From Polynucleobacter meluiroseus (GTDB lineage: Bacteria > Verrucomicrobiota > Verrucomicrobiia > Opitutales > UBA953): a stretch of 29,983 bases of DNA. Both the position numbers and the translations under genes were made by a program. Positions 1 through 29,983 of this stretch are shown here, piece by piece. The stretch lies in assembly GCA_943323725.2 (NCBI GenBank), contig CALPIW020000001.1:1-29983 (forward strand), given 5' to 3'. Within the stretch, counting starts at the first letter, position 1; every line of letters begins with the position of its first letter. The notes beneath the pieces are model-generated. The model did not search any database. It was not told the origin of the DNA and worked only from the letters and a program-made list of their open reading frames with translations.

Positions 1-18
1 ATTCATGACCGGAGTGCT

Positions 19-1128
19 TTATTTCTTGGGTTCGCCTTCGGTGCCCGCGGGAGCCTTCTCCTCGGGGAGCGAGAGGTAATCGATCTGGACCACGAAGGCC
101 GAGAGCTTGCGTTGGACGACCGTGACGCGGCGCTCATCCGGAGAGGCGGAGGTGGCGGCGGCAGCCGGGGCAGCCGCGGCGGCGGGAGCCTGGTCGAAGA
201 ACGAGAGCGTCGCGGCGCCGGCGGCAGCCGGGGCGGCCGCGGCGGCCGGGGAGGCCGCGGCGGGGGAACCCATGAGTTTCTCGAACTCCGGGGTCGTGGT
301 GCCGACGTCGATGGAAGTCACCGCGACCGGACGTCCGGAATTGCGGATCTTATTGACGAAGGTGCGCAGGGTCGCGGTGTGTCCGACGAAGCGGACGCGG
401 AACGACAGGGCGTCGACGAGGCCCGGGCGGGCGAGCGTACGGACCGGCTTGAACTCGTCGACTTCGTTGCGGGTGGCTTCGCCGTCGGGACCAAAGGTGC
501 CGGCGCCAGGGCGGCCATCCGGGATGACGACGAAGGTCTCGATGGGTTCGCGGTCGACGGATTCGATCAGCAGCGGCGAACCGGCCGGCCGGGATTCGAT
601 GAGCTGACGGACGAGGAAATCGATGATCTGACGCTGCTGGTCGACCTTCTGGAAATCGCGCTTAGGTCCCGTGCCGGGGTTCTGGTAGTAGCGGTGGAAG
701 CCGAAGGTGGTCGGCTCGTTGGGCGCCAGCTTCACGCCTTGGTCGGTCGCCTGCTTGCGCCAGCCGTCGACGGATTCGCGGAGCAAGGCGCTGAGTTCGG
801 TGCCATTGGCGGTCGGCCGGCCGGGAATGGCCAGGTCGGGATTACCGGTGATCGCGGCACGCAGGCTGTCGCGATGCTTGGCAAGCTCGGCGACGTCGGC
901 ATGGGCGGCCTTCACGTTGTCGTCGTTGAGGGAGACCGGAGCTTCACCCGGACCGAAGGAGTGGCCACCCAGGAGGGCCGCCTCGGTGCTGGTGCTGCGA
1001 CGCAGCGATTCGGCCGTCTCGACGCCGCCGCTGTAAGCGAGGTAGGCCATGACGAGGCCGGCGACAAAAGCCCCGCCGAGGACGATGAGTCCGAGGTTGA
1101 AACCAAGATTCTTCTTGAAAGCGTTCAT
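19..1128 (-). CDS. Amuc_1100-family pilus-like membrane protein (PilO-like position)
   Basis: N-terminal TM helix, coiled region, FGF-x-x-Y motif, 'FRVRFVG...FVNKI...VAVTSIDV' segment and an Ala/Pro-rich stretch (PAAAGAATL) resemble Akkermansia Amuc_1100 as I recall it; lies directly downstream of a PilM-like gene. Confidence 0.75.
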   Translation of the reverse strand: MNAFKKNLGFNLGLIVLGGAFVAGLVMAYLAYSGGVETAESLRRSTSTEAALLGGHSFGPGEAPVSLNDDNVKAAHADVAELAKHRDSLRAAITGNPDLAIPGRPTANGTELSALLRESVDGWRKQATDQGVKLAPNEPTTFGFHRYYQNPGTGPKRDFQKVDQQRQIIDFLVRQLIESRPAGSPLLIESVDREPIETFVVIPDGRPGAGTFGPDGEATRNEVDEFKPVRTLARPGLVDALSFRVRFVGHTATLRTFVNKIRNSGRPVAVTSIDVGTTTPEFEKLMGSPAAASPAAAAAPAAAGAATLSFFDQAPAAAAAPAAAATSASPDERRVTVVQRKLSAFVVQIDYLSLPEEKAPAGTEGEPKK

Positions 1129-1132
1129 GGTC

Positions 1133-2836
1133 TTAGAGGGCCTTTTCCTTTTGGATGACGAGGGTGAGGGTGGCCTTCGGGGTCCGGATGGTGTTCTGGT
1201 CCGTCACGCTGATCTCGTTCTCCGGGATATTGGTCACGTAAGGCGACTTGCGCACGGCCTCCACCAACCGGGAGATGTGCACCTTCTCGGGAGCGGAGCG
1301 ATAACGCTTCTCGTCGAGCGGCACATCGATGAACAGGAAGCGGACCGAGAGGACGACCTTGGTGACGACGACGGGCGGAGCCGGCGGCTGTCCGTCCGTG
1401 GCCGGAGCCGACGGGAGCGTCTCGTACTTGACGTGCAGGTCCTCGATCCAGGTGTTCTTGCAGGTGCCGACGCGGGCCTGCAGGTCACCCAGGAAGGCCG
1501 GCCAGTTGGAACGATTGAGGATGACGTGCTCGAGTTCCTTGCACTTGGCGGCGAGTTCCGCGGCCTGCTTCCGGGATTCTTCGATGGAGGAGCGGCGGGC
1601 GGCGAGCTCGGCCTGGCGCTTCTGGACTTCGTCGATCTGCTGCTTGTTCCAACCTTCGGAGGAAGCGAGGGCCAGCCAGACGCAGAAAGGAGCGGCGGCG
1701 GCGAGCACGGCGGCGGCGAGGAGGCGCGGCTTGCGGGCGTCGAAGGCCTGCTGGGCGGCGATGTCGCGCGGGATGAGGTTGACGCCGCTGGGCTGAGGCA
1801 GGACGAGGCGGGCGGCTTCGCCGATGACCTCGGTGATCTGATGCTTCGCGCGCTGGAGCAGGTCGGCGGTGATGCCTTCGCCCGGCGTGATGACGGAGGA
1901 AGGATCGAAAGGCTCGACGCCGAGACGGAGGGTCTCGCAGAGCTGTTCGGCGAGGCCGGGGACCTGCGAACCGCGGCCGGTGATGAGGATGCGGGCCGGC
2001 TGACGGCCGTTGGCGCCGCGGCGGACGTTGATGAGGCGGCGGTTGATGTCCTGCGCCAGGCGGCGGATGAAGGTCTGCGCGTTGGCCTGCAGGACGGCGA
2101 CCTGCGGGTCGGACTCGGCCAGCTGGAGGACGCCGGAGAAGTAACCCACCTTGATGGCCTCGGAGGTGGCGAAAGGCTGGCCGGTGTTATCCGAGATACC
2201 CTGCGTGAGCAGGTTGCCGCCCATGTTCGTGGCGGTCTGGATGTTGACGCCGCTCGGACCGACGAAGCTGAGCGTGGTGGAGCGGGCGCCGACGTTGACG
2301 ATGAGGACTTCTTCGGCGGCCGAACCGCCGCCGAGGCGGAAGGCCTGGCTGTCGAGGAGAGGCGCGGCCTGGATCGACATGGGCCGGAGGCCGGTCGACG
2401 TCACCAAGTTGGCGATACGCGTGGCGACTTCGGTGCGCAGGGCGAAGAGCAGGACTTCGGCTTCGACGCCGTCGGAAGCCATGAGCTGGCTGTCCCAGAT
2501 GACTTCGTTGAGCGGATAAGGGATGGCGTTCTGGGCCTCGAAGGCGACGATCTGGGCCTGCTTGGCCTTCTCGACCTGCGCGACCTTGAGCGGCTTCTGG
2601 AGCAGCAGGAAAGCCGGCGCGATGACGGTGACGCGACCCTTGAGACCGTGCTGGTTGACCAGGTTGGCGAGCGCGGCGATGGCCGCGTTCAACCACTCTT
2701 CGTCGCCGGTCAGGCCGGGGGCGATCTCTTCGACGTAGAACTGCTCGAGGACGAGCGTGCCGGCGGCGGCGGAGAACTGCGAGACCGAGACGTTAGACGC
2801 GGCGAGATTGACGATGGTGGCCTTCTTCTGGCTCAT
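1133..2836 (-). CDS. pilM: PilM-like actin-fold protein fused to a PilN-like C-terminal region (Amuc_1101 family)
   Basis: PilM/FtsA-type motifs (QIVAFEAQNAIPYPLNEVIWD, IVNVGARSTT, ILITGRGSQVPGL), then 'VNLIP', a TM helix, a coiled coil and 'WPAFLGDLQ...TWIEDL' typical of PilN. Confidence 0.85.
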   Translation of the reverse strand: MSQKKATIVNLAASNVSVSQFSAAAGTLVLEQFYVEEIAPGLTGDEEWLNAAIAALANLVNQHGLKGRVTVIAPAFLLLQKPLKVAQVEKAKQAQIVAFEAQNAIPYPLNEVIWDSQLMASDGVEAEVLLFALRTEVATRIANLVTSTGLRPMSIQAAPLLDSQAFRLGGGSAAEEVLIVNVGARSTTLSFVGPSGVNIQTATNMGGNLLTQGISDNTGQPFATSEAIKVGYFSGVLQLAESDPQVAVLQANAQTFIRRLAQDINRRLINVRRGANGRQPARILITGRGSQVPGLAEQLCETLRLGVEPFDPSSVITPGEGITADLLQRAKHQITEVIGEAARLVLPQPSGVNLIPRDIAAQQAFDARKPRLLAAAVLAAAAPFCVWLALASSEGWNKQQIDEVQKRQAELAARRSSIEESRKQAAELAAKCKELEHVILNRSNWPAFLGDLQARVGTCKNTWIEDLHVKYETLPSAPATDGQPPAPPVVVTKVVLSVRFLFIDVPLDEKRYRSAPEKVHISRLVEAVRKSPYVTNIPENEISVTDQNTIRTPKATLTLVIQKEKAL

Positions 2837-2857
2837 ACGGGAAAGAGTGGGGAGGGA

Positions 2858-3580
2858 TTAGCGCGACCCGGCGTCTTCCCGGATGAACTCCGGCTGCGGC
2901 GAACCTTGGGGCAGGCTGTCGTAGAAAGCGGCGGGAACGAGGTAATGGGGGCGGAGCATGCCGGCGTTGGCATTGACGGCACGGTCCGCTTCGGAACGGG
3001 CACCGTCAAAGATCTTCTTGTCGAGGAACTGCTTATGCAGGGCGTTGGCCATGTCGGCGACGGGGCGGCCGGCTTCATTGAACAGGGGCTGCTCGCTGCC
3101 ACCGACCTCGATCTGGACGTAATAGTAGTCAGGCTGCATCTTGAGGCGGTCGCGCTTCACGATGTCGCCCGGGAGGTAGAAGTAGACGGAGCGGTCGGTG
3201 TTCACTTCCATGGTGAGCACGGTCGCGGTCGAACGATAGTAAGCGAACTCGGCGGCGGTAGTAGTGCCGATCGGCTTGAAGATGAGGGTCAGGGTCACCT
3301 TGACCTTATCGACCCAGCCCTTGTTGACCGGCTTCTTCGGGGTAGCTTCGGCCTCCGGAGTGGCCTTGGCATCCGGATTGAAATTCGCGTGGAGTTCGAC
3401 CTGCGTCCGGATCCAAGGATTCTGCTGACCGCCGAGTTTGACCGGATCGAAGTGGACGGAGCGCACGTTGACGGCGCTTTTCCCCGCGTTGGCATCAGCC
3501 TTTCCCGCCTGGGCGAGGAGAGCGGAAACGGACAAGCAGAACGCCATTAGGCTGGCAAAAACAGCACGTACTTGGGGCAT
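2858..3580 (-). CDS. Exported protein, probable Amuc_1102 family (pilus cluster)
   Basis: Start moved to ATG 3580 (MPQVRAVFASLMAFCLSVSALLAQA, signal peptide); beta-rich body; first gene of the pilM/Amuc_1100-like operon. Assignment rests mainly on synteny. Confidence 0.6.
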   Translation of the reverse strand: MPQVRAVFASLMAFCLSVSALLAQAGKADANAGKSAVNVRSVHFDPVKLGGQQNPWIRTQVELHANFNPDAKATPEAEATPKKPVNKGWVDKVKVTLTLIFKPIGTTTAAEFAYYRSTATVLTMEVNTDRSVYFYLPGDIVKRDRLKMQPDYYYVQIEVGGSEQPLFNEAGRPVADMANALHKQFLDKKIFDGARSEADRAVNANAGMLRPHYLVPAAFYDSLPQGSPQPEFIREDAGSR

Positions 3581-3590
3581 GGGGAGGGGA

Positions 3591-3619
3591 AATGTGTCTT
3601 TCGCCGAAGCGGGTGGCAA
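3591..3619 (-). promoter_or_regulatory. Putative sigma70 promoter of the pilus-like operon
   Basis: TTGCCA-N17-CACATT, 10 nt upstream of ATG 3580. Confidence 0.5.
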
Positions 3620-3640
3620 ATGCAAAAACAGACGCCTCGG

Positions 3641-3669
3641 GAACAATTGTTTAATGCAAATATCTTGCG
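3641..3669. promoter_or_regulatory. Two palindromes in the divergent pilus/metal-ABC intergenic region (candidate operators)
   Basis: AACAATTGTT (3642-3651, perfect) and TGCAA-ATATC-TTGCG (3655-3669, imperfect) in an AT-rich patch. Confidence 0.35.
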
Positions 3670-3702
3670 TCTAAGCCCTGAACCTGAAGCATCATTTTTT
3701 GC

Positions 3703-4596
3703 GTGCGCCGCCTCCTCCGCTTCATCCTTTGCTCCGTACTGCTATCGTCGGCTGCGTTCGCCGCCGCCGCCGAGCCGGCCAAGCCTTTGGTGGTCTCCAG
3801 CTTCACGATCATCGCTGACTGGGTGCAAGTGATTGGAGGTAAACAGTTTGAACAAGTCAACTTAGTCCCTTCCCATAGCGAAACCCACGGTTACCAACTG
3901 AACGCGCGGAATGCCCGTGACCTCCGCCGGGCCAGCCTGATCGTCGGGATGAGCCCCACGCTCGAGCCTTGGCTGGAAGCCTGGGCCAAAGCCAACGACC
4001 GCACCCCCCGCTTGCTCTGGCTGTTCGATGACCGCAAGGGCGACCACCCTGGCCATGCCCATGGTTCCGACCCCCACGCCTGGACGGACCCGGCCGAGGT
4101 GAAGAAAATGACCCGCACCCTCGCCACCCGGCTAGGAACCATCGGTTCAGCCGGGTTAATAGAAACATCTTATAATCAGTATGTTAAGGAGGTCGAGCGC
4201 GTCGACGAAGAGCTCCGCCGGCTGTTCGCGACCTTACCGGCGAATCGGCGCAATCTCGTGACCCAGCATGCCAACCTGGGCCACTTCGCGGAAAGCTATG
4301 GCCTGCGGATCGCCCGGACGATCCTCGCGAGCAGTTCCGCCGAATCCGCCGACCCCTCGGCCCGCCACTTCTCCGAACTCCTGGCCCTGATCCGCCACGA
4401 GGGCATCCGGGTCATCGTCACCGACGCCGGCCAGAGCGACATCTTCGCCCGCCGCCTGGCCGAAGACGCCGGACTCCCTCCGCCGCTGAGCCTTTCCTTC
4501 GAATACCTTGAACCAGCCGGCCGCCCGGGCGACAGTTGGACCGGCATGATGCTCCTTAATGGCCGTCGCCTCCACGAGGCCCTGTCCACCCGATGA
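3703..4596 (+). CDS. znuA: Zn/Mn ABC transporter substrate-binding protein (ZnuA/TroA family)
   Basis: Signal peptide; VVSSFTIIADW; metal-ligand His motifs ETHGY, DPHAW, VTQH; short His-rich loop DHPGHAH favours Zn, but specificity is inferred. Confidence 0.88.
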   Translation: MRRLLRFILCSVLLSSAAFAAAAEPAKPLVVSSFTIIADWVQVIGGKQFEQVNLVPSHSETHGYQLNARNARDLRRASLIVGMSPTLEPWLEAWAKANDRTPRLLWLFDDRKGDHPGHAHGSDPHAWTDPAEVKKMTRTLATRLGTIGSAGLIETSYNQYVKEVERVDEELRRLFATLPANRRNLVTQHANLGHFAESYGLRIARTILASSSAESADPSARHFSELLALIRHEGIRVIVTDAGQSDIFARRLAEDAGLPPPLSLSFEYLEPAGRPGDSWTGMMLLNGRRLHEALSTR

Positions 4597-5378
4597 CCCC
4601 CTTCTGGCAAAGGCTCGCCCGGCAGGTCGGCGACGCGGCCTTCGCGTTCCTGCCCACGCTCCCCTACTCCCGTCCGGAGAAGAAGGACTGTTCCGGTGAA
4701 GCCGTCGTCGCCCGCGGCCTGTCCGCCGGCGCCCGGGCCGATGGTCCGCCGGCCTTCCGCGCGGCGGACTTCTCCATCCCTTGCGGTTGCCGCACGGCGC
4801 TGATCGGCCCCAACGGCTCCGGCAAATCCACCCTCCTCCGCGTCCTGGCCGGACTCGTCCCGCCGCAAGCCGGCGAAGTCCTCGTCGCCGGCGCGCCGCC
4901 CGCGCTGGGTCGCAGCCGGATCGCCTATCTCTCGCAACGTCCGCAACTGACGGAAGGCTTCCCCCTGCGACTCCGCCGCCTGGTCCAGATGGGCACGTAC
5001 GCCCACCACGGCTGGTTCGAGGAATGTCGCCACGGGGAAGACGCCGTCGACCGGGCCCTCGCGCAGCTGGGGCTGACGGAACTGGCCGACCGCCCGGTGC
5101 ACGCGCTTTCCGGCGGCCAGCTGCAGCGCGCGCTCATCGCCCGCGCCTTCGTGCAAGGCGCCGAAGTGCTGCTGCTCGACGAACCGTACGCCGCGCTCGA
5201 CGCCGCAAGCCGCGAGATCATCGAACGCTTCCTCTTCGACCAAGGCCACGCCTTCACGGTCCTGATGGCCACGCACGATCCGGCCGACCTCGCGCGCTTC
5301 GACCGCATCCTCGAACTGCGCGACGGCGCCGTGCGCACGAAGCACGCCTGCTCGGGCCACGACCACCGCCATGCTTGA
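4593..5378 (+). CDS. znuC: Metal ABC transporter ATP-binding protein
   Basis: Walker A GPNGSGKST, LSGGQLQR signature, Walker B LLLDEP, H-loop ATHD; ATGA overlap with upstream gene. Confidence 0.9.
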   Translation: MTPFWQRLARQVGDAAFAFLPTLPYSRPEKKDCSGEAVVARGLSAGARADGPPAFRAADFSIPCGCRTALIGPNGSGKSTLLRVLAGLVPPQAGEVLVAGAPPALGRSRIAYLSQRPQLTEGFPLRLRRLVQMGTYAHHGWFEECRHGEDAVDRALAQLGLTELADRPVHALSGGQLQRALIARAFVQGAEVLLLDEPYAALDAASREIIERFLFDQGHAFTVLMATHDPADLARFDRILELRDGAVRTKHACSGHDHRHA

Positions 5379-6183
5379 TCTCCTGCTCGAGCCGCTGTCG
5401 GAACCCTTCTTCGTGCGGGCGCTCCTCGCCGTCGCCCTCGGCGGCGTGACGTGCGCCTGCCTCGGCGCCTACGTGGTGCTGCGCCGCATGGCGTTCGTGA
5501 GCACGGCCCTCACCCACTCCATCCTGCCCGGCGTGGTCGGGGCCCTGCTGCTCGGCTTCTCGCCCTACCTCGGCGCGCTCGCGGCCGCCCTGCTCACGGC
5601 CGGCGGCGCGGCCTGGCTCGCGGCGCGCAAAGGCGCCAGCGAGGACAGCGCCATCGGCGTGATGCTTTCGGTGATGTTCGCGGCGGGCGTCGCGCTCATG
5701 CAGCAGGCGAACTCGTGGCGCGACTTCGCCGGGCTGCTCTTCGGCAGCGTGGTGGCGGTCGGCGCGGACGACCTCCTGGTGATCGCCGCAACCACGGTCG
5801 GCGTGCTCTTCGGCCTGCGCGTCCTGCACAAGGAACTCGAGCTGGCCTCCTTCGACGAAGAATACGCCTCGCTGCTCGGCGCGCGTCCCGGCCTCATGCG
5901 CGTCGTGCTGCTCGCGCTCGTCGCGCTCGGGGCGGTGTCCTGCGTGAGCCTCGTCGGCGCGCTCCTGACCACGGCGCTCTTCGTGATCCCGGCGGCGACG
6001 GGCGTGCTGCTCGGCCGCACCGTCCCGCAGGTCATGGCCTGGGGCGTCGGCTGCGCGCTCGCGGGCGGCGTCGCCGGCCTGTATCTTTCGTATTACCTGC
6101 CGGCGGTGCCGTCGGGCGCCGGCATCGTGCTGTGCTGCGCGCTGCCGTACCTGCTCGCGCGGCTCTTCGCGCCGCGGCGCTGA
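5371..6183 (+). CDS. znuB: Metal ABC transporter permease (ZnuB/ABC-3 family)
   Basis: Multi-TM; LGAYVVLRRMAFVSTALTHSILPG, EDSAIG, SFDEEYA motifs. Confidence 0.9.
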   Translation: MLDLLLEPLSEPFFVRALLAVALGGVTCACLGAYVVLRRMAFVSTALTHSILPGVVGALLLGFSPYLGALAAALLTAGGAAWLAARKGASEDSAIGVMLSVMFAAGVALMQQANSWRDFAGLLFGSVVAVGADDLLVIAATTVGVLFGLRVLHKELELASFDEEYASLLGARPGLMRVVLLALVALGAVSCVSLVGALLTTALFVIPAATGVLLGRTVPQVMAWGVGCALAGGVAGLYLSYYLPAVPSGAGIVLCCALPYLLARLFAPRR

Positions 6184-6552
6184 TCAGAAGCGCGGCGGGC
6201 GGAGGCAGAGGGGCGGACCGAGCACCTCGCGGGCGACGATCGCCTGGCGCAGCGCGGCCGCGCCGCGGAACTGCGAACGGGAAAGCGCGCGGGCCGGACG
6301 GGTGACCACGAGGTCCGACGCGTCGAGATGCGGCGTGGCCGCCGGACGCGCCGACCCTTCGGCCCGCTCCTCGGCCGCTTTCGCGACGGGCTTGGCGGCG
6401 GGGCGCGGCTTGCGCACGCGACGCGGGAGGGGCGGCGGCGCGGCCATGGCCGTCGGCGCCGGCTGCTCGGCCTTCGCCTTCAGCTGCTGATAGGCCCACA
6501 CGGCGAAACCGCCGGCGGCCAGCAGGAGCTTGAAGATCGACGCGGCTTCCAT
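6184..6552 (-). CDS. Small membrane-anchored protein, YqfB-like
   Basis: N-terminal TM helix, Pro/Ala linker, C-terminal LRQAIVAREVLGPPL motif; follows floA. Confidence 0.6.
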   Translation of the reverse strand: MEAASIFKLLLAAGGFAVWAYQQLKAKAEQPAPTAMAAPPPLPRRVRKPRPAAKPVAKAAEERAEGSARPAATPHLDASDLVVTRPARALSRSQFRGAAALRQAIVAREVLGPPLCLRPPRF

Positions 6553-6554
6553 GC

Positions 6555-7568
6555 TCAGGCCTTGGCGCCGGGCGCGGGGCCGTCGCCGGCGATGCCCTTG
6601 CGCATCTCGGTGTCGGAACGGAGGTTCTCGAGGCGCTGGAAATCAAGGTAGCCCATGCGGCCCGAACGCAGGGCCTCGGCGAGGGCCTGCGGGATCTGGG
6701 CTTCGGCCTCGACGACGCGGGCGCGCATCTCTTCGACGCGCGCGCGCATCTCCTGCTCGAGGGCGACGGCGGCGGCGCGCCGGATCTCGGCCTGGGCCTG
6801 CGCCATGTTCTTGTTCGCGTTGGCCTGCGCTTCCTGGAGGGTGGCGCCGATGTTCTCACCGACGTCCACGTCGGCGATGTCGATCGACATGATCTCGTAG
6901 GCGGTGTTGGCGTCGAGGCCGCGCTCGAGCACGGTCTTGGAGATGCGGTCGGGGTTCTCGAGGACGAACTTGTAGCTCTCGGAAGAACCGATGGTCGTCA
7001 CGATGCCTTCGCCGACGCGGGCGATGATGGTCTCTTCCTGCGCGCCGCCGACGAAGCGGTCGAGGTTGGTGCGCACGGTCACGCGAGCCTTCACCTTCAC
7101 CTGGATGCCGTCCTTGGCCACGGCGTCGATGGTGGTGCGGCCGCTGGAAGGATTCGGGCAGTCGATGACCTTGGGGCTCACGGAAGTGAGGACGGCTTCG
7201 AGCACGGACTTGTTCGTGCCGCGGGTGGCGATGTCGATCGCGCAGGCGCGGTTCCAGTCGAGGTGCAGGCCGGCCTTCTGCGCGGCGATGAGCGCCTGTA
7301 CGGTCTGCACGATGTTGCCGCCGGCGAGGTAGTGGGCGTCGATCTTCTCGACGTCGACCGAGAGGCCGGCCTTGGTGGCGGCGATCTTGGCGTCGACGAT
7401 CACGCCGTAAGGCACGCCGCGCAGGCGCATGCCCACGAGGTCGAAGAGGCCGACCTCGGCGCCGGCGAGGCGGGCGCGGACCCAGACGGCCAGGAAGGTG
7501 AGCAGGAAGAGGACGAGCAGGAGCAAGGCTCCGGCGGCGACCCAGATGACGACATTAGGGATATCCAT
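6555..7568 (-). CDS. floA: Flotillin-like protein FloA (YqfA family)
   Basis: Characteristic motifs [76 protein letters not shown]. Confidence 0.93.
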
Positions 7569-7588
7569 GGTGGTAAGCGGGGAAAGGT

Positions 7589-8071
7589 TCAGCGCGCGCG
7601 GCGGACGGTGACGCGGCCGGCGCCGGCTTCGACGACGACGACGGGGGCGCCGCGTTCGACGAAGCCGTCGAGCGAGAAGGCTTCGAGCAGCGCACCGTCG
7701 ACCTCGGCGGTGCCGGAGGGAGCCAGCACGGTCAAGGCTTTGCCGGTCTTGCCGACATACACGGCGAAGCCCGCGGCGGCGGGGACGGCGGCGCCGTCGT
7801 TGCTGCTGACGTTGATCATCGCGCGGCCGATGCCGGTCTGCGGCAGGAGCCGGCGGAAGGCGAAGAACTCCAGGGCGAGGACGATGAGGAAGGTGACGCA
7901 GAAGAGCGCGCAGGTGAGCGCGCCCGCCGCGGCGGAGAGATAGATGCCGGCGAAGGAGACGGCGGCGCCGACGAACCCGAGGAACACGGTCGGCAGAAAG
8001 AATTCGGCGGCGATCAGGAGCAGGCCGGCCACGAGCAGGCTGACCGGCAACACAAGGGAGACTTCGTCCAT
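7589..8071 (-). CDS. Short NfeD-family protein (TM helices plus C-terminal OB-fold)
   Basis: [12 protein letters not shown] motif; G-x-x-G-x-A-x-T-x-L-x-P-x-G OB-fold motif; no protease domain; upstream of floA. Confidence 0.85.
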
Positions 8072-8077
8072 GCCGGC

Positions 8078-8106
8078 ACGATGCCGCGGCCGGGCGGCCT
8101 TTCCAA
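8078..8106 (-). promoter_or_regulatory. Putative promoter for a leaderless nfeD-floA transcript
   Basis: TTGGAA-N17-CATCGT-N6-ATG(8071). Confidence 0.45.
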
Positions 8107-8164
8107 TCTTTTCCGAAACCCCTGACTACAAAGCCGGGGCGTGGTTATAAGCCCCCTGTCTCGC

Positions 8165-8194
8165 TTGCGGAACCGCACCCGTCCGCCCTAGCCT
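8165..8194 (+). promoter_or_regulatory. Putative promoter for a leaderless CII-like gene transcript
   Basis: TTGCGG-N18-TAGCCT-N5-ATG(8200). Confidence 0.5.
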
Positions 8195-8199
8195 GCCCC

Positions 8200-8715
8200 A
8201 TGCCTAAGAAACCCGCCGCCCCCCGCCGAAGCCGGATCAAGGAAGCCCACCACGTCCTGGAAGACGCCTTGCGGAAGGCCGGCGAAGACCGACCGGGCGA
8301 TCAGGCCCAGGTCCACGGACAGGTCGCGAAGTCCCTCGGGGTCTCGCCGTCCATGCTGTACAAATGGCGCGAGCCGGCGGACCAAGGCAGCGGCCAGCCC
8401 AACCCGCTCCACCGCACGGCGCAGCTGATCGTGCTCACCGGCGACACGCGCATCCTCGACTGGCTGGCGGAGAAAGCCGGCGGGCAGTTCACGCCGGTCG
8501 AGACCGAACCCGCCGCCGGCGCCCTCGACCAGGCGGCCAACACGCTCGTCCGCGAATTCGGCCTGCTCATCGCCGACGTGGCCGACGCCATCGCCGACCG
8601 ACGCGTCACGCCGGACGAGACGCAGGCCCTGCGCACCAAATGGAACGGACTGCGCAAGCGCGCCGAGACGTTCGTCCGCCGCTGCGAGAAAGGCGACTAC
8701 GGCGCCGACAAGTGA
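8200..8715 (+). CDS. Phage regulatory CII-family-like DNA-binding protein
   Basis: HTH-like VAKSLGVSPSMLYKWRE, then GSGQPNPL...ILDWLA...GGQF and C-terminal helical D-x-x-V-T-x-x-E motif, as in CII/CP76-like proteins. Confidence 0.65.
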   Translation: MPKKPAAPRRSRIKEAHHVLEDALRKAGEDRPGDQAQVHGQVAKSLGVSPSMLYKWREPADQGSGQPNPLHRTAQLIVLTGDTRILDWLAEKAGGQFTPVETEPAAGALDQAANTLVREFGLLIADVADAIADRRVTPDETQALRTKWNGLRKRAETFVRRCEKGDYGADK

Positions 8716-8759
8716 GCGTTTTCGCTTTCCCCGCCCCCGCGAAAAGGTAACCAGAAGCC

Positions 8760-9338
8760 ATGGCCGAATTCACCATCCGCCCCTACGGCGACCCGGTCCT
8801 CCGGGCGGTGGGCGAGCCCGTGCGCGAATTCGGCGCGCCCCTCCGCACCCTCGGCGACGCGATGCTGCGCGCGATGAAGACCGCCAAGGGCATCGGCCTG
8901 GCCGCCCCGCAGGTGGGCCTTTCCTTGCAGCTCTTCGTGATGGACGTGCATGACGAGGATTTCGCGCCCGTGCTCGACGGCAAGGAGCGCAGACCCGAGG
9001 ACATCATGCCGATGCTGCTGGCCAACGCGACGGTGTCCGTCCCCGCGGGCGAGCCGGACACCTACACCGAAGGCTGCCTTTCGTTCCCGGGCGTCACGGG
9101 CGACGTCGAGCGCGTGGAACGCGCGATCGTGCGCTACCGCGACGCCGACGGCGCGCCCCACGTCCTCGAGTGCGCCGGCCTGCTCGCGCGCTGCGTGCAG
9201 CACGAACATGACCACTGCCAGGGCGTGCTCTTCATCGACCGGATGACGCGCGCCCACCAGCTGCTGACCGCCGCGAAAGTGAAGAAGCTCAAGCGTGCGA
9301 CGACCGCCGAGATGAAGGCGGCGCGCAAGCAGGCCTGA
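8760..9338 (+). CDS. def: Peptide deformylase
   Basis: GIGLAAPQVG, EGCLSFPG, QHEHDHCQG motifs. Confidence 0.96.
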   Translation: MAEFTIRPYGDPVLRAVGEPVREFGAPLRTLGDAMLRAMKTAKGIGLAAPQVGLSLQLFVMDVHDEDFAPVLDGKERRPEDIMPMLLANATVSVPAGEPDTYTEGCLSFPGVTGDVERVERAIVRYRDADGAPHVLECAGLLARCVQHEHDHCQGVLFIDRMTRAHQLLTAAKVKKLKRATTAEMKAARKQA

Positions 9339-10529
9339 TCACTTCACGCCGGGAGCACCGACGCGGAGCGTGAGCGGACCGACGGCCACCGCGGCGCCGC
9401 CGGCGGGAATGCCTTGGACGGTGAAAGCGGTGACGGCGACCGTGGGGCTGGCGGGGCTGGTCGCCGGCGCTTCGACCGCGGTCGCGCGCCACTTGGCGCC
9501 GACGACGCCGCCGGCCGGACCACCGCCGGCGACGATCGCGACGTAGGGGTCGCCCGCGACGGACAGCTTGCTCTGCGTCAGGCAAAGATGGGTCAGCAGG
9601 GCCGAGCCCACGGGATGGCTGTCGCGCTCGAAACCGAAAGTCCATTCGCCGCTCTGCGTGAGGCGCGGGATGAAACTGCGCTCATCGCGCAAGGCGACGG
9701 TGCCGACGACCGGCGTGGCGCCGGTGTGGGTCAGGACGAGCTCGGAAGCGATGATGCGGAAGGAATGGGCGTCAGCGAGACGCAGGAAAAGCAGGGTCTG
9801 CGCGCCATCGGCGCCGACGACGTACTGCTCGGCCCAGAGCACGGCGAGCTGCTTGGGCGCGGTCGCGGGCTTGAGTCCCTTGGACAAGGCGGGCGCGGCC
9901 GGCGCGACGGCGGGCACGTAAGCATAGCCTTCGGCCGGGACGGCGGCCAAGGCGACGCCGGTGCGACGCGACCAGGCGGCGCGGAGGTCGGAGGTGAGTT
10001 CGGCGGGACGTTCGAGGCCGGCGGCACTGACGCGCAGGGAGCCGATGAGATGGGCGGAGGGGTAACCGAGGTCGACGGCCTGCTTGTGCAGACGGCCGAC
10101 GGCGGCGTCGAGGGCGGCGGGCGGCGCGGCGGCGGTGATCTCGAAAGTGAAATCGACCGGCTTCATCTTCTCGGCCACGCGCTGGGCCGCGGCCAGACGG
10201 AGGCGAGCCAGGGAAGGCGCAGCCTGCTGGACCTGCACGTTACCTTCATCGATGATCTTCTGGGCCCGGATCTTGATCTGCTCCGGCGTCTCGGTGAGTC
10301 CGCCGGTCTTCGCACCCTTGGTCGCAGCGGCCGCCGCGATGCTGGTGTCCATGATGCTCTGACCCTGTTTGATGCGCGTCTGACCTAAGGTGGTGATGCG
10401 CATGGCGTTATGCCATTCGGCGAGCTCCGCCGGCTTCAGCTGACGCACGACTTCGACGTCGGTGACGGCGGGCGGGGCGACCGGCTCGCCTGCGGCGAGC
10501 ATCAGGAAGGAGGCGAAGAGCGCGAACAT
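9339..10529 (-). CDS. Exported hypothetical protein
   Basis: Signal-peptide-like N-terminus, helical N-domain; LFLRLADAHSFRIIASE loosely resembles CsgG/FlgO-type strands; GC3-rich codons on this strand. Confidence 0.6.
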   Translation of the reverse strand: MFALFASFLMLAAGEPVAPPAVTDVEVVRQLKPAELAEWHNAMRITTLGQTRIKQGQSIMDTSIAAAAATKGAKTGGLTETPEQIKIRAQKIIDEGNVQVQQAAPSLARLRLAAAQRVAEKMKPVDFTFEITAAAPPAALDAAVGRLHKQAVDLGYPSAHLIGSLRVSAAGLERPAELTSDLRAAWSRRTGVALAAVPAEGYAYVPAVAPAAPALSKGLKPATAPKQLAVLWAEQYVVGADGAQTLLFLRLADAHSFRIIASELVLTHTGATPVVGTVALRDERSFIPRLTQSGEWTFGFERDSHPVGSALLTHLCLTQSKLSVAGDPYVAIVAGGGPAGGVVGAKWRATAVEAPATSPASPTVAVTAFTVQGIPAGGAAVAVGPLTLRVGAPGVK

Positions 10530-10534
10530 GGGGT

Positions 10535-10822
10535 TTAGGATTCGTCGAATTTACGGGCGAAGAGGGCTTCCATCTCAGTCAGGAGGGCGGCGGAGTCCTT
10601 GCCCTTGGCGGAGAAGCGCAGCTTCGAGCCCAGGCCGGCGGCCAGCATCATGAGGCCCATGATGCTCTTGCCGTTCACCGATTCATCGTCCTTGGAGACG
10701 GTGATCTCGACGTCCGGGTAGCGGTTAGCCAGCCGGACGATCTGGGCGGCCGGACGGGTGTGGATCCCCATGCGGTTCTGGACGGTGAATTCGCGGGCCG
10801 AAGCCTCGTGGGTTTCTTCCAT
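10535..10822 (-). CDS. ptsH: Phosphocarrier protein HPr
   Basis: Start moved to ATG 10822 (95 aa); GIHTRPAA (His15) and VNGKSIMGLMML (Ser46) signatures. Confidence 0.93.
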   Translation of the reverse strand: MEETHEASAREFTVQNRMGIHTRPAAQIVRLANRYPDVEITVSKDDESVNGKSIMGLMMLAAGLGSKLRFSAKGKDSAALLTEMEALFARKFDES

Positions 10823-10882
10823 AGATAAAGAGGGCCTGAGAGAGGACTCACAGGATAGGCCAAGGGGGAGGCCCCCCGCAAG

Positions 10883-10906
10883 TCGGGTCAAGGCAAATTG
10901 ACCCGA
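10883..10906. promoter_or_regulatory. Inverted repeat between ptsH and pdhA (candidate operator)
   Basis: TCGGGTCAA-GGCAAA-TTGACCCGA, perfect 9-bp arms with a 6-nt spacer. Confidence 0.45.
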
Positions 10907-10965
10907 TGGGAGGGGACGCTTGACCTTCCTCGCCAGACCCCTCCAATCCAACCAAACGAACTACC

Positions 10966-12072
10966 GTGGCCAAGCCCGCTGTCCTTACCCACCCCGAATC
11001 CCTGAAGCGCCCCGCCGGGCCTTCCGAATACGCCAAGGATCCGGTCAACGCCTCGATGTCCAAGGCCGAGAAAATCGCCCTTTACACGAAAATGGCCCGT
11101 ATCCGCCATTTCGAGCAGCGCTGCATCCGTATCTACCAGCAGGGCAAGATCGGGGGATTCCTCCACCTTTACGTCGGCCAGGAGGCCGTCGCCGCCGGGA
11201 CGATCTCCCTGCTGGGCAAACACGACCATATCATCACGGGCTACCGCGACCACGGCCACGGCCTGATGGTCGGCATGGGCATGAACGAGTGCATGGCCGA
11301 ACTGACCGGCCGCGTCACCGGCTGCTCCCAGGGCAAAGGCGGTTCGATGCACTATTTCGCCCCCGATAAGAACTACTGGGGTGGCCACGGCATCGTCGGC
11401 GGCCAAGCCCCGCTCGGCACCGGCCTCGCCTACGCCGTCAAATACATGGGCCTGAAGGGCAGCTGCCTCGCCTACATGGGCGACGGCGCCGTCAACCAGG
11501 GCGCGGTCCATGAAGCCTACAACTTGGCGGCCCTCTGGGACCTGCCGATGATCTTCGTCATCGAGAACAACGGCTACTCCATGGGCACCTCCCAGGAGCG
11601 CTCGACCGCCCACCCGGGCTGCCTCGCCAAGCGCGCCGAAGGCTACGGCATGGCCTGGGACGTCATCAACGGCCACGACGTCTACGAAGTCCGCGCCAAG
11701 ACCGCGATCGCCCTCAAGCGCGCCCACGAAGAATCCAAGCCGACCGTCCTCGAGATCTTCACCTACCGTTACTTCGGCCACTCCATGGCCGACCCGGACA
11801 AGACCTACCGCGACAAGGAGGAGATCAAGGAATACCGCGAGAAGAAGGACCCGGTCCTCGCCTTCGAACAGGAACTCCTGCGCGAGAAGGTCCTCACCGC
11901 CGAGCTTTCCCAGCAGATCAACGACGCCGCGATGGCCGAGGCCGACAAGGCCGCCGTCTTCGCCGACGAGTCGCCGGACCCCACCGTCGCCGACATCACC
12001 AAGCACATCTACTGGGAAGAGGACAACCGCGGTCCGGACACGACCAGCCGCGGCACCATCATCTTCGAATAA
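10966..12072 (+). CDS. pdhA: Pyruvate dehydrogenase E1 alpha subunit
   Basis: GKIGGFLHLYVGQEAV, YRDHGH, GKGGSMH, TPP motif GDGAVNQG...ENN, TYRYFGHSMADP; GTG start. Confidence 0.96.
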   Translation: MAKPAVLTHPESLKRPAGPSEYAKDPVNASMSKAEKIALYTKMARIRHFEQRCIRIYQQGKIGGFLHLYVGQEAVAAGTISLLGKHDHIITGYRDHGHGLMVGMGMNECMAELTGRVTGCSQGKGGSMHYFAPDKNYWGGHGIVGGQAPLGTGLAYAVKYMGLKGSCLAYMGDGAVNQGAVHEAYNLAALWDLPMIFVIENNGYSMGTSQERSTAHPGCLAKRAEGYGMAWDVINGHDVYEVRAKTAIALKRAHEESKPTVLEIFTYRYFGHSMADPDKTYRDKEEIKEYREKKDPVLAFEQELLREKVLTAELSQQINDAAMAEADKAAVFADESPDPTVADITKHIYWEEDNRGPDTTSRGTIIFE

Positions 12073-12093
12073 TCCTTCTTCGCACACACTGTC

Positions 12094-13071
12094 ATGGCCG
12101 TCATTTCCTACCGCGAAGCGCTCCGCGCCGCGATGCGCGAAGAACTCAAGCGCGACGACAAGGTCGTCATCATGGGTGAAGAAGTCGCCCAGTTCAACGG
12201 CGCCTACAAGGTGACCGAAGGCCTCCTCAAGGAGTTCGGACCGAAGCGCGTCGTCGATACCCCGATCTCCGAAGCGGGCTTCATCGGCCTCGGCATCGGC
12301 GCCTCCATGCTCGGCATCCGCCCGGTGATGGAACTGATGTTCTGGTCCTTCTCGTACGTCGCGTTCGACCAGATCGTGAACAACGCCGGCAACATCCGCT
12401 ACATGTCCGGCGGCCTCATCAACTGCCCGATCGTCATCCGCGGTCCGGCCAACGGCGGCACCAACGTCGGCGCCACCCACTCCCACACGCCGGAGGCCAT
12501 CCTCGCCTCCCACCCGGGCATCAAGGTCGTCTGCCCGGCCACTCCGTACGACGCCAAGGGCCTGCTCAAGGCGGCCATCCGCGACAACGACCCGGTCTAC
12601 GTGATGGAGAACACCATCCTTTATAACGATAAGGGCGAAGTGCCGGACGAAGACTACATCGTGCCGCTCGGCGTCGCCGACGTGAAGCGCGTGGGCACCG
12701 ACCTCACGATCGTGGCCCACGGCCGCGCCGTCATCACGAGCCTCAAGGCCGCCGAGATCCTCGAGCAGGAACACGGCGTCAGCGTCGAGGTCGTCGACCT
12801 CCGCTCGATCCGCCCGCTCGACGAGGAGACCATCCTCGCCTCCGTCCGCAAGACGCACCGCGCCCTGCTGGTCGAAGAGAACAAGCCCTTCTGCGGCGTC
12901 GACGCCCAGGTGGCCTACCTCATCCAGTCGCGGGCGTTCGACGAGCTCGACGCCCCGATCCACCGCGTGTCCTCGATCGACGCCCCGCAGATCTACTGCA
13001 AGCGCATGGAAGACCAGCAGCTCCCCGACGTGAACCGCGTCGTCCGCGAAGCCCTCAAGGTCCTCGCCTAA
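12094..13071 (+). CDS. pdhB: Pyruvate dehydrogenase E1 beta subunit
   Basis: GEEVAQFNGAYKVT, DTPISEAGF, PIVIRGP, GATHSH, VDLRSIRPLD. Confidence 0.96.
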   Translation: MAVISYREALRAAMREELKRDDKVVIMGEEVAQFNGAYKVTEGLLKEFGPKRVVDTPISEAGFIGLGIGASMLGIRPVMELMFWSFSYVAFDQIVNNAGNIRYMSGGLINCPIVIRGPANGGTNVGATHSHTPEAILASHPGIKVVCPATPYDAKGLLKAAIRDNDPVYVMENTILYNDKGEVPDEDYIVPLGVADVKRVGTDLTIVAHGRAVITSLKAAEILEQEHGVSVEVVDLRSIRPLDEETILASVRKTHRALLVEENKPFCGVDAQVAYLIQSRAFDELDAPIHRVSSIDAPQIYCKRMEDQQLPDVNRVVREALKVLA

Positions 13072-13089
13072 TCCGCACTCTCAAATCCG

Positions 13090-14370
<1,281 letters not shown>

Positions 14371-14390
14371 GCGGAACGACCGCTCTGCCG

Positions 14391-14422
14391 AAACCCGGGC
14401 CCGCGAGGCGCCCGGGTTTTTT
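14391..14422 (+). terminator. Rho-independent terminator after pdhC (possibly bidirectional with the SDR gene)
   Basis: AAACCCGGGC...GCCCGGGTTT stem followed by a T-run, between convergent genes. Confidence 0.85.
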
Positions 14423-14431
14423 GTGCCCGCC

Positions 14432-15127
14432 TCAGAACGTGCGCACCGCCGACAGGCCGCCGTCCACGTGCAGTACCTGGCCGGTCATGAAGCGGGCGTG
14501 CCCGGAGAGGAGATGCGCGACGAGCGCGGCCATGTCCTCGGAGCGGCCGACCTGCTGCAGCGGGTGACGCTTCCCGGCGGCTTCCTTCTTGAGGTCGGAG
14601 TTCAGCAACGCGCCGGCGAGCGGCGTGTCGGTCAGCGAAGGCGCGATGACGTTCACGCGGATGGTCGGCGCCCATTCGGCGGCGAGGCTCCGGGCCAGCG
14701 CTTCGACGGCGCCCTTGGCGGCGGCGATGCTCGCGTGCATGGGCATGCCCTGCGCGACGGCGACGGTGGAGAAGAGCACGACGGACGCATTGCCCGAGGC
14801 CTTGAGCGCGGGAAGCGCCGACTGGAGCGCGGCGATGGCGCCGAAGAGGTTCACCTGCAGGTCGCGCTGGAAATCTTCCGGCGTGAGGCGATGGAACGGC
14901 TTGAGCGAGATGGAACCGGGGAAATACACGAGGCCGTCCAGGCGCTCGGGCCAGGCGAGCGGGCCGGGCGTGGCGGCGTCGAACGGTTGCGCCACGATCC
15001 CGAGGTCGGCGAGCTTCTCGGGCGAACGGCAGGCGGCATGGACCGTGTGTCCGTCGGACTGGAGCTGCGCGACGGTCGCGCGGCCGATGCCGGAGGTGCC
15101 GCCGATGATCGCGATGTGCTTGGACAT
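14432..15127 (-). CDS. Short-chain dehydrogenase/reductase
   Basis: IIGGTSGIG Rossmann motif; SIAAAKGAVE in place of the catalytic YxxxK (the Tyr appears replaced); IRVNVIAPSLTDT; GQVLHVDGG. Confidence 0.9.
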   Translation of the reverse strand: MSKHIAIIGGTSGIGRATVAQLQSDGHTVHAACRSPEKLADLGIVAQPFDAATPGPLAWPERLDGLVYFPGSISLKPFHRLTPEDFQRDLQVNLFGAIAALQSALPALKASGNASVVLFSTVAVAQGMPMHASIAAAKGAVEALARSLAAEWAPTIRVNVIAPSLTDTPLAGALLNSDLKKEAAGKRHPLQQVGRSEDMAALVAHLLSGHARFMTGQVLHVDGGLSAVRTF

Positions 15128-15186
15128 GACCGTAAGGTTGCGGGCCGACCCCGCAGGTCAAACGACCCGCGTCTTTTCCGGGCACG

Positions 15187-15214
15187 AAAAAGGCCGGAGG
15201 CGAACCTCCGGCCT
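15187..15214 (-). terminator. Rho-independent terminator after the ThuA-like gene
   Basis: Minus strand AGGCCGGAGG-TTCG-CCTCCGGCCT-TTTT. Confidence 0.88.
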
Positions 15215-15237
15215 GATGCGGGCGACCGGCGGGCCGC

Positions 15238-16203
15238 TTACTTCTTCTTGGGCGCCTTGCGCGGGACCTTCTTATCCTGGTTCGCCTTGAGTTCTTCTTC
15301 GGTGAACTTGGAGACGACGCCGGCGGCAGGGACTTCCGCCTTCGCGGTCCAGACGATCGCGTTGAGGACGAGCGTGCGCTGGCTGTCGTTGGCCCAGCCG
15401 GCGTGGTAATGGCCGCCGGTGAAGCCGAAGCCACGACCGCCGTCCTTGCGCTCGACCGCCCAGGCGACGACCGCGGGCTTCTTCTCTTCGAGGACGAGCT
15501 TCTTGACGTCGGGGTTGCCGGAGTGCGGTCCGTCGCCGCGGCTCATGGTCTCGGCGGGAGCGAGCGCGGACAGGACCGGAGTGACGCCTTCCATGCCGTC
15601 ACGGAAGCGCATGTTGAAGTACCACTCGTCGTTGGAGCCGAACGGCTTCACGCCACGGCTGGCCGGGTGATCAGGGATGACCTTGAAATCGGCGACCCAG
15701 TGGGGGTTCACGGACCAATGCTGCTCGAAGTAACCGCCGAGCCAGTCCTTGAACTCGAGGGCGCCCTTGCCCGTCGACGAACGACCGGCCGGAGGCGGGC
15801 TCACGGGCTTACCGTCGGCGCTCAGCCAGCCGGCGCGCTCGTAGGCGGGCTCGACGGCGTAATGGAGACAGACGAAGCCGGTGCCGCTCGCCATCTTCTT
15901 GGCGAGCTGGTCGAGGTGCGGGAGCGCCGGGTGGCCGTTGCCGCCGTCGGAATAGATCACGATCGTGTCGGCCTTGGCGACGCGCTCGTCGGACGGCCAT
16001 TCGCCGTTGAGGGCGACGTCCACGTTGACGAGGTCGGCGGCCCCCTGCTTCAGGCCGGAAGCCAGGAGCTGGATGCCGGCGTTGTGCTCGTGTTCGCCGG
16101 ACGGATGACTCGGCTTACCGGCGATGAGGAGGACGTTCTTCTTGTCCGCGGCCGAGACGAACGCGGCCGAGAGCAGGAGGAGGCTGAGGAAGGATTTTTT
16201 CAT
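15238..16203 (-). CDS. ThuA-like (trehalose utilization / GATase-like) domain protein, exported
   Basis: Signal peptide; VLLIAGKPSH...HEH, LHYAV, DEWYFNMRF, GRGFGFTGGHYH. Confidence 0.82.
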   Translation of the reverse strand: MKKSFLSLLLLSAAFVSAADKKNVLLIAGKPSHPSGEHEHNAGIQLLASGLKQGAADLVNVDVALNGEWPSDERVAKADTIVIYSDGGNGHPALPHLDQLAKKMASGTGFVCLHYAVEPAYERAGWLSADGKPVSPPPAGRSSTGKGALEFKDWLGGYFEQHWSVNPHWVADFKVIPDHPASRGVKPFGSNDEWYFNMRFRDGMEGVTPVLSALAPAETMSRGDGPHSGNPDVKKLVLEEKKPAVVAWAVERKDGGRGFGFTGGHYHAGWANDSQRTLVLNAIVWTAKAEVPAAGVVSKFTEEELKANQDKKVPRKAPKKK

Positions 16204-16209
16204 GATGAG

Positions 16210-16902
16210 TTATTTGATTTCCTTGAGGACGAGGTCCTTGAACTGGACGACCATGGGCGGTCCGGCGTGGAGCTGGAGGGCGAGCAGGCCCTTTCTGGCG
16301 CCGACCGCGGTCTCGTCGGTGACGTCGACGGTCTGGACGCCGTTGATGAAGTGCCGCAGGTGGCCGCCCTTGGCGACGACGCGGTATTCGTTCCACGCCT
16401 CGGCGTTGATCTTGGCCTGGATCTCCTCGGTCTTGCCGAGGGAGCCGGTGACTTCGATGTTGGGCTTCTTGGGGTCCTTGGGGTTGGCGCCTTCCTTGAT
16501 GACGACCTTCTGGCTGCGCTCGGCGAGGATGCCTCGCCCCTTCTCTTCGTAGAGGATGCCGGAGAATTTCTTGCCGGCCTCGAAGTCGCCCTGGTAGCCG
16601 GAGATCACGAAGCCCTTCGCGTCGACGAGCTTGCTGCGGTACTGGACGCCGGAGTTGCCGCCGACGATCTTGTACTGGAAGGTAAGCTCGAAGTCGGCGA
16701 CTTCGCCTTCCCAGACGAGGAAGGTGTTGCCCTTGGTGGGCTTCTCCTTGGTCGTGCGGCCGGTGATGGCGCCGTCTTCGACGGACCAGAAATCCAGGCC
16801 CTTCCAGCCCGTGAGATCCTTGCCGTTGAAGAGGTTCTTGTCCTCGGCGGAGACCGACGCGCAGAGCGCGGCGAGGGCGAGGAAGGGGGCGAGCAGCTTC
16901 AT
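16210..16902 (-). CDS. DUF1080 / 3-keto-disaccharide hydrolase family protein, exported
   Basis: LFNGKDLTGW, DFELTFQYK...NSGVQYR, GYQGD, WNEYRV, G-x-I/L-A-L-Q-x-H, FKD motifs. Confidence 0.9.
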   Translation of the reverse strand: MKLLAPFLALAALCASVSAEDKNLFNGKDLTGWKGLDFWSVEDGAITGRTTKEKPTKGNTFLVWEGEVADFELTFQYKIVGGNSGVQYRSKLVDAKGFVISGYQGDFEAGKKFSGILYEEKGRGILAERSQKVVIKEGANPKDPKKPNIEVTGSLGKTEEIQAKINAEAWNEYRVVAKGGHLRHFINGVQTVDVTDETAVGARKGLLALQLHAGPPMVVQFKDLVLKEIK

Positions 16903-16920
16903 GGTCAGGTCAGCCGGAGG

Positions 16921-17775
16921 TTACTTCTTGCGACCGAAGAAGCGGTGCAGGTTCTTGAGGCCCTTCACGGCGATGTCGTCGCGGCGGGGCTCCATGGCGC
17001 GCCAGATGGCGGCGGCGCGGGCGATCACCTTGACGTCGGTGGTGAAGGATTCGATGACGACCTCCTGCTGGTAGCCGATCTTCTTCAGGGCGGCGACGAT
17101 GGGCTTCCAGTCGAGCGAGTCGTTGCCCGGGGTGCCGCGGTCGGTGCCGCAGGCGTGGAAGTGGCCGAGGTGCTTGCCGGCCTTGAGGATGGCCGCGGCC
17201 TGGTTCTTCTCCTCGATGTTCATGTGGAACGTGTCGAGGTGGAGCTTCACGTTCGGAAGGTTGATGGCCTTGACGAGGCGCAGGCCCTGGTCGCAGGTGT
17301 TGAGGAAGTCGGTCTCGAAGCGGTTCAGCGGCTCGATGTCGAGTTCGACGCCCTTCTTCTGGGCGTGCTTGCCGAGGAGCTTGAGGTTCTTGACGACGAG
17401 CTTGAAGTGCTTGGCCTTGGTCTTGTCGTCATGGGCGCCGATGAGGCCGACGACGGAGTAGAGCGGGCCGATGAGGCGCGGGCAGCCCATCTCGGCGGCC
17501 TGGTCGATCAGGGCCATGATGTACTTGCGGCCGTTGGCCTGGTCCTTGGCGGAACCGCGGAGGTCGCGGCCCGGGCCCATGGCGGCGCAGATGGAGCCGA
17601 TGGCGATGCCGGCCTTGGCGGCGGCGGCCTTGAGGAACTTCGGGTCGACGTGCGAAGGATCCTCGATCGGGATTTCGACGGAATCGAAGCCCCAGTTCTT
17701 GAGCTTCTTGAAGAGATACACGCTCTCGTTGGTGAACGGAGAGGCGTAGAGGAACGTATTGAGGCCGAAACGCAT
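16921..17775 (-). CDS. Sugar epimerase, D-tagatose/D-psicose 3-epimerase-like TIM barrel
   Basis: IEPLNRFET, LDTFHMNIEE, HFHAC...DRGTPG, VIESF metal/catalytic motifs. Confidence 0.88.
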   Translation of the reverse strand: MRFGLNTFLYASPFTNESVYLFKKLKNWGFDSVEIPIEDPSHVDPKFLKAAAAKAGIAIGSICAAMGPGRDLRGSAKDQANGRKYIMALIDQAAEMGCPRLIGPLYSVVGLIGAHDDKTKAKHFKLVVKNLKLLGKHAQKKGVELDIEPLNRFETDFLNTCDQGLRLVKAINLPNVKLHLDTFHMNIEEKNQAAAILKAGKHLGHFHACGTDRGTPGNDSLDWKPIVAALKKIGYQQEVVIESFTTDVKVIARAAAIWRAMEPRRDDIAVKGLKNLHRFFGRKK

Positions 17776-17803
17776 GGTGGTGTGGGTGGTGGGGGAGGTG
17801 CGG

Positions 17804-17832
17804 AGTTTCAGAGGGGGTCAGGGGGCGGTCAA
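17804..17832 (-). promoter_or_regulatory. Putative promoter of the epimerase-DUF1080-ThuA operon
   Basis: TTGACC-N17-GAAACT, 28 nt upstream of ATG 17775. Confidence 0.5.
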
Positions 17833-17855
17833 GGCTGGGCGACGGGTCGGGGCTC

Positions 17856-19145
17856 TCAGGGGACGAGTTCGCCGAGGAGGAGCAGTCCGCCGGGGTGGAA
17901 TTCGAGGGGCGCGAAGCGCTCGGGCTTATCGATCTTGTTCTTGTTCTTCGCCAGGACGGCGGCCTTGTCGATCGGATCGGCCAGGAGTTCCAGCCGGACG
18001 CTGTGCACGCCCTCGGGGAGGTCGGTGCCGACGATGAACGTGCTCAGGCGCGGGTAGGTGCCATAGGCGTCGATGCGCTGGACGACGAACGGCTTGCCGC
18101 CGTCGAGCGTGACGGCGACCTTCCCGCCGGCCGGGCCGACGACGTCGTAGACGGCGCAGTGGGTGCCCTGGAACCTGAACTCGAGGCTCTGGCCGGGCCG
18201 GGTCAGCCTGACCATGGCCGGCAGACGCTTCGCCCCGACCTTGGCGTGGGCATCGGTCGCCGGATCCGCCGACGCGACGCCGGCGGAGAGCTTGGCCGCG
18301 GTGATCGGCGCGAGCTTCGCCCGCTCCCAGTTCGCCGGATCGAGGGCGGGGCCGCTCACGTGCGCGGTGGGCGTGGCGTTGGCGATCGCGAGGGCCGGCA
18401 GCGAGCGGACGATGGCCTGGGTGTAAAGGACGTGGCCGGTGGACTCATGCGGGTGCGTGCTATCCGGCGCGAAGACGAACCGATCGGCGAGCGCGGCCCG
18501 CTCGTCGGCGGTCTTCGGGAGCTTCGCGCGCCAGAGGAGCTTGCCCGCCTTGGCGAGCTTGGCGACCTCCATGCCGAGGGTGATCGAGGGGATGCCGTAA
18601 TGGTCGGCGACTTTCTCCATCGCGCTCGCGGAACGCTGCAGCTTGCCCTCGAGCATCGGCGGCGAAAGCGCTTCGGTGATCGTATAGACGAAGCAGATGT
18701 CGGTGCTGGGGTTGGCCTTCCAGGTCTGGCGGACGATGCCTTCCATCGCGCGGATGATGCGCTGCGGATCGGCGCCGCCGTCGTTCACGGCGAACTCGAC
18801 GAAGAGGAGGTCCGGCCCTTTCGAGAGGACGTCCTGCTGCACGCGGAACACGCCGAGGTCCGAACCGGTGCCACCGATGGCGGCGTTGATCTCGGTGAAG
18901 CTGGCCTGCGGGCAGGCCTGCCTGAAATGGGCGAGGGTCTGCACGCGCCAGCCGTTCTGGGCGGTGATCGAGCCGCCGAGATAACCGATCTTGATCTCCG
19001 CGCCGGTCGTCTGGGCCTTGCGGAAGAAATTCGGGAGCCCGCCGCGCGGCGTGACCTCCCGGGCTTCGACGAGCGGGAAATCCTTGCCGGCGGCCTGGCC
19101 GAGGACGGCGGCGCACAGCGCCAAGGCGGAGAAGAGCAGTCTCAT
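17856..19145 (-). CDS. SGNH/GDSL hydrolase, exported, with C-terminal beta-sandwich
   Basis: YLGGSIT (block I), AIGGTGS, VEFAVND (block III), DSTHP (block V). Confidence 0.88.
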   Translation of the reverse strand: MRLLFSALALCAAVLGQAAGKDFPLVEAREVTPRGGLPNFFRKAQTTGAEIKIGYLGGSITAQNGWRVQTLAHFRQACPQASFTEINAAIGGTGSDLGVFRVQQDVLSKGPDLLFVEFAVNDGGADPQRIIRAMEGIVRQTWKANPSTDICFVYTITEALSPPMLEGKLQRSASAMEKVADHYGIPSITLGMEVAKLAKAGKLLWRAKLPKTADERAALADRFVFAPDSTHPHESTGHVLYTQAIVRSLPALAIANATPTAHVSGPALDPANWERAKLAPITAAKLSAGVASADPATDAHAKVGAKRLPAMVRLTRPGQSLEFRFQGTHCAVYDVVGPAGGKVAVTLDGGKPFVVQRIDAYGTYPRLSTFIVGTDLPEGVHSVRLELLADPIDKAAVLAKNKNKIDKPERFAPLEFHPGGLLLLGELVP

Positions 19146-19258
19146 GGGGTGCGGGATTAGACGATGGGGAAGCCCGCAAGTTCCAGCCTATTGACGATCC
19201 GGACCGGAAAATCGAAAGTCCGCCTTCCTTCCGGAGCCGAGGCCCGTAAGTTCGACGC

Positions 19259-20290
19259 ATGGACAACCTCACGCACGCCGCCCTGGGCATCGCCGCCGGG
19301 ATCGCCGTCCATCGTCGCGGCGGCTCGGTCTCCGCCGCCGCGGTGGCCGCCCTGCTCGCGTCCGAGGCGCCTGACCTCGACGTCTTCATCCGGGCCGCCG
19401 ACGATCCGCTCGTCGCCTTCCGCTGGCACCGCCACTTCACGCACAGCTTCGTGTTCATGCCGGTGCTGGCGCTGGCCGCCGCCTGGCTCACGACGCTCTT
19501 CTTCCGTCGGCGGCACAACGTCGGCTGGCGCGAACTGTTCCTGCCCGGCCTCGCCGGCGCGCTCACGCACCTGCTCTGCGACGGGTGCACGAGCTACGGC
19601 ACGATGCTCCTGTGGCCGTTCACGGAAGCGCGCTTCGCCTGGGACTGCCTCCCGATCATCGACCTCGCGGTCACCCTGCCCGTGCTGACGTTCGCCGTGC
19701 TCGCCTGGCGCCGGCACTCGCCGCGGCTGGCGGCTTACGCGCTGCTGTGGTTCGGCGCCTACGCGACGCTCGGACTGACCCAGCAGGCGCGCGCGGAACG
19801 CAGCCTGCGGACCTGGCTGACGACGCAGGCCATCACGCCGGAGCGTCTGGCGGTGAAGCCGACGGTCTCCAACCTCATCGTCTGGCGGGCGGTCTGGCTG
19901 CACCAAGGGCGCTGGCACGTCGCGGCGGTGCGTAACGTGCCGTTCACGCGGACACGTCTCGTGGTCGGCGAGACCCGCGCGGCCTGGGCGCCGACGTCCC
20001 CCGGCAATCCCCCGCCCTTCTCCGAAGGCTCCCACCTGATCGCCGACTTCTCCCGCTTCACCGGCGGTTGGAACACCTACGACCAGACCGACGGCGCGAT
20101 CCTCGTCGGGGACATCCGCTTCGCGATGCTCCCGACCAGCAGCCGCCCGCTGTGGTCCGTGCGTTGCGCCCCCGGCGGCACGCTCGCCGACACGACGCTC
20201 ATCATGGACCGGAGCCTCCGGGACGGCGACTGGGGCCGACTCGGCGCCTTGCTCTCGGGGTCGGAACCCCGTTTCATCGACCTCGAATAA
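19259..20290 (+). CDS. Membrane metal-dependent hydrolase (YdjM family)
   Basis: MDNLTHAALG, APDLD, HRHFTHS, THLLCDGCTSYGT; several TM helices. TAAGTT-N6-ATG upstream. Confidence 0.87.
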   Translation: MDNLTHAALGIAAGIAVHRRGGSVSAAAVAALLASEAPDLDVFIRAADDPLVAFRWHRHFTHSFVFMPVLALAAAWLTTLFFRRRHNVGWRELFLPGLAGALTHLLCDGCTSYGTMLLWPFTEARFAWDCLPIIDLAVTLPVLTFAVLAWRRHSPRLAAYALLWFGAYATLGLTQQARAERSLRTWLTTQAITPERLAVKPTVSNLIVWRAVWLHQGRWHVAAVRNVPFTRTRLVVGETRAAWAPTSPGNPPPFSEGSHLIADFSRFTGGWNTYDQTDGAILVGDIRFAMLPTSSRPLWSVRCAPGGTLADTTLIMDRSLRDGDWGRLGALLSGSEPRFIDLE

Positions 20291-20291
20291 C

Positions 20292-21050
20292 ATGCGCCCC
20301 CTCCTCCTCCTGCTGCTCGGTGCCTCCGCCTACGCCGCCGCCCCGACGCTCAAGCTCGTGCTCGACGACGGCTTCGACGGTGCGGAACTCGACGCGCAGA
20401 CCTGGAACATCGAGACCGGCAAGCGTCGCGATTCGCTCAACTCCCCCAAGGCGGTCGACCTGAAAGACGGCGTGCTGAAGATCACGACCTGGACGGACGT
20501 CGACGGGACGACCTATTGCGGCTTCGTCACGACGCGCAAGAAGTTCGCCCTCGTCCAAGGCAAGTTCGAGGCGCGCTGCCGCTTCTCCGTCCAGCCCGGC
20601 ACGCAGATCGCCTTCTGGTCGCAGTCGCCGACCTACGGCCAATCCGGCACGGCCGCCGGCGCCGCGGCCGACGGCGTCGAGATGGACATCCTCGAGACGA
20701 CCGGCCTGAAGAAAGGCGGCTACCAGTCCGTGCTGCACTGGGGTCCGTACCAGCACGCGACGGAGAAGAAGAGCAGCTCGACGCAGCATCCGGCGTCCGT
20801 CGGCGGAAAGTGGCACGACTACGGCGTCGAGTGGGACGATTCGGGCTACCGCTTCAGCTTCGACGGCAAGGTCGTCTGGACCGACGCGAAATGCCCTGGC
20901 TCCAAGGCGCCGCAGTTCCTCCTGCTCACGAGCGAATCCAATATCAAAGGCTGGAACGGCGAACGCCCCAAGAAAGGCTATGGCCTGAAGTCAGCCTCGC
21001 AGAATACCTTCGAGATCGACTGGGTGAAGGCCTGGGAACGTAGCCGCTGA
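20292..21050 (+). CDS. Glycoside hydrolase family 16, exported
   Basis: Signal peptide; DDGFDG...W; catalytic EMDILE (ExDxxE); WHDYGVEW...FSFDG; FEIDWVKAW. Confidence 0.88.
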   Translation: MRPLLLLLLGASAYAAAPTLKLVLDDGFDGAELDAQTWNIETGKRRDSLNSPKAVDLKDGVLKITTWTDVDGTTYCGFVTTRKKFALVQGKFEARCRFSVQPGTQIAFWSQSPTYGQSGTAAGAAADGVEMDILETTGLKKGGYQSVLHWGPYQHATEKKSSSTQHPASVGGKWHDYGVEWDDSGYRFSFDGKVVWTDAKCPGSKAPQFLLLTSESNIKGWNGERPKKGYGLKSASQNTFEIDWVKAWERSR

Positions 21051-21067
21051 ATCCGCTCCTGACCGCC

Positions 21068-21967
21068 ATGCCCGCCCCCCGCCTCGCCCGACTATCCGGC
21101 GCCGCCTTCACCCGCGTCGCCCTGGGTTGCCTCTGGCTCGTCGCCTGGCTGCCTTGGTCCTGGCAAAGGGGCCTCGCCGCCGCTTTCGGCGCCTTCGCTT
21201 TCCACGTCGTGCGGATCCGCCGCCACGTGGTGCTCATCAACCTCCGCGTCTGCTTCCCGGAGCTCACGGAGTCCGCCCGCCACACTTTGGCGCGCCGCCA
21301 CTACCAGTCCCTCGCCCTCGGCATCCTGGAAGTCGCGCGTTGCTGGTGGCGCCAGCCCGCCGCCCTGCCCCCTTGCCGCATCGAAGGGGTCGAAGCGCTG
21401 GAGAAAGCCTTGGCCACCGGCCGCGGCGTGTTGCTGGTCTCCGGTCACTTCACGACGCTCGAGATCGCCGGTCGCATGCTCGCCCTGCGCACGCCGATCT
21501 GCTGCCTCTACCGCGACCCGAATAATCCCGTGCTGGCCGACCTGCTCCGCAAGCACCGCACGGCCTGGGCGAACCGCGCCATCGAGATGCGTGACATGTC
21601 CGGCCTCATGCGCGCCCTCCGCGACGGCGAAGCGGTCTGGTATGCGCCCGACCAAGGCAAGTGGACGCCGCAGTCGGCGGTGCTCCCCTTCTTCGGCCGG
21701 CCCGCCATCACGAATCTCTCGACGTCGCGTCTGGCGAAGATGTCCGGCGCCGCCGTGTTCACCTTCTTCCCCCGCCGCGAAAAGGACGGTACCTACGTGC
21801 TCACGATCAGCCCCGCGCTGGCCGACTTCCCTTCCGCGGATCCGGAAGCCGACACGTTGCGCCTGACGGCGATGCTGGAAGAAGCGGTCCGCGCGGCGCC
21901 CGAGCAGTACCTCTGGGTCCATCGCCGCTTCAAAGGCTTCAACGGCAACCCCGTCAGCCCTTACTGA
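21068..21967 (+). CDS. lpxL: Lipid A late acyltransferase (LpxL/HtrB family)
   Basis: GHFTTLE (HxxxxE), YRDPNNP, YAPDQ, PFFG, APEQYLWVHRRFK. Confidence 0.88.
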   Translation: MPAPRLARLSGAAFTRVALGCLWLVAWLPWSWQRGLAAAFGAFAFHVVRIRRHVVLINLRVCFPELTESARHTLARRHYQSLALGILEVARCWWRQPAALPPCRIEGVEALEKALATGRGVLLVSGHFTTLEIAGRMLALRTPICCLYRDPNNPVLADLLRKHRTAWANRAIEMRDMSGLMRALRDGEAVWYAPDQGKWTPQSAVLPFFGRPAITNLSTSRLAKMSGAAVFTFFPRREKDGTYVLTISPALADFPSADPEADTLRLTAMLEEAVRAAPEQYLWVHRRFKGFNGNPVSPY

Positions 21968-23001
21968 GCGAGCACGCGGCGGAACTGGCCGACCAAAGCC
22001 GCCAGATGCGCCTCTTTGCCATAACGGGCGAGCGCGATCGACCGACCCGAACTCGCCTGCTCGCGGCGCGCGCCCTCATCCGACAGCAAACCGCTCATCG
22101 CGGCGGCCATGGCTGCGCAGTCTCCCGGAGGCACGGGGATACCAGCGCCGCCGCTGATGACCTCCGCCAGGCCGCCGACCGCGAAAGCGACCACCGGGAC
22201 TTCGCAGGCCATGGCTTCGATCGCGGCGAGGCCGAAGGGCTCCTCGCGCGAAGGCACGACCACCACCGATGCGTGAGGCAGCAGGCGCGAGATGTCTTCG
22301 CGATGGCCCAACAAGCGGACGCCGTCGAGCGGCAGGCCGGACGGCAGCACGCCGCCACCGATGACGGCAAGCACGGCGTCGGGCCGCTTCCGGCGCAGTT
22401 CCGCGAAGGCGCGCACGGCGAGGTCTTGTCCTTTACGATGCGAGATCAGGCCGACGACCGCGACGACCGGGACGGCGGCGGCGACGCCGAGCGCGGCGCG
22501 CAAGCGGTCCGGCTCGCCGGCTGACGCCGGACGGAACTCGGCGGCATCGACGAAGTTGGGCAAGGTGACGACTTCGGTCATCCAGTTCCACGGCAGCAAC
22601 CGATGGCGGCGCGCGACATCGGCTGAGACGGCGAGGAGCAGGTCATGGAAGCCGGTATGCAGCTGCGGATGGTTCGCATGCAGGTGAGCCACGCTCCGGA
22701 TACCATGACGTTGGCGCAGGAGGGCGGCGAAGTTGCCGGAGCGCGTCAGGTGAGAATGAATGAGGCCGATACCATGCCGCCGACACCAGGCGGCCGCACG
22801 ATCGCCTTCGTCGAACGGCCAGCGCGTGAAGTCGGTGCGCAGCACCGGGACGTCAGCCGGCAGGTCGCGACCGACCCACGAGTCCTCCTCGCACGCCAAA
22901 GCGGCGTCGTGCCCGGCGGCGCGGAGCAGCAACAGGATGCGACGGGCGTAGACGGCCGCGCCGTTCACGCCGCGGTTGGAGGATGCGATCAGAACACGCA
23001 T
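21961..23001 (-). CDS. Glycosyltransferase family 4
   Basis: NGAAVY, IHSH, AVSAD, PNFVD, RKGQD, PSREEPFGLAAIEAMACEVPVV. Confidence 0.92.
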   Translation of the reverse strand: MRVLIASSNRGVNGAAVYARRILLLLRAAGHDAALACEEDSWVGRDLPADVPVLRTDFTRWPFDEGDRAAAWCRRHGIGLIHSHLTRSGNFAALLRQRHGIRSVAHLHANHPQLHTGFHDLLLAVSADVARRHRLLPWNWMTEVVTLPNFVDAAEFRPASAGEPDRLRAALGVAAAVPVVAVVGLISHRKGQDLAVRAFAELRRKRPDAVLAVIGGGVLPSGLPLDGVRLLGHREDISRLLPHASVVVVPSREEPFGLAAIEAMACEVPVVAFAVGGLAEVISGGAGIPVPPGDCAAMAAAMSGLLSDEGARREQASSGRSIALARYGKEAHLAALVGQFRRVLAQ

Positions 23002-23004
23002 GGG

Positions 23005-23625
23005 TCAGCGTAGTTCGAAACGATAGCTGGCGACGGCCTCCGACGCGACGGGCGCGTGGTTGCGCGTGGCGGGCTCGAAGGTCGACGCCCGGGCGGCCGC
23101 CAACGCGGCCTCGTCGAGCAGGCGGCTGCCCGAACTGGCGGTGAGCTCGACCGCGCGCACGGTGCCGTCGGCGGCGAGCGCGATGCGGACGCCGACGACG
23201 CCGGCGACACCGGCGCGACGCGCCCGCTCGGGATAGGCCGGCTCCTGCCGGGCGCGGAAAGCGGGCGGGACGACGACCTCCGCGACGGGCGCGGCGACGG
23301 CCACGCCGCGAGGCTCGGCCGCCACGGGGGCCACGACGGCGGGCGAAGCGACCACCGGAGCGGTCGCCGGCGGGAGCGCGGCGGCGGGCACAGGGACGAA
23401 GGCCGGCGTCACGGGTAAAGTCAGGCCGGCGCCGAGGGCGGCGCCTTCCTTAGCCTCGCCAGGCAAGGCGACCGGCTCCGGCATCAAGGTCACGAGGATG
23501 TGGCCGCCTTCCGTGGTCGGCTCGCCGGCCCCGCGGAGGCCGCCGATCCAGACCGCGCCCAAGGCCATCGCGTGGACGCAGGCCACCGCGGTCCAGATCA
23601 GGCGATGACGGCGGCGGTCAGACAC
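23005..23625 (-). CDS. tonB: TonB-family energy transducer
   Basis: N-terminal TM helix with His, Pro/Ala linker, TonB_C motif PAYPERARRAGVAGVV...SSGSRLLDEAALAA...F-x-PA; GTG start. Confidence 0.87.
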   Translation of the reverse strand: MSDRRRHRLIWTAVACVHAMALGAVWIGGLRGAGEPTTEGGHILVTLMPEPVALPGEAKEGAALGAGLTLPVTPAFVPVPAAALPPATAPVVASPAVVAPVAAEPRGVAVAAPVAEVVVPPAFRARQEPAYPERARRAGVAGVVGVRIALAADGTVRAVELTASSGSRLLDEAALAAARASTFEPATRNHAPVASEAVASYRFELR

Positions 23626-23631
23626 ACCGGG

Positions 23632-23660
23632 AGGGTCGGAGCGACGGCGAGTTCAGTCAA
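23632..23660 (-). promoter_or_regulatory. Putative promoter for a leaderless tonB-GT4 transcript
   Basis: TTGACT-N17-GACCCT-N6-GTG(23625). Confidence 0.5.
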
Positions 23661-23672
23661 GAACGGGGCGTG

Positions 23673-24161
23673 TCATTTGGTAAGGTCGGGCGGCACCATC
23701 CAGAGCAGGCTCCAGGCGCCGAACGGCCTCGCCCGGTCCGGCTTGCTCCGCCGCTCCAACGCCATCAGGCCGGCCTTACGGAAACGGATCCCTTCGCCGC
23801 CGTCGGGCAGGCCGAGCAGGAGCGCGGCCAGCACCGCGAGATGCGGGTTATGGCCGACGAGCAGGCGGCTGCGCCGAGCCTTGGCGACGATCGCCGCGGT
23901 CTTCCGCGGATCGGCCTCCGGCTCCAGGCCCGCGAACACTTTCAACGGCAAGGCGGAGCGGGTCGCCAGCCGGAGCAGCTGGGCCGTCCGGACCGCGCGC
24001 ACCAACGGGCTGTGTTCGATCGCGTCGACTTCCGCCAGAGGCGCGAGGCCCGCGCCTTGGGCCAGCAGGGCGACCTGCCGCTGCCCATGGGCCGTGAGGT
24101 CGCGCGAAGCGTCCGGCGTCCCGGGGACGGCTTCGGCATGGCGGAGCAGGTAAAGTCGCAT
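23673..24161 (-). CDS. sixA: Phosphohistidine phosphatase SixA
   Basis: Start moved to ATG 24161; LYLLRHAEA, RDLT-x-x-G, SPLVRAVRTA, LLVGHNP. Confidence 0.9.
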   Translation of the reverse strand: MRLYLLRHAEAVPGTPDASRDLTAHGQRQVALLAQGAGLAPLAEVDAIEHSPLVRAVRTAQLLRLATRSALPLKVFAGLEPEADPRKTAAIVAKARRSRLLVGHNPHLAVLAALLLGLPDGGEGIRFRKAGLMALERRSKPDRARPFGAWSLLWMVPPDLTK

Positions 24162-24236
24162 GTCGGAAAAGTGACGTTCGGCGGAGCCGATGCAAATCGG
24201 ACTTGCTCCGCCGTCTTGTCCGTCAACCAATCGCCC

Positions 24237-25193
24237 GTGCGCTTCGTCGCGACCGCCCTCCTCCTCTGCGCCGCGCTCACCGCGGAGACGGCCGCCCAGA
24301 CGCGTTACTCGACCCAAGGCATGCGGGTGGACGGCACGATCTGCGTCGACGCCGCGACGGGGGCCGTCCTCGCGCAGACCACGGCCGACTATCCGGGCAG
24401 CCCCGCCAGCGTGACCAAGCTGATGACCCTCCTGCTGGTCCTCGAGGACGTCCGCGCGGGCAAGACGAAGCTGCCCAGCCGGGTCGGCGTGACCAAGGAA
24501 GCGGCCGGCACCGGCGGCTCCCAGATCTGGCTGGCCGTCGGGGAGACCTTCTCGGTGGAAGACATGCTCTACGCCCTGATGCTGAAGTCAGCCAACGACG
24601 TCGCGGTGGCGCTGGCCGTCGACCGCGCGGGCAGCACGGCGGCCTTCGTCGCCCGCATGAACCGCCGGGCCGCCGAACTCGGCATGACCCGTACGCGGTT
24701 CGTCACCCCCAACGGACTGACGTACGGCAAGGGCCCCCATGACACCACGACCGCCCGCGACCTCGCCAAGCTCACCGTCGTGCTCTGCGGCATGCCCGAA
24801 GCCCTGCGGTTCACGTCGGCCAAACGTCATGTCCTCCGTAGGCCGCTCAAGCCCATGGAGGTGCTGAACCATAACTACCTCCTGGATTCCTTCCCTGGTT
24901 GCGACGGCCTGAAGACCGGCTGGACCGAGGCCGCCGACGCCTCGATCGTCACCACCGCCAAGGTCGGCGAGCATCGGGTCATCGCCGTCGTGCTGGGTTG
25001 CCAGAGCCCCCTAGGCGCCAAGGCCGAGCAGCGGCTTCGCGATCAGTTGGCCGCCGACCTCATGAAGGCCGGCCTGGCCAGACTCCAAGCCCAGCCCCGC
25101 CTCCCGGCGCTCAAGCCGTCCACCAAAGTCGCCGGAAAACCCAAGGAAGAGCCCGGTTTCTGGGACTGGCTGGGGGATTTGTTTAGCTTCTAA
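24237..25193 (+). CDS. D-alanyl-D-alanine carboxypeptidase (peptidase S11)
   Basis: Likely start GTG 24237 giving a signal peptide; SVTK (SxxK), SAN (SxN), LKTG (KTG); the longer ORF-track start overlaps sixA. Confidence 0.9.
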   Translation: MRFVATALLLCAALTAETAAQTRYSTQGMRVDGTICVDAATGAVLAQTTADYPGSPASVTKLMTLLLVLEDVRAGKTKLPSRVGVTKEAAGTGGSQIWLAVGETFSVEDMLYALMLKSANDVAVALAVDRAGSTAAFVARMNRRAAELGMTRTRFVTPNGLTYGKGPHDTTTARDLAKLTVVLCGMPEALRFTSAKRHVLRRPLKPMEVLNHNYLLDSFPGCDGLKTGWTEAADASIVTTAKVGEHRVIAVVLGCQSPLGAKAEQRLRDQLAADLMKAGLARLQAQPRLPALKPSTKVAGKPKEEPGFWDWLGDLFSF

Positions 25194-25224
25194 CCCCCGG
25201 CCGGAAGGGGGTGGAAAGAAGTAG

Positions 25225-25238
25225 TGAACATTTGTTCA
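25225..25238. promoter_or_regulatory. Candidate LexA (SOS) box upstream of recA
   Basis: TGAAC-ATTT-GTTCA palindrome just upstream of a TTGCCA-N16-CAAATT promoter-like element. Confidence 0.6.
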
Positions 25239-25293
25239 TTTTGCTTGCCACGTTCGCCGTGCCCGGCAAATTCCATTCCGCATACCCAACGTT

Positions 25294-26376
<1,083 letters not shown>

Positions 26377-26402
26377 TCAATCGTTGTTGGCTAGCCATAG
26401 CC

Positions 26403-26430
26403 CGGGCCGCACGAAAGTGCGGCCCGTTTC
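26403..26430 (+). terminator. Rho-independent terminator after recA
   Basis: CGGGCCGCAC-GAAA-GTGCGGCCCG-TTTC, between convergent genes. Confidence 0.8.
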
Positions 26431-26445
26431 ATTGGCGGAGTCCGC

Positions 26446-27741
26446 TCAGCGCACCTCTTCGACCTTGAGGGTCGAGTCGACGGGCTTGAGCGTCGCCTGC
26501 AGCGCGGCGGCCAGGCGGTCGAACTCGACCTGCGAGCTCTTCACGACGGCTTCGATGTCCTTCTTGGCCTCGGGGCTGCGGAAGAGCGTCTTGATCTGCT
26601 TGGTCTCGTAGGCCTGCTTCTCGGCCACGGCCTTCCAGATCTTGGCGAACGCCGGGGAGGTGGGGTTCTGCGGGAACTCAGCCGCGAGGTTTACGCCCTT
26701 GGCGAGCTCGGCGGCGGTGAAGATCTTGGCGAGATCGCCCCAGGTGACCTTGACCTGCGCGGTCTTGGCGCCGGCGACCCGCAGGGTCAGGCGGTTCAGC
26801 TTCTTCTGGAAATCAGCCAACGCCACGCCGGCGGCGATGGTGCCGTCCTTGGTGACGTCACCCGGTTCGAACGAAGCGGGGATGCGGAAGCTGCGCAGCG
26901 AGACCACGCCGGCATCGGCCTTCATGATGCGCTGGCCATAGCGGGCGTTCGCCTTGCCGCTCGCCAGGTCGACGTCGATCTGGCCGACGTCACCACGCAA
27001 GCCGAGGCCTTCGAGGAACGCGGTGGCCATCATGACGTGGCCGGCCCAGCCGGGGTGCACGCCATCGTTACCCTCAAGCTTGAAGCCTTCGCCATACTTG
27101 GCCCGGGCCTCATGGCCCTTCACGAGCATCGGCCAATAGACATCGGCGAACGCGACCTGCTCGGCCTGCGCGACCTCGATATTGATGTTACGGAAGTTGA
27201 GCAACGCGAGGTTGAGCTCCTGCCAGGTGCCCTTGGCGGTCTTCACCCACGGCGGGACGGAGTGGATCGTGCCCGAGGAGCCCAGCACGACGCGGGCGCC
27301 GGCCTCCTTGAACTTACGCACGACGGCGGTCTGGTTCTGGCGATAGGTCGCGGCGAGGGCGTCGTCCTGCGGTACGTAGCGGAAATCGTTCATGCCGTAA
27401 CAGGTGGTCGCGATGGTCGGCTTGAACCGCAGGACGTCGTTGTCCATGCGCCTGAGGAAACCGCCGGCTTGTTCGCCGCTCCAACCGTACTGGCGGACGG
27501 TGACGTGCAGGTCGGAGCGCGCGGCGACGATGTACGCTTCCATCAGCAGGCTGTACATCTTCTGCTCAGTGATGGAGTCGCCGCAGATCGCGAGCCGGTC
27601 GCCCTTCTGCAGGAGCGGAGCCGGCGTCTTCGGGGCGAGTCGGCCGACATACTCGGCGGGGACGATATCCGGACGGGGCTGGGTTTGCTGGCAGCCGACC
27701 AGGCCGAGACAAAGGAGCAGGAACGCGCAGGGGTATCGCAT
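26446..27741 (-). CDS. SGNH/GDSL hydrolase lipoprotein
   Basis: Lipobox LVGC; CGDSITE, GWSGE, CYGMND, DGVHP. Confidence 0.88.
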   Translation of the reverse strand: MRYPCAFLLLCLGLVGCQQTQPRPDIVPAEYVGRLAPKTPAPLLQKGDRLAICGDSITEQKMYSLLMEAYIVAARSDLHVTVRQYGWSGEQAGGFLRRMDNDVLRFKPTIATTCYGMNDFRYVPQDDALAATYRQNQTAVVRKFKEAGARVVLGSSGTIHSVPPWVKTAKGTWQELNLALLNFRNINIEVAQAEQVAFADVYWPMLVKGHEARAKYGEGFKLEGNDGVHPGWAGHVMMATAFLEGLGLRGDVGQIDVDLASGKANARYGQRIMKADAGVVSLRSFRIPASFEPGDVTKDGTIAAGVALADFQKKLNRLTLRVAGAKTAQVKVTWGDLAKIFTAAELAKGVNLAAEFPQNPTSPAFAKIWKAVAEKQAYETKQIKTLFRSPEAKKDIEAVVKSSQVEFDRLAAALQATLKPVDSTLKVEEVR

Positions 27742-27794
27742 GCGTCCTTATTTACGGATACCGAGGGGCGAATCTACCCTCTTCTCTCCCCCGC

Positions 27795-27823
27795 TTGCTT
27801 TTCGTGGAGTTTTTCTTCATATT
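27795..27823 (+). promoter_or_regulatory. Putative sigma70 promoter of the 6S RNA
   Basis: TTGCTT-N17-CATATT ending 4 nt before the 5' end of the predicted closing stem. Confidence 0.65.
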
Positions 27824-27827
27824 AACC

Positions 27828-27988
27828 GTCCCCTGCGGTGTTCGACACCCGCGGCAGCCTCCCTTCCCTACGAACATAATATACGGGAGGTGCGACCCGA
27901 CCGGCCTCGTCCGAGCCGTGGCAACGCACCGCCCACCTAAATCCAGGAACAAGTGGAGCTCCAATCGGAATCGGCACAGGTGGGGGAC
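27828..27988 (+). ncRNA. ssrS: 6S RNA
   Basis: Folded by hand into the 6S rod: closing stem GUCCCCUGC/GUGGGGGAC, GUGUUCGA/UCGGCAC, AG-C-CUCC-CUU/AAG-U-GGAG-CU, A-rich central bubble, terminal stem GGG-A-GGUGCG/CGCACC-G-CCC; 5' CCCUG..GGUGUUCG and 3' CGGCAC resemble known 6S ends; promoter upstream and CTTTTT downstream. Confidence 0.82.
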
Positions 27989-28033
27989 CTTTTTGAGAGA
28001 CAGATTTAAGATAACGGATGGAAGATGATCGAT

Positions 28034-28250
28034 GGGTAGGGATGCGATGACATCGCATCCGTCTGACCCGAGGTAGGGTCGAGACCGCGTCACGACCTAG
28101 CTGACTCCGGCCGCGCCGTTTCGGGTAGGGCGGCGATTGCTATCGCCGCCGTTCGCAACCGAAGAAGGAAAGGCGTCGGGCCTTAGCCAAGATGGCCGTC
28201 ATTCAACGTCCATCTGCGAACGGACGTGATGGCGATCACGTCCCTACCCG
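28034..28250. repeat. Cluster of four GTAG-tagged REP-like palindromes (three +, one -; last two form an inverted doublet)
   Basis: Copies at 28034-28062, 28072-28100, 28122-28157 (+) and 28215-28250 (-), all GGTAGGG-[7-nt arm]-loop-[7-nt arm]-CC with different but self-complementary arms. Confidence 0.8.
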
Positions 28251-28272
28251 CTTTGAGTTGATGCCTTGGCCT

Positions 28273-28300
28273 AACCGCCAACCGCTATCCGCCAACCGCT
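28273..28300. repeat. Heptamer tandem repeat A(A/T)CCGC(C/T) x4
   Basis: AACCGCC AACCGCT ATCCGCC AACCGCT. Confidence 0.75.
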
Positions 28301-28311
28301 CCCACCCGCGT

Positions 28312-29628
28312 TCATCCCAACTTCAACGCCCCGCCTTCGCAGAGGCTCGGATTGCCGAAAGTCTTCATAGGATGACCGAAGCCCTGGGCGATCGCCATGA
28401 GCAGACGGTTGTGCGGCTCCTTCTTGAACTTCACCGCGCGACCGGTCTTGAAGCCAAGGCCGCCGCCGATGAGCACCCAGGGGATATCCTCGAGCGTGTG
28501 GCTGTTGCCCTTCCCGAGTTCGTTGGTCCAGATGATGGTGGTGTTGTCCAGCATGTTACCCTTGCCGTCCGGCTCCGGGGTCTCTTGGAGGCGCTTCGCG
28601 AGGTGGGCGATCTGCTCGGCGAACCAGGTGTTGATCTTGGTGAGCTTGTCGACCGAGCCGGTGTTGAGGTCCGGATCGTGCGAGAGCGCATGGTGGCCTT
28701 CGTCGATACCGATCCACTTCATGCGGGCGCCGCCCACGGAGTTGGTGAACTGGAACGTCGAGATGCGCGCCATGTCGTTCTGGAAGGCGCTGATGAGGAG
28801 TTCGGTCTGCAGGCGCGTGATCTGCGGGATACTGTCGTTCTCCAGGGGCACGCCGGGCTCCGGCGGATGCGGCACCTTGAGCGCGGCCTGCGACTGGCTT
28901 TCCTTGAGGCCACGCTCGAGCTCGCGCAGAGCGGTCGCGTGCTGGTCCAGCAGCGCGCGGTCGCCCTTGTCCACGGCCTTCGAGACCTTGGCGATATCTT
29001 CCTTCAGGCCGTCGAGGACGGAGCCGAGGTTCTCGCCTTCCTTCATCGAGCCGTAGAGCTTGTCGAAGAGTTCGTAAGGACTGGAGATGGGCGCGACGGG
29101 CTGATTGGCGCCGGCGTAGCTCCAGCGCGTCCAAGGGTCGGCGCGGTTGCCGACGGCGACGCCGATCTCGAGCGACCCCAGGCGGGTCTTGGTCTGCGGG
29201 TTCGCCTGCAGATAGGTGCGCAGCGTCTGGTCGATGGAAGGACCGCTGGCCCAGCCGGCGGGCGCGCCGCCCCCGCCCATGATGTTGCCGGGGAAGAGCT
29301 CGATGCCGGTGAGCAGGCAGCTCATGCCGCGCATGTGCGAATCGCCGTCGCCGCGGACGCGGTTGTTGACGCCCTTGAGCGTGAGCAGCTTGTCCTTGAA
29401 CGGCTCGAAGGGCTTCATGATCGCCTTAAGCTGGAAGTCCGCGCCTTCCTCGTCGGGCCAGAAAGCCGGCGGGACGATGCCGTTGGGCGAGAAGACGAAG
29501 ATGACGCGCTGGCGACGGCCGGCGGCCGGCTCGGCGGCGCCGAGCGTGGCGAGTCCGCCGAGGAGCGGCAGCGCGGCGGCCGATAGGCCGAGGCGACGGA
29601 GGAATTCGCGACGATGTTGGAGGGTCAT
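28312..29628 (-). CDS. DUF1552 domain protein, Tat-exported
   Basis: Tat motif RREFLR; FVFSPNG, GPSIDQ, HHALSH, G-x-M-L-D-N-T...NELG-x-G-N-S-H, P-x-x-L-x-GG motifs. Confidence 0.88.
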   Translation of the reverse strand: MTLQHRREFLRRLGLSAAALPLLGGLATLGAAEPAAGRRQRVIFVFSPNGIVPPAFWPDEEGADFQLKAIMKPFEPFKDKLLTLKGVNNRVRGDGDSHMRGMSCLLTGIELFPGNIMGGGGAPAGWASGPSIDQTLRTYLQANPQTKTRLGSLEIGVAVGNRADPWTRWSYAGANQPVAPISSPYELFDKLYGSMKEGENLGSVLDGLKEDIAKVSKAVDKGDRALLDQHATALRELERGLKESQSQAALKVPHPPEPGVPLENDSIPQITRLQTELLISAFQNDMARISTFQFTNSVGGARMKWIGIDEGHHALSHDPDLNTGSVDKLTKINTWFAEQIAHLAKRLQETPEPDGKGNMLDNTTIIWTNELGKGNSHTLEDIPWVLIGGGLGFKTGRAVKFKKEPHNRLLMAIAQGFGHPMKTFGNPSLCEGGALKLG

Positions 29629-29632
29629 GGGC

Positions 29633-29983
29633 TTAGCGGGCGGAAGGGGTGGCGGGGGCGGTGACGGTCGGCCGCAGGGCGGCGACGACCGCGACCTCGA
29701 CGGCGAGGTTACGGACGTGGAAGCCGTCGGCCCGGAACTTGTCGGTCAGCTGGCTGACGAGCTCGGGCGAATAGGCGGCCGGGGGCTGCTTCACGAGCGA
29801 GTGGAAGAGATTACGCACGAAGCCGGCCTGACCGGCCTGGCTCTCCGCGGCATGGACGCCCACGTCACGCGCGCCGGTGAGCCTGAGCACGCTGCCGTCG
29901 GCGGCGACGTACTCGGAGACGGGGTCGACGGGCTTCTGATTGTCGGTGGCGCGCACGCGGCCGACGGCGTCGAAACGCTCGAA
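29633..29983 (-). CDS. C-terminal part of a DUF1592/DUF1588/DUF1585-type protein (truncated by window edge)
   Basis: Frame open to the window end: FERFDAVGRVR...PVD...G...; sits directly upstream of DUF1552, its usual partner. Confidence 0.78.
   Translation of the reverse strand, partial: FERFDAVGRVRATDNQKPVDPVSEYVAADGSVLRLTGARDVGVHAAESQAGQAGFVRNLFHSLVKQPPAAYSPELVSQLTDKFRADGFHVRNLAVEVAVVAALRPTVTAPATPSAR

Follow-up and report, generated by a model that had tools for sequence, protein, structure and literature searches.

GTAG-tagged REP/REPIN-like repeats between the 6S RNA and DUF1552 genes of an uncultured freshwater Opitutae bacterium, and RAYT genes flanked by the same repeat family

The four palindromic units that occupy the gap between the 6S RNA gene and a DUF1552 gene are, very probably, REP/REPIN elements spread and maintained in trans by RAYTs, a conclusion drawn from sequence comparisons within the genome and across its genus. 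The window, i.e. the whole stretch of DNA that was analysed (29,983 nt), is the whole of contig C1 of an assembly of 1.72 Mb in 266 contigs that has 66% GC and is 78.6% complete. One genome of the genus shares 3.4 kb of identical sequence with 'Opitutae bacterium BS6' and another is 98% identical to 'Opitutia bacterium UBA7397', matches that place the window in an uncultured freshwater Opitutae lineage; the public runs that contain the locus are lake, freshwater and estuary metagenomes.

Four hairpin units in a convergent intergenic gap

The left neighbour of the repeats, and separate from them, is the 6S RNA gene (27827..27990, plus strand; Rfam RF00013, 48 bits, with the gathering score at 46.4), which alone was found by a gathering search of the window with Rfam. 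The right neighbour, convergent with it across a gap of 321 nt, is the DUF1552 gene (28312..29628, minus strand; Pfam PF07586, E 3.7e-79). Four units of the form GGTAGGG-stem-loop-stem-CC lie between the two genes at 28035-28248. An earlier note on this DNA, made from the sequence without database searches, had reported four GTAG-tagged hairpins at 28034-28250, and all four were recovered there. The unit pattern has four matches in the window versus 0.41 expected, a count that was reached in one of 100 shuffles.

Unit 1 (28035..28060, plus strand) consists of the GGTAGGG head, a perfect 7-bp stem (ATGCGAT/ATCGCAT) with the loop GAC, and CC. Unit 2 (28072..28097, plus strand) has the same head, the arms TCGAGAC/GTCACGA, the loop CGC, and CC; the earlier note gave the sequence of these arms correctly and is corrected in that the stem contains one A.A mismatch, which is typical of its class. 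Units 1 and 2 form a tandem composite of about 63 nt (28035..28097, plus strand), a recurring module with blastn matches elsewhere. Unit 3 (28124..28150, plus strand; stem CGGCGAT/ATCGCCG, loop TGCT) and unit 4 (28222..28248, minus strand; stem ACGTGAT/ATCACGT, loop CGCC) have the GGTAGGG head, CC after the stem and the tail GTTCGCA in common, and together they constitute a REPIN-like inverted doublet of 129 nt (28122..28250) with heads outward and a 57-nt spacer. The identical flanks of units 3 and 4 (CGGGTAGGG ... CCGTTCGCA) and the 57-nt gap between them had been described correctly, as had the three stem positions (1, 2 and 4) at which they differ, every one of them compensated on the other arm. 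The loops, which had been called completely different, differ at two of four positions. The CTGAC that follows both units 1 and 2 does not mark a subtype as had been suggested, for the tails vary among other copies of both classes (CCGTTCG, CCGCC or CCGGCTG after ATGCGAT copies; CATAGC, CCTAGC or CCTCGC after TCGGGAC copies).

In each unit the GG that follows GTAG pairs with the CC that follows the stem, so that the real stem is 9 bp long and GGTAG is unpaired. Folded as single-stranded DNA, units 1, 3 and 4 are better than shuffled sequences (z -3.0 to -4.3) and unit 2 is weak (z -1.5), while the doublet of units 3 and 4 forms one long imperfect hairpin (-42.3 kcal/mol, z -6.9) whose ends are terminal inverted repeats (CGGGTAGGG ... 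CCCTACCCG). As in REPs, the palindromes are short (within 20-40 nt) and form stem-loops (7-bp stems plus GG/CC, loops of 3-4 nt), with an unpaired GTAG tag at one end; the GGTAGGG head is present in all four units of the window and in all 165 units of the genome. The cluster is most likely a BIME-like mosaic, assembled from a tandem heterodimer (units 1 and 2) and a heads-outward doublet, or REPIN (units 3 and 4). A CRISPR array was also considered and rejected, as sequence, orientation and spacing vary among the four units.

A dispersed, mostly intergenic repeat family

The head GGTAGGG occurs at 320 sites in the genome, and at 165 of them it is followed by a stem of 6-7 bp with at most one mismatch and a loop of 3-6 nt. 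The stem is perfect in 103 of these 165 units and followed by CC in 133. The reversed genome, as a control, yields 16 units, none with a perfect stem, and 42 permuted heads yield a median of 7; the highest counts among permuted heads belong to GGGTAGG (63) and GTAGGGG (37), which are the motif shifted by one base, and the next highest is 25. The excess of 165 over 16 and 7 excludes chance palindromes. The further copies for which the earlier note proposed a search are thus present in the genome, where they are strongly intergenic, and more are present in its relatives. The census is an underestimate: 36 of the 165 units have a contig end no more than 300 nt away versus 9% expected, indicating that the assembly breaks at the repeats. 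This explains where these metagenome assemblies break.

Altogether 79 distinct stem/loop combinations occur in the genome, among them recurrent classes such as ATGCGAT-GAC (15 copies), TCAGCAC-TGC (11), GCACGA-TTCA (9) and TCGGGAC-CGC-GTCACGA (9). The class of unit 1 is the commonest of all. The class of unit 2, with the consensus arms TCGGGAC and GTCACGA, carries the same mismatch in every copy, and the class of unit 4, ACGTGAT, recurs with the loops CACC, TGCC, TACC or CACT. Since recurrent classes are conserved elsewhere, the units of the window represent four classes and not one structure drifting under structural constraint. The earlier note had taken four different stems within a short interval as a sign of selection on structure and not on sequence; what is found instead is four distinct sequence classes, each conserved genome-wide and genus-wide.

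Copies are dispersed and mostly extragenic, as REPs are: 149 of the 165 units are fully intergenic in a genome of which 83% is predicted to be coding, counts that are approximate because the test rests on a crude ORF filter based on GC3. Another 12 units have more than half of their length in predicted coding sequence, and these may be intragenic REP insertions as reported for Opitutus terrae, or errors of gene calling. Per kb, convergent gaps contain 1.39 units, tandem gaps 0.41 and divergent gaps 0.18.

The units are arranged in 76 clusters of one to five, usually two to five, ten of which contain four units as in the window and 29 of which are single units. Pairs less than 120 nt apart comprise 40 in direct orientation, 39 with heads outward and eight with heads inward. 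The exact 26-mer that constitutes unit 1 occurs 15 times in its own genome and 12-29 times in each of four sister genomes, with no occurrence in the reversed control. The composite of units 1 and 2 has 67-nt blastn matches of 80-90% identity on contigs C134 (twice), C239 and C15, and matches of 66-71 nt with 91-93% identity in other species. Copies of the doublet of units 3 and 4, about 125-129 nt long, are dispersed on contigs C211, C212 and C138, and sister genomes contain it at many unrelated sites as matches of 125-130 nt with 77-83% identity. Inverted doublets therefore recur as whole units, both as the 39 heads-outward pairs and as these dispersed copies. That the units might be MITEs of an unrelated transposase (e.g. 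of the DDE type), or else GC-rich palindromes that arose by chance, is extremely unlikely. The terminal inverted repeats of the doublet are indeed MITE-like, but many units stand alone (29 of the 76 clusters) and the only gene consistently flanked by units is that of a RAYT (see below), while chance is excluded by the reversed and permuted-head controls.

Turnover of the gap and transcripts of its neighbours

The interval from the 6S RNA gene (ssrS) to the DUF1552 gene was compared across 27 species, as the earlier note had proposed, and the presence of units does differ between them. Synteny of the two genes is conserved across the genus; the content of the gap is not. The orthologous gap mostly measures 105-371 nt (one value of 6 nt is probably an anchor artefact) and holds from zero to four units of differing classes, which indicates that the site has turned over. 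Several species have gaps without any unit. Units 3 and 4 are intact in genomes G066 and G016, of which the latter lacks units 1 and 2 and the former has a degenerate unit 2. All four units are also present in G049, which at 91% identity is the closest relative, but three of them have the head GGCAGGG; its unit 4 is intact and its unit 3 is degraded, with the GGCAGGG head and two further substitutions in the loop and 3′ arm. The G049 locus (L096, contig G049:C34, approximately 1780-1890) is orthologous to positions 28035-28130 of the window. Across the G049 genome as a whole, the C is seen in only two of the 12 unit-1 26-mers. The three parallel T-to-C changes at the G049 locus could signify immobilised units, or could be due to chance.

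Intergenic hairpins between convergent genes invite the interpretation that they act primarily as RNA, either as terminators or 3′-end stabilisers of the 6S RNA and DUF1552 transcripts or as a structured 3′ extension of 6S RNA, and that they are kept by structural selection. Their position between convergent genes, the peak of REP density in convergent gaps, the stability of the stems and the co-option of REPs for such purposes in other bacteria (PMC3733652) all accord with it, as does a minus-strand terminator-like hairpin with a T-rich tail at 28184-28170 in the spacer of the doublet. Nevertheless this interpretation is unlikely. A T run is missing after all four units, and several species do without units in the orthologous gap. 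Identical 26-mers at unrelated loci, in different species and beside RAYT genes cannot be explained by structural selection at one locus. Moreover, the RNA contigs of two studies end at approximately 27976-27993, before the cluster, while a DNA contig reaches 28061, which is a weak hint in the same direction. A role of the units at the RNA level is possible as a secondary use, not as their origin; that they originated as REP/REPIN elements is the preferred explanation.

The 6S RNA gene itself is represented by metatranscriptome contigs from both studies, with word depth far above that of its flanks. One RNA run has no cover at 27991-28021, and no RNA contig joins 6S RNA to the repeats; cover was judged from contigs only, which would fit some read-through as well and gives neither strand nor expression level. 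The high depth over the units is a multi-copy signal from the whole community. Ends that bear adapters were observed at approximately 27838 and at 27976-27979, which suggest the ends of the mature 6S RNA. Intrinsic terminators were considered as candidates for the units and rejected, as a terminator scan reports none of the four. The sole match of the scan is the small hairpin in the doublet spacer (28170-28184, minus strand), which is oriented to terminate the DUF1552 transcript; approximately 0.6 such sites are expected by chance.

RAYT genes of the same genome

The window contains no RAYT gene, as the earlier note had observed, and genome-wide searches with PF01797 and tblastn matched contigs C129 and C235 only. 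The RAYT on C235 (2457-2891) is complete, with 145 amino acids, and scores 83 bits with the NCBIfam model NF047646 (REP_Tyr_transpos) against a curated cut-off of 80. The RAYT on C129 is cut by the contig start, scores 59.8 bits with the same model over its 101 amino acids, and is 46% identical to the one on C235. In the Pfam family Y1_Tnp both fall below the cut-off of 23 bits (17.4 and 20.3 bits); their identity was settled by NCBIfam and by a sequence search of the PDB, and Pfam Y1_Tnp alone would have missed both. The C235 protein can be aligned from end to end with 4ER8, the structure of E. coli TnpA-REP (E 1.6e-8), and its HUH, WQ...DH.R and Y...NP motifs align with those of the structure.

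Among 11 RAYT sequences, H69, H71, Y122, N126 and P127 are invariant, representing the HUH motif and the catalytic tyrosine. The residues of E. coli TnpA-REP that contact GTAG are W94, Q95, E100/D, H101 and R104 (PMC6006769), and at the corresponding contact motif of the 11 sequences W101, Q102, H108 and R109 show no variation and D107 and R111 hardly any.

Both RAYT genes are flanked by GGTAGGG-headed repeats, the arrangement of a REPtron. Upstream of the C235 gene, in gene orientation, is a heads-inward doublet of an ACGCCTC and a CGGGCTC unit, both with the loop TCC, and downstream is the same ACGCCTC/CGGGCTC doublet together with a third unit; the C129 gene is followed by a GCGCGA/GCGTGG doublet. 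These classes are other than the four of the window. No cognate RAYT for any of the four window classes was found in this 79%-complete assembly, which breaks at repeats.

RAYT lineages and stem classes across the genus

RAYT genes flanked by the same repeats, which the earlier note proposed to look for, are present throughout the genus. A profile of the 11 RAYTs has strong matches in about 32 of 61 genus genomes, with up to four per genome. Each of the 51 near-full-length RAYT genes of the genus is flanked by GGTAGGG hairpins at distances specific to its clade (e.g. a sense unit 50 nt before and an antisense unit 2 nt after the gene), and the RAYT is the only gene that units flank consistently. 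Stem class follows the RAYT tree: about 15 classes were distinguished, a separate one for each of its well-supported clades. When 19 labels for the flanking stems were placed on the tree, 18 changes were required, which is the minimum, while shuffled labels required at least 35. Sister clades of RAYTs carry sister stems, such as TCAGCAC, ACAGCAC and GCAGCAC. Because orthologous loci share their flanks by descent, the pattern signifies a stable pairing of RAYT lineage with stem class and is no evidence of independent co-evolution.

Two of the four window classes are found beside RAYT genes of sister species. RAYTs bordered by the class of unit 1 occur in G022, G075, G007 and G061; those bordered by the class of unit 2 occur in G022 and G010, where the repeat stands 70 nt upstream and 11 nt downstream of the gene. 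For the classes of units 3 and 4 (CGGCGAT-TGCT, ACGTGAT-YRCC), a search of the 61 genus genomes revealed no RAYT with such flanks. The doublet that lies downstream of the ATGCGAT-type RAYT has the same layout as the doublet of units 3 and 4 with a spacer of similar length, and the two share the TGCGAACGG junction and part of the spacer sequence; furthermore, in the dispersed copy on contig C211 an ATGCGAT unit replaces unit 3. From this shared doublet architecture and the C211 copy, we infer that the ATGCGAT-type enzyme may also serve the doublet of units 3 and 4.

The same comparison bears on the origin of the window cluster. Units 3 and 4 both point outward, in the manner of REPs on either side of a RAYT, and the earlier note had raised the idea of a relic REPtron, in which a RAYT once lay between the flanking repeats and was then deleted. 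RAYT pseudogenes do exist in the genus (G010:C73, G001:C54). A relic is nonetheless very unlikely, for neither a RAYT nor a fragment of one was found in any of the 27 orthologous intervals, the 57-nt spacer matches in length and in part of its sequence the non-coding doublet downstream of ATGCGAT-type RAYTs, and copies of the whole doublet are dispersed elsewhere. The cluster is better explained by REP/REPIN elements served from a distance.

The two pseudogenes are still flanked by their REP classes. One (L151, G010:C73:1227-1676) has in-frame stop codons, and the other (L014, G001:C54:16837-17130) is without its N-terminal half; their presence in sister species is consistent with ongoing loss of RAYT genes. 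Many genus genomes also have weak matches to the RAYT profile (E 1e-6 to 1e-9) within frames mostly of 300-340 amino acids, for example G049:C193:15820-16164 and G042:C64:55164-55514. These frames may belong to a second, longer Y1/HUH family without GGTAGGG flanks.

Beyond the genus, at least 446 relatives of these RAYTs occur in Verrucomicrobiota, Lentisphaerae and Kiritimatiellae. At 50 of the best 80 of these loci, a perfect hairpin with 8 bp or more comes after GTAG, and the units at the gene ends are headed by GTAGGG in all but two of those loci.

Comparison with known REP-RAYT systems

REPs tagged with GTAG have been described in eight phyla (Di Nocera, De Gregorio and Rocco 2013, PMC3733652). 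Opitutus terrae, a verrucomicrobium, has several co-existing REP families, designated GTAG-17 to -20, which flank RAYT genes; sub-families differ by complementary changes of the stem, dimers are both head-to-head and tail-to-tail, and the repeats prefer convergent and unidirectional gaps (PMC3733652). The repeats described here resemble them in phylum, in the unpaired GTAG followed by a stem of 6-9 bp, in the co-existence of families and in the RAYT flanks. They differ in their host, which belongs to a genus of uncultured freshwater Opitutae with BS6 and UBA7397 among its members and genomes of about 2 Mb, and in having an invariant 7-mer head, GGTAGGG, and about 15 lineages of RAYT and stem class in one genus; the comparison with O. 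terrae was made at the level of the published description. Since GTAG-tagged REPs with RAYTs are known from O. terrae and elsewhere, the system belongs to a kind already described. The earlier note's proposal of an uncharacterised verrucomicrobial REP family mobilised in trans is accordingly supported by the evidence as far as a RAYT acting in trans is concerned, and not in respect of the family being uncharacterised as a kind. What is unusual is the number of RAYT/stem-class lineages in one genus of genomes of about 2 Mb, and likewise the surplus of stem classes over RAYTs in the fairly complete genome G075 (see below).

In Pseudomonas, each RAYT is paired with its own type of REP or REPIN (PMC3116915, PMC3337134). 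The present system is like the REP/BIME system of E. coli and the REPIN-RAYT systems of Pseudomonas (PMC3116915, PMC3337134, PMC5581495) in combining GTAG with a hairpin, in its mosaic clusters and inverted doublets, in its low-copy RAYT flanked by its own REP type, and in the conserved HUH, WQ...(E/D)H..R and Y...NP motifs. It is unlike them in having shorter stems without bulges (7 bp plus GG/CC) and a short RAYT (about 145-165 amino acids), with up to four divergent RAYTs in a small genome; in sequence, the resemblance to E. coli TnpA-REP is low (full-length E 1.6e-8). The RAYTs share with IS200/IS605 TnpA (Y1, PF01797) the HUH/Y1 fold family and the general mode of recognition of single-stranded hairpins. 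In contrast to these transposases, they score below the Pfam cut-off and reach only 12-15 bits with the NCBIfam model transpos_IS200, for which the cut-off is 55; their genes are not identical insertion sequences in high copy number, and their flanks are short REPs, not IS ends.

The analysis adds a well-documented REP-RAYT system from an uncultured freshwater genus of Verrucomicrobia. It also warns annotators that structured intergenic blocks of this sort are repeats, not RNA genes.

Proposed mechanism

According to the account given in PMC5581495, which cites Ton-Hoang 2012 and Messing 2012, the E. coli RAYT binds the REP hairpin in single-stranded DNA, reads GTAG, and cleaves and rejoins the DNA. 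As this mechanism is known for E. coli TnpA-REP and the residues are conserved here, REP/REPIN elements with RAYTs in trans are held to be most likely. The units are GTAG-tagged, short non-coding palindromes that form hairpins when the DNA is single-stranded. By analogy with E. coli TnpA-REP, a RAYT (an HUH/Y1 tyrosine nuclease) encoded elsewhere would recognise the unpaired GTAG head together with the hairpin, and would then cut and rejoin the DNA of the unit. The cluster has probably piled up in a 'safe' gap between two convergent genes, where insertions would be tolerated. Cleavage and mobilisation of these units by the RAYTs are predicted from the same analogy, for which the differing unit content of the orthologous gap in 27 species is indirect evidence; any role at the level of the host is putative.

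How the pairing of RAYT and stem class relates to mobilisation is a further matter. Individual genus genomes have a dozen or more REP classes and two to four RAYT genes. In G075, which is 91% complete in about 20 contigs, at least 12 stem classes and two RAYTs were detected, numbers that leave a strict mobilisation of one class by one RAYT unsupported. Classes for which no cognate RAYT was detected in a genome are still base-identical across species, e.g. the 26-mer of unit 1. As a tentative explanation, which is rather doubtful at present, non-cognate RAYTs might mobilise or maintain foreign classes by way of the shared GGTAGGG head, forming a REP network with a common currency, or the units might be selected by the host. 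Either way, the genus would be a natural panel for the specificity code by which RAYTs and hairpins are matched, and about 15 closely related RAYT lineages that have one head in common and a separate stem class apiece could help to decode how RAYTs read hairpins.

A second dispersed repeat

Another dispersed intergenic repeat, one with no hairpin, lies at 28270-28300 of the window and makes up 48 arrays genome-wide. It consists of three to five tandem heptads, W-H-CCGC-Y (e.g. AACCGCC AACCGCT), and usually ends in ...ACC(T). Its 12-mer CCGCCAACCGCT occurs 60 times versus none in the reversed control; 54 of the 60 copies lie between genes and 23 have a REP unit no more than 150 nt away. The arrays are situated 7-90 nt from gene boundaries without a clear orientation, and contig depth is raised over the heptad stretch in all four runs that were compared.
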